A DNA stretch of 61,021 nt, taken from positions 1 to 61,021 of IMG/VR virus record IMGVR_UViG_3300032309_000977. The stretch is one strand, 5' to 3'. Within the stretch, counting starts at the first letter, position 1. Every line of letters begins with the position of its first letter. Shown piece after piece: positions 1 through 61,021 of this stretch. Under the pieces are notes generated by a model. It had not been told where the DNA came from. It worked only from the letters and a program-made list of their open reading frames with translations, and made no database searches. The position numbers and the translations under genes are program-made. The DNA comes from a virus. Taxonomy: Duplodnaviria > Caudoviricetes.

Positions 1-768
1 GCAATACCAGTTTCAAATACTCTTTGGCATCCAAACGTAGCCGTATACAAAAGTAGAGAAAAACAACCTGAGTGGTATAAGGAAGCCACTGGTGGGGTAA
101 GTGGTCTAAAGCGGTGCTACGGACTAGGTGACTACATGAAAGTTGGTTATATAGTCCCACTTTGGGCAAAACTTGACATCCGTTTACCAATCAGCAAGAT
201 GGATGAGGGTTGGGATGCTAGGTACGACATAATCAACTCAAGCACCTATGAACTAGAAACTCTTGATGAACATAAATTGCGTGAGTACTTTTCCAGAGAA
301 ACCTTGCTTGGTAACCAGTTTCCTGCGGCACAGGCTGGTAGTTGCCCAGTTGCTTCAGTTAAATCAAGGACAAATTCTTCATATTTAAAGTTGACTAACC
401 CTTGGTTGTTTAAAACTGCTCCAGGATATTCAACTCTGTTTGTTCACCCACAATGGGAGCCTAATGGTAACTACCATGTTATGTCTGGTGTGGTTAACAC
501 CGACTACTATCATCACTGTAATGTCGTTATGAACATAACAACAGCATCAGAGTTCTCCATAAAAGAAGGTACTCCGATGCTCCACGCAATACCTTTTAAG
601 CGTTCTGACGGGATAAAGAATTCTGAATTAATAAAAGGTGACGAAAGTTTACACAAGATACTTGACGGTTTGGGCTTTAACTCTGTACACAGAAGCACAA
701 ATTGGGAAGGTGGTTACAAACATGAGCAGTCAAAACTAGATAAAAAACTAGGTGAAAACAATGGATAG
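1..768 (+). CDS. 5'-truncated phage protein, DUF6065-like (possible dUTPase-like beta-clip fold)
   Basis: Frame is open from base 1 (AIPVSNTLWHPN...PEWYK...LKRCYGLGDYMKVGYIVPLW), so the ATG at 136 is internal. Motifs PWLFKTAPGYSTLF and GVVNTDYY resemble a family often seen beside 2OG oxygenases in aquatic phages. Confidence 0.55.
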   Translation, partial: AIPVSNTLWHPNVAVYKSREKQPEWYKEATGGVSGLKRCYGLGDYMKVGYIVPLWAKLDIRLPISKMDEGWDARYDIINSSTYELETLDEHKLREYFSRETLLGNQFPAAQAGSCPVASVKSRTNSSYLKLTNPWLFKTAPGYSTLFVHPQWEPNGNYHVMSGVVNTDYYHHCNVVMNITTASEFSIKEGTPMLHAIPFKRSDGIKNSELIKGDESLHKILDGLGFNSVHRSTNWEGGYKHEQSKLDKKLGENNG

Positions 769-1219
769 AGTTGTATTTTGTCAATCTGAAGAGTTCATAA
801 ATGACGCTGTGAAGATTGCCGAGGAGTGGAGATTGCCAATCCAGGTTGGCGACTCAGATAGAACAAAGAATCTTGATTTTGATAGGACACAAATTAGCGT
901 TATACAAATACCTATACACAATGGTTTTGGTCCATTTCCAAGTGTAATAATGCCCCTCAAATCAATTGTGTTGGAGTATTTTAACGACTACATTGACTGT
1001 TCGTCTTTAGAGTTTTTTCTTTCTACAGAAAACTCAATGATAACAAAAACAGTAAAAATGGAAATCTTTATGAATGATATCCACCACATCTCCGTGCCTA
1101 TTTACATAGACCTCATCGGTTACTATGCTGTATCTGTTCATGACGAAAACGGGCAGTTAGCCAAAGTACACTTTGGTGTGAGCAACGGAGAAATGGGAGA
1201 CATAACCGCATATGATTAG
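752..1219 (+). CDS. hypothetical protein
   Basis: 155-aa ORF overlapping both neighbours. Confidence 0.6.
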   Translation: MKTMDRVVFCQSEEFINDAVKIAEEWRLPIQVGDSDRTKNLDFDRTQISVIQIPIHNGFGPFPSVIMPLKSIVLEYFNDYIDCSSLEFFLSTENSMITKTVKMEIFMNDIHHISVPIYIDLIGYYAVSVHDENGQLAKVHFGVSNGEMGDITAYD

Positions 1220-1898
1220 TTTCGCTGGTCACAAATCTCAGCATATTGCTTATGCTGACAACTTAATCCCTAGCGAAGATTGCGATGCTCTTTTAGAAGA
1301 ATGCAGATTAAATTACGGAAAACTGTTTGCACCTGGTCCAACGATTAGTGGAGTGAACACATCTATAAAGTCTTCTATGGACTTTAACTTTTCTCCAGAG
1401 TCGTGCAGAGAAGCAGGAGTTGGTTCCAGCGTTTTTGATTCAACTTATGCATCAATACGAGATGGGTTACAGTCAGCAATGTCTCTTTACATAGAAGCGT
1501 ACCCAGAACTACATCATTCTGAAGGTCTTTACGATAGTGGGTTTAGGCTTCAACATTACCCAAAAAATGGTGGACATTACAGAAGACACCATGATGGAGC
1601 GCCGTGGGACCAAGACCCGTTTAACAGACGGGTTATAGCAGTAATCATTTATTTAAACGATGTTTCTCGTGGTGGTGGAACAGCATTTTTAGAGCATGGC
1701 ATAACAGTTGATGCTGTAAAGGGAAGGATTGCGCTATTTCCATCAACGTGGACACATCCCCATTCTGGGTGCGTACCTGTTTCTGGTGATAAGTGGATTA
1801 TTAGTACGTTTATACACTGCTACAGGCGTGGTGAAAACGTAGTTACTCCAACACAGATGTCTGAAGAGGAAATAGCAAAAATTGTTGATATGGTTTGA
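1212..1898 (+). CDS. 2OG-Fe(II) oxygenase, prolyl-4-hydroxylase-like
   Basis: HxD (HHDG), IIYLND, GGGT, distal His (HPH), KW. Confidence 0.9.
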   Translation: MISFAGHKSQHIAYADNLIPSEDCDALLEECRLNYGKLFAPGPTISGVNTSIKSSMDFNFSPESCREAGVGSSVFDSTYASIRDGLQSAMSLYIEAYPELHHSEGLYDSGFRLQHYPKNGGHYRRHHDGAPWDQDPFNRRVIAVIIYLNDVSRGGGTAFLEHGITVDAVKGRIALFPSTWTHPHSGCVPVSGDKWIISTFIHCYRRGENVVTPTQMSEEEIAKIVDMV

Positions 1899-1900
1899 CC

Positions 1901-2641
1901 ATGAAGAAAAACAACGAATATATAGACGTTTATTGGTCACCATATTGGAATGCTGCAATAACCTACGACTTAAATCATCTTTTTCCATCTCCTCTTTCTT
2001 TACACGAGGATTGTATGAAGAAGTACACACCTCAAAGAAGGCCAGATGTGTTTTTTAATTGTCCAGCAGTAGCAAACAAAATGAAGAACACTTTTGTGTT
2101 TGAAAACATAGTTGATACCCACGTTACATTTGAAAATGGGAATACCATATATGCAGAACCTGAGAGACTCCAAAGAATCGGACACCTTCTCCACGAGCCA
2201 ACGCTAGATAATAACTTGCTAGTAAATTACGATTATTCGCTTCTTTTCTTTTCAAGCGAGAGTCTTACCGCTTCAATGACTTCTCCATACTTTCACAATG
2301 TGCAAAGCAATAAATATGGAATGCTTGTTCCTGGAGAGTTTGATATTGGTAAATGGTATAGGCCAATGAACGCAGAATTTAACCTATGGGATGGGGTAAA
2401 TGAACTGCATGTTGCTGCAAATGAGCCAATTTTGTATGTTCAATTCCACACGGATAAGCGTATTAGGCTCCACAGATACCAAGTAACAAAACGGTTGAAC
2501 ACCATTGCTACTTCACTTATTCACATAAACCCGTTAAAACGGTTTGCAAAACTTACAGAAAAGTACGAGTTGTTTAACAGGTCACAACTACGTTCACAAA
2601 TACTAACTGAAATAAGAAACAACATAGTGGAGAGTTCGTGA
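1901..2641 (+). CDS. hypothetical protein, probably related to the 1..768 family
   Basis: FFNCPAV, PGEFDIGKWYRP, EPILYVQF; motif layout similar to the first ORF. Confidence 0.55.
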   Translation: MKKNNEYIDVYWSPYWNAAITYDLNHLFPSPLSLHEDCMKKYTPQRRPDVFFNCPAVANKMKNTFVFENIVDTHVTFENGNTIYAEPERLQRIGHLLHEPTLDNNLLVNYDYSLLFFSSESLTASMTSPYFHNVQSNKYGMLVPGEFDIGKWYRPMNAEFNLWDGVNELHVAANEPILYVQFHTDKRIRLHRYQVTKRLNTIATSLIHINPLKRFAKLTEKYELFNRSQLRSQILTEIRNNIVESS

Positions 2642-3120
2642 AAATAGAACTTACAAAGAAACCAACAAGAGAATGTGGTACTTGCACAAGATGTTGTGAA
2701 GGGTACATGTTTGGTGAAGTCTATGGAAACCAGTTTTATAACGGCAGACCTTGCCATTATGTAAGCCCAGGTAAAGGTTGCACAATACATGAAGAGCGAC
2801 CAGACATGTGTAGAGGCTTTAAATGTGGCTGGTTAATTGATTCACGTATTCCAGAATGGATGAAACCAGAACTAACAAATGCGATGCCCTTTTTTACATC
2901 AGTAAATGGTATTCCGTACCTGTCTTTAATGGAGGTAGGGGCTAAATTAGATTCAAAAGTTCTAAGTTGGGTTTTGTTATTTGCTTTAGAAAACAACTAT
3001 AATTTTGTATACCAAGTTGATGGTGGACTAAACGTCATAGGAACCAAAGACTTTGTAGAGGCTTTTAATAGCACCATGAATAAACCATATCCACAATACG
3101 TAAAAATGGAGGAATTGTAA
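2638..3120 (+). CDS. YkgJ-like CxxCxxCC Fe-S/Zn cluster protein
   Basis: CGTCTRCC...C...CTIHEERPDMCRGFKC. Confidence 0.8.
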   Translation: MKIELTKKPTRECGTCTRCCEGYMFGEVYGNQFYNGRPCHYVSPGKGCTIHEERPDMCRGFKCGWLIDSRIPEWMKPELTNAMPFFTSVNGIPYLSLMEVGAKLDSKVLSWVLLFALENNYNFVYQVDGGLNVIGTKDFVEAFNSTMNKPYPQYVKMEEL

Positions 3121-3405
3121 ATGCTAAAACCATCTGAAATAGTAGAAGTCACCAAGCGATGGGGTGATAAGGACTATTGGAACAAGGTAAACACTATTGA
3201 GGCTTGGGCGTTTATGACCAAGATTTCAATTATCTTTCCAGGTCTTATTTTTGGTAAACAATGGTGGTGGTTGTACATTTTTGCGCTTGTGTCAAGCCTT
3301 GCCCTGATTATTACCTCAACAATCAAGACCATGCCAACCATCATCTGGTTCAACATCTGTTGGGTAGTTCTGGCGACCACGGCTATCTTGAAGCACTTTT
3401 TATAA
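3121..3405 (+). CDS. small integral membrane protein
   Basis: About 3 hydrophobic segments in 94 aa. Confidence 0.65.
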   Translation: MLKPSEIVEVTKRWGDKDYWNKVNTIEAWAFMTKISIIFPGLIFGKQWWWLYIFALVSSLALIITSTIKTMPTIIWFNICWVVLATTAILKHFL

Positions 3406-3411
3406 GATTGA

Positions 3412-3420
3412 TGGTAAAAT
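3412..3420 (+). promoter_or_regulatory. putative extended -10 promoter (TGG-TAAAAT) for the fibre array
   Basis: Intergenic TAAAAT at 3415-3420, with an AAGGAG RBS before GTG 3451. Confidence 0.45.
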
Positions 3421-3450
3421 AGGGGCATTACAGACTTCTAAGGAGCGCCC

Positions 3451-3780
3451 GTGGCCCAAGCATATAAGGTTCTTGCCCAATCTGCACCATCAGCAACCAC
3501 TAATACAGACCTTCTCACCGTAGGTTCTGGTAAATCGGTAGTGGCTTCAACGCTGTCAGTGTGCAACCGTGGCACTTCGGCAGCCACCTACCGTGTGGCT
3601 ATTCGCCCTGCTGGTACGTCAATTGCTAACCAGCACTACATCATTTACGATGCAAACATCTTGCCAAAAGATACCGCTACTTTGAGCGTTGGTTTTACCT
3701 TGGCGGCTACAGATGTGGTAACAATTTACGCATCTAGTGCCAACCTTTCCTTCTCAATCTTTGGAGTAGAAATTTCGTGA
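3451..3780 (+). CDS. small virion structural/adaptor protein (paralog of 11836..12174)
   Basis: Beta-rich, VCNR motif, AAGGAG RBS. Confidence 0.6.
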   Translation: MAQAYKVLAQSAPSATTNTDLLTVGSGKSVVASTLSVCNRGTSAATYRVAIRPAGTSIANQHYIIYDANILPKDTATLSVGFTLAATDVVTIYASSANLSFSIFGVEIS

Positions 3781-4724
3781 TTTCACGCCTTTCTGAGGTA
3801 AGCGCAAGTAGGAATTTGTCAGGAATTAATCTTTCTATTAACACCCAAACTGGCACTACCTACACACTCGTACTTGAAGACCGTGGGAAGATGCTTGAGT
3901 TTAATAACTCCAGCGCAATTACTGTAACTGTTCCTGCTGATTCATCTGTTCCCTTTTATGAAGGAGATGTGATTGAAGTAATCCAATCAGGAACTGGTGG
4001 TGTTACTTTTTCCCCAGCAGGTGGAGTCACAATAAATGCATTCAATGATTATTTAAACCTAAATGGTCAATGGTCTTCAGCAACACTTGTAAAACGTGCT
4101 GCAAATAGTTGGGAATTTCTTTCAAAAAATACCACCGCATCTACGCTGACAACTAAAGGTGACATGCTTGTTACTTCAGGATCATCGTTAAGCCGACTTC
4201 CTATCGGCACAAATGATTACGCTTTACTTGCTGATTCTTCGGCTACCTACGGTGTTTCATGGAAGCAAATCCCTGCTGCTGGGTTGGCTTCAGATTCAGT
4301 TACCACAGTAAAGATTCTAAACTCAAACGTAACAGAAGCAAAGATTGCTGATAATGCTGTTACCCAAGCGAAACTATCTGACCGTGCCGTTGGTTCTGCT
4401 GAACTGGCTAGTCTTACGTTAAACGCACAAACTGTCTCATACACACCCGTGCTTACCGATGCACACAAACTTGTGACTATGAATAGCAGTTCTGCATTGA
4501 ACTTTACTATCCCCACAGATGCTTCTGTTAACTTCCAAGTAGGTGACCAAATTAACATTTTGCAACTTGGTTCTGGAGTAGTAACCATTTCTGCTGTAAC
4601 ACCAGGTACTACTAGTGTTGTTTCCCAAGGTTCAAAACTTAAGACAAATGGTCAATATGCAATGGCTACGGCAGTTAAAGTCGCTGCAAACAACTGGGTG
4701 GTTGTCGGAAACCTAGCGGTGTAA
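3777..4724 (+). CDS. fibre/decoration protein with duplicated beta domain
   Basis: The domain (TVP.D....F..GD.I...Q.G.G.VT...NGQ...AT.VK.AAN.W) occurs twice here and once in 29960..30901; VT.AKIAD repeats. Confidence 0.7.
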   Translation: MISRLSEVSASRNLSGINLSINTQTGTTYTLVLEDRGKMLEFNNSSAITVTVPADSSVPFYEGDVIEVIQSGTGGVTFSPAGGVTINAFNDYLNLNGQWSSATLVKRAANSWEFLSKNTTASTLTTKGDMLVTSGSSLSRLPIGTNDYALLADSSATYGVSWKQIPAAGLASDSVTTVKILNSNVTEAKIADNAVTQAKLSDRAVGSAELASLTLNAQTVSYTPVLTDAHKLVTMNSSSALNFTIPTDASVNFQVGDQINILQLGSGVVTISAVTPGTTSVVSQGSKLKTNGQYAMATAVKVAANNWVVVGNLAV

Positions 4725-4726
4725 CC

Positions 4727-5269
4727 ATGCAAATACTCGCTGGAATTGGTTCTGCGGAAAGTACACCAACACCAACGCTGTCTAGTAGTGGTGACCTTGG
4801 CTCGATAGTTACCACCATTACTAACTACGATTCAGCAGCCACATACTATGTAAGTACAACTGCTGGTAGCGCAAGTCGCAGTGGTGCAACTATTACTGTT
4901 TCTGGACTAAATAACTCCCAATCAGCAACTGTAAGCGTATACGCTACAAAACCTGGGTTTAACAACTCAGCAACTGCAACATCTTCCGCCACCGCCATAC
5001 CTGGTTGTACGTATACAGGTTCTGGACCTAATGAAATTGCTGGTGGAAACTGCGGTACTTGTGGAATTATTTGTTGCGAATCTGGTGTCCCAGCCTATGA
5101 GTTCTGCACAAACTACTACAGCCCAAGTACCTGTAACTTAAACGGAACTAAGATAACAACTGGTTCGTATTCCTACCCTTGTGTTGGTTGGTACTGCCTT
5201 ACTACAGGCACGGGTTCTGGTCTATCTTGTGGACCTGGGACTATATGTGGTGGTGTGAACGGTTGTTAA
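4727..5269 (+). CDS. Ig-like + Cys-rich C-terminal protein (copy 1)
   Basis: TPTLS...TITNYD...TVSGL.N domain followed by a 12-Cys tail. Confidence 0.7.
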   Translation: MQILAGIGSAESTPTPTLSSSGDLGSIVTTITNYDSAATYYVSTTAGSASRSGATITVSGLNNSQSATVSVYATKPGFNNSATATSSATAIPGCTYTGSGPNEIAGGNCGTCGIICCESGVPAYEFCTNYYSPSTCNLNGTKITTGSYSYPCVGWYCLTTGTGSGLSCGPGTICGGVNGC

Positions 5270-5285
5270 TATGTAGACTGAGGAC

Positions 5286-5522
5286 ATGACAGAAATAAAC
5301 GAATTTCCACCCGTTCCAGACTTTTATTCAAGACCACATTCATTCTTTGCATTTGTAATCGATGGTGAAGTAACTTGGATTCACACGGTTCCAAATGAGA
5401 TAGAACACCTTATTGCGGTTCTTCAATCTGATCCAAAGATCATAGAAATACCTTCTGACATGACAAGGGATGTTGCTATGGGTTGGAGATATGATGGTAA
5501 TTCTTTTACAAAAGGGGAATAA
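5286..5522 (+). CDS. small tail-fibre-assembly-like protein
   Basis: FAFVIDGEV...GWRYDGNSF; paralogs at 17471, 17666 and 31430. Confidence 0.6.
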   Translation: MTEINEFPPVPDFYSRPHSFFAFVIDGEVTWIHTVPNEIEHLIAVLQSDPKIIEIPSDMTRDVAMGWRYDGNSFTKGE

Positions 5523-5524
5523 AC

Positions 5525-5755
5525 ATGGCATCAGCATGGCAGGAATATAAAAAGAAGTTAGGTGACACACGACCTTGGGATGTTATAAACCCAAGTGTTG
5601 AACGTGCTTCAGAAGAAGAAGCAGAGTCACGCATGAACATTTGCTTGGAATGTCCTGAACTTATTGGGTTAACTAAACAATGCAAACAATGTGGTTGTTT
5701 GATGTCAGCAAAAACAAAGTTGCTTAAAGCAGTTTGTCCCATAGGTAAGTGGTAA
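5525..5755 (+). CDS. DUF6171-like CxxC metal-binding protein (copy 1)
   Basis: RMNICLECP...CKQCGC...CPIGKW. Confidence 0.7.
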   Translation: MASAWQEYKKKLGDTRPWDVINPSVERASEEEAESRMNICLECPELIGLTKQCKQCGCLMSAKTKLLKAVCPIGKW

Positions 5756-5770
5756 CGGCTATAATGGGCC

Positions 5771-7315
<1,545 letters not shown>

Positions 7316-7336
7316 ATCTGATTTTCTAGGAGACCT

Positions 7337-7510
7337 GTGAAGAAACTTATTGATGAACTGCATGCCTTGGCGTGGACATTGGGCGGTACAGGCATGGTCC
7401 TGATTACCCTTAGCGGACAGACGTTAAAGTGGGGCATTTGGATTTCAATTGCCTCTCTTGGCGTACACCTTGTTGGTGCTTTGCTAAAAAGTGATGGCTC
7501 TGTAGAGTAA
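7337..7510 (+). CDS. 57-aa two-TM membrane protein (absent from the ORF track)
   Basis: AGGAG RBS, GTG start; MKKLIDELHALAWTLGGTGMVLITLSGQTLKWGIWISIASLGVHLVGALLKSDGSVE. Confidence 0.75.
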   Translation: MKKLIDELHALAWTLGGTGMVLITLSGQTLKWGIWISIASLGVHLVGALLKSDGSVE

Positions 7511-7519
7511 ACTTAATAC

Positions 7520-8245
7520 ATGCCTCATGTAGTAAATTACTCATTAGACCGTGGCTTACCGTTTGAGCGCATTATTTCGGTAAAAAGTCGTCGTACTCAT
7601 AACCGTGTAGCCGTAACTGACCCGTCTGCTTTTATCAAACTTAGTACTACGCATAAAAAGCAAATTACTGCTGAAGTGCGTTCTGACGGTACAATTAAAC
7701 TATCTTTGGAAAAAGATGAGACTATTGACCTTCCAGCAGGCACCTATGACTACGACGTATGGGCTAACTGTTATGGAAATGACAATGTTGCTATATACCA
7801 ACCTGTATCTAGCGGTAAAATTAAAGTAAATACTTACGAAAACATTACTCCCTTGGAGGATACGGACTTTATGGAAATTCGCTACAAGCAACGTACCGAT
7901 TACCGTCGTACCTTCACTTGGAAAGATTCAGAAGGCGTTCTTATCTCTGTTACAGATGCCTTTATGCAAGCCAAAAACTCGGCAGGTACTACGGTCATTG
8001 ATTTGCGCTGGTACAGCACAGCCCCAAATGAATCAACGGTAGTTGCGCTAACTCCTGCAAGCAAGCGAGGTTACCTTGCTCCTGCTAATGGTGGTACTTT
8101 GGTAATGCACATTTCAGACAAAAATGATGTTGCAGCAGGCACGTATACGTTTGACCTATTTGTAAAAGACAGCGCTGGAGACTGGGATTGTTTAGTGCAG
8201 GGTGCTCTAGTCGTTGAAGCCGCCATTTCCGCACCTCCCGCATGA
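7520..8245 (+). CDS. virion structural protein with two Ig-like (BppU-like) domains
   Basis: Twice GTY.(Y/F)D(V/L) followed by G.(I/L).V. Confidence 0.55.
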   Translation: MPHVVNYSLDRGLPFERIISVKSRRTHNRVAVTDPSAFIKLSTTHKKQITAEVRSDGTIKLSLEKDETIDLPAGTYDYDVWANCYGNDNVAIYQPVSSGKIKVNTYENITPLEDTDFMEIRYKQRTDYRRTFTWKDSEGVLISVTDAFMQAKNSAGTTVIDLRWYSTAPNESTVVALTPASKRGYLAPANGGTLVMHISDKNDVAAGTYTFDLFVKDSAGDWDCLVQGALVVEAAISAPPA

Positions 8246-8670
8246 GTAAAACACTTACAGTCACCAAACCTAAAAATGTCACTGTTGTAACAAAGCCGTT
8301 AGCCGAAACGGTAACAACTCAAGAGACACCTAAAGACCTTGTAGAGTTCCACGACCCAGGTGTTGCTGGTCCTCCAAACGTCCTTAGTATTGGAACAGTC
8401 ACAGTTGCTAGCGAAGCAAGCGCCAGTATTACGGGTGTTGCCCCAAATCAAGTACTAAACCTTGTTTACCCAACGTCAGTACGACATATACACACACAAG
8501 GAACGGCTACAACTACATGGACAATTACCCATGCTTTGGGCGGTTACCCGTCTGTTTCTGTTGTTGACAGTGCAAAAACGGTTGTATTCGGAGAAGTCAC
8601 ATATACCAGCACCACACAAGTTGTAGTAAACTTTTCATCAGCGTTCTCAGGCTATGCCTACCTCACGTAA
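8242..8670 (+). CDS. fibre-associated structural protein
   Basis: WTITHALGGYPSVSVVDS...FSGYAYLT. Confidence 0.6.
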   Translation: MSKTLTVTKPKNVTVVTKPLAETVTTQETPKDLVEFHDPGVAGPPNVLSIGTVTVASEASASITGVAPNQVLNLVYPTSVRHIHTQGTATTTWTITHALGGYPSVSVVDSAKTVVFGEVTYTSTTQVVVNFSSAFSGYAYLT

Positions 8671-8679
8671 GGATTTTTA

Positions 8680-9975
8680 ATGGCTCAGAAGTTTCTAACT
8701 AATATTGACCTCAACCAGAATCAACTGGTCAACGCTAAATTTGAGGTTTTGGGCACTGACCCATCAAGTGGCAACTTTGAAGGCCGCCTTATCTATAACA
8801 GCACTGAAGACACCATCAAGGTGTACTCAGGTAGCGCATGGCGCAAAATGCTTCATGCCGTACAATCCAGTGGTACATACTCCACTGCTCTTAGCGTTAG
8901 TGAGTCTAACGGTACAATAAGCCTTACCTTAAACCTTGCTGACACTAGCAACGCTGGTCTACTTTCTAGCACTTTTTGGAACCTTCTTAATGGTGCTACT
9001 GATGCCGCTACAGTCAATACACTTGCCAAACGTGATGGTAACGGCAATATTAGTGTTGCTACTCCTACGGCTGACGGTCATGCCGCAACTAAAGGTTATG
9101 TAGATGCCGCTCGTTCAGGTCTTGATGTTAAGCAGTCAGTTCGTGCCGCTACAACTGCTGCTGGAACCCTTACTACTAGTTTTGTAAACGGGTCAGTTGT
9201 TGACACGAACGTAACACTTGCTACTGGTGACCGAATCCTTATTAAAGACCAAGTAACTGCTTCTGAAAATGGTATTTACACAGTTAACGCTACAGGAGCA
9301 CCAACTCGTGCAACTGACTTTGACTCTAACGCAGAAGTAACTCCTGGTGCATTTACCTTTGTTGAAGAAGGTACTGTCAACGCAGACAGTGGTTGGGTTC
9401 TCACAAACAATGGCACTGTAAACGTAGGCGTTACAGGGCTTACATTTGCACAATTCTCAGGTGCTGGTCAAATTACAGCAGGTGCTGGTCTTACTAAGAC
9501 TGGTAACACTATTGATGCGGTAGGTACTTCTAACCGCATTACTGTAAACGCTGACAGCATTGACATTGCATCTACTTATGTTGGTCAAACCAGCATTACT
9601 ACTCTGGGTACGGTTGCAACTGGTACGTGGAGCGCAACAACCATTGCTGTTAACAAGGGTGGTACAAACGCAACAACGGAGTCTGGTGCTCGTACTAACT
9701 TGGCTTCAGCAGCATCAGAAGCAACTGGACGCACAACAAGCACTCCTTCCCTTGCTCGTATTGCCAAGCAGGGTTGTGCTGCAAGTAGCACAGGTGTTTC
9801 AACCACCACAGTTACCCATAACTTTGGAACAACTGATGTAAAAGTGGAGATTTATGAAGTCTCAACTGGTGCTACGGTAATTGGAGATGTAACCCGTTCA
9901 AACGGCAACACGTTGTCTATCGTACTTTACGGCACTATTGCTGCTAACGATTACACTATCGTTGTAGTAGGTTAA
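8680..9975 (+). CDS. tail fibre protein
   Basis: HAATKGYVD, KQSVRAATT, GDRILIKDQ..ASENGIY, THNFGT. Confidence 0.75.
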   Translation: MAQKFLTNIDLNQNQLVNAKFEVLGTDPSSGNFEGRLIYNSTEDTIKVYSGSAWRKMLHAVQSSGTYSTALSVSESNGTISLTLNLADTSNAGLLSSTFWNLLNGATDAATVNTLAKRDGNGNISVATPTADGHAATKGYVDAARSGLDVKQSVRAATTAAGTLTTSFVNGSVVDTNVTLATGDRILIKDQVTASENGIYTVNATGAPTRATDFDSNAEVTPGAFTFVEEGTVNADSGWVLTNNGTVNVGVTGLTFAQFSGAGQITAGAGLTKTGNTIDAVGTSNRITVNADSIDIASTYVGQTSITTLGTVATGTWSATTIAVNKGGTNATTESGARTNLASAASEATGRTTSTPSLARIAKQGCAASSTGVSTTTVTHNFGTTDVKVEIYEVSTGATVIGDVTRSNGNTLSIVLYGTIAANDYTIVVVG

Positions 9976-10023
9976 CAATTAAATAGACCTTGAGGGGTCA
10001 CAACATAGGAAGCGATTGAGGTC

Positions 10024-11835
10024 GTGGCACAGAAATTTACAGTACCTATTACTGTTAAGCAGTTAACATCTGCTAGTTCTGACGCTGTAACCGTTTTTGT
10101 TGATGCCGATACCTTTGCTCGCCTTAAAGTTGAAGCAGGTGGTCGTCTTGTTTGGGGTTCTGGTTCTGGGGCTGGTGATACCAACCTTTATCGTGCATCT
10201 GCTGACGTATTACAAACAGACGACACTTTTAAAACTCCTGTTCTTTTTGTAGACAACATTGAGATTGACCCAACAGGTGCAACCACAGATCAAGTTTTAA
10301 AGTTTAATGGTACTAAGTTTATTGCAAGCACTGTTAGTAGTGGTGGTGCTACAAACCTTGATGGTCTTACTGATGTTGTTATTACATCTCCACTTCAATT
10401 CCAAGGATTGATGTATGACGGAACCAACTGGGTAAACAGCAACATCCCAGATGTATACCTTGTCAGAAACAATACTGGCTCAACCATACTCAAAGGAACA
10501 TTAGTTAGTGCTGTTGGCGCAGAACCTAGCGGAAGAATAGATGTTGCACCGTTTCAAGTAACAGGTTTACAAGACTCCGAACTTCGTATAATGGGCATTG
10601 TCACAGCAAACATCAGCAATGGTGTTAATGGCGAAGTGATGAGTTTTGGAACACTTACCAATGTTGATACAAGAGGAGATGTTACAAGCGCACTTGCGGT
10701 AGGAGATGAGACTTGGGCCGCTGGTGACATGCTCTATGCTCATCCAACCGTTGCTGGCAAGTTGACCAAAGTAAGACCAACCCATGACTTGGCTGTTGCA
10801 TTCATAACCATACGACACGCATCGTCTGGACAAATTGCAATAAAAATTATCCCAGGAAATCATCATCTTGAATGGATGCACGATGTTTCATTGACATCTG
10901 CATCAGTAGGAGACTTCCTCAAATACAACGGAACTCTTTGGGTTAATGACGCAATCAACCTAGGTACAGACACTGTTGGTAACTATGTTCAAAACCTAGT
11001 TGCTGGAACGGGTATTACCCTCACCAATGGAACTGCTTCTGAGGGTGGTACTCCTACTGTTGCTGTAACTGCAAACACTTATCAACCACTTGACGGAGAC
11101 CTTACAGCAATTGCTGGTCTTGCTGGTACCTCTGGTATCCTTAAAAAGACAGCCGCAGATACATGGGCGCTAGACACTTCTACGTTTGTAACAACCTCTG
11201 ATACTGGTTCTGTAACCAGCACTATGATTGCAAATGGCACCATCGTTGATGCCGATATTAATGCTTCTGCTGGTATTGCATTGTCAAAACTTGCAACCAG
11301 TACTGCTGGAAACATAATTGTTTACAATGCCTCTGGAGTTCCGACTTCGGTTACTGAAACAGGTGATGTCACCATCTCTGATACTGGTGTTACTGCAATT
11401 GCTTCTGGAGTAATCGTAAACGCAGATATAAACGCTTCTGCTGCAATTGCACTGTCTAAACTAAGTACAACAGGGGCTTCTACAGGTAACGTAATTACTT
11501 ACAATGGTTCAACATGGGCAGCCGCATCAGTGGCTAGTGGTGGAGCGAGTGTTACGATTTCGGATACTCCACCAGCGTCCCCAACTGCTGGAAACTTGTG
11601 GTTTGAGTCAGACACCACTAAAACGTATATTAGGTATAACTCAGCATGGGTAGAAATAGGCTCAATCCCTACAATTCAGTATTTAAATGACATTGGTGAT
11701 GTGCAAGCACCCACACCAACAACGGGTCAAGTATTACAATGGAACGGAACCTACTGGGTTCCAGCAGTTGCGGCTGGTGGTGGGCTAAATACCACTACTG
11801 ATGGTGCAATTATAACTATGGCTATAGGAGCGTAA
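10024..11835 (+). CDS. tail fibre protein
   Basis: Repeated L..L.DV......GQVL.(Y/W)NGT.W and IVNADINASAAIALSKL segments. Confidence 0.75.
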   Translation: MAQKFTVPITVKQLTSASSDAVTVFVDADTFARLKVEAGGRLVWGSGSGAGDTNLYRASADVLQTDDTFKTPVLFVDNIEIDPTGATTDQVLKFNGTKFIASTVSSGGATNLDGLTDVVITSPLQFQGLMYDGTNWVNSNIPDVYLVRNNTGSTILKGTLVSAVGAEPSGRIDVAPFQVTGLQDSELRIMGIVTANISNGVNGEVMSFGTLTNVDTRGDVTSALAVGDETWAAGDMLYAHPTVAGKLTKVRPTHDLAVAFITIRHASSGQIAIKIIPGNHHLEWMHDVSLTSASVGDFLKYNGTLWVNDAINLGTDTVGNYVQNLVAGTGITLTNGTASEGGTPTVAVTANTYQPLDGDLTAIAGLAGTSGILKKTAADTWALDTSTFVTTSDTGSVTSTMIANGTIVDADINASAGIALSKLATSTAGNIIVYNASGVPTSVTETGDVTISDTGVTAIASGVIVNADINASAAIALSKLSTTGASTGNVITYNGSTWAAASVASGGASVTISDTPPASPTAGNLWFESDTTKTYIRYNSAWVEIGSIPTIQYLNDIGDVQAPTPTTGQVLQWNGTYWVPAVAAGGGLNTTTDGAIITMAIGA

Positions 11836-12174
11836 ATGGCAATCGGAGACAGAAGCGAATCACGACTTGGTGGTCCAGTTCAATTAGGAACTACTACAAC
11901 TACTATTTGTACTGCCGCTACAGGTTATGCTGAAATCATTAAACAAATTATTATTTGTAATACAGACACGGTTGATCGTACTGTGACATTGGCTATTGGT
12001 TCAGCCGCAACAGCCGCAAACCGCCTCATGTCTGCGCTACCTATTGGCGCAAACGACATTATGGTGTTTGATACCGCTATTGTATTAGCCGCTGGTGAGA
12101 CATTACAAGGTTTGTCAGATACAGCCGCCAAAGTAAATGTCACAGTCGTTGGCTGGGAGAAACAAACAGCGTAA
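11836..12174 (+). CDS. small virion structural/adaptor protein
   Basis: IIICNTD motif; similar to 3451..3780. Confidence 0.6.
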   Translation: MAIGDRSESRLGGPVQLGTTTTTICTAATGYAEIIKQIIICNTDTVDRTVTLAIGSAATAANRLMSALPIGANDIMVFDTAIVLAAGETLQGLSDTAAKVNVTVVGWEKQTA

Positions 12175-13001
12175 TGGGTATATCCGTTGGTAATAAAGGG
12201 TACACGTACACGTACACCACGATTAGAACTTTTCCCTATGGTGTAGGTAGTGGTGGAACATCATCTAACATAACTGTTGATGGTTTGTCGTATACGATGT
12301 TGACGTTTACCAGTACAGGAACTTTTACTGTTACAACTGCTGGGATTTTTGATTGCATGATTATGGGTGGGGGAGCATCAGGAAACGGACCTATTAACAC
12401 CAACGGTGGTGGAGGTGGCGGTGCAGGAGCAATCGTGATTTCTCAAGAAGCATACTTTGCTGTTGGGACATACGCTGTTGCCATTGGTGCTGGTGGTGGA
12501 AATATTTCCTATGTTGGAAAATATGCTAGTGGTCGTCCATTGGGTCCTAGTCAGGGTGGAAATGCAAACCTTGCGGCTGGTGCTCCAATTGTTAGTGGCT
12601 TTAGTGGTGGCAGTGGTATTGGCGCTGGACCAAATAACGGCTCTAACGGTGGCGGTGGTGGCGGTGGAATGGGCGGAGTAGGTGCAGTTCCATCACTAGA
12701 TAGGGGATACAACAACATGGTGAACGGCGGCAACGGTGGTGCAGGAATTGACTGGTCTGCATGGCGTGGTCAATCAGCAGGGACAACATTTTATGCCGCA
12801 GGTGGCGGTGGTGGAGGCGGTTACGGTTCAAGCATAACCGCCACAGGAGGAACAGGTGGTGGAGGTAGCGGAGCCAGGTATTATGGTGTTGCTGCAACCG
12901 CTGGAACAGCAAACACTGGAAGCGGTGGTGGCGGCGGTTCCGAAGCAGCAGGTGCTGCTCTTGGTGGTTCAGGTTTAGTATTAATTAGGTGGCAAGTATG
13001 A
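12174..13001 (+). CDS. glycine-rich fibre/adhesin protein
   Basis: Poly-Gly blocks; C-terminal ANTGSGGGGG...GGSGLVLIRW. Confidence 0.75.
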   Translation: MGISVGNKGYTYTYTTIRTFPYGVGSGGTSSNITVDGLSYTMLTFTSTGTFTVTTAGIFDCMIMGGGASGNGPINTNGGGGGGAGAIVISQEAYFAVGTYAVAIGAGGGNISYVGKYASGRPLGPSQGGNANLAAGAPIVSGFSGGSGIGAGPNNGSNGGGGGGGMGGVGAVPSLDRGYNNMVNGGNGGAGIDWSAWRGQSAGTTFYAAGGGGGGGYGSSITATGGTGGGGSGARYYGVAATAGTANTGSGGGGGSEAAGAALGGSGLVLIRWQV

Positions 13002-13816
13002 CAATATCTAATGCTCGTTCACCACGTCTTTTAACTCCTTATGGCGCTGCTGCGGGTGGAACACCTGTAACTATTAACGGTCTTAATTATCAGTATGTAG
13101 CAATAACGGCAACAGGTAGTTTTACGCCAACCACAGCAGGTTTATTTGATGTCTATATTTTTGGTGGCGGTGCAGCAGGTGGAACAGGAACCGACACAGT
13201 ATCGGTCGGTTCATCAGGTGGTGGTGGTGCAGGTGGAAGCCAACAAACAACTGTTTCTTTAGATGCGACTTCATACACCGTTACGATTGGTGCAGGTGGC
13301 GCAGCAGGTTTGTTTGGTAACTCAACAAAGTTGGGTTCAGTTCTTACTGCTGTTGGCGGCGGCCCAGGTTACGGAACTTTCCCAGGTGGAGAGCGTATTC
13401 CTGGTTTGGCTGGTGGTTGTGGCGGTGGTGGCGGTCGTGCGGCTGCTGGTGCAGGTACAGGTATGCAAGGTTTTGACGGCGCAGTAGGCACAGCACTAAA
13501 CGTAAACCATGCTGGCGGTGGTGGCGGTGCAGGTTCAGCAGGTAGCACAGGTTCAGGAACTACTGGCGGTGCAGGTGGCACAGGAGTTCAACTAAACACT
13601 TTTATCGGTGGCTCGTCTTTGTTCAAGGCTGGCGGTGGCGGTTCTGGTGGTTCTGGTACAGGTGGAACTGGCGGTTCAGGTGTTGGTGGCAACGGTGGAA
13701 CCTTGAACGGCACAGCAGCAGCAGCAAATACTGCTTCGGGTGGTGGTGGCGCATACAACGGCGGCACTGGCGGTGCTGGCGGTTCAGGTATTATTTATAT
13801 TAGGTGGAGGGTGTAA
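12998..13816 (+). CDS. glycine-rich fibre/adhesin protein
   Basis: Same architecture, ends GGSGIIYIRWRV; ATGA overlap with the upstream gene. Confidence 0.75.
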   Translation: MTISNARSPRLLTPYGAAAGGTPVTINGLNYQYVAITATGSFTPTTAGLFDVYIFGGGAAGGTGTDTVSVGSSGGGGAGGSQQTTVSLDATSYTVTIGAGGAAGLFGNSTKLGSVLTAVGGGPGYGTFPGGERIPGLAGGCGGGGGRAAAGAGTGMQGFDGAVGTALNVNHAGGGGGAGSAGSTGSGTTGGAGGTGVQLNTFIGGSSLFKAGGGGSGGSGTGGTGGSGVGGNGGTLNGTAAAANTASGGGGAYNGGTGGAGGSGIIYIRWRV

Positions 13817-14502
13817 TGCCATTTTCTTCAGTTTTAGGTGCAAGCACAGTAATAAAACCAGGTGTATGTACGTCTACGACTCGTCCTGCGTCACCATATG
13901 ACGGTCAGGTTATTTATGAGACTGACACGGACAGGACGTTGGTTTATAACGGAAATGGCTGGGTATTCCTATCTACGAGTAGGGCAAACCCTATAGGAAT
14001 TGACTTTATAGCATCTGGTTCTTTTACTTCGGTCAACTCCGTAAGTCTACCTAATAATACCTTTACCGCAACATACAGAAACTATATGTTGAATATAAAC
14101 TTAACTGCTAACTCATCAGACTCCAACCCTTTATGGTGGAGAGGTAGGGTTAGTGGTTCAGACAACTCAACATCAAACTATTTTTATGGTTTACGAGGAA
14201 CTAGGTTTTCTGATGGTTTGACTACATCTGGTGGTTTTGGAGCAAGTCAAACTGTTGGTATGTTAACTAGGTTGCAAAACCCATTTACAACTGGTTCAGT
14301 TACTGCTACATTTTTTGGACCTCAGTTAACGAGTAACACAACATATATTACACAAGCAACTGGTCGTGGCAACGGCGACCCTGATGCGGTATTGAATGGT
14401 GGAGGTTATTTTGGTGCATCCACATCGTTTGATTCATTAAGTTTTATTGCTAACGTTGGGACAATCTCTGGCACATACGAAGTTTATGGATATGCAATTT
14501 AG
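13816..14502 (+). CDS. fibre tip/receptor-binding-like protein
   Basis: N-terminal TSTTRPASP..GQ.I.ETDT motif shared with 15170..16240; ends ISGTYEVYGY. Confidence 0.6.
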   Translation: MPFSSVLGASTVIKPGVCTSTTRPASPYDGQVIYETDTDRTLVYNGNGWVFLSTSRANPIGIDFIASGSFTSVNSVSLPNNTFTATYRNYMLNINLTANSSDSNPLWWRGRVSGSDNSTSNYFYGLRGTRFSDGLTTSGGFGASQTVGMLTRLQNPFTTGSVTATFFGPQLTSNTTYITQATGRGNGDPDAVLNGGGYFGASTSFDSLSFIANVGTISGTYEVYGYAI

Positions 14503-14509
14503 GTAACCA

Positions 14510-14704
14510 ATGGCTGTAACATTTCCGTCTTCCCCAACACTTGGCGATCAATATACAATTGGTCAACGTGTTTATGAATACGATGGCTCTGCATGGTTTC
14601 TAATCAGTAACGTTGTACTCAGTAAGTATGTGATTGATGGGGGAGACCCTACAATCATTCAGTTCTATATTCAAATGGCTCCCGTAGACGGTGGTGGTGT
14701 GTAA
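14510..14704 (+). CDS. small structural protein
   Basis: FPSSPT.GD.Y......YDGSAW, DGG motifs. Confidence 0.6.
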   Translation: MAVTFPSSPTLGDQYTIGQRVYEYDGSAWFLISNVVLSKYVIDGGDPTIIQFYIQMAPVDGGGV

Positions 14705-14726
14705 TGGCTGCAAATAGTCAGTGCGG

Positions 14727-14732
14727 TATAAT
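14727..14732 (+). promoter_or_regulatory. putative -10 (TATAAT)
   Basis: Consensus hexamer in an intergenic gap; AGGAG RBS before 14790. Confidence 0.45.
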
Positions 14733-14789
14733 TACAGGAACAATTGTATAAACTGCGTCTGGCAGTATTACTTTCTAGGAGAAACTTAA

Positions 14790-15170
14790 ATGGCACATTT
14801 TGCAGAACTTGGCGAAGACAATGTTGTATTGCGAGTCATTGTTGTATCTAACGATGATTGTAAAGACTCAGAGGGCACCGAATCAGAAGCCGTAGGCGCT
14901 GAATTCTGTCGCAATCTTTTGGGTGGTACATGGAAACAGACCTCATACAACGGCAACATGCGTGCTCGTTATGCAGGTATTGGTTACACATACCGATCAG
15001 ACTTGAACGCATTTATTGCTCCAAAGCCTTACCCATCATGGTCACTTGATACAGAAACCACTGAATGGGAAGCCCCAGTTGCCCGTCCTAACGTGGCTCG
15101 CCCACATGAAGCATCTTACGTATGGAACGAAACAACACAAACTTGGGATGAAGTAGAACTTCCTGCCTAA
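14790..15170 (+). CDS. MAHFAEL-type protein, partner of Gly-rich fibres
   Basis: MAHFAEL...WKQTSYN...YAGIG...F..PKPYPSW, a recurrent aquatic-phage family. Confidence 0.7.
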   Translation: MAHFAELGEDNVVLRVIVVSNDDCKDSEGTESEAVGAEFCRNLLGGTWKQTSYNGNMRARYAGIGYTYRSDLNAFIAPKPYPSWSLDTETTEWEAPVARPNVARPHEASYVWNETTQTWDEVELPA

Positions 15171-16240
15171 TGGACCCACTTGACTTTGAACTAAAGTTTG
15201 TAGAGAACAAGGATAAATATAACCTTGGTGCTGTAACAGACGGTTCAATCACCACGGCAAAACTAGCCGATGGTGCGGTGACTACTGCAAAGATTGCGGC
15301 TGGTGCTGGTGGTATGGCTGTAGTTACGTCTACTACTAGACCAGCGTCACCAACAGTTGGTCAGATGATTTTTGAAACTGATACGAATTATGTTCGTGTA
15401 TATACCGCAGCAGGCTGGTCTGTTGGTATGCGTCAAAGTGCCTCGTTTGTAGTGACCTACCTTGTAGTTGGCGGTGGCGGTGGCGGTGGAAACACAATGG
15501 GTGGAGGTGGTGGTGCTGGTGGTTATTTAACAAGTACAGCAACACTTACATCTGGGACTACATATACCGTAACAGTTGGTGCAGGTGGCACTGGAACACC
15601 AAATAGAAACGTGGCGGGAGGACTGGGCGGAAACTCCATTATTCAAGGTGTTGTAACAGCACTTGGAGGTGGAGGTGGTGGAAGTTGGGGAGTTGGTTCA
15701 GCAGGGCAAACTGGTGGTAGCGGTGGTGGTGCCTGTCAAGGAAGTTATTACAGTGGTACGTCACCAGGTGGTGCAGGTACTGCTGGTCAAGGCTTCGCAG
15801 GAGCAAACTCAACTGCCTACAACACATATCACCGTGGAGGTGGAGGTGGTGGTGCCGCAGAAGCAGGAAATACAGATGCCGCCAGTGAAGGTGGAGATGG
15901 TCTAACAAGCACTATTACAGGTGTTTCTACTACATATGCTGGTGGTGGTGGTGGCGGTAGCATGGGAGCAGCAGCAGCGGGTGGAGCAGGCGGTGGTGGT
16001 GCAAGTACAGGTAACGCAACTCTTGCAACTGCTGGTACCACAAACACTGGAGGTGGCGGCGGTGGAGGTGGCTACAACGGTGGGGACGGTCAAGGAGCCG
16101 CTGGAGGTTCTGGAATTGTCGTAATCCGATATGCAACCGCTGATGGGGTTGGTAAAACAATTAGTGGTGGTACAAAAACCACAGATGGAACAGATACAAT
16201 CCATACATTTACAACATCTGGTTCTCTTTCAATTGCATAA
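15170..16240 (+). CDS. glycine-rich fibre/adhesin protein
   Basis: YLVVGGGGGGG, GGSGIVVIRY, TIHTFTTSG. Confidence 0.75.
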   Translation: MDPLDFELKFVENKDKYNLGAVTDGSITTAKLADGAVTTAKIAAGAGGMAVVTSTTRPASPTVGQMIFETDTNYVRVYTAAGWSVGMRQSASFVVTYLVVGGGGGGGNTMGGGGGAGGYLTSTATLTSGTTYTVTVGAGGTGTPNRNVAGGLGGNSIIQGVVTALGGGGGGSWGVGSAGQTGGSGGGACQGSYYSGTSPGGAGTAGQGFAGANSTAYNTYHRGGGGGGAAEAGNTDAASEGGDGLTSTITGVSTTYAGGGGGGSMGAAAAGGAGGGGASTGNATLATAGTTNTGGGGGGGGYNGGDGQGAAGGSGIVVIRYATADGVGKTISGGTKTTDGTDTIHTFTTSGSLSIA

Positions 16241-16257
16241 GGTAAACTGGTAGCACT

Positions 16258-16506
16258 ATGGCTGTTCAAATTCAATTTAGGCGTGGTACTGCGTCTGCGT
16301 GGACTACTGCTAACCCAGTACTTGCTGATGGTGAAATGGGCATTGAATCAGACACCGCTAAGTTTAAAGTTGGAAATGGTACAACTTACTGGAATAGTCT
16401 TGCTTATGGCGGTATTACTGGACCTACTGGACCTACTGGACCTAACGGTACAAATGCTTCATATGAAACAGACCAAGCAATAATTAGCGCACGAGTATTT
16501 AGTTAG
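16258..16506 (+). CDS. Mtd_N (major tropism determinant N-terminal)-domain protein with short collagen-like repeat
   Basis: IQFRRGTASAWTTANPVLADGEMGIESDT.KFKVGNG; GPTGPTGPNG. Confidence 0.8.
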   Translation: MAVQIQFRRGTASAWTTANPVLADGEMGIESDTAKFKVGNGTTYWNSLAYGGITGPTGPTGPNGTNASYETDQAIISARVFS

Positions 16507-16514
16507 GAGCAACT

Positions 16515-16886
16515 ATGGCAACATTTACAAAATTAGCATTACAACCAGCAGGAACTACAGGAACAGGTCTTGGTATTCTTGTTGCTGCTACCGCTACTGC
16601 TGGTACTGCGGTGCACACTGCATCAACAACTGCAACAACTATTGATGAGATTTGGTTATATGCGGTCAATACTTCGGCATCTAACGTAAAGTTGACAATT
16701 GAGTGGGGAGAAGTGACTGCACCTAACGGTCACATTGAGTATACCGTAGCGGCTGAAAACGGTCTGTATCTGATTGTCCCTGGCTTACTTTTACAAGGTA
16801 ATGCAACTGCAAGAGTAGTGAGAGCGTTTGCTGCTACAACTAACGTAATTACTATTCATGGGTACGTAAACCGCATTACGGCTTAA
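16515..16886 (+). CDS. small virion structural/adaptor protein
   Basis: DEIWLYAVN, GYVNRIT; AGGAG RBS. Confidence 0.6.
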   Translation: MATFTKLALQPAGTTGTGLGILVAATATAGTAVHTASTTATTIDEIWLYAVNTSASNVKLTIEWGEVTAPNGHIEYTVAAENGLYLIVPGLLLQGNATARVVRAFAATTNVITIHGYVNRITA

Positions 16887-16891
16887 TTTAC

Positions 16892-17461
16892 ATGCCGTCT
16901 ATTAACCGTAATACACGAGGTGGAATATCCGTATCTGGCGGTAGTTTAGCCCCCAGAACTGATAGAGCAGGTACTGGTCAAGTAGATACAAGGTGGGTTG
17001 GTGCATTGCCACCATTTACAACACCAACATTAAGCGCATATTCGTATGGTGCTAACGGAGCATTTCAATTTACTATTACAAACTATGATGCGACTGCAAC
17101 ATATATACTTGCAACAACCGCAGGAACTATTGCTAGGACAACAAATACTGTAACTGTTTCTGGTTTGTCTAATGGTCAAACAGCAACGGCCTCTGTAACT
17201 GCACAGAAGTCTGGGTTTTCTAACTCAGCCACAGCAACCGTGGTTGGACAAGCAAAACCTGCATGTGTTTCTTGTGGTGCTGGAACAGTTGGAACTGAAG
17301 GGTGCAATGGTGCAACCTGTGGGATTATTCCTTGTGGTTCAGGGTCTTGTCCTGCATATGACATTGTTTATTACAATAATCCTTCACCTAATCCGTGTGT
17401 TGGATGTGCTGCGTCTATCGGTGGATGGTATTGTTGTGGGTGCGGTGGAGCCTGCGGATAG
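16892..17461 (+). CDS. Ig-like + Cys-rich C-terminal protein (copy 2)
   Basis: TPTLS...FTITNYD...TVSGLSNG, then 12 Cys. Confidence 0.7.
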   Translation: MPSINRNTRGGISVSGGSLAPRTDRAGTGQVDTRWVGALPPFTTPTLSAYSYGANGAFQFTITNYDATATYILATTAGTIARTTNTVTVSGLSNGQTATASVTAQKSGFSNSATATVVGQAKPACVSCGAGTVGTEGCNGATCGIIPCGSGSCPAYDIVYYNNPSPNPCVGCAASIGGWYCCGCGGACG

Positions 17462-17470
17462 GATATAGGT

Positions 17471-17653
17471 ATGAATACATATAAAGGATATGCTTTTGTA
17501 AACAATGGAATAGTGTCTAGTGTTCACTATTACGATTTAGCAATTGATACAAGTCCACAAGATAATCACCCTCAAGTTTTTGTAATTCCTGAAGATAAGT
17601 TAAATGCTGTTTTTGTAGGATGGAAATACGAAAATGGAGAATTTAGTCAATAG
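17471..17653 (+). CDS. small tail-fibre-assembly-like protein
   Basis: YAFVNNGIV...VGWKYENGEF. Confidence 0.55.
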   Translation: MNTYKGYAFVNNGIVSSVHYYDLAIDTSPQDNHPQVFVIPEDKLNAVFVGWKYENGEFSQ

Positions 17654-17665
17654 CAAGGAAAACAT

Positions 17666-17953
17666 ATGGAAGAACAAATTGAACGACCACAAGTAACCTG
17701 GGACCCAGACCTGGGAAAGTATGTAAGTAATTTTCCAATTAAATGGTATGCCTTTATTATTGACGGAGAAGTTGTATTTACTCAACATGTTGACGTTAAA
17801 TTAGAGTATCTAACCGCTGTATTTAGTTCACGACCACAAATTATTGAAATACCAGAACAGTACGCTGGAATGGTAAAAGAAGGGTGGAAGTGGGATGAAT
17901 CTCGTGGACATAACGCATTTCAACCAGCAGACCCAACGGTAATACAACAATGA
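17666..17953 (+). CDS. small tail-fibre-assembly-like protein
   Basis: YAFIIDGEV...P.IIEIP...GWKWD. Confidence 0.6.
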   Translation: MEEQIERPQVTWDPDLGKYVSNFPIKWYAFIIDGEVVFTQHVDVKLEYLTAVFSSRPQIIEIPEQYAGMVKEGWKWDESRGHNAFQPADPTVIQQ

Positions 17954-18180
17954 CCTCAGCATGGCAAAAGTACAAAGAAAAACTTGGAACTACCCGACCT
18001 TGGGATATGTTAAACCCAAATGCTTCAAAAGTAGATGATTCTATTTCTGAGCACAGAATGGCACTTTGTAAAAAATGCCCAGAACTATTACCAATAACTA
18101 ACCAGTGTAAGCAATGCGGTTGTTTTATGGCGGCAAAAGTAAAACTTGAGGCAGCAACTTGCCCATTAAACAAATGGTAA
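17950..18180 (+). CDS. DUF6171-like CxxC metal-binding protein (copy 2)
   Basis: SAWQ.YK.KLG.TRPWD, CKKCPEL, CKQCGC, CP..KW; close paralog of 5525..5755. Confidence 0.7.
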   Translation: MTSAWQKYKEKLGTTRPWDMLNPNASKVDDSISEHRMALCKKCPELLPITNQCKQCGCFMAAKVKLEAATCPLNKW

Positions 18181-18200
18181 TTTTGTTGTAAAATAGCCGT

Positions 18201-18797
18201 ATGGCACGACGTAAACCTGGGATAGACCCTGCATCACTACAAAAATGGCGTGATGAAATGGCGGCTATTGCCTCTGGCAATGACCCTCAGTTACTAGCAG
18301 CACAGCGTGAAAAAGAAGCAGCAGAGGCGGCTAGAAGCGCTGGATTTGCAGGTGAGGTTCCAGAGTTTGATGAAAATGGACGAGTACGCACAGAAGACTT
18401 AGGTATTTACCAACCAACAGCAGTTGCACAAGTTGCTAACAAGCCAGATAACCCACAGAACTATGGGCAAGGTCCTGGAGCAAGTACTCGGCTATGTGGT
18501 CACGTTTTTGTAAAAGATGCTAGTTTGACTATGGCTAAAACTAGTGGCGTAATTATGGGGTATGCCTATGTGCGCTTTCACAAAAATGGTACAAAAGGAC
18601 CTAACTGGCGTTATGGTCCTATGACCTATCAAGAATACGTAGATTTTGCTCGTAGTAACTCTAAAGGGCATCACATTAACGCCATATTAAACAGTTACCC
18701 ACGTAGACCAGCAACTGGTGAAGAAGTCGGAGGGTATATGGGCGGTATCCCACAGAACAGCGGAACTGACAACGCAGGTATTAGACTACAACGATAA
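18201..18797 (+). CDS. KTSC-like domain protein
   Basis: YVRF....WRY......Y..F..S.SKG..IN..L. Confidence 0.5.
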   Translation: MARRKPGIDPASLQKWRDEMAAIASGNDPQLLAAQREKEAAEAARSAGFAGEVPEFDENGRVRTEDLGIYQPTAVAQVANKPDNPQNYGQGPGASTRLCGHVFVKDASLTMAKTSGVIMGYAYVRFHKNGTKGPNWRYGPMTYQEYVDFARSNSKGHHINAILNSYPRRPATGEEVGGYMGGIPQNSGTDNAGIRLQR

Positions 18798-19072
18798 TGA
18801 AAAAACTAAACGTAGTACAAGGTTTTGGAAAGATTTACTGGATTTACAGGGACATCGCAAATGAAAGTACTCCACGAGTGTGTAAAGCATGGGTACATGA
18901 AATTGGTGGTTACTGGAGAAAAGGTAAAGGAATACAAATCAAATTTAAAAAGTACATATTCCAAATTGGCGTCTGTAAAAAGCACAAAGTAAATAATGAA
19001 GAAGAAGGTTTACTCTCTGCTGTAGGTGGTCGTCACTTGAATTATGACCCAACAGAAATAGGAAATTGGTAA
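18797..19072 (+). CDS. hypothetical protein
   Basis: Translationally coupled ORF. Confidence 0.6.
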   Translation: MKKLNVVQGFGKIYWIYRDIANESTPRVCKAWVHEIGGYWRKGKGIQIKFKKYIFQIGVCKKHKVNNEEEGLLSAVGGRHLNYDPTEIGNW

Positions 19073-19290
19073 TGTTCTGGAAAAAGAAAGAAGAAAAACC
19101 AGCAACTCCAGCAAGAATTGCTCGTTTAGACACCCCATCACTGATGTCTTGGTTTGATACAGGGATTATGGAACTTGGTTCATCCTTTGATAAATGGCGT
19201 TATCACAACGGGGATATCAAAGAAGTGGGAGAATTAGTAACCATATTAAACAATTTGTATACAGAACTAGAGAGAAGAAACGATGCTTGA
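19066..19290 (+). CDS. hypothetical protein
   Basis: Overlaps the terminase start. Confidence 0.6.
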   Translation: MVMFWKKKEEKPATPARIARLDTPSLMSWFDTGIMELGSSFDKWRYHNGDIKEVGELVTILNNLYTELERRNDA

Positions 19291-20842
19291 AATTGAAGAC
19301 GAGGGTCTATTAGACATTGAAGAATTAGCAGAGGAACTTGATGAGACCTCTGCTGAGTTCATTGATGGGCTAGTAAATAGACTCATTGTTTTCACTGAAG
19401 AATTCTGTGACGTAGAATTCTTTCCCTACCAGTTACCTATTGCATACAGAATGATTGAGTCAATTGTTTTGGGAGATGGTGACGAACTTACCATTATTGC
19501 AACTCGTCAGTCTGGTAAGTCAGAAGTAATGTCAGCAGTAATGGCATCCATGATGGTTATTCTTCCAAAACTTGCTCCCGTATATCCAACATGGTTATCT
19601 AAGTTTGAGAAAGGTTTTTGGTGCGGAGTGTTTGCCCCAACCGAAGACCAAGCAGATACAGTGTTTAGCCGTATCGTCAGCAAACTTACAAGTGACCATG
19701 CCCTTGAGTTTTTGCTTGACCCAGAAATTGACGATAAAGCAGCATCGGGTGGTACTCGTGGTAAGGGTCGCATCATCACTTTAAAGCACGCAGGTTCCCT
19801 TTGCCGTATGCAAACCTGTAACCCTAAAGCAAAGATTGAATCAAAAACTTATCACTTTGTCATGATTGACGAGGCTCAAGAAGCCGACGAAACCATGATT
19901 GCTAAGTCAATTAAACCAATGTTGGCGTTTAACAACGGAAGTATTTGCCTGACTGGTACGGCTAATCGTAATAAATCTTACTTCTATAAGATGATTCAAT
20001 TCAACAAGCGTCGTGCTGTAAACGGTGGAAAACGACATCGCCAAGCCCATTTTGAGTACGACCACAAAATGGCATCTAAATACAACCCTAACTATGCAAA
20101 ATTTATTGCTAAAGAAAAAATGCGTATCGGTGAAGATTCAGACGAATTCCAAATGTCGTACTGTAATAAATGGATTCTTGAAAAGGGTATGTTTATTACC
20201 GAAGAAAGAATGGAACGGTTGTATGACCAATCCATGCCACTTGTAAAACAATGGTGGCGTACTCAGGTAGTTGTAGGAATTGACGTAGCAAGACAAACCG
20301 ACTCTACAGTAGTAACCGTTGTGTGGGTTGATTGGGACCACCCAGACCCATTTGGGTTTTACGAACACCGTATTCTCAACTGGTTGGAAATTAATAACCA
20401 AGAATGGGAAAGTCAATATTTTGAAATCATTGACTTCCTACGAAATTATGAAGTTCTTCGTGTGGGCGTAGACTCACAGGGTGTTGGTGGTGCTGTAGCA
20501 GAACGACTCCAATTACTGATGCCTGATATAGATGTACTTGCTGTGTCTTCTGACGCCAAAGCGCAACACGAGCGCTGGGTTCACCTAACAGAACTAATTC
20601 AACGTGAACAGTTAATTATTCCAGCCCACTCTAAGGCTCGCCGTACCAGAACTTGGAAACGATTTAATCAACAAATGTCAGACCTTGAAAAGGTGTACAA
20701 AGGTCCTTACCTTTTAGCATCCGCACCAGAAGAAAAAGGTGCGTTTGACGACTATCCAGACTCCCTTGCTTTGGCTTGTTCCATGACAGTTTTTGAGACA
20801 ATGCCAGAGGTCCAAGTGGGTATGTCACCATTTTTCCGATAA
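19283..20842 (+). CDS. terL: terminase large subunit
   Basis: Walker A RQSGKS, Walker B VMIDEAQ, motif III LTGT, nuclease GIDVA...DST and FDDYPDSLALA. Confidence 0.93.
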   Translation: MLEIEDEGLLDIEELAEELDETSAEFIDGLVNRLIVFTEEFCDVEFFPYQLPIAYRMIESIVLGDGDELTIIATRQSGKSEVMSAVMASMMVILPKLAPVYPTWLSKFEKGFWCGVFAPTEDQADTVFSRIVSKLTSDHALEFLLDPEIDDKAASGGTRGKGRIITLKHAGSLCRMQTCNPKAKIESKTYHFVMIDEAQEADETMIAKSIKPMLAFNNGSICLTGTANRNKSYFYKMIQFNKRRAVNGGKRHRQAHFEYDHKMASKYNPNYAKFIAKEKMRIGEDSDEFQMSYCNKWILEKGMFITEERMERLYDQSMPLVKQWWRTQVVVGIDVARQTDSTVVTVVWVDWDHPDPFGFYEHRILNWLEINNQEWESQYFEIIDFLRNYEVLRVGVDSQGVGGAVAERLQLLMPDIDVLAVSSDAKAQHERWVHLTELIQREQLIIPAHSKARRTRTWKRFNQQMSDLEKVYKGPYLLASAPEEKGAFDDYPDSLALACSMTVFETMPEVQVGMSPFFR

Positions 20843-20904
20843 TGGTGCTATGAAAAATGGTACAGTAGTAGAAAGTTAAATCCCCTATTTGGAGGCATTT
20901 CATA

Positions 20905-21306
20905 ATGAATGTATCACCAGCACCAATGTTCCCAGAGCGTTCGCCAGTCATGTTTGAAACTGACTACGCACCAAGCATTCCTGGAAACAAAGGACCGCTT
21001 CGCTTTGAAGAAGGTGTAGCAACAGACACAGACGTACCTAACGATTTTGCTGTAGGTGCATATGTTGACACTGCATCGGCTCCTGGTCGTCAGAACCACA
21101 ACAACCCAGAAATGTTCTACAAGCACCCTGAAGACACCATGCGTGAGCGTGCTCATGTTGGTTCGGCTTCGTGGATTGAGGCTCCTGTAGTTCTTTCAGA
21201 CTTTGTACAAGGTGCAATGGCAGGCGACGGCATGCCACAATTTGAGCGTGAAATGAACTCAGGCGCTCACATGAACCGTCCAAACCCAACAGTCGTATTT
21301 GACTGA
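20905..21306 (+). CDS. hypothetical protein
   Basis: GGAGG RBS, upstream TACAGT. Confidence 0.65.
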   Translation: MNVSPAPMFPERSPVMFETDYAPSIPGNKGPLRFEEGVATDTDVPNDFAVGAYVDTASAPGRQNHNNPEMFYKHPEDTMRERAHVGSASWIEAPVVLSDFVQGAMAGDGMPQFEREMNSGAHMNRPNPTVVFD

Positions 21307-21332
21307 TTAGCCAGTAGAACTGGCGGCACACT

Positions 21333-21827
21333 ATGCGTGGTGGGGAACCTAGACGCCTGAACTTATCATTAAGTTCTGGTATCTCTGGGTCCCCTATCGC
21401 AAGTAGCCCAAGAAGTGGTGGATTATACGACTTTTCTGCAATGCGTCGTGCTCGTTGGTCAGAGTTTTATTCCGACCAACACACAGGCAGAAACCTTGGT
21501 TATGACTACAACTTTCAAAATAAGTATGTAGCAAAATCTCCAGGTGGGCGAACAGGCTTTATTGGAAACAAATATCAGTCTGCCCGTCGTGAATCTAGTT
21601 CGGCTCAAATTGTAAAAGACCCACTAGATGCGTTTAAACCGCACAGGCCAATGACCAAACTAAAAGGTGCTGGTGTACAACCTCGCATTCGTTTTATTGA
21701 TACAAAACGTATGCGTAATCGTGCTCAATTTTTGTATAACAAGGCTAACCCTCAAAACATTAATGAGTTAGACCTACAGCGTAAGTATGACTATCAAGAA
21801 TTAAAGCACTTAAAAGGAAATAACTAA
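21333..21827 (+). CDS. basic hypothetical protein
   Basis: Arg/Lys-rich, 164 aa. Confidence 0.6.
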   Translation: MRGGEPRRLNLSLSSGISGSPIASSPRSGGLYDFSAMRRARWSEFYSDQHTGRNLGYDYNFQNKYVAKSPGGRTGFIGNKYQSARRESSSAQIVKDPLDAFKPHRPMTKLKGAGVQPRIRFIDTKRMRNRAQFLYNKANPQNINELDLQRKYDYQELKHLKGNN

Positions 21828-22507
21828 TGGCTGTAGACCCACGTTTGTTTAGCCGTCAACACGGTTTACGCCCTGTATATGCAGCAGAAGGCTCTAACTT
21901 TATTGGTATTGAAGGCAAAAATTTAAGACCTCATGAATTAGGCAATTTAAGGCACAACATTAAGACGATTGCTCAAATGGCTACTCCAGAACAAGTGCAG
22001 GCTGGAGATGAATGGTACGACATAGCGCAAGACGAGGCTGACAGACTATCTCCACGTGATTTAAATATGGGTGCTGGAATTATTGCTGCTGCAAGTCCTC
22101 AAAAAGAATGGACTAATAACTTAGAAATTGCAAAAAGAGTTATGAAAAGTGGAGACATCAGAGGATTAACTGGTCAAAATGCTATAAAAGCATTAAGAAT
22201 TCGCAGTGGAGAAAATCCAGAGGATGTGCTTCCTATGCGAATTAAGACTGGTCAGTTTTATCACAATATTAAAGACCCAAATAATCCACATTTTTTAACT
22301 GTAGATACACATGCTCACAACATTGCAGTTGGTCATGTATATAACAAAGAAGACCTTGGACTTGATTCTTACGGGCGATATGACACTGTTAAAAACGCAT
22401 ATATGCACGTAGCAAATCAACTAGGAATAACTAATCCTAACCGACTTCAGGCTCGTACATGGGTTACATGGAAAGGGCTTGACCGACCTAAAAGGACCTA
22501 TAGATGA
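21827..22507 (+). CDS. DUF7178-like helical protein (possible glycosylase-like fold)
   Basis: WY...GIIAAASPQ..W..N, K...FY.NI, TVD.HA, LQA.TW. Confidence 0.55.
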   Translation: MAVDPRLFSRQHGLRPVYAAEGSNFIGIEGKNLRPHELGNLRHNIKTIAQMATPEQVQAGDEWYDIAQDEADRLSPRDLNMGAGIIAAASPQKEWTNNLEIAKRVMKSGDIRGLTGQNAIKALRIRSGENPEDVLPMRIKTGQFYHNIKDPNNPHFLTVDTHAHNIAVGHVYNKEDLGLDSYGRYDTVKNAYMHVANQLGITNPNRLQARTWVTWKGLDRPKRTYR

Positions 22508-22722
22508 GTGACGCATGGGCAATCATTATTGCGGCTGCTATACCCGTAGTTGGAACAGGAGTCGGTTTTCTTATACGGGAATTCAAGAATTTCAGAATAG
22601 AAAATCGCCAAGACCACGCAAACGTAATGTCCGAACTTCGCAAAGTTCGTCAAGGTGTTGAAAACGTAGCAGGTCGTTTAAACAGCCACATTGACTGGCA
22701 CATGGATAAAGGAAAGAAATGA
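22504..22722 (+). CDS. single-TM + coiled-coil protein (lysis cassette)
   Basis: N-terminal TM, C-terminal HIDWH. Confidence 0.6.
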   Translation: MSDAWAIIIAAAIPVVGTGVGFLIREFKNFRIENRQDHANVMSELRKVRQGVENVAGRLNSHIDWHMDKGKK

Positions 22723-22967
22723 AACAACTTCAAAATATTCTATTACGAATTCTTGCAACTTTTGCAGCGTCTGGTTTAGGTGTAATTGGTGCAGGAGCCA
22801 TCGCTGGCGTTCCTTTGTGGAAAGCCATGTTTATGGCTGGTATTGCTGGGGTCGCATTTGTAGTAGAAGGTTTGTCTAGGGCATTCCTTGACGATGGTAA
22901 ACTTAGTCTTGACGAAATCAACGCCGTGTTCAACAAAGTTGACGGGAAGGATAAAGAAGAAAAATGA
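22719..22967 (+). CDS. putative holin
   Basis: Two TM segments, charged C-terminus, directly upstream of the endolysin. Confidence 0.6.
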   Translation: MKQLQNILLRILATFAASGLGVIGAGAIAGVPLWKAMFMAGIAGVAFVVEGLSRAFLDDGKLSLDEINAVFNKVDGKDKEEK

Positions 22968-23515
22968 GCAAAGTTGCTTGGGATTATATTGTTCCTGTAA
23001 AAATGCCTCTTGACTTACAAGGGGTACAACCTGGAAAACTTCCAGATAAGTTGTTGAAGCCTGCCGTAGGCGGTGGAAGGTTACACCATCTTGCCGCAGA
23101 CGCATGGGCTGCTATGGTGGCTAAGGCTAAATCTGAGGGTGTTGAACTAAAACCGACTTCCGCAGGCGACACATATAGAGAATACGAGTTGCAAAAAAAA
23201 GGATTCCTCCAACGCTACAGCCTTGAGGATACGGGAACTGGTAAGACCAAGACCTTTGAAGGCAAGACGTGGTACTTGAAGAAGGGCATGGCGACCTTGG
23301 CTACCCCAGGAAAATCGCAGCATAACCTTGGCTTGGCGGTTGACGTGCATTCAGCAGCCGAACCTAAGCGTTTGAACTGGCTCATTGCTAATGTTAAATT
23401 GTTTGGCTTCTCATGGGAAGTTGTCCCTGAAGAACCTTGGCACTTGCGCTATGTAGCAGGTAACAATGTTCCCCCAGCAGTGGTAGAGTTTACGCAGCAA
23501 CAGAAAGCAGTGTAG
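22964..23515 (+). CDS. endolysin, M15 (VanY-like) zinc peptidase
   Basis: PGKSQHNLGLAVD (SxHxxGxAxD), EPWH. Confidence 0.88.
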   Translation: MSKVAWDYIVPVKMPLDLQGVQPGKLPDKLLKPAVGGGRLHHLAADAWAAMVAKAKSEGVELKPTSAGDTYREYELQKKGFLQRYSLEDTGTGKTKTFEGKTWYLKKGMATLATPGKSQHNLGLAVDVHSAAEPKRLNWLIANVKLFGFSWEVVPEEPWHLRYVAGNNVPPAVVEFTQQQKAV

Positions 23516-23530
23516 TTACCCGAATACAAT

Positions 23531-23827
23531 TTGGAGCACAATTTGTCTAAAGAATCGTTAATAGAAGACTTACAAAACCCATTACGAAGTGTAAAAACAA
23601 CTCCTTGCAAATTAGGCAGGATACTGTTAGACATCTCTGATGCGGAACGTGAGCAATTAAATAAATCAATTGAGACTATCCGTAACGATAGCGCACAAGC
23701 CAAAAACAAGGTCTACAGTTCCGTATGGCTTTCTAAGGTGTTGCGTAGTCACGGATATGGCATTAGTGTAAGTACTGTACAACGACATGTAAACAAGGAG
23801 TGTTTCTGTGACCAGTCTGATAAATGA
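23531..23827 (+). CDS. hypothetical protein, possible HTH/Zn site
   Basis: C...ISVSTVQRH....CFC. Confidence 0.55.
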   Translation: MEHNLSKESLIEDLQNPLRSVKTTPCKLGRILLDISDAEREQLNKSIETIRNDSAQAKNKVYSSVWLSKVLRSHGYGISVSTVQRHVNKECFCDQSDK

Positions 23828-24962
23828 TTTAAGTGCGCCTGCACAAGATAAGACCAAATTGCTTGGCAAATTGGTTGAAATGCTTGAAAGTAAAAACATT
23901 GATATCAACGAAATTGGTGATATCAAACGTGTAAAACTTTACCAAGCACTTACTAAAGACTCTGAGGGTGAAGCACAAATTCATGACCTTGCTGCAATTC
24001 AGTTTTCTCCCAAGTGGGAAACTGGTCCTGAGTGGCCTGTAGTCCAACAAGGTCCAGCAATTAAATTGCCTGCATTTAAAGCAAAGGCTAAGAAAGCAAC
24101 GACCTTTAAGACTTGTTTAGTTCCACCAGATATTCAAATTGGTTATTACCGAAATCGTGAAGGGCAACTAGAACCTACACATGATGAAAAGGCATTAGAG
24201 ATTTGCCTAAAGGTTGCTAAAGATTTACAACCAGAAACCATTGTTCTTGTAGGTGACAACCTTGACTTTCCTGAGATGGGTAAGTATGTGACATACCCTG
24301 CATATGCACAAACTACTCAAGCATCTATTGACCGTGCAACCTTGTTCTGCGCTCAACTTCGTGCTGCTGCTCCTGAAGCAAAGATTATCTGGCTTGCAGG
24401 AAACCATGAAGAACGAATGCCTAAGTACCTTGTGCAAAATGCGGCTGCTGCTTATGGTCTTCGTAAAGGTAATACTCCAGACTCATGGCCTGTACTTTCA
24501 GTTCCATACCTTTGCCGTATGGACGATTTTGGAATTGAATATCGTCCAGGTTATCCAGCATCTGACTATTGGGTCAATGAGAAGTTGCGAATCATTCACG
24601 GTGACCGTGTAAAGTCGTCAGGCTCAACTGCACATGTTTATCTCAACAATGAGAAGACAAGTGTTATCTATGGGCATATTCACCGCATTGAAACGGCATT
24701 CAAAACTCGTGAAGACTTTGATGGTCCTCGCACTATCATGGCGGCTTCACCTGGTTGCCTTGCCCGAATTGATGGAGCCATTCCGTCTACTAAAGGCGGC
24801 GTAGACCTTGACGGACGCCCATTGACTCGCCATGAAAATTGGCAACAAGGGTTGGGTGTTGTTCGTTACGAAGACGATGGCGCTCACCGCTTCTCATATG
24901 ACGTAATTCCCATCTATAATGGCTGGGCTATTTATCAGGGCACTGAGTACTCAGCCGAATAG
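23808..24962 (+). CDS. calcineurin-like metallophosphoesterase
   Basis: DIQ, GDNLD, GNHE, HGD, GHIH. Confidence 0.88.
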   Translation: MTSLINDLSAPAQDKTKLLGKLVEMLESKNIDINEIGDIKRVKLYQALTKDSEGEAQIHDLAAIQFSPKWETGPEWPVVQQGPAIKLPAFKAKAKKATTFKTCLVPPDIQIGYYRNREGQLEPTHDEKALEICLKVAKDLQPETIVLVGDNLDFPEMGKYVTYPAYAQTTQASIDRATLFCAQLRAAAPEAKIIWLAGNHEERMPKYLVQNAAAAYGLRKGNTPDSWPVLSVPYLCRMDDFGIEYRPGYPASDYWVNEKLRIIHGDRVKSSGSTAHVYLNNEKTSVIYGHIHRIETAFKTREDFDGPRTIMAASPGCLARIDGAIPSTKGGVDLDGRPLTRHENWQQGLGVVRYEDDGAHRFSYDVIPIYNGWAIYQGTEYSAE

Positions 24963-24964
24963 CC

Positions 24965-25600
24965 ATGACTACCATTGTGGGTGTGCAGGGAGATGGATTC
25001 GCAGTAATCTGCGTAGATTCACGTATCTCTACCATGTTCGCTGGTGGTCTATCCCAGATAAGCACACTCAAAGAAGGGTCTAGCAAGGTATCAACTAATG
25101 GAAAATATTTACTCGGTGCTGCTGGAGATGTACGGGCCATCAACATTCTCCATCATGTGTTCCAACCGCCAACACCACCGCCAAACCTTAAAGGGAAGAA
25201 ACTTGACCAGTTCTTTACGGCAAAGTTTATACCAGCACTCCGTGAATGCTTTGATGCACAAGGCTACTCAATCCCAGACCTCAACGAAAACAAAGAGCAC
25301 ATCGCAGAACAAGGCTCAAGCATCCTCGTAGTAATCAACGGTACTATTTACATAGTTGATGGGGATTACTCTTGGGCTTCTGATGCCAGTGGTATTTACA
25401 CCATAGGGTCTGGTTCTGCCTATGCGCTGGGTGCATTGCAAGTCTTAGCAAACAATAAAAAACTGACTGTTCAGCAGTCAAAAACCCTTGCATTAAAGGC
25501 TCTCACTATCGCTGCCAAATATGACCCCCATACTGGCGCACCATACCAAACATTCATTCAAGAGTGTGAGGCAAACAACAAAAGGCGCAAGCCTGTATAA
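24965..25600 (+). CDS. Ntn-hydrolase, proteasome-beta/HslV-like peptidase
   Basis: N-terminal (M)TTIVG, DSR, conserved K, AG, IGSG, D..TG. Confidence 0.85.
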   Translation: MTTIVGVQGDGFAVICVDSRISTMFAGGLSQISTLKEGSSKVSTNGKYLLGAAGDVRAINILHHVFQPPTPPPNLKGKKLDQFFTAKFIPALRECFDAQGYSIPDLNENKEHIAEQGSSILVVINGTIYIVDGDYSWASDASGIYTIGSGSAYALGALQVLANNKKLTVQQSKTLALKALTIAAKYDPHTGAPYQTFIQECEANNKRRKPV

Positions 25601-25626
25601 TCAAAGTACACAACTTAGGAGAAATC

Positions 25627-25914
25627 ATGTCAGACCTTAAGAAAAATCACGCAGATGCAGCAATCAAGGGTGCAGCCCTTGGTGTATTGACCTACGTAGG
25701 CACTCAGTTCAACCTTTCGGCAGAACTCATTGCCTTGCTAGTTCCAGTAGTTGCTACCGCTTTGTCGGTAGTTTCCACCAAAATTGGTGACAAAAACACT
25801 GCTCTATTGTTGAAGGTTGCTACTCAGGCAATTGACTTTGCCCCTGTCAAAAAGGATGTTGCCCCTGCAAAGAAGGCTCCAGCCAAGAAAACAACAGCAG
25901 CAAAAAAGAAGTAA
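25627..25914 (+). CDS. two-TM protein with Lys/Ala-rich tail (holin-like)
   Basis: Two hydrophobic segments, APAKKAPAKK tail; upstream TATAAT at 25596-25601 and AGGAG. Confidence 0.6.
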   Translation: MSDLKKNHADAAIKGAALGVLTYVGTQFNLSAELIALLVPVVATALSVVSTKIGDKNTALLLKVATQAIDFAPVKKDVAPAKKAPAKKTTAAKKK

Positions 25915-25934
25915 TATCTTATTACTTCGTTTTT
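25908..25934 (+). terminator. putative intrinsic terminator
   Basis: GAAGTAATA-tct-TATTACTTC followed by GTTTTT; AT-rich stem. Confidence 0.4.
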
Positions 25935-25952
25935 CCATGCAAAGGGTAACTA

Positions 25953-27635
25953 ATGCCGATTGACTTCTGGTCTCCCTCATATAGAGCAGCATCTAGTGAC
26001 CTTACTGTATCTATCTCTCCGCTTGGCTTAGTAGAACTTGCCGACGAAGAATTTGAAGTCCATGGTCCACGTCTAAACCGATATGCTTCGGCTTGGGCGT
26101 GGTACCTAGGACATCACTGGTCGTACCGCCGTGAGATGGGCGAATCACAGTTCTACATGAATTATGTCCGAACTATGTCGGACTACATCACTAACTTTTG
26201 CTTTGGTAAAGGTATTCAATTCAAAGTACCTGAGCAAAACGGTGCAATCATTCCACACCTTCTCCACAAAGTATGGGAAGGGCACAACAATAAACACTAT
26301 GTTTTGTGGGAATTAGGACAACTTGCTTCTGTAACTGGTGATGCTTTTGTTAAGGTTGCCTATGAGGAACCGTATCAAGACGCTTCGGGAATCATCAACG
26401 AGGGTCGTATTCGCATTATCCCGTTGAACCCAGCGCACTGTTTCCCTGAATATCATCCACATGACCGTGACAGAATTATTAGATTTAAACTTAAGTATCG
26501 TTTCTGGGGTACATCTCCAGAAGGTACTCGTCAGGTATACACCTTTACAGAAATCCTTACAGAGGAAATGGTTCAACAGTACATCAACGATGAATTGATT
26601 GACCAATACCCTAATGCTCTTGGGACTATCCCAATCGTGCATATTCCAAACGCAACGATTTCTTCATCGCCTTGGGGTCAGTCAGATATCTGGGACATCA
26701 TTCCTCTTAACCGTGAACTTAATGAGAAGATGATTGAAGTTTCTGACATCATCAACTATCACGCCGCACCTGTAACGATTATTACAGGCGCTAAGGCTTC
26801 ACAATTAGAGCGTGGACCTAAGAAAGTTTGGGCTGGTCTTCCAAAAGACGCTAGTGTATTTAACCTTGAATCTCGTGGAGAGATGGCTGGTGCTTTAGAG
26901 TATGTCAACTTCCTAAAGCGCACAATGCACGAGATTACTGGAGTACCTGAGACTGCTCTAGGACAAGCACAACCAGTGTCTAACACTTCTGGTGTTGCTT
27001 TGGCTATTCAGTACCAGCCAATGATGAATCGTTTCATGATGAAAAAGATTCATTTTACAAAGGGTCTTGAGCGTCTAAACGAAATCATTATTCGTACTGC
27101 GGCTATATTCCGACCAGAAATGCTGATGTATGACCCAAGTCAAGCAGCCCAAATGGAACGGGATAACCTCCCACAACTAGACCCAATGGACCCTTTGACT
27201 TATAAAACAGAGGTTCATTGGCCTGAACCGTTGCCTGTTGATGTGCTTATCAAACTTAACGAAGTACAGTCAAAGATGGCATTGGGTCTGGAATCCAAGC
27301 GTGGCGCTCTTAGAATCCTCGGTGAGGAGTTCCCGAACGAGAAGATGTCTGAAATCTTTGAAGAACTTATGGACGACGCTATAGACCAAGGAGCCTTGGA
27401 CATGCTCCGCTCGCAGATTGGTCAGGCGGTAATGATGGCAACAGGAATGCTCCCAACAGAGGGAGGTCCACAGCCAGCAAGCGCAGGTGGTTCTGATGTA
27501 TCATCTGCACAGGGTTCTTCAGGACCAATGCCAGGAACGGCAGTAAATCCTGTAGAAGCCGATTTGATGAATCAATTGGTTAGCAGGACCTACGGTGCTC
27601 GTTTTGCACAACGTAGAGTCCCAGACGAAGAATAA
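25953..27635 (+). CDS. portal protein
   Basis: 560 aa; TGDAFVKV, IPIVHIPN...GQSDI, SGVAL (SPP1-like portal); position before scaffold and capsid. Confidence 0.88.
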   Translation: MPIDFWSPSYRAASSDLTVSISPLGLVELADEEFEVHGPRLNRYASAWAWYLGHHWSYRREMGESQFYMNYVRTMSDYITNFCFGKGIQFKVPEQNGAIIPHLLHKVWEGHNNKHYVLWELGQLASVTGDAFVKVAYEEPYQDASGIINEGRIRIIPLNPAHCFPEYHPHDRDRIIRFKLKYRFWGTSPEGTRQVYTFTEILTEEMVQQYINDELIDQYPNALGTIPIVHIPNATISSSPWGQSDIWDIIPLNRELNEKMIEVSDIINYHAAPVTIITGAKASQLERGPKKVWAGLPKDASVFNLESRGEMAGALEYVNFLKRTMHEITGVPETALGQAQPVSNTSGVALAIQYQPMMNRFMMKKIHFTKGLERLNEIIIRTAAIFRPEMLMYDPSQAAQMERDNLPQLDPMDPLTYKTEVHWPEPLPVDVLIKLNEVQSKMALGLESKRGALRILGEEFPNEKMSEIFEELMDDAIDQGALDMLRSQIGQAVMMATGMLPTEGGPQPASAGGSDVSSAQGSSGPMPGTAVNPVEADLMNQLVSRTYGARFAQRRVPDEE

Positions 27636-27685
27636 TACAGAACATTAATTAAGCCCTAATAAGCCCAACTAACGAGGTAGTACAT

Positions 27686-28480
27686 ATGAGTAAGAAGAAT
27701 ACCCCTGAAGGGGATGTAATCCTATTTGAAGAAGCAGCACAGGAAGTAAGTAACCCAGTGCCTGCTACAAAAGAAACTCCAACATTCACACCAGATGATG
27801 TTGAGAAAATCCGTCAGCAAGAAAAAGACAAGATGTACAAGCGTCTTGAAGATGCTGACAACCGTGTAAAGAGCATGGAACAACAAATGGCTGTTATTGC
27901 CGCAGAGCGTGAAGAAGCCATTAAAAAGGCTGAAGAACAGGCTCGTAAAGAGGCTGAAATCATTCGTCAGCGTGAAGTTGAAGAACTCTCTGCTAAAGAA
28001 CTTTTGATTAAGCGTGAAGATGAATTCAATCAAAAAATAAATGCTATGCAAAATGATTGGCAATCTCGCCTAGATGCTATTGAAGCAGAGCGTCAGGCTT
28101 CTGCTGCTTTGCTTGAAAAAGAGCGTGAGCATCAGCAATTAATCTCTTACCTACAGCGCCGTGTGCAGGAAGAACAGGAATCAATCATTCCTGAACTTCT
28201 TGACCTCGTTGCTGGAAATACGGTAGAAGAAATTGAAAACTCAATCAGCGTACTTCGTGAACGAAGTTCTGCTATTCTGGAATCAATCCAACAAGCGTCT
28301 TCGCAACAGCGTGGAAACTTGAGGGGGGCGCTGGTAACAGCACCCGCCGTTGGGCCAATGGAAACTCAATCGGAGCAGCAAACGTTGACAGCGGAAGATA
28401 TCCGCAATATGTCCATGGAACAGTACCAAAAAATGCGTGACAGGCTCTTAAACGCACGTTCTTCTAGGGGTCGTTTCTAA
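27686..28480 (+). CDS. capsid scaffolding protein
   Basis: Coiled coil, acidic, ends I.NMSMEQY.KMR; between portal and MCP. Confidence 0.8.
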   Translation: MSKKNTPEGDVILFEEAAQEVSNPVPATKETPTFTPDDVEKIRQQEKDKMYKRLEDADNRVKSMEQQMAVIAAEREEAIKKAEEQARKEAEIIRQREVEELSAKELLIKREDEFNQKINAMQNDWQSRLDAIEAERQASAALLEKEREHQQLISYLQRRVQEEQESIIPELLDLVAGNTVEEIENSISVLRERSSAILESIQQASSQQRGNLRGALVTAPAVGPMETQSEQQTLTAEDIRNMSMEQYQKMRDRLLNARSSRGRF

Positions 28481-28506
28481 CACGGTGTTAGAAACTCTAG
28501 TAGAAT
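28473..28506 (+). promoter_or_regulatory. 23-bp palindrome plus -10 (TAGAAT) upstream of the major capsid gene
   Basis: GTTTCTAACAC-G-GTGTTAGAAAC, then TAGAAT at 28501-28506 and a GGAGG RBS. Confidence 0.55.
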
Positions 28507-28549
28507 TTACATACAACCAATAACCCTTTCCTAACGGAGGAAAAAACAC

Positions 28550-29638
28550 ATGGCATATCCAGGCCCAGCAGGTGGTTCTATCACTGGTGCAGACCTCTCG
28601 TCAATCACGACGACTGGCTACTCAAGTGATTCAACACTTTCACCTGCAATTCAAACAATCTGGTCCAAGGAAATCTTGTTCCAGGCAATGCCCGTTCTGC
28701 GCTTTGAGCAGTTCGCAGTAAAGAAGACCGAACTTGGTGTTATGCCAGGTTTGACCATCAACTTCATGCGTTACAACAACCTTGATGTTGCTTCCAACGG
28801 TTCAGAACTTGTTGAAGGTGTCCGCATGGACCCAACAGCATTGTCGGCATCGCAAATCCAAATCACAGTGAAGGAACAGGGTAAGTCGGTTGCAGTAACT
28901 GAACTTCTCTTGAACGCTTCGTTTGACGACGTTATGGCATCGTCAAGCCGTTTGCTTGGTCGTCACATGGCACAGTCCATGGACGTACAGGCACGCAACA
29001 CCTTGTACGCCGCAGGCGTTCCATTCGGTGGTGGTGCAGCAGTTGCTCCGTCGGTAGTCTTTGGTCGCAAGACCAACGGTTCTACCCGTGGTTCAATCGC
29101 TCCTTACGAGTACTCGGCAGCAGGTTCGGCTTCGGCTCCTGGCTACCTCTCACCAGCAACCATTAAGGATGCTGTTGAAGTACTTGCAGGTCAGAACATC
29201 CCACGCCTTGGCGACACCTACGTTTGCTTCGTTCACCCATCACAAAGCCGTTCGCTCCGTGACTGGCCTGAATTTATTGAAGTAACGAAGTATGCCGCTC
29301 CTGGCAACTTCATGCTCGGTGAAATTGGTCGCATCTACGACGTAGTATTCATTGAAACCACCCAAGTTCTTAAGGGTGGCACAAGCATTGTTGACTTGGC
29401 TCCAGGAACCGCTGGTTACCAAGACCCAACCGCAACCTCATACAGCGCAATTATGATCGGTGACAACGCATTTGGTCAGGCAATCGCCTTGCCAGTTGAA
29501 CTCCGTGACGGTGGCGTCATTGACTTTGGTCGTGAGCATGGTCTTGCTTGGTACGCAATCTGGGGCTTCGGCGTAATTACCGCAGAATCCCGTGTGATTT
29601 TGAACACCAAGGGTGGAGCAATTAACGACACCTTCTAA
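28550..29638 (+). CDS. major capsid protein (N4 gp56-like, HK97 fold)
   Basis: LVEGV, YVCFVHP, GEIGRIYDVVFIET, DFGR...AWY; strong RBS. Confidence 0.9.
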   Translation: MAYPGPAGGSITGADLSSITTTGYSSDSTLSPAIQTIWSKEILFQAMPVLRFEQFAVKKTELGVMPGLTINFMRYNNLDVASNGSELVEGVRMDPTALSASQIQITVKEQGKSVAVTELLLNASFDDVMASSSRLLGRHMAQSMDVQARNTLYAAGVPFGGGAAVAPSVVFGRKTNGSTRGSIAPYEYSAAGSASAPGYLSPATIKDAVEVLAGQNIPRLGDTYVCFVHPSQSRSLRDWPEFIEVTKYAAPGNFMLGEIGRIYDVVFIETTQVLKGGTSIVDLAPGTAGYQDPTATSYSAIMIGDNAFGQAIALPVELRDGGVIDFGREHGLAWYAIWGFGVITAESRVILNTKGGAINDTF

Positions 29639-29656
29639 TCTTTAGAGGTTAGAATC

Positions 29657-29693
29657 AAGGGGCGATGGTGGTGTAAACTACCATCGCCCCTTT
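29657..29693 (+). terminator. GC-rich stem-loop/terminator after the MCP gene
   Basis: AAGGGGCGATGGTGG-tgtaaa-CTACCATCGCCCCTT(T). Confidence 0.75.
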
Positions 29694-29723
29694 AGCATTA
29701 CACGTACAACACTAGGAGAAAAC

Positions 29724-29951
29724 ATGACAAAGAAAACTAATCAATTTGCTGAACCAATTGAAGAAGCAGAAGAAATTGCAGTGCCTGTTCCTGAAAAAGG
29801 AAGCGACCTTAAGCAAGCACGTATCAAGGGAACTTGGAACATGTACTGGGGTGGCAAAGTGTATAATTTTGTGGATGGTAAAACGTTTAACATTCCACAA
29901 GAATTGTTTGACCATCTGAAGAATTACGGAAACATCTACGACACTCTGTAA
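29724..29951 (+). CDS. small head-associated hypothetical protein
   Basis: AGGAG RBS, follows MCP. Confidence 0.6.
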   Translation: MTKKTNQFAEPIEEAEEIAVPVPEKGSDLKQARIKGTWNMYWGGKVYNFVDGKTFNIPQELFDHLKNYGNIYDTL

Positions 29952-29959
29952 GGAGTAAC

Positions 29960-30901
29960 ATGCCTGGGTTTACAATTCCCAACGCACCAGATACAGATAA
30001 ATCTGGTTTAGACCAATCAGAACCAGACCGTCTTGATTTTGAGGTTCTTGGAAACCGTCGTAAAGGAATTGTTACTGGTTGTGCAGTAACGGCATCATCA
30101 GGTAGCACTGTTTCAGTTTCGTCTGGAACGGCCTACCTGAATGATGCTTTTTACGCTGTCTCTGCTAACGCTGCTTTGGCTTTAACTGCGGCTCCATCTA
30201 CTGGAAACCGCTTTGACTTAGTAGTTGCTAGGTTGGCTACTGGAACAGTTACCGTTACCTTTATCACTGGTACCGCAAGCACAACCAACCCAACTTTCCC
30301 AACAATTACCGACAACGATGTGGTTCTTGCTGCTATCTACCGAAGGACAAGTCAATCAATTGTGTCAAATGACATTATTGATAAAAGAACATTTGTTCCT
30401 TCGCAAACAACCCTTTCAATTGTAAATGCCGACGTAAGCGCTTCAGCCGCAATTGCTTACAGCAAACTGAATCTTGCAAGCAGTATTACTTCAGCAGACA
30501 TTGTTAATGGAACTATTGCTACAGCAGATATTGCTGATAGTGCTATTACCACTGGAAAACTTGCTACTGGTGCAGCACAGGCTGGGTTTAGGTCTGTAGC
30601 AAACCAACAAACTGGGACAACTTATACACTTGGATTAGGTGACTTAGGTGGAATGGTTGAACTTAGTAACACTTCTCCAATTACCGTCACAGTCCCCTTA
30701 AATAGTGCGGTTGCCTTTGCAATCGGTGACCGAATTGATTTACTACAAACCAATACAGGCCAAGTAACTATACAAGGCGCTTCTGGTGTCACAGTAACCT
30801 CAGAAAGCAGTAAGACTAAATTAAATGGTCGTTGGGCTGCTGCAACGCTAATCAAGCGTGATACTAACAGTTGGGTCCTTATCGGAAACATTGTAGTGTG
30901 A
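29960..30901 (+). CDS. virion structural/fibre protein
   Basis: RFDLVVA...P..P....DVVLAAIY...I.DKR; C-terminal domain shared with 3777..4724. Confidence 0.7.
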   Translation: MPGFTIPNAPDTDKSGLDQSEPDRLDFEVLGNRRKGIVTGCAVTASSGSTVSVSSGTAYLNDAFYAVSANAALALTAAPSTGNRFDLVVARLATGTVTVTFITGTASTTNPTFPTITDNDVVLAAIYRRTSQSIVSNDIIDKRTFVPSQTTLSIVNADVSASAAIAYSKLNLASSITSADIVNGTIATADIADSAITTGKLATGAAQAGFRSVANQQTGTTYTLGLGDLGGMVELSNTSPITVTVPLNSAVAFAIGDRIDLLQTNTGQVTIQGASGVTVTSESSKTKLNGRWAAATLIKRDTNSWVLIGNIVV

Positions 30902-30904
30902 TAT

Positions 30905-31420
30905 ATGATTCCTGGAATCGTTTCTGCTTCAGGAGCAATAGGTCTTGACACTCCTACACTAAGTACTGCTTCAGGTGCTTATGGTGGCTTTACCTTTACT
31001 ATCACTAATTACGATTCCACCGTTACCTATGTACTGAGTACAAACTCAGGAAGTATTTCACGAACAACCAACACAGTTACTGTGTCTGGTTTGTCTAACG
31101 GTTCGTCTGCTACTGCATCAGTTACTGCTACTAAAACTGGCTACCTAAACTCAACAACGGCAACTAGAACTGGTACCGCATACCCAACCTGTTCATACAG
31201 TTCTTCGTATACGACTACAGAAGGTGGTAACTGCGGTACTTGTGGAATATTTGGAGGTGGGCAACCATCGTCAATCTCTTGTTACGACATACTTCACTAT
31301 GTAGCAAGCAACGCTCCATGTATGCAGGGAACTACAGTTATTACCAGTGAATGGACCTCTATTGGTGGTTGGTACACCTGTGGTGGTTCATGCTGTGCAA
31401 CCTGTGGAACTCTTTGTTAG
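30905..31420 (+). CDS. Ig-like + Cys-rich C-terminal protein (copy 3)
   Basis: TPTLS...FTITNYD...TVSGLSNG, then 10 Cys. Confidence 0.7.
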   Translation: MIPGIVSASGAIGLDTPTLSTASGAYGGFTFTITNYDSTVTYVLSTNSGSISRTTNTVTVSGLSNGSSATASVTATKTGYLNSTTATRTGTAYPTCSYSSSYTTTEGGNCGTCGIFGGGQPSSISCYDILHYVASNAPCMQGTTVITSEWTSIGGWYTCGGSCCATCGTLC

Positions 31421-31429
31421 GCTTTAAAC

Positions 31430-31654
31430 ATGGAAGAACCTAGAGACATGTTAAACCGTCCATATAATGCTTATGCTTACGTGCTAGATGGCGAAGTAGT
31501 ATGGATGCACAGAGTGGACACAGACATGGAAATGATTAACGCCATAATGTCGTCAGGCCCCACCATTGTGCCCGTTCCTGATGAAATTAAAGCAGACATC
31601 ATGCAGGGATGGGTTTACAATAAAAAAACTGGTACCTTTAGCAACCCTGCATAA
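31430..31654 (+). CDS. small tail-fibre-assembly-like protein
   Basis: RP...YAYVLDGEVVW.H...GWVY. Confidence 0.6.
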   Translation: MEEPRDMLNRPYNAYAYVLDGEVVWMHRVDTDMEMINAIMSSGPTIVPVPDEIKADIMQGWVYNKKTGTFSNPA

Positions 31655-31697
31655 CTTTAATAAGAATCAGGGTTATGAACCCTAGTACAATTGGACA

Positions 31698-31856
31698 GTG
31701 GAAGAACGACCAATCCCTAGACCATCTGGAACCGTAACGGATATTACCCGTATTCGTAGGACTATGACAAAACGACAAAGGGACGAACATCCAAGCGTCA
31801 ATTTCCCAGAACAAGACACCCTTCCAGGAACCGACTCTAGAGGAGAAATTGTATGA
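31698..31856 (+). CDS. 52-aa hypothetical protein (absent from the ORF track)
   Basis: GTG 6 nt after TACAAT; MEERPIPRPSGTVTDITRIRR...; ATGA overlap with the next gene. Confidence 0.5.
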   Translation: MEERPIPRPSGTVTDITRIRRTMTKRQRDEHPSVNFPEQDTLPGTDSRGEIV

Positions 31857-32656
31857 GCACTACTAACGAAGTATTGTCTGAAGTTGTTGAAATTGCCCGT
31901 AACTTCCTTCGTGATTTCCCTAAGTTCTTTCAAACTGCTTTTGATGTACAAACAAGAACATTTGAGTTAGGCCACCCTAACATTGATAAAGATTCTTTGT
32001 ACATTGCCATATACACATCCAATACACCTGTTGAGTTGGCTGCGTCGGCTTTTAGTCTTGACCAAAGAAATGGCATTGTTCGGTTAAATAGTACCCCTCC
32101 TGCCAATAGTCGCCTTATGGTTGAGGGTTACCACTATGAATGGGTACTTCCAAGTGACCTTGAATTTTATGCTAAACACGCTATGGAAGCACACAGTCAC
32201 AACCTTGATATTCCATTAGAACTTGCTACTCCAGCAGTTATTGACGTAGTGGGTATAGCAGCCCTTCTAGGGGCTTTGTGGGCGCTTATGACGGAGTATA
32301 GCCGTGATATTGACGTAATGACCTCAGAGTCTGTACACATTCCAGGAAGTCAGCGATACAATATGGTTCGCAGCCTAATTGAAAGTTGGGAACAAGAGTA
32401 TCGCACAAATGCAAAAGCCCTTAATATTGGACCTGAGCGCATAGAGGTAATGAACCTTCGCCGTGTTTCTCGTACTACTAACCGCTACGTACCTATTTAC
32501 AAAGCAAAAGAACTTGGTGACTATGGCCCAATTGAGCGCATATTCCCAGACCAAGATAACCAACATATTAAGTATCAAGTAGAAGAACCATTGCGTGAGG
32601 ACGTCTTTGTAGACGTAGACCCACCAATTGGTATTACCACGAATGCGTTTTACTAA
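31853..32656 (+). CDS. head-tail adaptor (neck) protein
   Basis: Position between head and sheath genes. Confidence 0.55.
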   Translation: MSTTNEVLSEVVEIARNFLRDFPKFFQTAFDVQTRTFELGHPNIDKDSLYIAIYTSNTPVELAASAFSLDQRNGIVRLNSTPPANSRLMVEGYHYEWVLPSDLEFYAKHAMEAHSHNLDIPLELATPAVIDVVGIAALLGALWALMTEYSRDIDVMTSESVHIPGSQRYNMVRSLIESWEQEYRTNAKALNIGPERIEVMNLRRVSRTTNRYVPIYKAKELGDYGPIERIFPDQDNQHIKYQVEEPLREDVFVDVDPPIGITTNAFY

Positions 32657-33189
32657 TGGATGTTCGCACTGAATTAGGTTTAATCCAAAAGCGTTATCGG
32701 GAGTACGCCCGTCACGTTGGTGAATCTATTATTTGGTATGAATTCTTGCCACTTGGTGCAGCCAGTGCGGGTTCAAAGTTTGATGACGTCTACGACGAAG
32801 GCGTTTATGGAACAGGTGGGCGTAAGTACAAAACGGGAGTTGTTATCCCAGTCCTAATGATTACCGAAACTGAAGACCAAAAGCGTTCTATTCCTGAAGG
32901 TCGTCAACCTGTAGAAGTAACTAACTTTGTGGCATCCGTAGAAGAATTTCGTTCCGCAGGCGTTTCAGAACCATGGGAATATCGCAGACACTTGAACGAC
33001 ATGTTTTTATACGATGGAAGATACTTTACAGTAACTTCCTATAAGATTCGTGGTAGGGCTAAAGACGACATTGTGGTTGTGATTGAAGGTCTAGAAGTCT
33101 ACTATCAGCAAGAATTTGTATTTGACCCAAACATGACATTTAATTCTATTTATAACCTTCCTTGGCCTTCCAGCCTTCCTAATCTTTGA
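32656..33189 (+). CDS. head closure/stopper protein
   Basis: Synteny; D.F.YDGRYF.V beta motif. Confidence 0.55.
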   Translation: MDVRTELGLIQKRYREYARHVGESIIWYEFLPLGAASAGSKFDDVYDEGVYGTGGRKYKTGVVIPVLMITETEDQKRSIPEGRQPVEVTNFVASVEEFRSAGVSEPWEYRRHLNDMFLYDGRYFTVTSYKIRGRAKDDIVVVIEGLEVYYQQEFVFDPNMTFNSIYNLPWPSSLPNL

Positions 33190-33248
33190 TAAACTTCATA
33201 TAACCTTGATGAGCGTCAAGGGGTCACTTGCCTAGAGTTTGGAGCGTT

Positions 33249-33671
33249 ATGAGCGATGCTATTGCGTATACCCCCCAATACTCTAAAGGCTTTATACAAG
33301 GTCTTCCTGACATTGTAAATTACGCTAAGTTTCTTCAAAATGAGTTTCCAGAAGCGTTTGCAATTGCTTTACAAGAAACACTTAGGGAAGAACAATCAAT
33401 GCTTCAAGAAGACGCTTATGATTCTACCGCTGGCTGGTCAAACCTAAGTAGTGCTCTTTCCGTAGATTTTGATACGGCTACTGAGTACATCGTACACGGT
33501 ATTCCAGGAGATAAAAAAGAATCACGTAAGGCCACTGATTTGGAGTATGGAGTTCCAGGGCGAAATGCTCCAGCCCCACTAATCCGTTCTTTTGTAAAAG
33601 ACCGTGAATTAGATTTGGGGGAAAGTGTGGCAAAAAGGATTGACAACATCCTTAAGGACAAGTACAAATGA
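33249..33671 (+). CDS. neck/tail completion protein (HK97 gp10-like)
   Basis: LEYG......P.P.IR motif; GGAG before ATG 33249. Confidence 0.55.
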   Translation: MSDAIAYTPQYSKGFIQGLPDIVNYAKFLQNEFPEAFAIALQETLREEQSMLQEDAYDSTAGWSNLSSALSVDFDTATEYIVHGIPGDKKESRKATDLEYGVPGRNAPAPLIRSFVKDRELDLGESVAKRIDNILKDKYK

Positions 33672-34345
33672 GTCGTACTGGGTTTTTGCTCGCTGAAGAC
33701 GAGGCTCTAAAGAAACTATTTAACGGCATGACCGTGTATGATGATAGGAATGCCGCTAGACCCGTACAAGTTTTCTTCCGTTACCCAGAAGGTGAAACCG
33801 AACGTGAATATCCTTTTATTACTATTGAGCATATTGATATTGTTCACGCTCGCAATCGCCAGCATTCTGAGAATACTATTTACTACCAAACTGACGGACT
33901 GGGAGCGTCCTCTGGACCAGACGCCATGTACTACTGGCCCAGTTACTCCACAAACTTTGACTTCATCACCAACAAAGACGACTACGCCTTATTAGAAGCA
34001 AACGAATTTGTTCCTGTAGACCTGCTTTACCAGATATCTACGTTTACAAGAACAGTATTGCATGACCGTCAATTGTCACAACAGATGCTAATTAGAACCC
34101 TTCCCTTTAGAAGGGGCTTCATTGAGATTCCTGCTGACAACACTATTCGCCGTTTAGACCTACTTGATTGGACTACGGCTGACCTTCTTGACCCTGAAGC
34201 AGGTTATCGCAAGCGTATTTTTCGTAAAGTTTATACAGTTCAGATGTCGGCTGAAATACCTTCATCTGTTCTTACAGGTGTTCGTAGTGTTCAAACTACG
34301 AATATTACTATCCAGAGCACACCGTCGGGCGCATTGCCCACCTAA
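33668..34345 (+). CDS. tail terminator protein
   Basis: YPFITI, PVDLLYQI; immediately before the sheath. Confidence 0.6.
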   Translation: MSRTGFLLAEDEALKKLFNGMTVYDDRNAARPVQVFFRYPEGETEREYPFITIEHIDIVHARNRQHSENTIYYQTDGLGASSGPDAMYYWPSYSTNFDFITNKDDYALLEANEFVPVDLLYQISTFTRTVLHDRQLSQQMLIRTLPFRRGFIEIPADNTIRRLDLLDWTTADLLDPEAGYRKRIFRKVYTVQMSAEIPSSVLTGVRSVQTTNITIQSTPSGALPT

Positions 34346-34421
34346 AGCGGCTGAACACTATTTGAGGCATAATGGTAAGCAAACACTTTCAAGCAAAGTA
34401 TCTTTTTTCTAAGGAGCAATA

Positions 34422-35933
34422 ATGCCAGCATATACACGACCAGGGGTTTACGTCACCGAAGGTCCTTTCTCAACAACGGCTGCTACTGGTGCGTCTACAG
34501 TTGCCGCTGCTTTTGTTGGGCCTGTTGCACGAGGACCAATCACTCCAACATTGGTAACTTCATGGACCGCTTACAAAGCGTTGTTTGGTGATTTGAGTTC
34601 ATCTTACGAACTTCCTTACGCTGTCTACCATTACTTTGCTAATGGTGGTCGCAATGCGTACATTTCTCGTGTGTACAACGGAACTACTACAACTGCTGCA
34701 TCAACTGCATTTGTAAACATTACAGGAACTGTTAACGGTGGTTCATCAACTACTGTATTTAAACTTTCAGCAGATAACCCAGGTGCTTGGGGCAATAGCC
34801 TAACCGCAACTGTTACTGCTGGTTTGGTAACAGGAAATACACCAACGTTTACATTAACTATTCTTCTTTCTGGCGTAGAAGTTGAACGATGGTCAGAACT
34901 TAGTTTAGACCCTGCTTCTAATCGTTTTGTATCTACCATTGTTAACAACTACTCCACATACGTATCTGTTTCTGCTGTTGCTGTATACACATCTAGTTAT
35001 ACGTTGGCAACTGTAACTGCCAGTGCTTTTGCAAGTGGTAGTGATGGAACTGCTGCAAACGGAACTGAAACTAGCACTCAGTGGTCTAACGCAGTAAGTC
35101 GTTTGGACCTTGTAAGCCAAGAATTAGTTCTTAACCTTCCAGGAATGACTACTGCTGCAATTGTTAACTCCACTTTGAGTTATGCAGAAGGTCGTGGTGA
35201 CGTTTTTGTAGTAATTGACCCAGCAACAGTAACTTCTGGTGCCGATGCTTTGACCGCAGTGTCTGGTTATAACGCTTCGTCTTATGGCGCTGTGTATTAT
35301 CCAAAACTTATGATGGTTGACCCAGCAAAAACTGGAACCGCATCTATTCGTTCAACTTTTCCAGGTGGTGCAATCCTTGGTTTGTACAGCCGTGTAGAAA
35401 CTGAACGAACGGTAGCCAAGGCTCCTGCTGGATACGCTTACGATGTCCGTGGAGCATTTGGTGTTGAAACCAAATTCACAGAAGCGGAAGAAGGTTCACT
35501 GTACTCAGGCCATGTAAACACCCTAAAGGCAATTGCAGGTAGTGGTGTAATTATCAATGGTGCTCGTACCTTGAAGAAAACAGACATTACAAAGTTTGTA
35601 CCAACTCGCCGTAGTCTCAACTACATTAAGGCTCAAAGCAAGTTGCTTACACAGTTTGCACTGTTTGAACCAAACAACGAACGACTTTGGACCAGTATCC
35701 AAAGCACCCTTTCAAAGTTCCTGTCGGCTTTCTGGGCTGCTGGTGGACTCAAGGGACGTACTACATCGGAAGCGTTCTACATTATTTGTGATTCGTCAAA
35801 CAACACGCAATCAAGTATTGAAAATGGAGAAGTCCGAATTGAAGTAGGTGTTGCTTTGCAAACGCCTGCTGAATTTATCGTAATCAACGTAACACAGTTC
35901 ACAGGTGGCACTTCAGCCGCTGAGAATGTGTAA
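34422..35933 (+). CDS. tail sheath protein
   Basis: Y.RPGVYV.E, AAFVG...RGP, KAPAG, FEPN, PAEFIVI. Confidence 0.95.
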   Translation: MPAYTRPGVYVTEGPFSTTAATGASTVAAAFVGPVARGPITPTLVTSWTAYKALFGDLSSSYELPYAVYHYFANGGRNAYISRVYNGTTTTAASTAFVNITGTVNGGSSTTVFKLSADNPGAWGNSLTATVTAGLVTGNTPTFTLTILLSGVEVERWSELSLDPASNRFVSTIVNNYSTYVSVSAVAVYTSSYTLATVTASAFASGSDGTAANGTETSTQWSNAVSRLDLVSQELVLNLPGMTTAAIVNSTLSYAEGRGDVFVVIDPATVTSGADALTAVSGYNASSYGAVYYPKLMMVDPAKTGTASIRSTFPGGAILGLYSRVETERTVAKAPAGYAYDVRGAFGVETKFTEAEEGSLYSGHVNTLKAIAGSGVIINGARTLKKTDITKFVPTRRSLNYIKAQSKLLTQFALFEPNNERLWTSIQSTLSKFLSAFWAAGGLKGRTTSEAFYIICDSSNNTQSSIENGEVRIEVGVALQTPAEFIVINVTQFTGGTSAAENV

Positions 35934-35942
35934 GGAGAAGCC

Positions 35943-36590
35943 ATGGCTTTAGCAACACGCACAGACCCACTACGCAACTTTAAGTTCCTTATTCAGATTG
36001 TTCCAAGCAGTGGTCTTCAGACCCATGCACCGAACCTTCCAAAATTGGGCTTTATGGAAATGAGTGGCCTCAGTGTCACCAATGAACTGATTGCTTACCG
36101 TGAAGGTGGAATGAATACCCACCCACACAAGATGGTAGGTCAGTCAGACTTCCCACCTGTTTCATTCTCACGTGGCGTATTTGCTACCGAAGGTGGAACT
36201 GCTGGAGATGGAGACAAAGGTCTATGGAACTGGCAAACCTTTATTCACGCTTGGCAACAGGGCGTCCCTACAGGTAGTGCTGGATTGGCTCAGTCCAATG
36301 GCGACAGTGACTACCGTTGTGACATCATTGTAAAAGTTTACGACCACCCATACACACGAACTGGTACATCGTATCTAGATAGTGACGTTGTTGGTGAAGG
36401 TCAAAGCATCAAGCCAGGAAATGTTCGTTTGGCATTCAAACTGTTCAACACCTGGCCTGGAGTTTTTGCAATGAACGGATTGAACGCTGGAGACAACGGA
36501 ATCCTCATTCAACAAATGACCCTCCACCACGAAGGTTTTTACATCGCTTGGAACCAATCAGAAATTGATAACATCGCAGCAATTCGCTGA
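35943..36590 (+). CDS. tail tube protein (T4 gp19-like)
   Basis: DPLRNFKF, GF..MSGL, YREGG, L.HEG. Confidence 0.9.
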   Translation: MALATRTDPLRNFKFLIQIVPSSGLQTHAPNLPKLGFMEMSGLSVTNELIAYREGGMNTHPHKMVGQSDFPPVSFSRGVFATEGGTAGDGDKGLWNWQTFIHAWQQGVPTGSAGLAQSNGDSDYRCDIIVKVYDHPYTRTGTSYLDSDVVGEGQSIKPGNVRLAFKLFNTWPGVFAMNGLNAGDNGILIQQMTLHHEGFYIAWNQSEIDNIAAIR

Positions 36591-36632
36591 TACATTACAT
36601 AAATAATAATTGTTAACTAGTAGGAGTAGTAC

Positions 36633-37427
36633 ATGAGTAAATCAATAGCGTCTGATGCCGAAGCAGTAAATCAAGCAATTCAAGACCCCGCACCTCAAAT
36701 TGCAAGCCCTAAAAGTTTGCAAGTTGAGTTGTTGCGGGGATTCTTTGATGGAACTGAGTGGCAAACCAGTGCGTCAGTTAAAGAACTAACTGGAGTAGAT
36801 GAAGAAGCACTTGCGGCTTTTGATATTCGCAATGGAGTTTCATATTCAGAATATATGACCCATTTGCTTAAACGTTCAGTGGTAGACATTGGTGCTACCC
36901 GTGTTGAGGACAACCCAGCAATACTAGATAATCTTATTATCGGTGACCGTGACGTTTTGTTCCTAGGAACACTAAAAGCAACATATGGTCGTTACCGTGA
37001 GTTTGAATTGATTTGTCGGGAATGTGAAGGACACAACGACATTAAGATTGACCTTGAAGATGATTTTAAAGTAGACGAATCATCGGAAGATTTAAGGGTG
37101 CCTTTATCTGCAACGCTTCGTGACGGTACAGTTATCCAATTAAATTACCCTACTGGGGCAGACAGTCAATACGTATCTAAGAAGGCTAAAACAACGGCTG
37201 AACAAAACACATTAATGCTTGCTCGTTGTGCAGTACTCCCAGGAATGGACCGACCTCAAGCAGAGGTGTGGGCAAAGAATCTCAATCTGGCTGACCGTAA
37301 CAAGTTGGTTAAGACGCTTCTTTCTGCACAGCCAGGACCTCGTATGGAGGAGGTGGAGACCCAATGCGCCCACTGTAATGCTAAACTTGTTCTAGCCTTA
37401 GATTGGGTCTCCCTTTTATTTGGCTAA
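36633..37427 (+). CDS. tail/baseplate assembly chaperone with two CxxC motifs
   Basis: ELTG.DEE, GDRD, CREC, CAHC; between tube and tape measure. Confidence 0.75.
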   Translation: MSKSIASDAEAVNQAIQDPAPQIASPKSLQVELLRGFFDGTEWQTSASVKELTGVDEEALAAFDIRNGVSYSEYMTHLLKRSVVDIGATRVEDNPAILDNLIIGDRDVLFLGTLKATYGRYREFELICRECEGHNDIKIDLEDDFKVDESSEDLRVPLSATLRDGTVIQLNYPTGADSQYVSKKAKTTAEQNTLMLARCAVLPGMDRPQAEVWAKNLNLADRNKLVKTLLSAQPGPRMEEVETQCAHCNAKLVLALDWVSLLFG

Positions 37428-37569
37428 TTTGGTAAACGTTTATTGGGAATACGAAACGATTGCCTCTACGTATAGAGGTTTTGGTCTGGGGGATATCCAG
37501 ACTATGACAGTTCGTCAGCGAGCATTTTGGGTATCCATGGCTCGTTGGAGAAACTCCTCTAAAGGATAA
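37420..37569 (+). CDS. small chaperone C-terminal ORF (candidate frameshift extension)
   Basis: +1 frame open 37402-37569: LANLVNVYWEYETIASTYRGFGLGDIQTMTVRQRAFWVSMARWRNSSKG; fills the gap up to the tape measure gene. Confidence 0.6.
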   Translation: MANLVNVYWEYETIASTYRGFGLGDIQTMTVRQRAFWVSMARWRNSSKG

Positions 37570-37571
37570 CT

Positions 37572-40322
37572 ATGGCAGAAGATTCCCTATTAGGTTTAGG
37601 CGCAGGAACACCCCCAGGTGGGGCATCTAGCGCTGTAGGTAGTTCTACTGTTAACTCACGCCTAAACGTTGATTTAAAAATTCTAAAAGGTCTTAATGAT
37701 GAACTTAAGACCATGGGTACAACTGCCAAAAGCATTGAAAAGAACTTTGATTCTTTAATCAAAAAGACTAAAGAACTTACTAAAGAACTTCAAGCCGCTG
37801 GTAAGGCTGGACGAAATCTAAACGGAAACACGTCTAACTCATACATTCCTAAAAACGGCATGCCTCCAGCAGCCGATTTGCACTCACTGCAAAAACAACA
37901 ACTAGGAATGTTCCAGCAATTCCAAGGTAGCCAAATTGCTATGGCTCAATCCCTTATGGGTGGAGCAGGCGGTATGGGAGGCGGTGGGGGCGGTGCTGGT
38001 GGCCCATGGGCAATGGTTGCCCAAAAGATTGTAGACGGTATACAAAAAGCAGGAGCAATGATTGATGCACGGGTTGACCGTGGTCGTCAGTATGCACTTC
38101 CAGCAGACCGTTTATCTGTACTACTACAGCAACAGAATGGTATCTCACAAAACCAGGTGATGAACCAAATGCGTATGCCATTGACCAATTACAGGTTGGG
38201 CGCTGATGGTATTAATGAATTGCTTGCACTGCAATCACGCACTGGATTAAAAGCAAATGCTCAAATGGGCGCTGCAACAGAAGCACTAAGAACAGTTAGT
38301 GGTTACGGTTATAGCACTGCTGATATTGCCAATATGACTGAATCTATGGCTGGCCCTAACACGGCTAACCGCATGTTCATGATGATGGGCACTGGTATCT
38401 ATGGCATTGGCGGTAAGCAAAAAGACCCAATGCAAGTTATTAAAGATACTGTAAATCGTTTAGGACTTACTAGTAAAGACATCGTTGACAGCGGCTTGCA
38501 AAAAGGTTCAGTTGCTCGTCAAAAATTAGAGATGGCTGGGTTTGATGAAAACATGCAAACCATGGTTCTCCAATACGCCCAGTCTAACCTTAATTATCGG
38601 GACAAAGGTGGGAAGGGTATGTATGACCCTTCTAAAAAGGCTGACCGTGAGCGCATGGGGATTGAAAATAACTATGCAACTCAAGTTGAAGAAACACAAC
38701 GTGTAGAAGGAAAACGTGAGGAAAACTTCTATAAGCGTCAGGCTGATAATTTTTCACAGTTAGAAAAGAACATGCAAAAAGTTACCAAACTATTTGGTGA
38801 ACTTGAAGATTCTCTTTCTACAATTATTGGAGCAAAAACAAGTACTCGTGGCTTTGGAAAGATATTTAATACCCTTGGTGATTTAGGTATTCCAGGAATG
38901 AACTCTCTTGGAAACTTCATTGGTGACCCTGCTGGAGCGAGTGCCGAGACTTCACGAATTGCTAGTACTAAACCTACATCTGCTCCTAAGTATGGTGCAA
39001 TGTTAGAAAAACTTAAACCACAAATGCGTGAGCCTTTGGAAAGAATGCTTAAAGATGCTGGTGGTCGTGTAGGTATTGGGCAAACTTATCGCAGCGCAGA
39101 TGACCAAAAAAAGATGTTCTTAGAACGGTATTACAAAACCGATAAGAAAACAGGAACATTTTGGAATGGTTCATACTGGGAAAAGAAGCCAGGAGTTGCA
39201 GCAGCCACTCCTCCAGGAATGTCTATGCACGAAATTGGACTTGCAGCAGACCTTACTGGTGACCTTGAGTGGGTTAAAAAGAATGCTGGTCGTTATGGTT
39301 TGGAGTCATTTGATTTCATGGGAGAACCATGGCACATTCAACTAAAGGGTATACCAAGGAGTCGTAGTCAGTATGAAAAGGCTGGCGCACCTTTGGGAAC
39401 CAATAACAGCGGAGACACTGCTTACAGCCCAACTACTACTGGAACTACTAAAGAAGTTGGACCATATGGTCAAACATCTGTTACGGGTGGAGCAAGTAAT
39501 GAGATTGGACTGCGAGCAAACTCCATGGGTGCAATGTCTATGGGAGCAGCAATGGCTACCTTTGCTTCCAGCAGAATTGTTTATGGAGAAAATGGAAATA
39601 CTTCAGTAGGTTCTGCTGGTGGTTCTGGAGCAACGGTATCGGCTCAAAGTGCTGCTGGTGTTGTTGGTAATAACGTAAAGGCAACTGATGAAGCAGGGTT
39701 ACGTTCATACTATGGAAATTTGTATAAAAACCTAAGCCGAAACAATATTGGTAAGGAAGGTGTACGAAGTCTATTAAGTGGTTTAACTGTAAGAGGAAGA
39801 CGACTTACTCCAGAAGAAATTAATGGATTTGTACAGATTGCAGGACGTGAGTCTGGATATAACTCCAACGCATACAATCCAACAGTAAGAACTGATGATA
39901 TTTCTTTTGGATTGTTCCAATTAAATATGGACCCTAGCGCTGGTGGAACAGACGCTTTTAGGAAGTTTCCATGGCTTAAAGGAAACTACGACAAACTTTG
40001 GGACCCAAAAACTAACGTAGACGTTGCTGCTGGTTGGAAAATGGCAGATGGCGTAGGTCGTGGAAATATCTTTTACCATTGGGGTGGTACTCCTGAAAAC
40101 CCTATGGCAGGTAGTGCTGGGTACAAACAAGGTGACCCTGCGTATCCATCTTCTCCTGGTCCACTTCCCCGTAGTGGTGGTAGTACTAATGTTATTACTG
40201 TTGCTCCCGTAATCCATATCAACACAACTGGAAGCACCAGTATGGATATTAACCAAATGGCTAAGGAAGTTTCGCATATGCTTGAAAAAGAAATTCACTT
40301 AACAATGATGAGGGCTAAGTAA
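37572..40322 (+). CDS. tape measure protein with M15 peptidase and lytic-transglycosylase-like domains
   Basis: Helical N-half; PGMSMHEIGLAAD/EPWH; RESGYNSNA...SFGLFQLN. Confidence 0.85.
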   Translation: MAEDSLLGLGAGTPPGGASSAVGSSTVNSRLNVDLKILKGLNDELKTMGTTAKSIEKNFDSLIKKTKELTKELQAAGKAGRNLNGNTSNSYIPKNGMPPAADLHSLQKQQLGMFQQFQGSQIAMAQSLMGGAGGMGGGGGGAGGPWAMVAQKIVDGIQKAGAMIDARVDRGRQYALPADRLSVLLQQQNGISQNQVMNQMRMPLTNYRLGADGINELLALQSRTGLKANAQMGAATEALRTVSGYGYSTADIANMTESMAGPNTANRMFMMMGTGIYGIGGKQKDPMQVIKDTVNRLGLTSKDIVDSGLQKGSVARQKLEMAGFDENMQTMVLQYAQSNLNYRDKGGKGMYDPSKKADRERMGIENNYATQVEETQRVEGKREENFYKRQADNFSQLEKNMQKVTKLFGELEDSLSTIIGAKTSTRGFGKIFNTLGDLGIPGMNSLGNFIGDPAGASAETSRIASTKPTSAPKYGAMLEKLKPQMREPLERMLKDAGGRVGIGQTYRSADDQKKMFLERYYKTDKKTGTFWNGSYWEKKPGVAAATPPGMSMHEIGLAADLTGDLEWVKKNAGRYGLESFDFMGEPWHIQLKGIPRSRSQYEKAGAPLGTNNSGDTAYSPTTTGTTKEVGPYGQTSVTGGASNEIGLRANSMGAMSMGAAMATFASSRIVYGENGNTSVGSAGGSGATVSAQSAAGVVGNNVKATDEAGLRSYYGNLYKNLSRNNIGKEGVRSLLSGLTVRGRRLTPEEINGFVQIAGRESGYNSNAYNPTVRTDDISFGLFQLNMDPSAGGTDAFRKFPWLKGNYDKLWDPKTNVDVAAGWKMADGVGRGNIFYHWGGTPENPMAGSAGYKQGDPAYPSSPGPLPRSGGSTNVITVAPVIHINTTGSTSMDINQMAKEVSHMLEKEIHLTMMRAK

Positions 40323-42283
40323 TGGCTGACCAAGACCCTACAGTTCCACGTTCTGCTATTAACTATAGTAACTCTGTATTTACAGACCGTAATGCTTTTT
40401 ATAATTACGATAGAACTACACCTGCACAAGATAAAGAAACAGTAGTAAAACAAAATCCACCGTTTAAGTTTCCAGGAAATACTTACCGAGATATTGCTAA
40501 TAACACGCAAATCATGCGTCGTGGGTTTATGAGAAGTATTTTATTTGACGATAAGATTTTTAAAAAGTATTACGATGCTGCTCATACTGGAGAAAACAAT
40601 AATGGAAACTCCTCTGCAAAGTATGTGGGTGCTGGATTTACTGGTACGGCTCCAGGAAATAGAAAACTTAACTTTCAATTTAATCCTGACTACCTAGAAC
40701 GCTCTGTCAGTCAATCCGTTGGAAGTATGAACCCACTGCTTCAAAACCCTGCACAATTGCGTCAATCAGTTCCAGGAACCGCTAAGTTTGGTTTTTCTAT
40801 GACATTTAATCGTGAAATGGAAGTTGCTGCTGGTGGTTTTAAACGCAAACAATTGCAATATGATTACAATAAGTTTCAAGACGATTATGCGGCTTTTAGT
40901 AAAAACCCAGACCCAGAAGTATTGGGCGTACTTGCAGACTTAATGATATTTGACACAATCATTGGTCAAGGTATTTCTCCAGACATTGTAGAAGCAGTGT
41001 CGTTGTTTACGGAGCGTTCAGTTGTTCAGCAACAAAAGTATGAACAAGAAACAATAGACGATTATAAGAAAAATAATCCAAAAGGAACAGAAGTACCAGA
41101 AGCAAGTACTACGGACTTTAACGTAAACACCTTAATGGATAATGTTAATTTTGGTAACTCTGCTTTTCTTAACCCTCTCCCTGTTCGTATTGTTTTTTCA
41201 GATTATTTTATGATTGAAGGTGTAGTTACTGCTTCAAACGTAGGTTTTCAAAAGTTTTCAAAAGACCTTATCCCTACTGTATGTCAAGTGAACGTATCTG
41301 TAGATGCTTTGTATATCGGGTTTGCTCAACGAAATGCGTACCTAACTAAACAGTTAGAAGAATCCGCAACAGAAGCAGCAAACCAAAAAGAAGCAGACGA
41401 CGCAGAAATTAAAGCAATTCAACAAAAACTTGATGCAAAAGTTGGAAGAATTGACACTTACTACAATATACTATTTACTACAGGAATTAATTATGATATC
41501 CAAGTAGCACCACCTGGTGCTACTCCTTGCGCTGAAGTACCCGCATCTTCAAGTGCTCTTTGGAAGTATCAATGGGATACCTCAACTAACTATGGTGGGT
41601 ACTCAAACAATGTTCCATTAGAGATGTGGTACAACCATAGGTTTTTATATAGTGATTACAATGGAGATACCGCACAATACCGATGGAACGATAACTTACC
41701 AATTAGTTCTCTTTTCTTTTTTGCTAACACTATTGATTTAGGTATTGAAAATTTTGATACAAACAATATACGAGTAGTTGCACAAAATCCAGTGTTTTAT
41801 TTTAAGTATATAAAACCAGATAAGACTACAGTTAATTATTCAATTTCAGGTTCCATTGTAGAAACTGAAGCAATAGTTGGAAAAGTTCCAGGAGTAACAG
41901 ATAACTCACCTCTTAACCCAAACAGTCCAACTCCTATTCCTGTTGATCTTCAACCGTTATATAGTTATGGTTATGCTTATAACTATTTAATTACCATGAA
42001 CACAGATAAAAAATTGCCAGACCAAGGGTATGCAAAAGAAACCTTAATGAAGGGTGCAAGTCAAATGACACTTCTAGAATCTGGTCTTAGTGTTGATTTT
42101 TACTTTGAAGTAGACATTACAACTAAAGCAACAGGAACTCCAACTACTGTTAGAAGCAATGTTAAAAAAATAACTAAACGGTTGAAGTGGGGTGAGAAGT
42201 TTTTTTACACTTATGTATTAAATGAGTACATTGAATTAGGTAAGAAAATTGGGCCAAACACACCACGTGGACAATACACCTAA
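40322..42283 (+). CDS. baseplate/tube-initiator-like protein
   Basis: FQFNP..L; position after the tape measure gene. Confidence 0.5.
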   Translation: MADQDPTVPRSAINYSNSVFTDRNAFYNYDRTTPAQDKETVVKQNPPFKFPGNTYRDIANNTQIMRRGFMRSILFDDKIFKKYYDAAHTGENNNGNSSAKYVGAGFTGTAPGNRKLNFQFNPDYLERSVSQSVGSMNPLLQNPAQLRQSVPGTAKFGFSMTFNREMEVAAGGFKRKQLQYDYNKFQDDYAAFSKNPDPEVLGVLADLMIFDTIIGQGISPDIVEAVSLFTERSVVQQQKYEQETIDDYKKNNPKGTEVPEASTTDFNVNTLMDNVNFGNSAFLNPLPVRIVFSDYFMIEGVVTASNVGFQKFSKDLIPTVCQVNVSVDALYIGFAQRNAYLTKQLEESATEAANQKEADDAEIKAIQQKLDAKVGRIDTYYNILFTTGINYDIQVAPPGATPCAEVPASSSALWKYQWDTSTNYGGYSNNVPLEMWYNHRFLYSDYNGDTAQYRWNDNLPISSLFFFANTIDLGIENFDTNNIRVVAQNPVFYFKYIKPDKTTVNYSISGSIVETEAIVGKVPGVTDNSPLNPNSPTPIPVDLQPLYSYGYAYNYLITMNTDKKLPDQGYAKETLMKGASQMTLLESGLSVDFYFEVDITTKATGTPTTVRSNVKKITKRLKWGEKFFYTYVLNEYIELGKKIGPNTPRGQYT

Positions 42284-42292
42284 GAGAACCTT

Positions 42293-42553
42293 ATGTCTTT
42301 ACCTACCTCATCTAGATACCTAACCATCACAGAAGAAAAAGACAATACGGTAGTACTTGCTGCTAACCGTAAAAAGTTTACGTTTAGTTCTTACCTAATC
42401 CACGTTGCTGTAGACGGTCAAACTTTTTCCTCATTAGCAGAACTCTACTTTGGGAATGAAAGTTTATTTTGGATAATTGCAGACGCTAATCCTCAAATAA
42501 AATTCCCAGATGTGATAAATGCAGGTACGTCTGTCCGTGTGCCTATCTTATGA
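42293..42553 (+). CDS. LysM/tail-X-like baseplate protein
   Basis: GQTF..LA..YFG....FW.IADANP. Confidence 0.8.
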   Translation: MSLPTSSRYLTITEEKDNTVVLAANRKKFTFSSYLIHVAVDGQTFSSLAELYFGNESLFWIIADANPQIKFPDVINAGTSVRVPIL

Positions 42554-43725
42554 TTACTACGGGTATTTCTCCATTAGGGATTAACTGGAATGTAATCATT
42601 AATGATTCTCCAGTGGACGCACGACATATTAACCGTGTAACAATTGATTATGCTGAAAACACCCATGATATTGCAACAGTTGATTTTGTAGGAACTCCGT
42701 CGGTAATTATTGCTGACTACTTAGACAAGCCTGTTGCTATCTCTATGGTAGTCGGTGGGGGTATTAAACAATCTTTTTTTGGGTACATTAAAAACATTGA
42801 CGCAATATCTTTAACATCTGTTGGTTTAATTGATGCTTCTCCTTTTCAAACCATGCGTGCTGTTTGTTTTGGAGCAAGTTACTTTTTAAAAGAAACTAAT
42901 AACAGAATTTGGACAAACGTTACTTTAAATAATATTATTCAACAATTAGCAAACCCATACCGTTTCTCCTATTCAGTTCCTGAAGATTCCTTTAAGTTTT
43001 CACGAGTGGTGCAAAATCAAAATACTAATTGGGAATTTTTAGTAAAAGTATGTAACCAATTAGGCTATAGAGTTTCTTGCCATGGAGCACACATACACGT
43101 TTGGGACCCACTAAAGGCTTTGGCTCACCAACCTTCATACACTGTAATTCGTGGTTTAATTGGAAAAAATAAAAACTATAATCCATCTCCAGGAGACATC
43201 CTTAAGTTTGAACCTGTAATTGGTACACACACAATAAGTGGAACTAATACTACTAATAGCGTTAGTTATATCACTCCAGAAGGAACTATCGGAACAGTAT
43301 CTGACTCTGACCTATATGCGTTGGGAACGTACCTAAATGATAATCCAACACAGACTAATCAAACCCTATCTATAAATGCACAATCTCACGAGATGGCTCA
43401 ACGCATAGTCAAAGCAGAAAAATTAAATCAATCATTTTCATATCACGCCCGTGCAGAAATTATGAGTGACCCTTCTATTATTCCAGGAGGAATTGTAAAG
43501 GTAGAAGGGTATGGAAATAATTTTGATGGATATTGGTATGTTAATAAAGTAGTACATGAACTTGTTTCTGAATCTATGATTAGTAACTTAAGCCTTAGTA
43601 AAAATACACCTGACGAAGACTTTGATAAATTTCCAAAAGTTAGAAAATACCGACTTGCACCAGAACCAATATTATTGAATAACCGATGGGTTGCTCAAAC
43701 GGAGTATGCCGATGTCTACTCTTAA
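42550..43725 (+). CDS. baseplate hub protein (P2 gpD/T4 gp27-like)
   Basis: Q...TNWEFL...C..LGY, FDGYWYV..V.H. Confidence 0.75.
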   Translation: MITTGISPLGINWNVIINDSPVDARHINRVTIDYAENTHDIATVDFVGTPSVIIADYLDKPVAISMVVGGGIKQSFFGYIKNIDAISLTSVGLIDASPFQTMRAVCFGASYFLKETNNRIWTNVTLNNIIQQLANPYRFSYSVPEDSFKFSRVVQNQNTNWEFLVKVCNQLGYRVSCHGAHIHVWDPLKALAHQPSYTVIRGLIGKNKNYNPSPGDILKFEPVIGTHTISGTNTTNSVSYITPEGTIGTVSDSDLYALGTYLNDNPTQTNQTLSINAQSHEMAQRIVKAEKLNQSFSYHARAEIMSDPSIIPGGIVKVEGYGNNFDGYWYVNKVVHELVSESMISNLSLSKNTPDEDFDKFPKVRKYRLAPEPILLNNRWVAQTEYADVYS

Positions 43726-44122
43726 TACACTATTTACTCAGACAACAACTGGTCCATACCGTGCAATTGTTACCTATGCAAACAGTACTACTGGAGAAAT
43801 AAGAATACTAATTCCATCGGTATTTACTGATGGGTATGAAGCAACCGTATCTTTTATTGGTAGAAAACCATACAATTCTGTGTGGCCTATTCCTTCTGTA
43901 AATGAGCAAATAATAGTAATAGCAGATGATGAAAATTTATCAAACATATTTTGGGTACAGGTTAACCCAGACCCTTCTACATCCTTAACTGGTGTACAGT
44001 CTCAAATAGACACAAATACTACAAACATTGCAACAAATACTGCAAACATCTCTGCACTGACCGCCCGTATTACTGTATTAGAAGCAAACCAAGATGCTTT
44101 ATTCTTAGGAGTATTTAAATAA
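43712..44122 (+). CDS. baseplate spike-like protein (OB domain + coiled coil)
   Basis: YRAIV....GEIR..IP, P.VNEQI.V; GGAG before ATG 43712. Confidence 0.55.
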   Translation: MSTLNTLFTQTTTGPYRAIVTYANSTTGEIRILIPSVFTDGYEATVSFIGRKPYNSVWPIPSVNEQIIVIADDENLSNIFWVQVNPDPSTSLTGVQSQIDTNTTNIATNTANISALTARITVLEANQDALFLGVFK

Positions 44123-44530
44123 ATGAAAGCCATTGCCGTCCCTTTTTCTTTTTCTGATGGAAAAGTACAAACTATTTCTGACATAGAAAAACTAGTAAAG
44201 CAAGAAATTATTGATTTCTTTTCTACTAGCGCTGGTCAGAGGATTCGCCATTACCGATACGGTGGGAATATTCAAGCGTTGGCTTTTGAGTTATTAGACA
44301 AATTAGCCTTAGCAGATTACAAGGTGGATGCCTTAACAGAGGTAAACCGCCATTTGACTAGGGGCAAGGTTATTGATATAGCAGTAACCCCTAGTAACGA
44401 CCTTCCTGGTGGATTTGACGAAGAAAACACATTAGTTTTATCTATTAAGTTTGCCGTCACTGCCGCCAGGGTTTCTACGGTAAAATTATTAATTCAAGGA
44501 ACTATACTGACTGAGGAAAGTGACCTGTAA
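44123..44530 (+). CDS. baseplate wedge protein, gp25-like
   Basis: PFSF..G, T..G.R....YGG. Confidence 0.75.
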   Translation: MKAIAVPFSFSDGKVQTISDIEKLVKQEIIDFFSTSAGQRIRHYRYGGNIQALAFELLDKLALADYKVDALTEVNRHLTRGKVIDIAVTPSNDLPGGFDEENTLVLSIKFAVTAARVSTVKLLIQGTILTEESDL

Positions 44531-44532
44531 TT

Positions 44533-45993
44533 ATGGCAACAATTGATTATTCTAATAGGGACTATGCCACTATTAAGCAAGACCTACTTTCTCGTGCATC
44601 CACATTAATACCTGAGTGGACGTCTAGAGACACCTCAGATTTTGGTGTACTCATGGTGGATTTGTGGGCGTACATGGGCGACGTTCTTCATTACTATGTT
44701 GACCGTGCCGCCGCAGAAGCCTTTGTGGATACGGCAACGCAACGAGAGTCCATTTTAGCGATTGCTAACTTGTATGACTATGTTCCTCATTTACAAACTG
44801 CTGCTAGGGCAACAATTACTGTAACTGGAAACAACATACCTGCTGGGACTACTATTTCTATACCTGCTGGGACTATGTTTGTATCTCCAGCAACAGCAGA
44901 CCGTCCCATAGTTTATTTTACGTCTACAGCAGGTGCATCTGTTACAAGTGCTAGTTCTTCGGCAGTACTGTCTGTTGTTGAGGGAGAACCTATTACAGAA
45001 GAATACGTTGGAAGAAGTAATGGTCTTCCAAGCCAACGTTTTAAACTTTATAATAAAGGTGTTATTGGAGACAGTGTAGTTGTAAATGTTTATGAAGGAA
45101 CTATTGTTTCTGGAACCCCTTCAGCGGTGTCCTACCGTTATGTAGAGCGACTACTTGATTATGGTTCAATAGATAAAGTATTTACTTTAGAAGTAAACGC
45201 AAATAATGAAACAACTGTTATTTTTGGTAATGACCTCTATGGAAAAATACCAAGCAACGGTCAAAAGGTTACGGTGTCTTACCGAAAAGGTAAAGGAACA
45301 TATGGAAATCTTCCAGCAGGAAGTATCAACCAATTTGCTCAATCAATTAGTCCTTACCTTTCATCAGTAGTATCTACGGCTGCTGTAGGTGGAGACACTG
45401 TAGAAAGTATTACTAACTTAAAAGTAAACATTCCAGCAGCGTTTTCTACACAAAGCCGTGCGGTTTCATTGCAAGACTATAAATCATTAGCCTTGTTTGT
45501 TGCTGGTATTGCTAAAGCAACTGCAACATATAACTCAACTACACAAGTGGTATCTATTTATCCAGTAGGTTTTGCTACTGACTACCTTAATACTGTTGGC
45601 TCAACTTTAACTTTAGATTCATCTTTAGTTACTAATTTAATAAACTACTATGAGCCACGAACTATGGTTGGAGCAAGTGTGTCTATTGTAAATAGTGTCA
45701 GTCTCACAGCAGTAAACATTACTGGTACTGTGTATGTGAATGATGGGTACATTGCAAGTAATGTGCAGTCAGATGTTGAAGATGCACTTGATAGTTTGTT
45801 TACATTTGAAAATGTTTCGTTTAACCAAACTCTTTCAAAGGCACAAATATACAAAACAATAATGGGAGTAGAAGGGGTTTATTACGTAACCTTAAGCAGC
45901 CCAAGTACAGAAACAGTTTCATCTGGAGCAACTGGTTTGTTTAAAAAAGGAACATACACATTAACCACCAGTGGTGGAGTAACAGGTAGTTAA
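44533..45993 (+). CDS. baseplate J/gp6-like wedge protein
   Basis: IDY..RDY, PEWT....SDFG, FG....GKIP, RAVSLQDY. Confidence 0.88.
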   Translation: MATIDYSNRDYATIKQDLLSRASTLIPEWTSRDTSDFGVLMVDLWAYMGDVLHYYVDRAAAEAFVDTATQRESILAIANLYDYVPHLQTAARATITVTGNNIPAGTTISIPAGTMFVSPATADRPIVYFTSTAGASVTSASSSAVLSVVEGEPITEEYVGRSNGLPSQRFKLYNKGVIGDSVVVNVYEGTIVSGTPSAVSYRYVERLLDYGSIDKVFTLEVNANNETTVIFGNDLYGKIPSNGQKVTVSYRKGKGTYGNLPAGSINQFAQSISPYLSSVVSTAAVGGDTVESITNLKVNIPAAFSTQSRAVSLQDYKSLALFVAGIAKATATYNSTTQVVSIYPVGFATDYLNTVGSTLTLDSSLVTNLINYYEPRTMVGASVSIVNSVSLTAVNITGTVYVNDGYIASNVQSDVEDALDSLFTFENVSFNQTLSKAQIYKTIMGVEGVYYVTLSSPSTETVSSGATGLFKKGTYTLTTSGGVTGS

Positions 45994-47958
45994 ATGCCCT
46001 CAGTATCCTTTCGCCTGCGTAGAGATGATGATATTGGTTCACTTGTTCGTCAAGTAAGCCGAGATGATTCTGCTATCAGGTCAGACTCTTATGTTCAACC
46101 TATTGCTAACAGCGCTTTTTCTACATTTACAGTTTCTGTAATTGATGGACAATTTACTAACGTTGTAGATTCAAATAGGGTTAATGGTTATTATACGGCT
46201 TATCAATCTACAGTTGATTTATCGTTTAGTCTAGACCAACCATTGCAAACTAATCCTTCTGGAACTTCAGTTCCTGTGGGTGTGAGCATCGTTGTCTCCT
46301 CAGAAGGAGAACCATTAACAGTAGAAGATGGGACGATTGTATACACGTGTGATGCAAATAACTACAGTGAGTTTTATACACACGTTAGTACTGATTACAC
46401 AGAAAATACTTGGTTATATTATTCAATGTTTGTAAAGTACTCAAATGGAACAACTACTTGGTACGAACGAGTTGCTGACACCTTTGTACTTCTTCCAACT
46501 TTATATTTTTCTGTAAATAACTTATGGGACAAAATTCCAGCATATTATCAAGGTCTAGATACCACTCAAGCAAATAATTCTTTGTATAAGTTTGTTTCAT
46601 TGTTTGGTTGGGAACTAGACAAAACAAGGTCATTAATTGATTCTTTAATGTTAGTAAATGACCCCATGATTGCACCACCATCAGCATTGGAACAACTTGC
46701 TAAACAAGTGGGTTTAGAGATATCAGTAAATGATTTAGGCACTAAAAAAGTACGTGCAGTATTAAACAATATCTTTGAGTTGCGTAAACGAAAAGGCACT
46801 TCATATGGCACAAGTGCGTACATCTCAGCAATGAGCGGCTCAAAAGTAGATTACATTATTGGAACTAATACCTTTAAAATTTTTACCCATAGAGTAAACC
46901 TTATATCTGACCCTAAGTTTAAAAATACAACAACTACTACGGTTGCAGGCTCTCCAGCAACTATTAGTAGAACACCTTTTACTTTGCGTGGTACTTCGGA
47001 TGGTTCTTCTTTGCGAAATACCGCACGAACAGACTTAACTATTCGTGGAGAAACTACAAACTCAAGTGGATACTTAAGTTACGCCTACACCACTAACCAA
47101 TATATTTCTACTGCTGCATCTGTGGGTTGGGGAGTATACACATATGGTCCAACAATGTCAGGGGCAGCGTCAGTTCCTGTTATTGAACGTATTCAATACT
47201 ACGGCAATAATCTCAATGGTTCTTCAGTTCCTGTTGTTGTATCTGGTGGCAATGGTTTAAAGATAAGCATTCCAGCAACTGCAAGTGGACCACAAAATGT
47301 GGTGGTATACGGTAGAAGGCCGTTTAGGTACGCAGAAGGCGTTCAGTACTACACATCGTTTAATTGTGTATTAAGTGATGCAACATTTAACAACATGAGG
47401 TTTATTAAATACAGCAACATTGGAACATATCTAGAAGTAACTACTCCAGATGCTTTGGGTAATGATTTATACTTTGACCAATGGAATGACGTAAACGCAT
47501 CTACCGCTAGTCATTTTATTAACTCACCTGATACTTTTTATAGTAATGCTGACCCGTCACTATCAACTTACGGTAGGTTCGCTGTAGAGCATCCATTGCA
47601 TGACTTTACAACTTTTGAGTCTGCCTATGTTGTTCCTGTACTTACTTTTACTATAAACCCTGGTGGCTATGCAGTTGTGTCAAATTGGTTAGTTGAACCT
47701 AATGGGCTTAGTAACTACTTTGATGGAGATACCGAGACTGGGGGGTTTGTTCGTCAAGCAAATCAAACATCTCCTATTGGTATATCAGACTACCGTTGGG
47801 GTGCTAATGGTGGTTCAACAAACGTTGACTTTTCCTACTACACTCTTGATTACGCAAGGGTGGTGAACACGGTCACAAGGGTTGTAGAAAATGACCTTAT
47901 ACCCGTAGATATGATTGGCAATTACACGCTTGCTTGGAACAAAATACCAGGAGAATAA
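45994..47958 (+). CDS. baseplate/tail protein with P2 gpI-like domain
   Basis: L...IPAYY, L..LA..VG, KRKGT..G. Confidence 0.65.
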   Translation: MPSVSFRLRRDDDIGSLVRQVSRDDSAIRSDSYVQPIANSAFSTFTVSVIDGQFTNVVDSNRVNGYYTAYQSTVDLSFSLDQPLQTNPSGTSVPVGVSIVVSSEGEPLTVEDGTIVYTCDANNYSEFYTHVSTDYTENTWLYYSMFVKYSNGTTTWYERVADTFVLLPTLYFSVNNLWDKIPAYYQGLDTTQANNSLYKFVSLFGWELDKTRSLIDSLMLVNDPMIAPPSALEQLAKQVGLEISVNDLGTKKVRAVLNNIFELRKRKGTSYGTSAYISAMSGSKVDYIIGTNTFKIFTHRVNLISDPKFKNTTTTTVAGSPATISRTPFTLRGTSDGSSLRNTARTDLTIRGETTNSSGYLSYAYTTNQYISTAASVGWGVYTYGPTMSGAASVPVIERIQYYGNNLNGSSVPVVVSGGNGLKISIPATASGPQNVVVYGRRPFRYAEGVQYYTSFNCVLSDATFNNMRFIKYSNIGTYLEVTTPDALGNDLYFDQWNDVNASTASHFINSPDTFYSNADPSLSTYGRFAVEHPLHDFTTFESAYVVPVLTFTINPGGYAVVSNWLVEPNGLSNYFDGDTETGGFVRQANQTSPIGISDYRWGANGGSTNVDFSYYTLDYARVVNTVTRVVENDLIPVDMIGNYTLAWNKIPGE

Positions 47959-48213
47959 ATGGAACTCATAATTGGAGCATTAGCCGTATACAAAGTGGTT
48001 CAACTACTTGACATGTTTACCCCAAAAGAAGCCATGGCTTGGGTGAAGGTTGTTGTTACCTTAGCGCTGTCCTATGCTATTGTGCTCATCCTCTGGACAA
48101 GTAACCCTTGGATGGATGGACTCGCAGTAGCAACATTGGCTGGCGCAACACATGCTGTCATACGAATGTTTCTTCTTATGGGTGATATGGCAAGACACAA
48201 ATCAGTACGTTAG
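47959..48213 (+). CDS. small membrane protein
   Basis: Three hydrophobic segments. Confidence 0.6.
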   Translation: MELIIGALAVYKVVQLLDMFTPKEAMAWVKVVVTLALSYAIVLILWTSNPWMDGLAVATLAGATHAVIRMFLLMGDMARHKSVR

Positions 48214-48222
48214 GAGCATAAA

Positions 48223-48930
48223 ATGAAGGACAAATACCTCATCGCAGGTACAGGAAACGCTAAGAAAAATGTCATTGAGGACGGTTTGGCAGATGTCATT
48301 TCGTCACGTGATGTCACATTCTTACTAAGTGCAAGGCGTGGTGCGTCAGAGGGAGAGAAGCGTGTTTACGATTATCTGCTTGACCACAATGCAAAGTTTT
48401 ACCTTATTGGTAACGCAGAAGTTCCAACTGTATTAGAGAAAGCAGCGCTTGGAAAGATTGATGTGATTGCTGAATCACCTGAGTCTCTTGAAGTTCTTTA
48501 CTTGTGGGACGAAACCGATGAAGAAACATCCGAAGAAGATGTCGCACGTTGGTGCGAAGGTGGATATGTAGTTAAAGACTTGACACAAGGTCTTACTCCA
48601 TTGCGTCTTGCTGATGCAATTGAACCAGTAGATACTGCAACAAAAACAGATGAAGAACTACAACCGTTTACTAAAGCGGAACTTAGCAGTATGGCTATTG
48701 GTGTTTTACGCAAACAAGCAGAAGCACAAGGTATTCAACACAAGGCATTAACGAAAGAAGAACTAGTGGAAAAGTTATTAGGTGAAGAACCTGTAGTTAA
48801 GTCAAGCACTCGCCCTACGCAAGAGATTGAAGAAGGCGTAATGATTGTTGTTGTATTCCCTAACGGAACAGTTGTGTCCACTCCAGGAACAATGGCAGAA
48901 GCACGTGTGTTACTTGGAATGACTAACTAA
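48223..48930 (+). CDS. hypothetical protein, possible Rho-N/HEH-like C-terminal motif
   Basis: ELSSM....LRKQA...GI....LTKEELV..L. Confidence 0.55.
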   Translation: MKDKYLIAGTGNAKKNVIEDGLADVISSRDVTFLLSARRGASEGEKRVYDYLLDHNAKFYLIGNAEVPTVLEKAALGKIDVIAESPESLEVLYLWDETDEETSEEDVARWCEGGYVVKDLTQGLTPLRLADAIEPVDTATKTDEELQPFTKAELSSMAIGVLRKQAEAQGIQHKALTKEELVEKLLGEEPVVKSSTRPTQEIEEGVMIVVVFPNGTVVSTPGTMAEARVLLGMTN

Positions 48931-49011
48931 ACGAGGGGGGTCGGAGGAGGAAGAAAGGAGGTAAAAAGCCTCCTCCAACCCACACCCTCAAGGCATGAGG
49001 ACAGGCATGCC
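48927..49011 (-). ncRNA. candidate two-hairpin small RNA with anti-Shine-Dalgarno loops
   Basis: Minus strand: GGCAUG-ccuguccu-CAUGCC; GAGGG(ugu)GGGUUGGAGGAGG-cuuuuuACCUCCUUUCUu-CCUCCUCCGACCCCCCUC-guuu; extended -10 located 7 nt upstream. Confidence 0.55.
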
Positions 49012-49018
49012 AGAACAA

Positions 49019-49027
49019 AGTGTAGCA
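49019..49027 (-). promoter_or_regulatory. extended -10 promoter TGC-TACACT (minus strand)
   Basis: TGn-TANNNT ending 7 nt before the first base of hairpin 1. Confidence 0.5.
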
Positions 49028-49054
49028 CGCAACAATCAGACTGAGGATAGGCAT

Positions 49055-49573
49055 ATGACAAAAAAATCAAGCAAGTTTGGTGGACCCTTTTTACCGTTCC
49101 CTAGGTGGGCACTTGAGTACCTACAGGGTGACGATGTTGGAATTGTAGTTTTAGTAACAATTCTGCAATACATGGATTCTGATACTCAGGAGTTAACTAC
49201 TTCGTACCAGTGGATTGGGAAGTTGATTAAACGGGATAGGCGCACAGTTATCCGTGCCATGAACCGTCTGGTTTCTATTGGGGTCATTTATCGGACCCCT
49301 AGGGTTGGAAAGAAAGGGAGCCTTTCCAATCGCTACTTGGTCAACTTTAATAATCCAAATGTGAATAAAGAAATGACATCTAAGAAGACCCCAGTGTCAC
49401 GGGTGACACCCCCCCTAGTGTCACTGGAGACACTACCTAGTGACACGGGTGACACTCCCCCCAGTGTCACGGGTGACACCCAATCAAGAATAACCAATAA
49501 CAAGAATAACTCTTTCAAGAAGGGAACCGAAGGGATTGACCCTCGTTTAAAGAGGAAAAAGGATAATGGCTAA
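49055..49573 (+). CDS. HTH replication initiator (lambda O-like)
   Basis: wHTH (SYQWIG......RRTVIRAMNRL...G.I...R...SNRY); internal iterons; GAGG before ATG 49055. Confidence 0.8.
   Translation: MTKKSSKFGGPFLPFPRWALEYLQGDDVGIVVLVTILQYMDSDTQELTTSYQWIGKLIKRDRRTVIRAMNRLVSIGVIYRTPRVGKKGSLSNRYLVNFNNPNVNKEMTSKKTPVSRVTPPLVSLETLPSDTGDTPPSVTGDTQSRITNNKNNSFKKGTEGIDPRLKRKKDNG
49393..49479. repeat. four 17-bp palindromic iterons (putative replication origin)
   Basis: AGTGTCACGGGTGACAC-like units at 49393, 49417, 49439 and 49463, followed by an A-rich tract. Confidence 0.85.
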
Positions 49574-49955
49574 GAAGCAACCAGCAGACGACTGGGGCAC
49601 AGCACTAGGACAAAGCCCCGAAAAGGAGACACCAGTGATTAAGACCAGCACCGTAGGACTTCCCTACTATTTTAGGGATGCGCTACCAGCAAACATGTCA
49701 AGCCTGTACTCAACGATTAACGGTCCTGCATTGTCTAAAGGTTTTTCCCATATGCGTGCACAAGGGCTAACTACCGAAGATATCAAAGCAACCATTGACA
49801 AATTCATGCAGGACATTGTTGCTAAACCGTTGCCAAGCCATGTTGTACCTTGGAGAGGCTTCCTTGCTCGGATTGACGAACTTGTTTCATGGTCTAAGAC
49901 AAACCAAGCAGAGGATTTTACTTCTTACAAAATTGACCCAAGGTTGAAAAAATGA
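49566..49955 (+). CDS. hypothetical replication-module protein
   Basis: Overlaps the initiator; ends IDPRLKK. Confidence 0.6.
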   Translation: MAKKQPADDWGTALGQSPEKETPVIKTSTVGLPYYFRDALPANMSSLYSTINGPALSKGFSHMRAQGLTTEDIKATIDKFMQDIVAKPLPSHVVPWRGFLARIDELVSWSKTNQAEDFTSYKIDPRLKK

Positions 49956-50155
49956 AAGAGTTTTGGAACAAGTTCTTTGGAAAAGTCAATGACCTGTCAT
50001 TAAACGACTACGACTTAGATGAATACACATGTGAACTATGTAACGTTGTTTTCTCTGAGTACAACAAGTATCTTCTACACTTCGCAAAAGAGCAATGTGT
50101 ATTAGTTTTTACAGGACTACCAGACAGATTAGAAATTAGGTTGAAAGATGAGTGA
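49952..50155 (+). CDS. small zinc-finger-like protein
   Basis: YTCELCNVVF......LHF....C. Confidence 0.5.
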   Translation: MKEFWNKFFGKVNDLSLNDYDLDEYTCELCNVVFSEYNKYLLHFAKEQCVLVFTGLPDRLEIRLKDE

Positions 50156-50795
50156 GTGGAAAAGCGCAAAGTATTGGAAGAACCGTCCAGTAGCAGAACG
50201 TCTAGACAACTTAAAGATTCCTCGTAGGTACAAAAACACCACTATGGATACATACAATCCAAAGATTGGTGATAATAATGCTTACGAAGCACTTCTTACT
50301 TGGAAACAAGAAGCACTTACGCACATCTCCGAAGGCATGGGTCTTTTTATTTATGGAGATTCAGGAGTAGGTAAAACTCACCTTGCCCAAGCCTTGCTTA
50401 AAGACCTTGTTACTGAACACACATTGAGCGGAATGTTTATCCCAACAACAACTTACATTGAGATGATGTATGACGAAATCCGCAATGATGGGGAATTGCC
50501 AGAAGAATACGCAGACCAAAACGTGGCTAAATACCTTCGCCGTATTTACGATGTTGTCGTACTGGATTCACTAGGTGAAGAACATGACAGTGACTTTACA
50601 AAGCGCTCATTGATGTCATTCTTAGAGAACCGATACAATTGTAAATTGACAACCATTATTACTTCTAACCTAAGTCCAATGCGTATCAAGTCTCGTTACG
50701 GTGAACGCTTCCATTCAATTTTACACGACTGCTGTATGTCTATTCCAGTTCTTGGGGACAACCAAAGGATTACACAAGACTATGCAGGGCAATGA
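50148..50795 (+). CDS. DnaC/IstB-like helicase loader ATPase
   Basis: GDSGVGKTHLA, VVVLDSLG.E, RY....TIITSN. Confidence 0.88.
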   Translation: MSEWKSAKYWKNRPVAERLDNLKIPRRYKNTTMDTYNPKIGDNNAYEALLTWKQEALTHISEGMGLFIYGDSGVGKTHLAQALLKDLVTEHTLSGMFIPTTTYIEMMYDEIRNDGELPEEYADQNVAKYLRRIYDVVVLDSLGEEHDSDFTKRSLMSFLENRYNCKLTTIITSNLSPMRIKSRYGERFHSILHDCCMSIPVLGDNQRITQDYAGQ

Positions 50796-51225
50796 CCTAC
50801 TAGATTTTTCATCTGTTACGCAAGGCGTGATTTTTGAAGGAGTCTTAGCAATACCACCAACTAATACAGTTGCTTCAACAAAGGCTGCATTTTTTAAGAA
50901 CCGTGAAAATTGGTCAGCGTATTTGCGTCTGTGGGAACCAAATGAGTTACCACTTAAAGCAATGATAGATAGTGCAACACGCTTAGGTGTTGGTACAGAT
51001 GTGTACACTTTTGTCTCACAAGGTTTTGCAGAAGAAGTAGATAAATGGTTGATGCGTAAAGGAATCTCAGTCGCAGTCCTGTACTATGGCTCCGTTGAAG
51101 AACTCGCATATGATTTACGGTTTCAACGACAAATTAGGACAATATACACAGCAACAGAGGAACAGGCATCCGTAATCGGAATCCGTTCTCATGTTGTTGA
51201 CCCAAAGAAAGCATGGATTTCATAA
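50782..51225 (+). CDS. hypothetical protein (possibly degenerate HAD-like)
   Basis: ATG 50782; VIFEGVLA. Confidence 0.55.
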   Translation: MQGNDLLDFSSVTQGVIFEGVLAIPPTNTVASTKAAFFKNRENWSAYLRLWEPNELPLKAMIDSATRLGVGTDVYTFVSQGFAEEVDKWLMRKGISVAVLYYGSVEELAYDLRFQRQIRTIYTATEEQASVIGIRSHVVDPKKAWIS

Positions 51226-52481
51226 TGGCTAGTGCCGAACACTTACTCATTAGTAAGGTCATTAACGACAACGACATCTCACATGTTGTTGAGGCTGGTA
51301 TTCGTCCTAACCACTTCAGCCCACAATGGGAAGGAGTTTGGTTGTGGGTATTGGATTACTGGAGGACGCATGCCGCCATTCCAAGTATTCGTGCACTTAA
51401 CCAAGAGTTTGCCGACTTAGAACTTGCGGATTCAAACCGTGAACAGTTCTCCAATCTGATTGACGAGGTACTCAACTCCTACCGTCACCAGAAGTTAGTT
51501 GAGACTATCTCATCAGCAATGCCACTGCTGAATAACAACAGCACCAATGAAGCAATTCAAATGCTCTCAGATGGTTTGCAGACAGCCTCTGCTGAGGTGG
51601 CTCGTCTTCGTGACGTTGACTTGATTCAGTCATGGGAAGAACGTATTGCTCGTTACAACCTAATGAGGGAAACACCTAATGCTATTCGTGGTATCCCTAC
51701 AGGCTTTACTGGGTTAGACAGGATTACTGCTGGCCTTCGTCCACAACAATTGATTACTTTTGTGGGTGAAGCAAAGAAAGGTAAGTCACTCATTACCTTG
51801 ATTATTGCTAATGCAGTTCACACACACGGCAAGGTTCCAATGTTCATCTCATTTGAAATGAGTATTGAGGAACAGGCTGCTCGTTATGACGCCATTGTTT
51901 CTAACATTTCTCACACCAAGATTATTCGTGGAGACCTGACTAAAAAAGAAGTTGAAAAGATTGAGACAACACTTCGCATGCGTAAGAACATGCACCCATT
52001 CTTGATGTCAGAAGACAGTTCATCTTTGACAACCGTAAGCGCCATTGCTGGCAAGATTCAACAACACCGTCCAGACATGCTGATTGTTGACGGTGTGTAC
52101 CTCATGGATGATGAGCAAGGAGAACCAAAGGGTTCACCACAAGCGCTCACCAACATCACTCGTTCTTTGAAGCGCATTGCACAGCGCTTTGATATTCCTA
52201 TCATTGGAACTACACAGGTACTTGGTTGGAAGTTGGGGAATAAGAAGTCACGCAAGATTACGGCAGACTCAATTGGTTACACCTCGTCATTCTCTCAAGA
52301 CTCTGACTTGGTTATCGGTGTTGAGTCTGACCCTGATATTGATAATCAAGCAATCTTGCGTGTAGTACTTGCTCGCTCTGCCCCAATGGGCGAAGTCAAG
52401 ATTAAATGGGACTGGGAAAACATGGACTTTTCGGAGGTATTTGAGGATGAGTCAGGCGACAGCGACGACTGGTATTACTGA
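51225..52481 (+). CDS. dnaB: replicative DNA helicase, DnaB-like
   Basis: GIPTGF..LD..T.GL, GEAKKGKS, SFEMS, IVDGVYLM, QDSD. Confidence 0.92.
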   Translation: MASAEHLLISKVINDNDISHVVEAGIRPNHFSPQWEGVWLWVLDYWRTHAAIPSIRALNQEFADLELADSNREQFSNLIDEVLNSYRHQKLVETISSAMPLLNNNSTNEAIQMLSDGLQTASAEVARLRDVDLIQSWEERIARYNLMRETPNAIRGIPTGFTGLDRITAGLRPQQLITFVGEAKKGKSLITLIIANAVHTHGKVPMFISFEMSIEEQAARYDAIVSNISHTKIIRGDLTKKEVEKIETTLRMRKNMHPFLMSEDSSSLTTVSAIAGKIQQHRPDMLIVDGVYLMDDEQGEPKGSPQALTNITRSLKRIAQRFDIPIIGTTQVLGWKLGNKKSRKITADSIGYTSSFSQDSDLVIGVESDPDIDNQAILRVVLARSAPMGEVKIKWDWENMDFSEVFEDESGDSDDWYY

Positions 52482-53373
52482 CCTACCGAACATTCTTCGT
52501 TCAATCGGAGTAGATGTTCGTAAGGAAAATGGAAAAGAGATTGTGGGCTGTTGCCCTGTGCATGAAAAGCGCACTGGTAAAGCAGACAGGTCTCCATCAT
52601 GGTCAATGAATAGCACTAATGGGCTATGGATTTGTCATTCCTGTGGTGCTCGTGGAAACCTACCTATCCTCGTATCAGAGGTAACAGGTGAGACTGACGC
52701 AATTATGGCGGTGCATAATCTCATCATTAGTGCAGGTCTTAATCAATTACAGAACCCAGTGTTTGATAACACCCCAGCCCAGCCAGTGGACTGGCTTACC
52801 TTCAGCGCCTTTGAAAAGCCACCAGTAGAAGAACTGACTAATCGTAGGATTACCAAAGAGGCTTCCGATGAATATGGGCTTAGGTGGAATACATCTAGGC
52901 AAGCGTGGGTTTTGCCTATCGTTTCACCATTAGGAGAATTATGGGGCTGGCAGGAAAAAGGTACGGACTACGTTCGCAACTACCCAGTAGGTATAACCAA
53001 GAGTCACACTTTATTTGGGATTGAGCGTTTTAGGAGTAGCACTGTAGTACTAGTGGAGTCACCACTGGACGTAGTTAGGTTTGCCTCATCTTTTTCAGGA
53101 GTGCAGTGCCTATCTAGTTTTGGAGTGAACGTAAGTACACAGCAGTTACATCTACTGGCTTCTGTAGCCAACAAGTTAATCGTTGCCCTAGATAACGATG
53201 TGGCTGGATTGACTAAGAGTAAAGAATTATTTAAAGTTATGCCTTTGTTTAGGAAAGGCGTATGTTGGTTTGACTACAACGGGACAGATGCAAAGGATAT
53301 TGGGGAAATGACAGATTCTGAAATTGAGGTTGCTTTGAGCGCCTCCTCGGTTATACCTTGGTGGGTGCAATGA
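52447..53373 (+). CDS. DNA primase (CHC2 zinc finger + TOPRIM)
   Basis: CPVH...CHSCG, VESPLD, ALDND.AG, KDIGE. Confidence 0.88.
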   Translation: MSQATATTGITDLPNILRSIGVDVRKENGKEIVGCCPVHEKRTGKADRSPSWSMNSTNGLWICHSCGARGNLPILVSEVTGETDAIMAVHNLIISAGLNQLQNPVFDNTPAQPVDWLTFSAFEKPPVEELTNRRITKEASDEYGLRWNTSRQAWVLPIVSPLGELWGWQEKGTDYVRNYPVGITKSHTLFGIERFRSSTVVLVESPLDVVRFASSFSGVQCLSSFGVNVSTQQLHLLASVANKLIVALDNDVAGLTKSKELFKVMPLFRKGVCWFDYNGTDAKDIGEMTDSEIEVALSASSVIPWWVQ

Positions 53374-54920
53374 CATTCAACGGCAAGTTATACCCATTCC
53401 AACAAGAGGCAGTAGAACACATGGCTGACCGTGGAAAGATGCTTCTTGCTGTTGTGATGGGTGGTGGCAAAACTGTAATCACTATTGCCACACTGGAACA
53501 TCTGATTGAGAACGGGGATGTGTCACGCATTATCGTTGTAGTTCCATCATCACTTAAGTTTCAGTGGCTTCGTGAAATCAATAAGTTCACCAAGTCTAAA
53601 GCGATAGTTATTGACGGCCCAGTAAAGAACCGTCATAACCTTTGGCGTGCTTCACTCAACGCCAAGTATGTAATTATCAATCCAGAAACATTGGTAAATG
53701 ACCAAGAGCATTTTGAGAAGGTTAAGTTTGATGCAATGGTGATTGATGAAGCCACCATGATTAAATCCCCCCGTGCAAAGCGCTCTAAGTTACTAAAGAA
53801 ACTAGGCAAGCGTTGCCAGTATCGGTTTGCATTGACTGGTCAGCCTATTGAGAATAAGCCCGAAGAACTGTTCTCCATCATGGAGTTTGTTGACCCAACA
53901 GTGCTAGGTCGCTTTGATGTCTTTGATAAGACCTTCATCATTCGCAACAGTTATGGCATGCCTATAAAGTACAGGAACCTAAAACAACTTAACGATTCAT
54001 TAGGGGAAGCAATGGTGCGTAAGACTCGTGCTGACATTGCAGACCAGTTGCCTAAAGTAGTTACGCAGGTAGTCCCTGTTGAGTTTGATAAAGCCTCAGC
54101 CAGTCTTTACAACTACATTTCAGACGACCTTCTTGACCAAATCCAAAAGGCTCTTGCACAACACGGTAAAGGTTTTGACCTGTGGTCACATTACAACGGT
54201 GGGTCAGGTGCTAATGAGGCACAAGGGCAAATCATGTCACGGCTTACTATCCTTCGCATGCTTTGTGACAACCCTTTGTTAATTACAGGCTCGGCTAAGG
54301 AATATATTGCCTCTGGAGGTGCTAGTGGTAGTCAGTATGCAGCCCAGTTGGTATCAAGGAAACTTCTTGCAGAAGAACCAGCGATGCCAAAACTTACTGC
54401 TGTGGTTGATTACATTACGGACATCCTTAATGAAGACCCTAACAACAAAGTAGTTTTATTTTCATTCTTTAAAAAGAACCTACATTTCATTCAACAAATG
54501 ACAGCCCAATTAACTAAGAGCGTGTTGTTCATGGGTGGTATGGATGCTAAGGCTCGTGACACGGCAAAGCAAACGTTCTCTACAGACCCAAAGACAAGGC
54601 TATTCCTGTCCTCAGATGCTGGTGGATACGGCGTGGACTTGCCTGGGGCTAACTACCTTATTTCGTATGACTTGCCTTGGAGTGCTGGAAAACTAGACCA
54701 GCGAGAGGCTCGTATCATCCGTCTATCTTCAACACACCCCCATGTTACGCTTACCTCGTTCGTTATGCACGGGAGTATTGAAGAACGTCAATACGAAATG
54801 CTCATGCAAAAGCGAGCAATCAATGAAGCGTTCATTGATAAAGGTTATGATACACAAGGCAAATTTGAACTAACGCTTAGTTCATTATCGGACTTCCTAC
54901 GGACATCGGAGATTAAATAA
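53370..54920 (+). CDS. SNF2-family helicase
   Basis: MGGGKT, VIDEA, LTGQPIEN, GGYGVDL, QREARIIR. Confidence 0.92.
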   Translation: MTFNGKLYPFQQEAVEHMADRGKMLLAVVMGGGKTVITIATLEHLIENGDVSRIIVVVPSSLKFQWLREINKFTKSKAIVIDGPVKNRHNLWRASLNAKYVIINPETLVNDQEHFEKVKFDAMVIDEATMIKSPRAKRSKLLKKLGKRCQYRFALTGQPIENKPEELFSIMEFVDPTVLGRFDVFDKTFIIRNSYGMPIKYRNLKQLNDSLGEAMVRKTRADIADQLPKVVTQVVPVEFDKASASLYNYISDDLLDQIQKALAQHGKGFDLWSHYNGGSGANEAQGQIMSRLTILRMLCDNPLLITGSAKEYIASGGASGSQYAAQLVSRKLLAEEPAMPKLTAVVDYITDILNEDPNNKVVLFSFFKKNLHFIQQMTAQLTKSVLFMGGMDAKARDTAKQTFSTDPKTRLFLSSDAGGYGVDLPGANYLISYDLPWSAGKLDQREARIIRLSSTHPHVTLTSFVMHGSIEERQYEMLMQKRAINEAFIDKGYDTQGKFELTLSSLSDFLRTSEIK

Positions 54921-55318
54921 TGGAAACATTTGACGAAAACTATTACGCTAAGTTGGCAGACGACTTTAAAAAACAAAAGGCTTTTAGTGCCGACATTGAA
55001 AAGCGCCTAGAGGCGATGAAGAAAGAGTTGACTGTTGCTGTAGAAAAGTATGGACAACCAGATAGCAGTGGTCACATCTGGCTCAAGGTAGGGGACATTG
55101 AACTCAAGCGTGAGCGCCGTGTTTCTCGTTCCTTTGACGCTAACTCAGCAGAAGCATGGGCTAAAGAGAATGGCTTGTGGGAAGAACTTAAGCAGGTAGT
55201 AGTCATTGAAAGCATTAGTGAAGATGCACTGCTAGGTTACGCATGGAAAAACAAAGATGTCTCAGACACTGTTCAAGGTTTCTATGTAGAGAAAGAAACA
55301 TGGGCATTTAAGGCGTAA
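54920..55318 (+). CDS. hypothetical protein
   Basis: Coupled 132-aa ORF. Confidence 0.6.
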   Translation: METFDENYYAKLADDFKKQKAFSADIEKRLEAMKKELTVAVEKYGQPDSSGHIWLKVGDIELKRERRVSRSFDANSAEAWAKENGLWEELKQVVVIESISEDALLGYAWKNKDVSDTVQGFYVEKETWAFKA

Positions 55319-55319
55319 C

Positions 55320-55754
55320 ATGAAGGACCCTCTGGACCTGTTCAAAGACTTTCCTGATTTTCCAGGAAAGCGTCAACCTAAGAACAGGGTTAAAGAAAAA
55401 GTAACTAAAGAACTCGCTATTGACCGTTTCAATGGTGCTACTTCTAAGAAGTACATCATCAATGGACAAGAGCATCAGATGTTTACACTAGGTGAAGTTG
55501 CTAAGGCACTTGGAAAGAGTGCAAGTACTTTACGGGTGTGGGAACACCGTGGCTGGCTACCTAAAGCCAGTTACCGAACTCCTCCACCAAAGAGTGAACA
55601 AATTCCAGGAAAAACTTCTCGTGGACGTAGGTTATACACCTTAGTGCAGGTAGAGTTTCTCCTAGAAGCAATGGAGCAGTTCAATATCTATGAGATTAAT
55701 CATGGGGACTGGGATGGCTTCCGAAAACATATAAGAAATAATTGGCCCAAATAA
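55320..55754 (+). CDS. MerR-like HTH DNA-binding protein
   Basis: FTLGEVAKALGKSASTLRVWEHRGWLP...RRLYT. Confidence 0.8.
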   Translation: MKDPLDLFKDFPDFPGKRQPKNRVKEKVTKELAIDRFNGATSKKYIINGQEHQMFTLGEVAKALGKSASTLRVWEHRGWLPKASYRTPPPKSEQIPGKTSRGRRLYTLVQVEFLLEAMEQFNIYEINHGDWDGFRKHIRNNWPK

Positions 55755-55768
55755 CGAAAGAAAAAAAC

Positions 55769-56443
55769 ATGACACGGGATTACGACGAAGAAGAAACAAC
55801 AACACCAACAACAGAAGTAACACGCAAACCAAACGCAAGCGGAAACACCCCTCGTGCAAGCCGCATTGTTCGTGGTGGTTGGACAGCAGTAGACGCAGTG
55901 AAGAATGCAGATTCACCGTTTGCACAACGCTTGCGTGTAACAGAAGAAGTTCAATTGATTCAGTTCATTGATGATGAACCATATGCAGCATGGCGTCAGC
56001 ACTGGGTTGAGCGCACAGGTCAAAAGTCATTCACATGCCTTGCAGACCTTGATGAGCGTGGATGCCCACTTTGTGAAGCAGGTGACCGTCCGTCACTTCG
56101 TTTTGCATTCAACGTTGCACTACTCACTCCAGGTGAAGCACCTGTAAACAAGTCTCTTGAAGTTGGTCCTCGTGTGATTGACCAATTGAAGAACTTCCAC
56201 AACACTCCACACACTGGCCCACTTACAAAACACTACTGGGCTATCTCACGCACAGGTAAGGGTGCAACTAGCGCAACCAACTTGCAAGTAGTTCGTGAGC
56301 GTGACTTGGCTGAATGGAAGTGCGAACCTGCTGATGAACAAATTTCTGTGTACTTAAAGCACAGTGCTTATACAGCAGATGTTATTTCAATCCCTAATCG
56401 TGCAGATTTGGTGAGGATTGCAGCCGAAGAATTCGGCAACTGA
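55769..56443 (+). CDS. single-stranded DNA-binding protein (T4 gp32-like)
   Basis: QHWV...FTC......CPLC, FNV, ISRTGKG; position before the polymerase. Confidence 0.65.
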   Translation: MTRDYDEEETTTPTTEVTRKPNASGNTPRASRIVRGGWTAVDAVKNADSPFAQRLRVTEEVQLIQFIDDEPYAAWRQHWVERTGQKSFTCLADLDERGCPLCEAGDRPSLRFAFNVALLTPGEAPVNKSLEVGPRVIDQLKNFHNTPHTGPLTKHYWAISRTGKGATSATNLQVVRERDLAEWKCEPADEQISVYLKHSAYTADVISIPNRADLVRIAAEEFGN

Positions 56444-56466
56444 TAGTCATAGTTTAGAAAGGACTT

Positions 56467-58521
56467 ATGACTACCTTGGACATCGTTACTACCCTTGACC
56501 AGTTACATACGCTGGTCAAGGTAGTACAAGACGCAGGAGCATTTGCTTTTGACATTGAAAGCCGTGCCGTATTAGAACGACATCCTGACCTTCAAAAGAT
56601 TATGGAGGATGAGTTCAAAAAGAAAGCCCTTAGCCTTAAGAGCAAGTCTCCTGACGTGCTGGAGAACTCTCGTAGGGTCATTGAGGAAGACTATAAAAAG
56701 GACATCGCAGTCAACCCACTTCGTAATGAGGTGTTTTGGATTGCTATAGCCACCTTTGGTCATTCTTGGGCTATCCCTATGGGTCACAAGTTAGGTACTC
56801 TCCTAGAGCCAGAGGAAGTCGGAGATGGCTCTACAGTGCCTCCAGAGGGCTATAGGAAGCGTTTAAAGAGCGGTGAGGAGTCCATGGCTAAGGCTCGCTA
56901 TATCAAGCCAGCCGTCTACGGAGAGCCTCCTAAACAGTTGAGCCGTTCTGAGGTCTTTGAGGCGCTTCGCCCCATATTCTTTAGTGACCTAGTAAAGGTT
57001 GGGCACAACGTAAAGTTTGACGCTCGGTCAATCAGTAAGTACTACGACCAGATACCACCTGGACCGTACTTGGACACAATGGTTCTTCAGCACATTGTTT
57101 CAGAGAACCTGATGAGTTACTCATTGGAAAAGGTTATTGCTCACAACTATGACGGACTAGAAGCCTACGCAAAAGGTGGAAAGTTGGGTAAGTTGATTAC
57201 CCAAGTACCTATAGAAGACGCAACAACTTATGTACACCGTGACGCTCGTTGGACATGGATGTTGTATCAGCGACTACACAAGCAGATTATTACTAAGCCT
57301 GACTTGTTATCTGCACTTCAATTAGACAGTGAGGTGCTTGAAGTTATTATGCACATGGAGAACAACGGTATTCCAGTAGATGTTAAGGACTTAAAGAACC
57401 TCAACCTAGAGTTAGACCAAGAACTTCGTGACATCCTATTTAAAATCTTTGAGCATGCTCCAGCAGGGTTTAATCCTGACTCCAATAAAAGTAAGCAGGA
57501 GTTTTTATTTAACCCTAAAAAAGAAGGTGGGCTAGGTCTAAAGCCATATAAGAAAACAGATAAGGGTGCACCGTCTGTAGACGAAGAATCGCTTCGCAAT
57601 CTACAGTCAAAGCACCCAATCATTCCATTGCTTTTAGAGTGGGCTGAAATGAAGAAGTTGAAGTCAACCTATGTTGATGGACTTCTGCCTAAGATGTACA
57701 AGAATAGGTTGCACCCCTCATTCCACCTACACCGTACAGCAACAGGTCGGTTGTCTTCATCTGACCCAAACCTTCAGAACATTCCCCGTGAATCCAGCAT
57801 TCGTAAACTGTTTGTTGCTCCACAGCACCACCAGTTGTTCGTGGCTGACTACGACCAAATTGAGTTGCGTATCATGGCAATGTTTAGCCAAGACCCACAA
57901 TTAGTTCGCATTTTTAACACTGGAGAAGACATTCACACGGCTACTGCGTCTGCGGTGTTTAAGAAAGACCCAAAAGATGTTACGTCTGAGGAACGCCAGA
58001 TTGGTAAGGGTGTTAACTTCCTTACAGCCTACGGTGGGGGTGCTGCAAAGTTGGCACGTACTACAGGTATTGAGGAGGAACATGCTATGGAAATCCTTAA
58101 CAATTACTATAAAAGTTTTGCTGGTCTGACTGCATGGAAGCAATCTGTGGTTGCTACTGGTCGCAAAAACGGCTATGTATCAACCCTTGAGGGTAGGCGT
58201 AGGCGGTTACCTGACTTGACTTCCAGCGATAATATGCTCCGTTCTAGGGCAGAACGCCAAGCCGTCAATGCTGTAATTCAAGGAAGTGCGGCAGACATCT
58301 GTAAAAAAGCCATGATTAATGTACACAAGGCTTTACATAACAAAGGCGTGCGCCTCTTAGTACAGGTTCATGACGAACTGATAGCCGCAGTTCCTGACAA
58401 AATTGTAGAAGAATCCACACAGCCCTTCTTAGAAGCCATGGGAGATGGTACGGTTATCCAGCAGATACCTCTAAAGGTGTCTTATGAATACGCAAGCAAC
58501 TGGGCTGAGGCTAAGGGATGA
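56467..58521 (+). CDS. polA: DNA polymerase family A with 3'-5' exonuclease
   Basis: FDIE, HNVKFD, TGRLSSSDPNLQNIP, DYDQIELR, KGVNF..AYG, QVHDEL. Confidence 0.95.
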   Translation: MTTLDIVTTLDQLHTLVKVVQDAGAFAFDIESRAVLERHPDLQKIMEDEFKKKALSLKSKSPDVLENSRRVIEEDYKKDIAVNPLRNEVFWIAIATFGHSWAIPMGHKLGTLLEPEEVGDGSTVPPEGYRKRLKSGEESMAKARYIKPAVYGEPPKQLSRSEVFEALRPIFFSDLVKVGHNVKFDARSISKYYDQIPPGPYLDTMVLQHIVSENLMSYSLEKVIAHNYDGLEAYAKGGKLGKLITQVPIEDATTYVHRDARWTWMLYQRLHKQIITKPDLLSALQLDSEVLEVIMHMENNGIPVDVKDLKNLNLELDQELRDILFKIFEHAPAGFNPDSNKSKQEFLFNPKKEGGLGLKPYKKTDKGAPSVDEESLRNLQSKHPIIPLLLEWAEMKKLKSTYVDGLLPKMYKNRLHPSFHLHRTATGRLSSSDPNLQNIPRESSIRKLFVAPQHHQLFVADYDQIELRIMAMFSQDPQLVRIFNTGEDIHTATASAVFKKDPKDVTSEERQIGKGVNFLTAYGGGAAKLARTTGIEEEHAMEILNNYYKSFAGLTAWKQSVVATGRKNGYVSTLEGRRRRLPDLTSSDNMLRSRAERQAVNAVIQGSAADICKKAMINVHKALHNKGVRLLVQVHDELIAAVPDKIVEESTQPFLEAMGDGTVIQQIPLKVSYEYASNWAEAKG

Positions 58522-58868
58522 TGAATAATATTAACAGAAGGTTTTTTTACCTCATGCTTTCAATAGCAAGAGGTCAGTCATACGCAAACTCTATGGGGTT
58601 TTCAAATCCGTCAGAAGACGTTGGGGATGCAGAAACTGTAGAGATACTCCAAAGATGGGCATTGTTTATCAATGAAGGTATTTTTGACGACGTGGTAGTT
58701 GCCACAGACTGGATACTTGATTTACTAGAAACAAACGATAAACTAGTAACTCCTCGTGAGGAACTGCACCCATTGTTTGTTTCTTTCGGGGTAGCCCTTA
58801 TCAATATGCTTTTAGATGTTGATAACCTAGCAATCGTATTACATAATCCAGAGGACTACTATGAGTGA
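58518..58868 (+). CDS. hypothetical protein
   Basis: Coupled ORF. Confidence 0.55.
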   Translation: MMNNINRRFFYLMLSIARGQSYANSMGFSNPSEDVGDAETVEILQRWALFINEGIFDDVVVATDWILDLLETNDKLVTPREELHPLFVSFGVALINMLLDVDNLAIVLHNPEDYYE

Positions 58869-59250
58869 TTGGTGGAGTAAAAAACTAGCAGGAGAGAAAC
58901 CATCTACCCCCCGTGTTTCTCCTACGCCCCCTACACAACCTGTAATTAGGCTTCCTGCAACACAACAGACTGTTCCACAAGAACAACAACGGCAAGAAGT
59001 CTTGAACCCAAATCGTGCACCAACGGAAAATATTTCTATGGGTGAAGCGATTCGCCTATGGAAAGGTGGGGAAGCCCATCGCCGTGACGGTGGTTTGACA
59101 TGCCCAGATTGTGGAAGTAACAATGTATTTTCACGAACTGGTCGTGGAGCCAATAGCATGGTAAACGGAGCACAACCAGCACCTCGTTGTTTTGAGTGTG
59201 GCTGGAACGGATTATATGACCAAGCGTCACAAGCGTCTTGGAATAGTTAA
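58861..59250 (+). CDS. zinc-ribbon protein
   Basis: CPDCGS...CFECG. Confidence 0.65.
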   Translation: MSDWWSKKLAGEKPSTPRVSPTPPTQPVIRLPATQQTVPQEQQRQEVLNPNRAPTENISMGEAIRLWKGGEAHRRDGGLTCPDCGSNNVFSRTGRGANSMVNGAQPAPRCFECGWNGLYDQASQASWNS

Positions 59251-59264
59251 CAAAAGGAATATAC

Positions 59265-60290
59265 ATGTCAGATTTTGAGTCGTTGCAATCCATCTTGTCT
59301 GCCCTTACTAAAAAGTATGGCGATGATGTAATCATTAAAGGTTCACAAGTCATTGAAGCAACACCACGTATTACTACTGGTGTTCTTGCTTATGACTTGA
59401 TGCTTGGTGGTGGCTGGCCTGTAAACCAATGGAGTGAAATCATTGGTGAGGAATCATCAGGTAAAACTGCATTGGCATACAAAACGATTGCGGCTAATCA
59501 AGCCCTTGACCCTGAGTACACAGCAATGTGGGTAGCCGCTGAAGCCTATGTACCAGAATATGCAAAGGCTATTGGTGTAGACCTTGACCGTCTATGGGTA
59601 GTAGAGACCAACATCATGGAAGAAGTGTACGACTTGGTTATCAGGGTTCTAGATAATCGTGCCGTTGACTTGATTGTAATTGATTCACTTCCATCATTAG
59701 TTCCTGGAGATGAATCAGAAAAAATGATGGAGGAGTTCACCGTGGGTCTAGGCGCTCGCCTTACAGGTAAGTTCTTCCGCAAAGCCTCTAAGTCACAGAA
59801 GCGTTCATTGATTCGTGAAGACCGTGGATGCACTGGACTTATTATTAACCAATGGCGTGAGAAGATTGGCGTCATGTGGGGAGACAACCGTACAACCCCA
59901 GGTGGTAAGGCTAAGAACTTCCACTACTTCTGTCGTGTTGAAGTAAAACGTGACGAATGGATTAAAGCCAAGGATGAGACTGTGGGTCAAACCATCAAGG
60001 CTCGTACCATGAAGAACAAGACTTACCGTCCACAACAAGTAGCAGTAGTTGACTTCTATTTTGCAGACTCACAAGGTTTTCAATTTGGTGACTTTGACAC
60101 TGTAAAAGACATTGTGAACATCGCTATCTCATCAGAACTGATTACTCGTGCAGGTGCTTACTACTCCTATGGAGACCAGAAGTGGCAGGGTAAGGATGGG
60201 GTTCTACAGGCAGTTCGTGAAGACCTTGACCTTCAAGCAAAAATTCGTGAGGCTGTATTCAAGAAGTTCAACATTGAGATGCCTTCGTGA
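59265..60290 (+). CDS. recA: RecA-like recombinase
   Basis: GGG.P, GEESSGKT, VIDS, INQ.REKIGVM.G....TPGG. Confidence 0.93.
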   Translation: MSDFESLQSILSALTKKYGDDVIIKGSQVIEATPRITTGVLAYDLMLGGGWPVNQWSEIIGEESSGKTALAYKTIAANQALDPEYTAMWVAAEAYVPEYAKAIGVDLDRLWVVETNIMEEVYDLVIRVLDNRAVDLIVIDSLPSLVPGDESEKMMEEFTVGLGARLTGKFFRKASKSQKRSLIREDRGCTGLIINQWREKIGVMWGDNRTTPGGKAKNFHYFCRVEVKRDEWIKAKDETVGQTIKARTMKNKTYRPQQVAVVDFYFADSQGFQFGDFDTVKDIVNIAISSELITRAGAYYSYGDQKWQGKDGVLQAVREDLDLQAKIREAVFKKFNIEMPS

Positions 60291-60625
60291 TATTTGGTTC
60301 AGACGCTGATAAGCAGCGAAGCATTATGAAGCGCTCTAAGAAACAAGAGCGACGCACAGCAGACCGCTACAAGGGAAGCCGTAATGCTGGCTCAGGCAGT
60401 GGATGGGTTCGTAAAAATGATGTACGAACACATGAATACCTTATTGAGAATAAGTTTACAGATAATAAGAAGTCGTATTCAATTAAATTTACAGACTTAA
60501 AGGAGTTGAACGAACGTGCAATATTGGAAGATCGCATTCCTGTCCTTCAGTTTGACTTGGGTGGCAATCGGTATATCATCCTTACTGAGGATGATTTTAT
60601 AATGATTTCGGAGCCACATGGCTGA
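60287..60625 (+). CDS. Holliday junction resolvase (PD-(D/E)xK)
   Basis: QERR.A, GSG....K.DV....LIENK. Confidence 0.7.
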   Translation: MIFGSDADKQRSIMKRSKKQERRTADRYKGSRNAGSGSGWVRKNDVRTHEYLIENKFTDNKKSYSIKFTDLKELNERAILEDRIPVLQFDLGGNRYIILTEDDFIMISEPHG

Positions 60626-61021
60626 ACTAGGCGCAGTTGCTATGCAACAAGTAATTAAGACACAGGGTCGCTTAAAGCAACCTGTATATCAGTATGCTCT
60701 TGAGAACAACATCTTGTCGTCTGAAGAACGGGACACAGAGCACTTTCATCCAAGTGAGATTTGTAAGAAAGATTGGTGTCCTCGTTCAACTTGGTATAAA
60801 GCCAAAGGTTATACAGAAGATGTAACTTCCGTACCTCAGTTCACTACTTTAAACATTTTTCAAACAGGACATGACATTCATAACAAATGGCAACACTGGT
60901 TGATGATGGCTGGAGTGTTAGAAGAAGCCGAAGTTGCTATCTACGATGAAGAACATCACATCTTGGGTCATGCCGATGGAGTTGTAGCAGACGCTAAAGG
61001 TCGTGCTGTCCTAGAGATTAA
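60618..61021 (+). CDS. Cas4-like/PD-(D/E)xK exonuclease, 3'-truncated by the window end
   Basis: MAELGAV...FHPSEIC..DWCPR..WY...G.DIH.KWQ...E......ILGHADG......VLEI. Confidence 0.75.
   Translation, partial: MAELGAVAMQQVIKTQGRLKQPVYQYALENNILSSEERDTEHFHPSEICKKDWCPRSTWYKAKGYTEDVTSVPQFTTLNIFQTGHDIHNKWQHWLMMAGVLEEAEVAIYDEEHHILGHADGVVADAKGRAVLEI

Follow-up and report, generated by a model that had tools for sequence, protein, structure and literature searches.

A conserved structured element beside a phage replication initiator gene: a candidate minus-strand small RNA complementary to the initiator's ribosome-binding site

The window analyzed here, a 61,021-nucleotide stretch of viral DNA, carries just upstream of its replication initiator gene a conserved RNA structure that favors the minus strand, follows a conserved promoter motif and is complementary to the ribosome-binding site of the initiator. 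The explanation favored from the sequence is a minus-strand small RNA gene at 49027-48925, comparable to λ oop or to plasmid countertranscripts, that would repress the initiator; we regard it as an even bet. According to this model, transcription from the extended -10 element (49027-49019) would begin near 49011 and yield an RNA of about 87 nt, composed of a first hairpin (H1), a long GC-rich last hairpin (H3) and a weakly U-rich tail. Both loops are pyrimidine-rich, and the predicted RNA would pair with purine-rich ribosome-binding regions without the help of a chaperone. Its main target would be the mRNA of the neighboring, divergently placed replication initiator: H1 would form 13 bp from the Shine-Dalgarno (SD) sequence through the base preceding AUG (49042-49054), blocking the 30S subunit and lowering initiator synthesis. 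The expected outcome is a negative control of replication timing or copy number. If the initiator is indeed repressed, lytic-looking phages whose freshwater hosts are uncultured would control their replication by RNA in the manner of plasmids. The RNA and the leader would also form a compact pair, for which the clades supply natural compensatory variants. Full-text searches of the literature returned no description of a phage anti-SD small RNA.

The element lies at the junction of the virion and replication modules, where the first-pass annotation had placed it: the tail-module gene ends at 48930 with the stop codon TAA (48928-48930) and the initiator starts at 49055 (Table 1). Protein family searches gave no family match for the 235-aa gene. 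The initiator matches the replication initiation O-like and DnaD-like families of PHROGs (E about 1e-11), and its match to Pfam HTH_36 is below the family cutoff. The protein search returned no match to the initiator among isolated phages, and isolated phages contain no near-DNA match to the window. No relative of the initiator was found in bacterial genomes, hence no host call could be based on prophages. The portal protein is 52% and DnaB 32% identical to those of Streptomyces phages; an actinobacterial host is at most suggested by these matches, and the window holds no WhiB domain. The Streptomyces phage LuckySocke is syntenic with the window and has an ordinary canonical terminator at the equivalent junction; the covariance model of the element (R1) has no match in it. 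Small open reading frames were also considered at this junction. A frame following the SD-like motif of the plus strand was rejected because no start codon follows the motif. The in-frame upstream ATGs at 48995 and 49007 were rejected as well: they are not conserved, and in relative L002 a stop codon separates them from the initiator start.

Table 1. Features of the junction between the tail module and the replication initiator gene (positions in the window)
Feature	Positions	Strand	Basis or remark
235-aa gene	48223..48930	+	final gene of the tail module; stop codon adjoins H3
Tail GUUUAGUU	48925..48932	-	possible 3' end, weak U-tract; overlaps the upstream stop codon
Hairpin H3: 5-bp outer helix, 3-nt bulge, 13-bp inner helix, 18-nt loop	48933..48989	-	folds, covariance model R1, alignment A5
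H3 loop core ACCUCCUUUCU	48952..48962	-	read directly; equals the last 11 nt of the 16S tail GAUCACCUCCUUUCU
Hairpin H1: GGCAUG / loop CCUGUCCU / CAUGCC	48992..49011	-	folds; begins at the predicted RNA 5' end
H1 segment 5'-AUGCCUGUCCUCA-3' (H1 loop and flanking stem bases)	48996..49008	-	complementary to the initiator ribosome-binding site
Extended -10 TGCTACACT (TGnTAnnnT)	49019..49027	-	read directly
Predicted target UGAGGAUAGGCAU of the initiator mRNA	49042..49054	+	spans SD GAGGA, ends just before AUG at 49055
Replication initiator gene	49055..49573	+	172 aa; O-like/DnaD-like, helix-turn-helix

The two hairpins described in the first-pass annotation were recovered by folding. The 6-bp stem GGCAUG/CAUGCC, closed by the loop CCUGUCCU, is located 7 nt past the -10 element at 49011-48992, and the 18-bp hairpin (5 + 13 bp with a 3-nt bulge) exposes the loop CUUUUUACCUCCUUUCUU at 48951-48968 and is followed by GUUUAGUU. 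Both strands fold better than chance. The minus strand reaches -43.5 kcal/mol against -28.1 +/- 2.9 in 200 shuffles (z -5.3; none of the 200 as good) and the plus strand -41.9 kcal/mol (z -3.3). The tail contains five U in eight nucleotides. A partly U-rich minus-strand tail is also present in L017, L018, L020, L060 and L062; the U content of the tail varies among relatives, and the 3' end of the predicted RNA is uncertain because many of them have a weak U-tract after H3 or none.

The element is found just upstream of the homologous initiator in most of 62 related viral contigs, which represent a large group of roughly 90-97-kb freshwater phages, and homologous elements reach relatives whose initiator is down to about 40% identical at the protein level. 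On the minus strand, covariance model R1 finds H3 in 49 of 64 sources at E<=1. The stems covary among relatives, a test proposed in the first-pass annotation: in alignment A5, 96.2% of the H3 cells are paired versus 77.7% in shuffles and 49-58% in slid controls, and 12 of the 19 pairs have changed on both sides (0/500 shuffles as good). RNAalifold recovers H3 on an alignment that was not fitted to the structure. The stems of H1 differ among clades, while UGUCC within its loop is invariant in clades A and B; H1 pairs were counted sequence by sequence, because the MAFFT alignment shifts H1 by one column from clade to clade. Every clade has pyrimidine-rich loops. Rfam returned no match at the gathering score over the whole window and, at E<=10 in 48800-49150, six matches that are only sub-threshold microRNA hairpins; RF01066, the actinobacterial 6C small RNA, is absent from them. 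With no Rfam match, the element appears to be an undescribed RNA family.

A GC-rich stem in direct contact with the stop codon of the final late gene could serve simply as a transcription stop or insulator, in which H3 would end leftward transcripts of the conserved promoter, shield the late genes from antisense transcription or stabilize the 3' end of the late mRNA, with no base-pairing role. The partly U-rich minus-strand tails of the window and five relatives fit such a role, as does the canonical terminator of the syntenic Streptomyces phage. Intrinsic terminators are nevertheless defined by a GC-rich stem, a loop of 3-8 nt and a U-tract behind it. H3 has a GC-rich stem but an 18-nt loop and was not called by the terminator scan, its loop exceeding 8 nt, and there is no U-tract beside H3 on the plus strand. 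Moreover, the loop, of 15-19 nt, stays conserved across changes in the stems; a plain terminator is disfavored because its loop would not be kept in this way. A stop would also leave unexplained H1 and its complementarity to the initiator leader. In one clade, finally, H3 is embedded in a predicted multibranch leader with a gene downstream. Altogether, a stop or insulator is quite unlikely. The clade in question is large, and the same element there precedes a leftward gene; it would therefore be a 5' leader in these phages and not a free small RNA.

The strand preference of the element, proposed in the first-pass annotation from a single stem position, was examined in the relatives. In the window, the pair 48942/48977 is, as claimed, a C-A mismatch when read on the plus strand but G-U when read on the minus strand. 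The same asymmetry extends to alignment A5, in which G-U pairs occupy 34 cells (11 pairs) on the minus strand versus 3 cells (2 pairs) on the plus strand. When the strands were folded separately, the minus strand was the more stable in all 35 unique elements (35/35), with 158 G-U pairs versus 54. These observations, together with the conservation of the minus-strand -10, favor the minus strand. The call rests on the relatives because the window sequence alone barely separates the strands (-39.9 versus -39.6 kcal/mol when its element is folded separately on each). One conserved H3 position of the leftward-gene clade is A-C on the minus strand and G-U on the plus strand.

The strand evidence bears directly on a plus-strand alternative, raised in the first-pass annotation as a 30S decoy or an attenuator. 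According to this alternative, a perfect SD devoid of start codon (GAAAGGAGGU) in the leader of the initiator and replication-gene mRNA would bind the 30S subunit and act as a STAB-SD-type stabilizer or as a standby or decoy site. The plus strand does carry the SD AGAAAGGAGGT at 48952-48962, with ATG, GTG and TTG absent at normal spacing, and in relatives the motif is likewise conserved with no start codon at a usable spacing. The SD-like 9-mer GAAAGGAGG has a single copy in the window and a single copy per genome in four of five near-complete relatives; it is presumably also the sequence of STAB-SD. No canonical plus-strand promoter lies between the minus-strand -10 and the initiator start codon, so that the initiator mRNA may run through the element. 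Precedents exist in the STAB-SD of Bacillus thuringiensis cry3A, described as SD-like, non-initiating, complementary to the 16S 3' end and blocking RNase J1 (PMC4113751), and in a polypurine stabilizer described in mycobacteria (PMC2358910). However, STAB-SD acts on the mRNA strand near the 5' end, whereas here the opposite strand is favored and the motif is held in a hairpin loop. A plus-strand RNA would have A-C mismatches where the minus strand has G-U pairs and would be the less stable in every unique element, only the minus strand reads as the conserved promoter motif, and GGAGG is absent from the loop in several clades. The decoy or attenuator thus runs against the strand evidence, and a plus-strand element is unlikely.

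The predicted promoter of the minus-strand RNA was already part of the first-pass annotation, and its extended -10 TGCTACACT was confirmed at 49027-49019, 27 nt before the initiator start. Among 47 unique upstream regions of relatives, all but one (46) carry TGnTAnnnT on the minus strand, and in alignment A6 the -10 columns T, G, T, A, A, C and T are invariant. Read on the plus strand, the last base is not T in most clades. The spacing from the -10 to H1 is 7 nt in the window and 5-8 nt in relatives, and transcription would start at about 49011-49012. The sequence TGNTANACT occurs four times in the window versus 12.2 expected, its sole occurrence on the minus strand being this site. Three sequencing runs recorded as RNA and two presumed to be RNA each contain a small share of the words of the window. 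Contigs assembled from X18, X19, X20 and X16 leave 48931-49023 uncovered, and X18 has one contig at 49024-49252; assembled contigs show neither strand nor ends.

The complementarity between H1 and the initiator leader is the observation that designates a target. The duplex between the H1 segment and 49042-49054 comprises 13 bp, one of them G-U, with a predicted energy of -21.9 kcal/mol. No other non-self site in the 61 kb suits the H1 segment as well as the initiator ribosome-binding site; the second best reaches -19.1, and the background of the window scan has a mean of -7.3 and an sd of 3.0 kcal/mol. The corresponding 12-mer GAGGAYAGGCAT is present exactly twice in the window versus 0.19 expected. 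Among 21 representatives, cognate loop-leader duplexes average -11.8 kcal/mol versus -9.2 for non-cognate ones, with a permutation p of about 5e-5 that is optimistic since the representatives are kin, and for 11 of the 21 RNAs the cognate leader was among the two best. The cognate advantage is strong in the window, L016, L019, the leftward-gene clade, L051 and L061, and weak in L018, L020, L050, L053, L060 and L063. In some clades, the copy that matches the leader is located in H3 or in another hairpin. Where the repeat copies differ (window, L015), the RNA-RNA duplex keeps a wobble pair.

The match between loop and leader is at the same time a direct DNA repeat beside the initiator gene, which a DNA-binding model predicts equally. 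The repeats (GAGGAYAGGCAT twice in the window, GGACA-type in relatives) could be iterons or operators, recognized by the initiator or another helix-turn-helix protein at an origin or an autoregulated promoter, the RNA structure being secondary. They flank the promoter immediately upstream of the initiator gene, L017 has three GGACA copies and L016 an exact 11-nt repeat, and a co-evolving DNA-binding protein would also make both copies co-vary. But one copy is always placed in the loop of a hairpin with covarying stems and strand-specific G-U pairs, which double-stranded protein sites do not need; the spacing of the copies varies (46 bp in the window versus 33 bp in L016), and in some clades the matching copy is in H3 or another hairpin. 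A DNA-level element is therefore rather improbable.

The small RNA favored here exposes a second loop whose resemblance to the 16S rRNA 3' end was the starting point of the first-pass annotation. The 16S tail GAUCACCUCCUUUCU, ascribed there to Actinobacteria and Firmicutes, is listed in the literature for Firmicutes along with several further phyla (PMC6288834). Identity between loop and tail extends over 11 nt in the window and 12 nt (CACCUCCUUUCU) in L017 and L018. The expectation of an invariant loop holds in part: clades A, B, L028, L049 and the leftward-gene clade all retain CCUCCUUUC, though their stems differ, and the loops of other clades are UUUCCCCUUCUUU, UUCCCCCUUUC, UUGCCCUUCUUG or UUUUUCCUUCUUUGU. 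The H3 loop would be a second conserved seed; no convincing phage target for it was found in the window scan, in the loci of relatives or in two complete genomes of relatives. In the window, the top non-self matches are glycine-rich coding repeats and were rejected. The ribosome-binding site of the gene following the initiator recurs in some loci, with no consistent match. One good site from the whole genome of G002 has only AGAAAGGA in common with its G003 ortholog and is unproven.

The original proposal was that the loop occludes in trans the strong SDs of many host or phage mRNAs, shifting translation to weak-SD or leaderless genes. Its basis, the identity to the 16S tail and the conservation of the loop in several clades, stands, and phage genes avoid the full motif, AAGGAGG occurring once in 61 kb versus 6.6 expected. 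The loop is, however, not universal, other clades having non-CCUCC loops, and it has no convincing phage target; the AGGAG-type SDs of the phage itself would pair with it too, genome-wide SD titration would need a very high RNA abundance, and resemblance to the 16S tail will arise in any RNA under selection for pairing with an SD-like site, so that mimicry is not required to explain the identity. Such a global anti-SD role is speculative and, as an explanation of the element, very unlikely. A combined version is doubtful too, at about the level given to the DNA-level element: the H3 loop would be a true 16S-tail mimic on an abundant phage RNA, competing for strong SD sites or decoying a host factor or defense nuclease that recognizes the 16S tail, and H1 would separately throttle the initiator. 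A conserved loop identical to the 16S tail is unusual and, if functional on its own, would be a new viral route to host translation; if the mimicry were real, the phage would reprogram the translation of its host.

The closest comparison for a minus-strand RNA repressing the initiator is the λ oop RNA, which is described as made leftward from 11 nt upstream of O and ending in a hairpin (PMC5869508). The λ coordinates place the oop 5' end at 38,675 and the O start at 38,686; the λ record itself carries no annotation of oop. The activity of its promoter pO is described as modulating rightward transcription and λ replication (PMC3985674). As at λ pO/pR, convergent transcription against rightward transcription may add to the effect of pairing. 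The predicted RNA is, like oop, a short leftward RNA whose 5' end would lie just upstream of the initiator, with a gap of about 44 nt; as in λ, the motif of the predicted leftward promoter is directly upstream of the replication initiator gene, and the hairpin end points toward the 3' end of the rightward gene upstream. Whereas oop overlaps 52 nt of cII and is a true cis-antisense RNA, the predicted RNA would overlap the upstream gene over a few bases only, the stop codon included. H3 lies 2 nt past the stop, and the tail (48925-48932) covers the stop and the last codon. The predicted target also differs, being the ribosome-binding site of the initiator itself, contacted in trans via a hairpin loop. 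The Rfam scans gave no relevant match for a relationship with oop.

Plasmid countertranscripts controlling rep translation, such as pLS1 RNAII, R1 CopA and the ColIb-P9 Inc RNA, offer a second comparison. Together with the P1/P7 c4 and P4 CI RNAs, they are small, structured and encoded beside a replication or control gene, and their loops contact the target leader or ribosome-binding site, lowering translation. The c4 RNA is cut out of the transcript that also carries its target. Plasmid countertranscripts overlap the target leader; here, the predicted promoter is situated between the RNA gene and the target site, and pairing would therefore occur in trans, unless the start of the initiator mRNA lies farther upstream than the element.

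The 6C small RNA of actinobacteria is described as binding mRNAs, including that of the replication gene dnaB, via C-rich loops and without a chaperone (PMC6486639). The predicted RNA would be similar in size (about 90 nt), and its hairpins have pyrimidine-rich loops with a predicted role in pairing. Contrary to 6C, it is phage-encoded, matches no Rfam model and, in the clade of the window, carries CCUCC and UGUCC loops instead of C runs. Runs of four or more C occur in L003, L050, L060 and L061 only, and the loops of the L003, L050 and L061 clades are CCCC-rich.

The element lies in the 124-nt gap that separates the tail module from the replication module of a 61-kb viral contig (estimated completeness 64%) whose long ORFs are essentially all on the plus strand. 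The tail module, a baseplate-J gene and further genes, is closed by a 235-aa gene with a TAA stop at 48928-48930. The 172-aa O-like/DnaD-like initiator (start 49055) is followed downstream by a DnaC-like loader, DnaB, a primase and an SNF2 helicase. Two upstream plus-strand ATGs (48995 and 49007) share the reading frame of the initiator, the second preceded by a duplicated GAGGA site; an N-terminal extension from these codons is not conserved, because a TAA breaks that frame in the related locus L002. All sequence features from which the first-pass annotation had proposed a minus-strand small RNA are present (extended -10, hairpins H1 and H3, tail and a C-A/G-U stem position), and both strands fold better than shuffled sequences (z = -5.3 for minus, -3.3 for plus).

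Features of the putative minus-strand RNA upstream of the initiator gene
Feature	Position	Strand	Remark
Extended -10 TGCTACACT	49027-49019	minus	read in sequence
Hairpin H1, GGCAUG / loop CCUGUCCU / CAUGCC	49011-48992	minus	
Hairpin H3	48989-48933	minus	5 + 13 bp, 3-nt bulge, 18-nt loop
Tail GUUUAGUU	after H3	minus	
Stem position	48942/48977		C-A on plus, G-U on minus

Relatives were gathered by searching first with the initiator protein and afterwards with an alignment of five initiator sequences. Homologues were found at 62 loci in viral contigs, with identities from 99% down to ~40%, and no relative was found in bacterial genomes. A recognisable homologue of the element is present in most of the 47 unique upstream regions. 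Several clades (the window with L002; L015-L026; L017/18/20; L028; L049; and L027-L048 with L054, a large clade with a minus-strand gene beyond the element, hereafter the leftward-gene clade) have GAAAGGAGG(T/G) as the plus-strand loop sequence of the long GC-rich hairpin, and related purine-rich loops such as AAGAAGGGGAAA and GAAAGGGGGAA are found in other clades. The loop motif was not found in four unique upstream regions (L053, L057, L058, L063), and that of L055 is too short to contain it. At a threshold of E<=1, a covariance model of H3 built on ten sequences of clades A and B finds a minus-strand hairpin in 49 of 64 sources and also gives four weak plus-strand echoes. Pairs were counted in 36 matches at E<=0.05, i.e. 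17 distinct rows, aligned by fitting to the model. In this model-fitted alignment 96.2% of cells are standard pairs, 12 of the 19 H3 pairs have changes on both sides and none of 500 shuffles attains any of the five measures used; when the 3' partner is slid, pairing falls to 49-58%. RNAalifold recovered the same hairpin from nine sequences aligned with MAFFT alone. The H3 stems thus covary in the upstream regions of relatives, as the first-pass annotation had suggested checking, and a conserved, structured RNA element on the minus strand is well supported.

Three lines of evidence point to the minus strand. G-U pairs on minus occupy 34 cells and 11 of the 19 H3 pairs in the 36-match alignment, against three cells and two pairs on plus. 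Each strand was also folded separately over the whole element, taken to run from its predicted 5' end through H3; minus gave the more stable fold in all 35 unique elements, with 158 G-U pairs versus 54. H3 folded alone favours minus in 20 of 30 unique hairpins; the ten exceptions all belong to the leftward-gene clade, where minus has A-C at one conserved position near the base of the stem. H1 of this clade has 2-4 G-U pairs on minus, and its whole element favours minus too. The strand preference that the first-pass annotation drew from the G-U position holds across relatives, whereas the window element alone is nearly neutral (-39.9 vs -39.6 kcal/mol, minus vs plus), so that the strand call rests on the relatives. 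A plus-strand reading would have STAB-SD as its closest analogue (PMC4113751, in part), and this strand evidence speaks against such a STAB-SD-like element.

The motif TGnTAnnnT is found on the minus strand in 46 of the 47 unique upstream regions, at most ~110 nt from the initiator start. Its T, G, T, A, A, C and T are invariant across nine aligned sequences from clades A and B while adjacent columns vary, and in most clades the equivalent plus-strand hexamer does not end in T. H1 starts 5-8 nt past the motif in every clade inspected, at the position where a transcript would begin, and we infer that the minus-strand motif is an active promoter. In the window, TGNTANACT has four copies versus 12.2 expected, the element's own on minus and three on plus at or near gene ends (22895-22903, 33187-33195 and 37379-37387), as if it were the usual promoter type of the phage, avoided elsewhere. 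A contig from the freshwater metatranscriptome run X18 spans 49024-49252, beginning just inside the minus-strand -10 and entering the initiator gene; since contigs cannot show RNA starts, this gives a mere hint of an initiator mRNA start at 49024. The element itself is covered by no contig of the low-depth RNA libraries.

Minus-strand positions 49008-48996 (AUGCCUGUCCUCA, the H1 loop with flanking stem bases) are complementary to initiator mRNA 49042-49054. The predicted duplex of 13 bp, one of them G-U, spans the leader from the GAGGA Shine-Dalgarno to the base preceding the AUG. Its DNA counterpart is the direct repeat GAGGAYAGGCAT, present in exactly two copies (0.19 matches expected with one mismatch allowed). 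Against the plus-strand RNA of the whole window, the top non-self site of the H1 segment is the initiator leader (-21.9 kcal/mol; runner-up -19.1; background -7.3 +/- 3.0). The theme recurs in other clades with different sequences: the H1 loop and leader of L016 share an exact 11-nt repeat, a small hairpin of the leftward-gene clade contains CCUCCUCAGG, opposite CCUGAGGAG at the initiator ribosome-binding site, and in L051, L061 and L003 the leader is matched by the H3 loop instead. Clades A and B keep the loop pentamer UGUCC unchanged, and GGACA-like words are present in most of their leaders. Cognate loop-to-leader duplexes average -11.8 vs -9.2 kcal/mol for non-cognate ones (21 representatives; permutation p ~5e-5) and 11 of the 21 RNAs rank their cognate leader first or second, an advantage that is support and not proof, given the relatedness of these representatives and the weak effect in six of them. 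The best explanation for the window phage, in which our confidence is evenly balanced, is a free small RNA of ~87 nt that would repress the initiator through H1.

The first-pass annotation had proposed that the H3 loop mimics the 16S rRNA 3' anti-Shine-Dalgarno tail. The stretch ACCUCCUUUCU within the loop is identical to the last 11 nt of the tail GAUCACCUCCUUUCU, which is reported for Listeria and Streptococcus and, at genome level, for many other lineages (PMC6288834, in part, Table 1); in L017 and L018 the identity extends to 12 nt. This identity alone is no proof of mimicry, because any RNA selected to pair with a Shine-Dalgarno-like site resembles the 16S tail. AAGGAGG occurs once in 61 kb versus 6.6 expected, and the window genes' own Shine-Dalgarno sites are shorter (TAAGGAG/AGGAG-type). 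GAAAGGAGG is confined to the element itself in four of five near-complete relatives, and scans of the window, 19 loci and two complete relatives found no recurring or convincing partner of the loop. A global anti-Shine-Dalgarno role is, in our estimation, improbable. An ordinary terminator would be expected to keep its stems and not its loop; here the loop is kept in several clades while the stems change, which makes a passive terminator loop unlikely. The leftward-gene clade also speaks against simple termination, since its H3 is part of a multibranch leader with a gene after it.

Most of the spurious pairing matches of the CCUCC loop fall in GGTGGAGG/GGAGGTGG repeats, in which several glycine-rich, collagen-like ORFs at 12400-16100 (+) are rich; at 12-14 kb GC is raised to 0.51 and GC skew to 0.24. 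The complete relative G002 has a 75-aa gene (~50606-50860, oriented) whose upstream region CAGAAAGGACGTGGCGAGA is identical to the plus-strand H3 loop of G002 at 16 of 19 positions. The ortholog in the complete relative G003 (~21870-22150, oriented; 47% identity) shares only AGAAAGGA, and the window has no ortholog.

The closest known system in position is lambda oop, an RNA made leftward from a start 11 nt ahead of the O gene, with a hairpin at its end (PMC5869508, in part) and a promoter that modulates lambda replication (PMC3985674, in part). oop overlaps cII by 52 nt, whereas the element has no such overlap of its upstream gene. In mode of action, which is predicted for the element, the closest is the 6C sRNA, with C-rich loops, no chaperone and targets that include dnaB (PMC6486639, in part). 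No Rfam model matches the element. In function, the analogues are plasmid countertranscripts and P1 c4.

In L027-L048, L053-L058 and L060-L063, the minus-strand gene past the element encodes a small, very basic protein, and the element is read as a long structured 5' leader because the start codons lack a Shine-Dalgarno sequence. Among the proteins beyond the element, one is DUF6496 and one DUF6321, two scanned had no family match and a 53-55-aa family (MASKKEVWDKP...) has no Pfam match. The window contains no WhiB domain. Its portal and DnaB are 52-53% and 32-33% identical to those of the BRock/LuckySocke group of Streptomyces phages, and many lake and freshwater metagenome runs contain the contig; an actinobacterial host is plausible. 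In a cultured relative, Streptomyces phage LuckySocke, the corresponding junction between tail and early genes (57084-57224; L073 1585-1725) holds a canonical terminator flanked by runs of A and T, and ~70 nt beyond it a plus-strand TGCTACAGT of the same extended -10 type.
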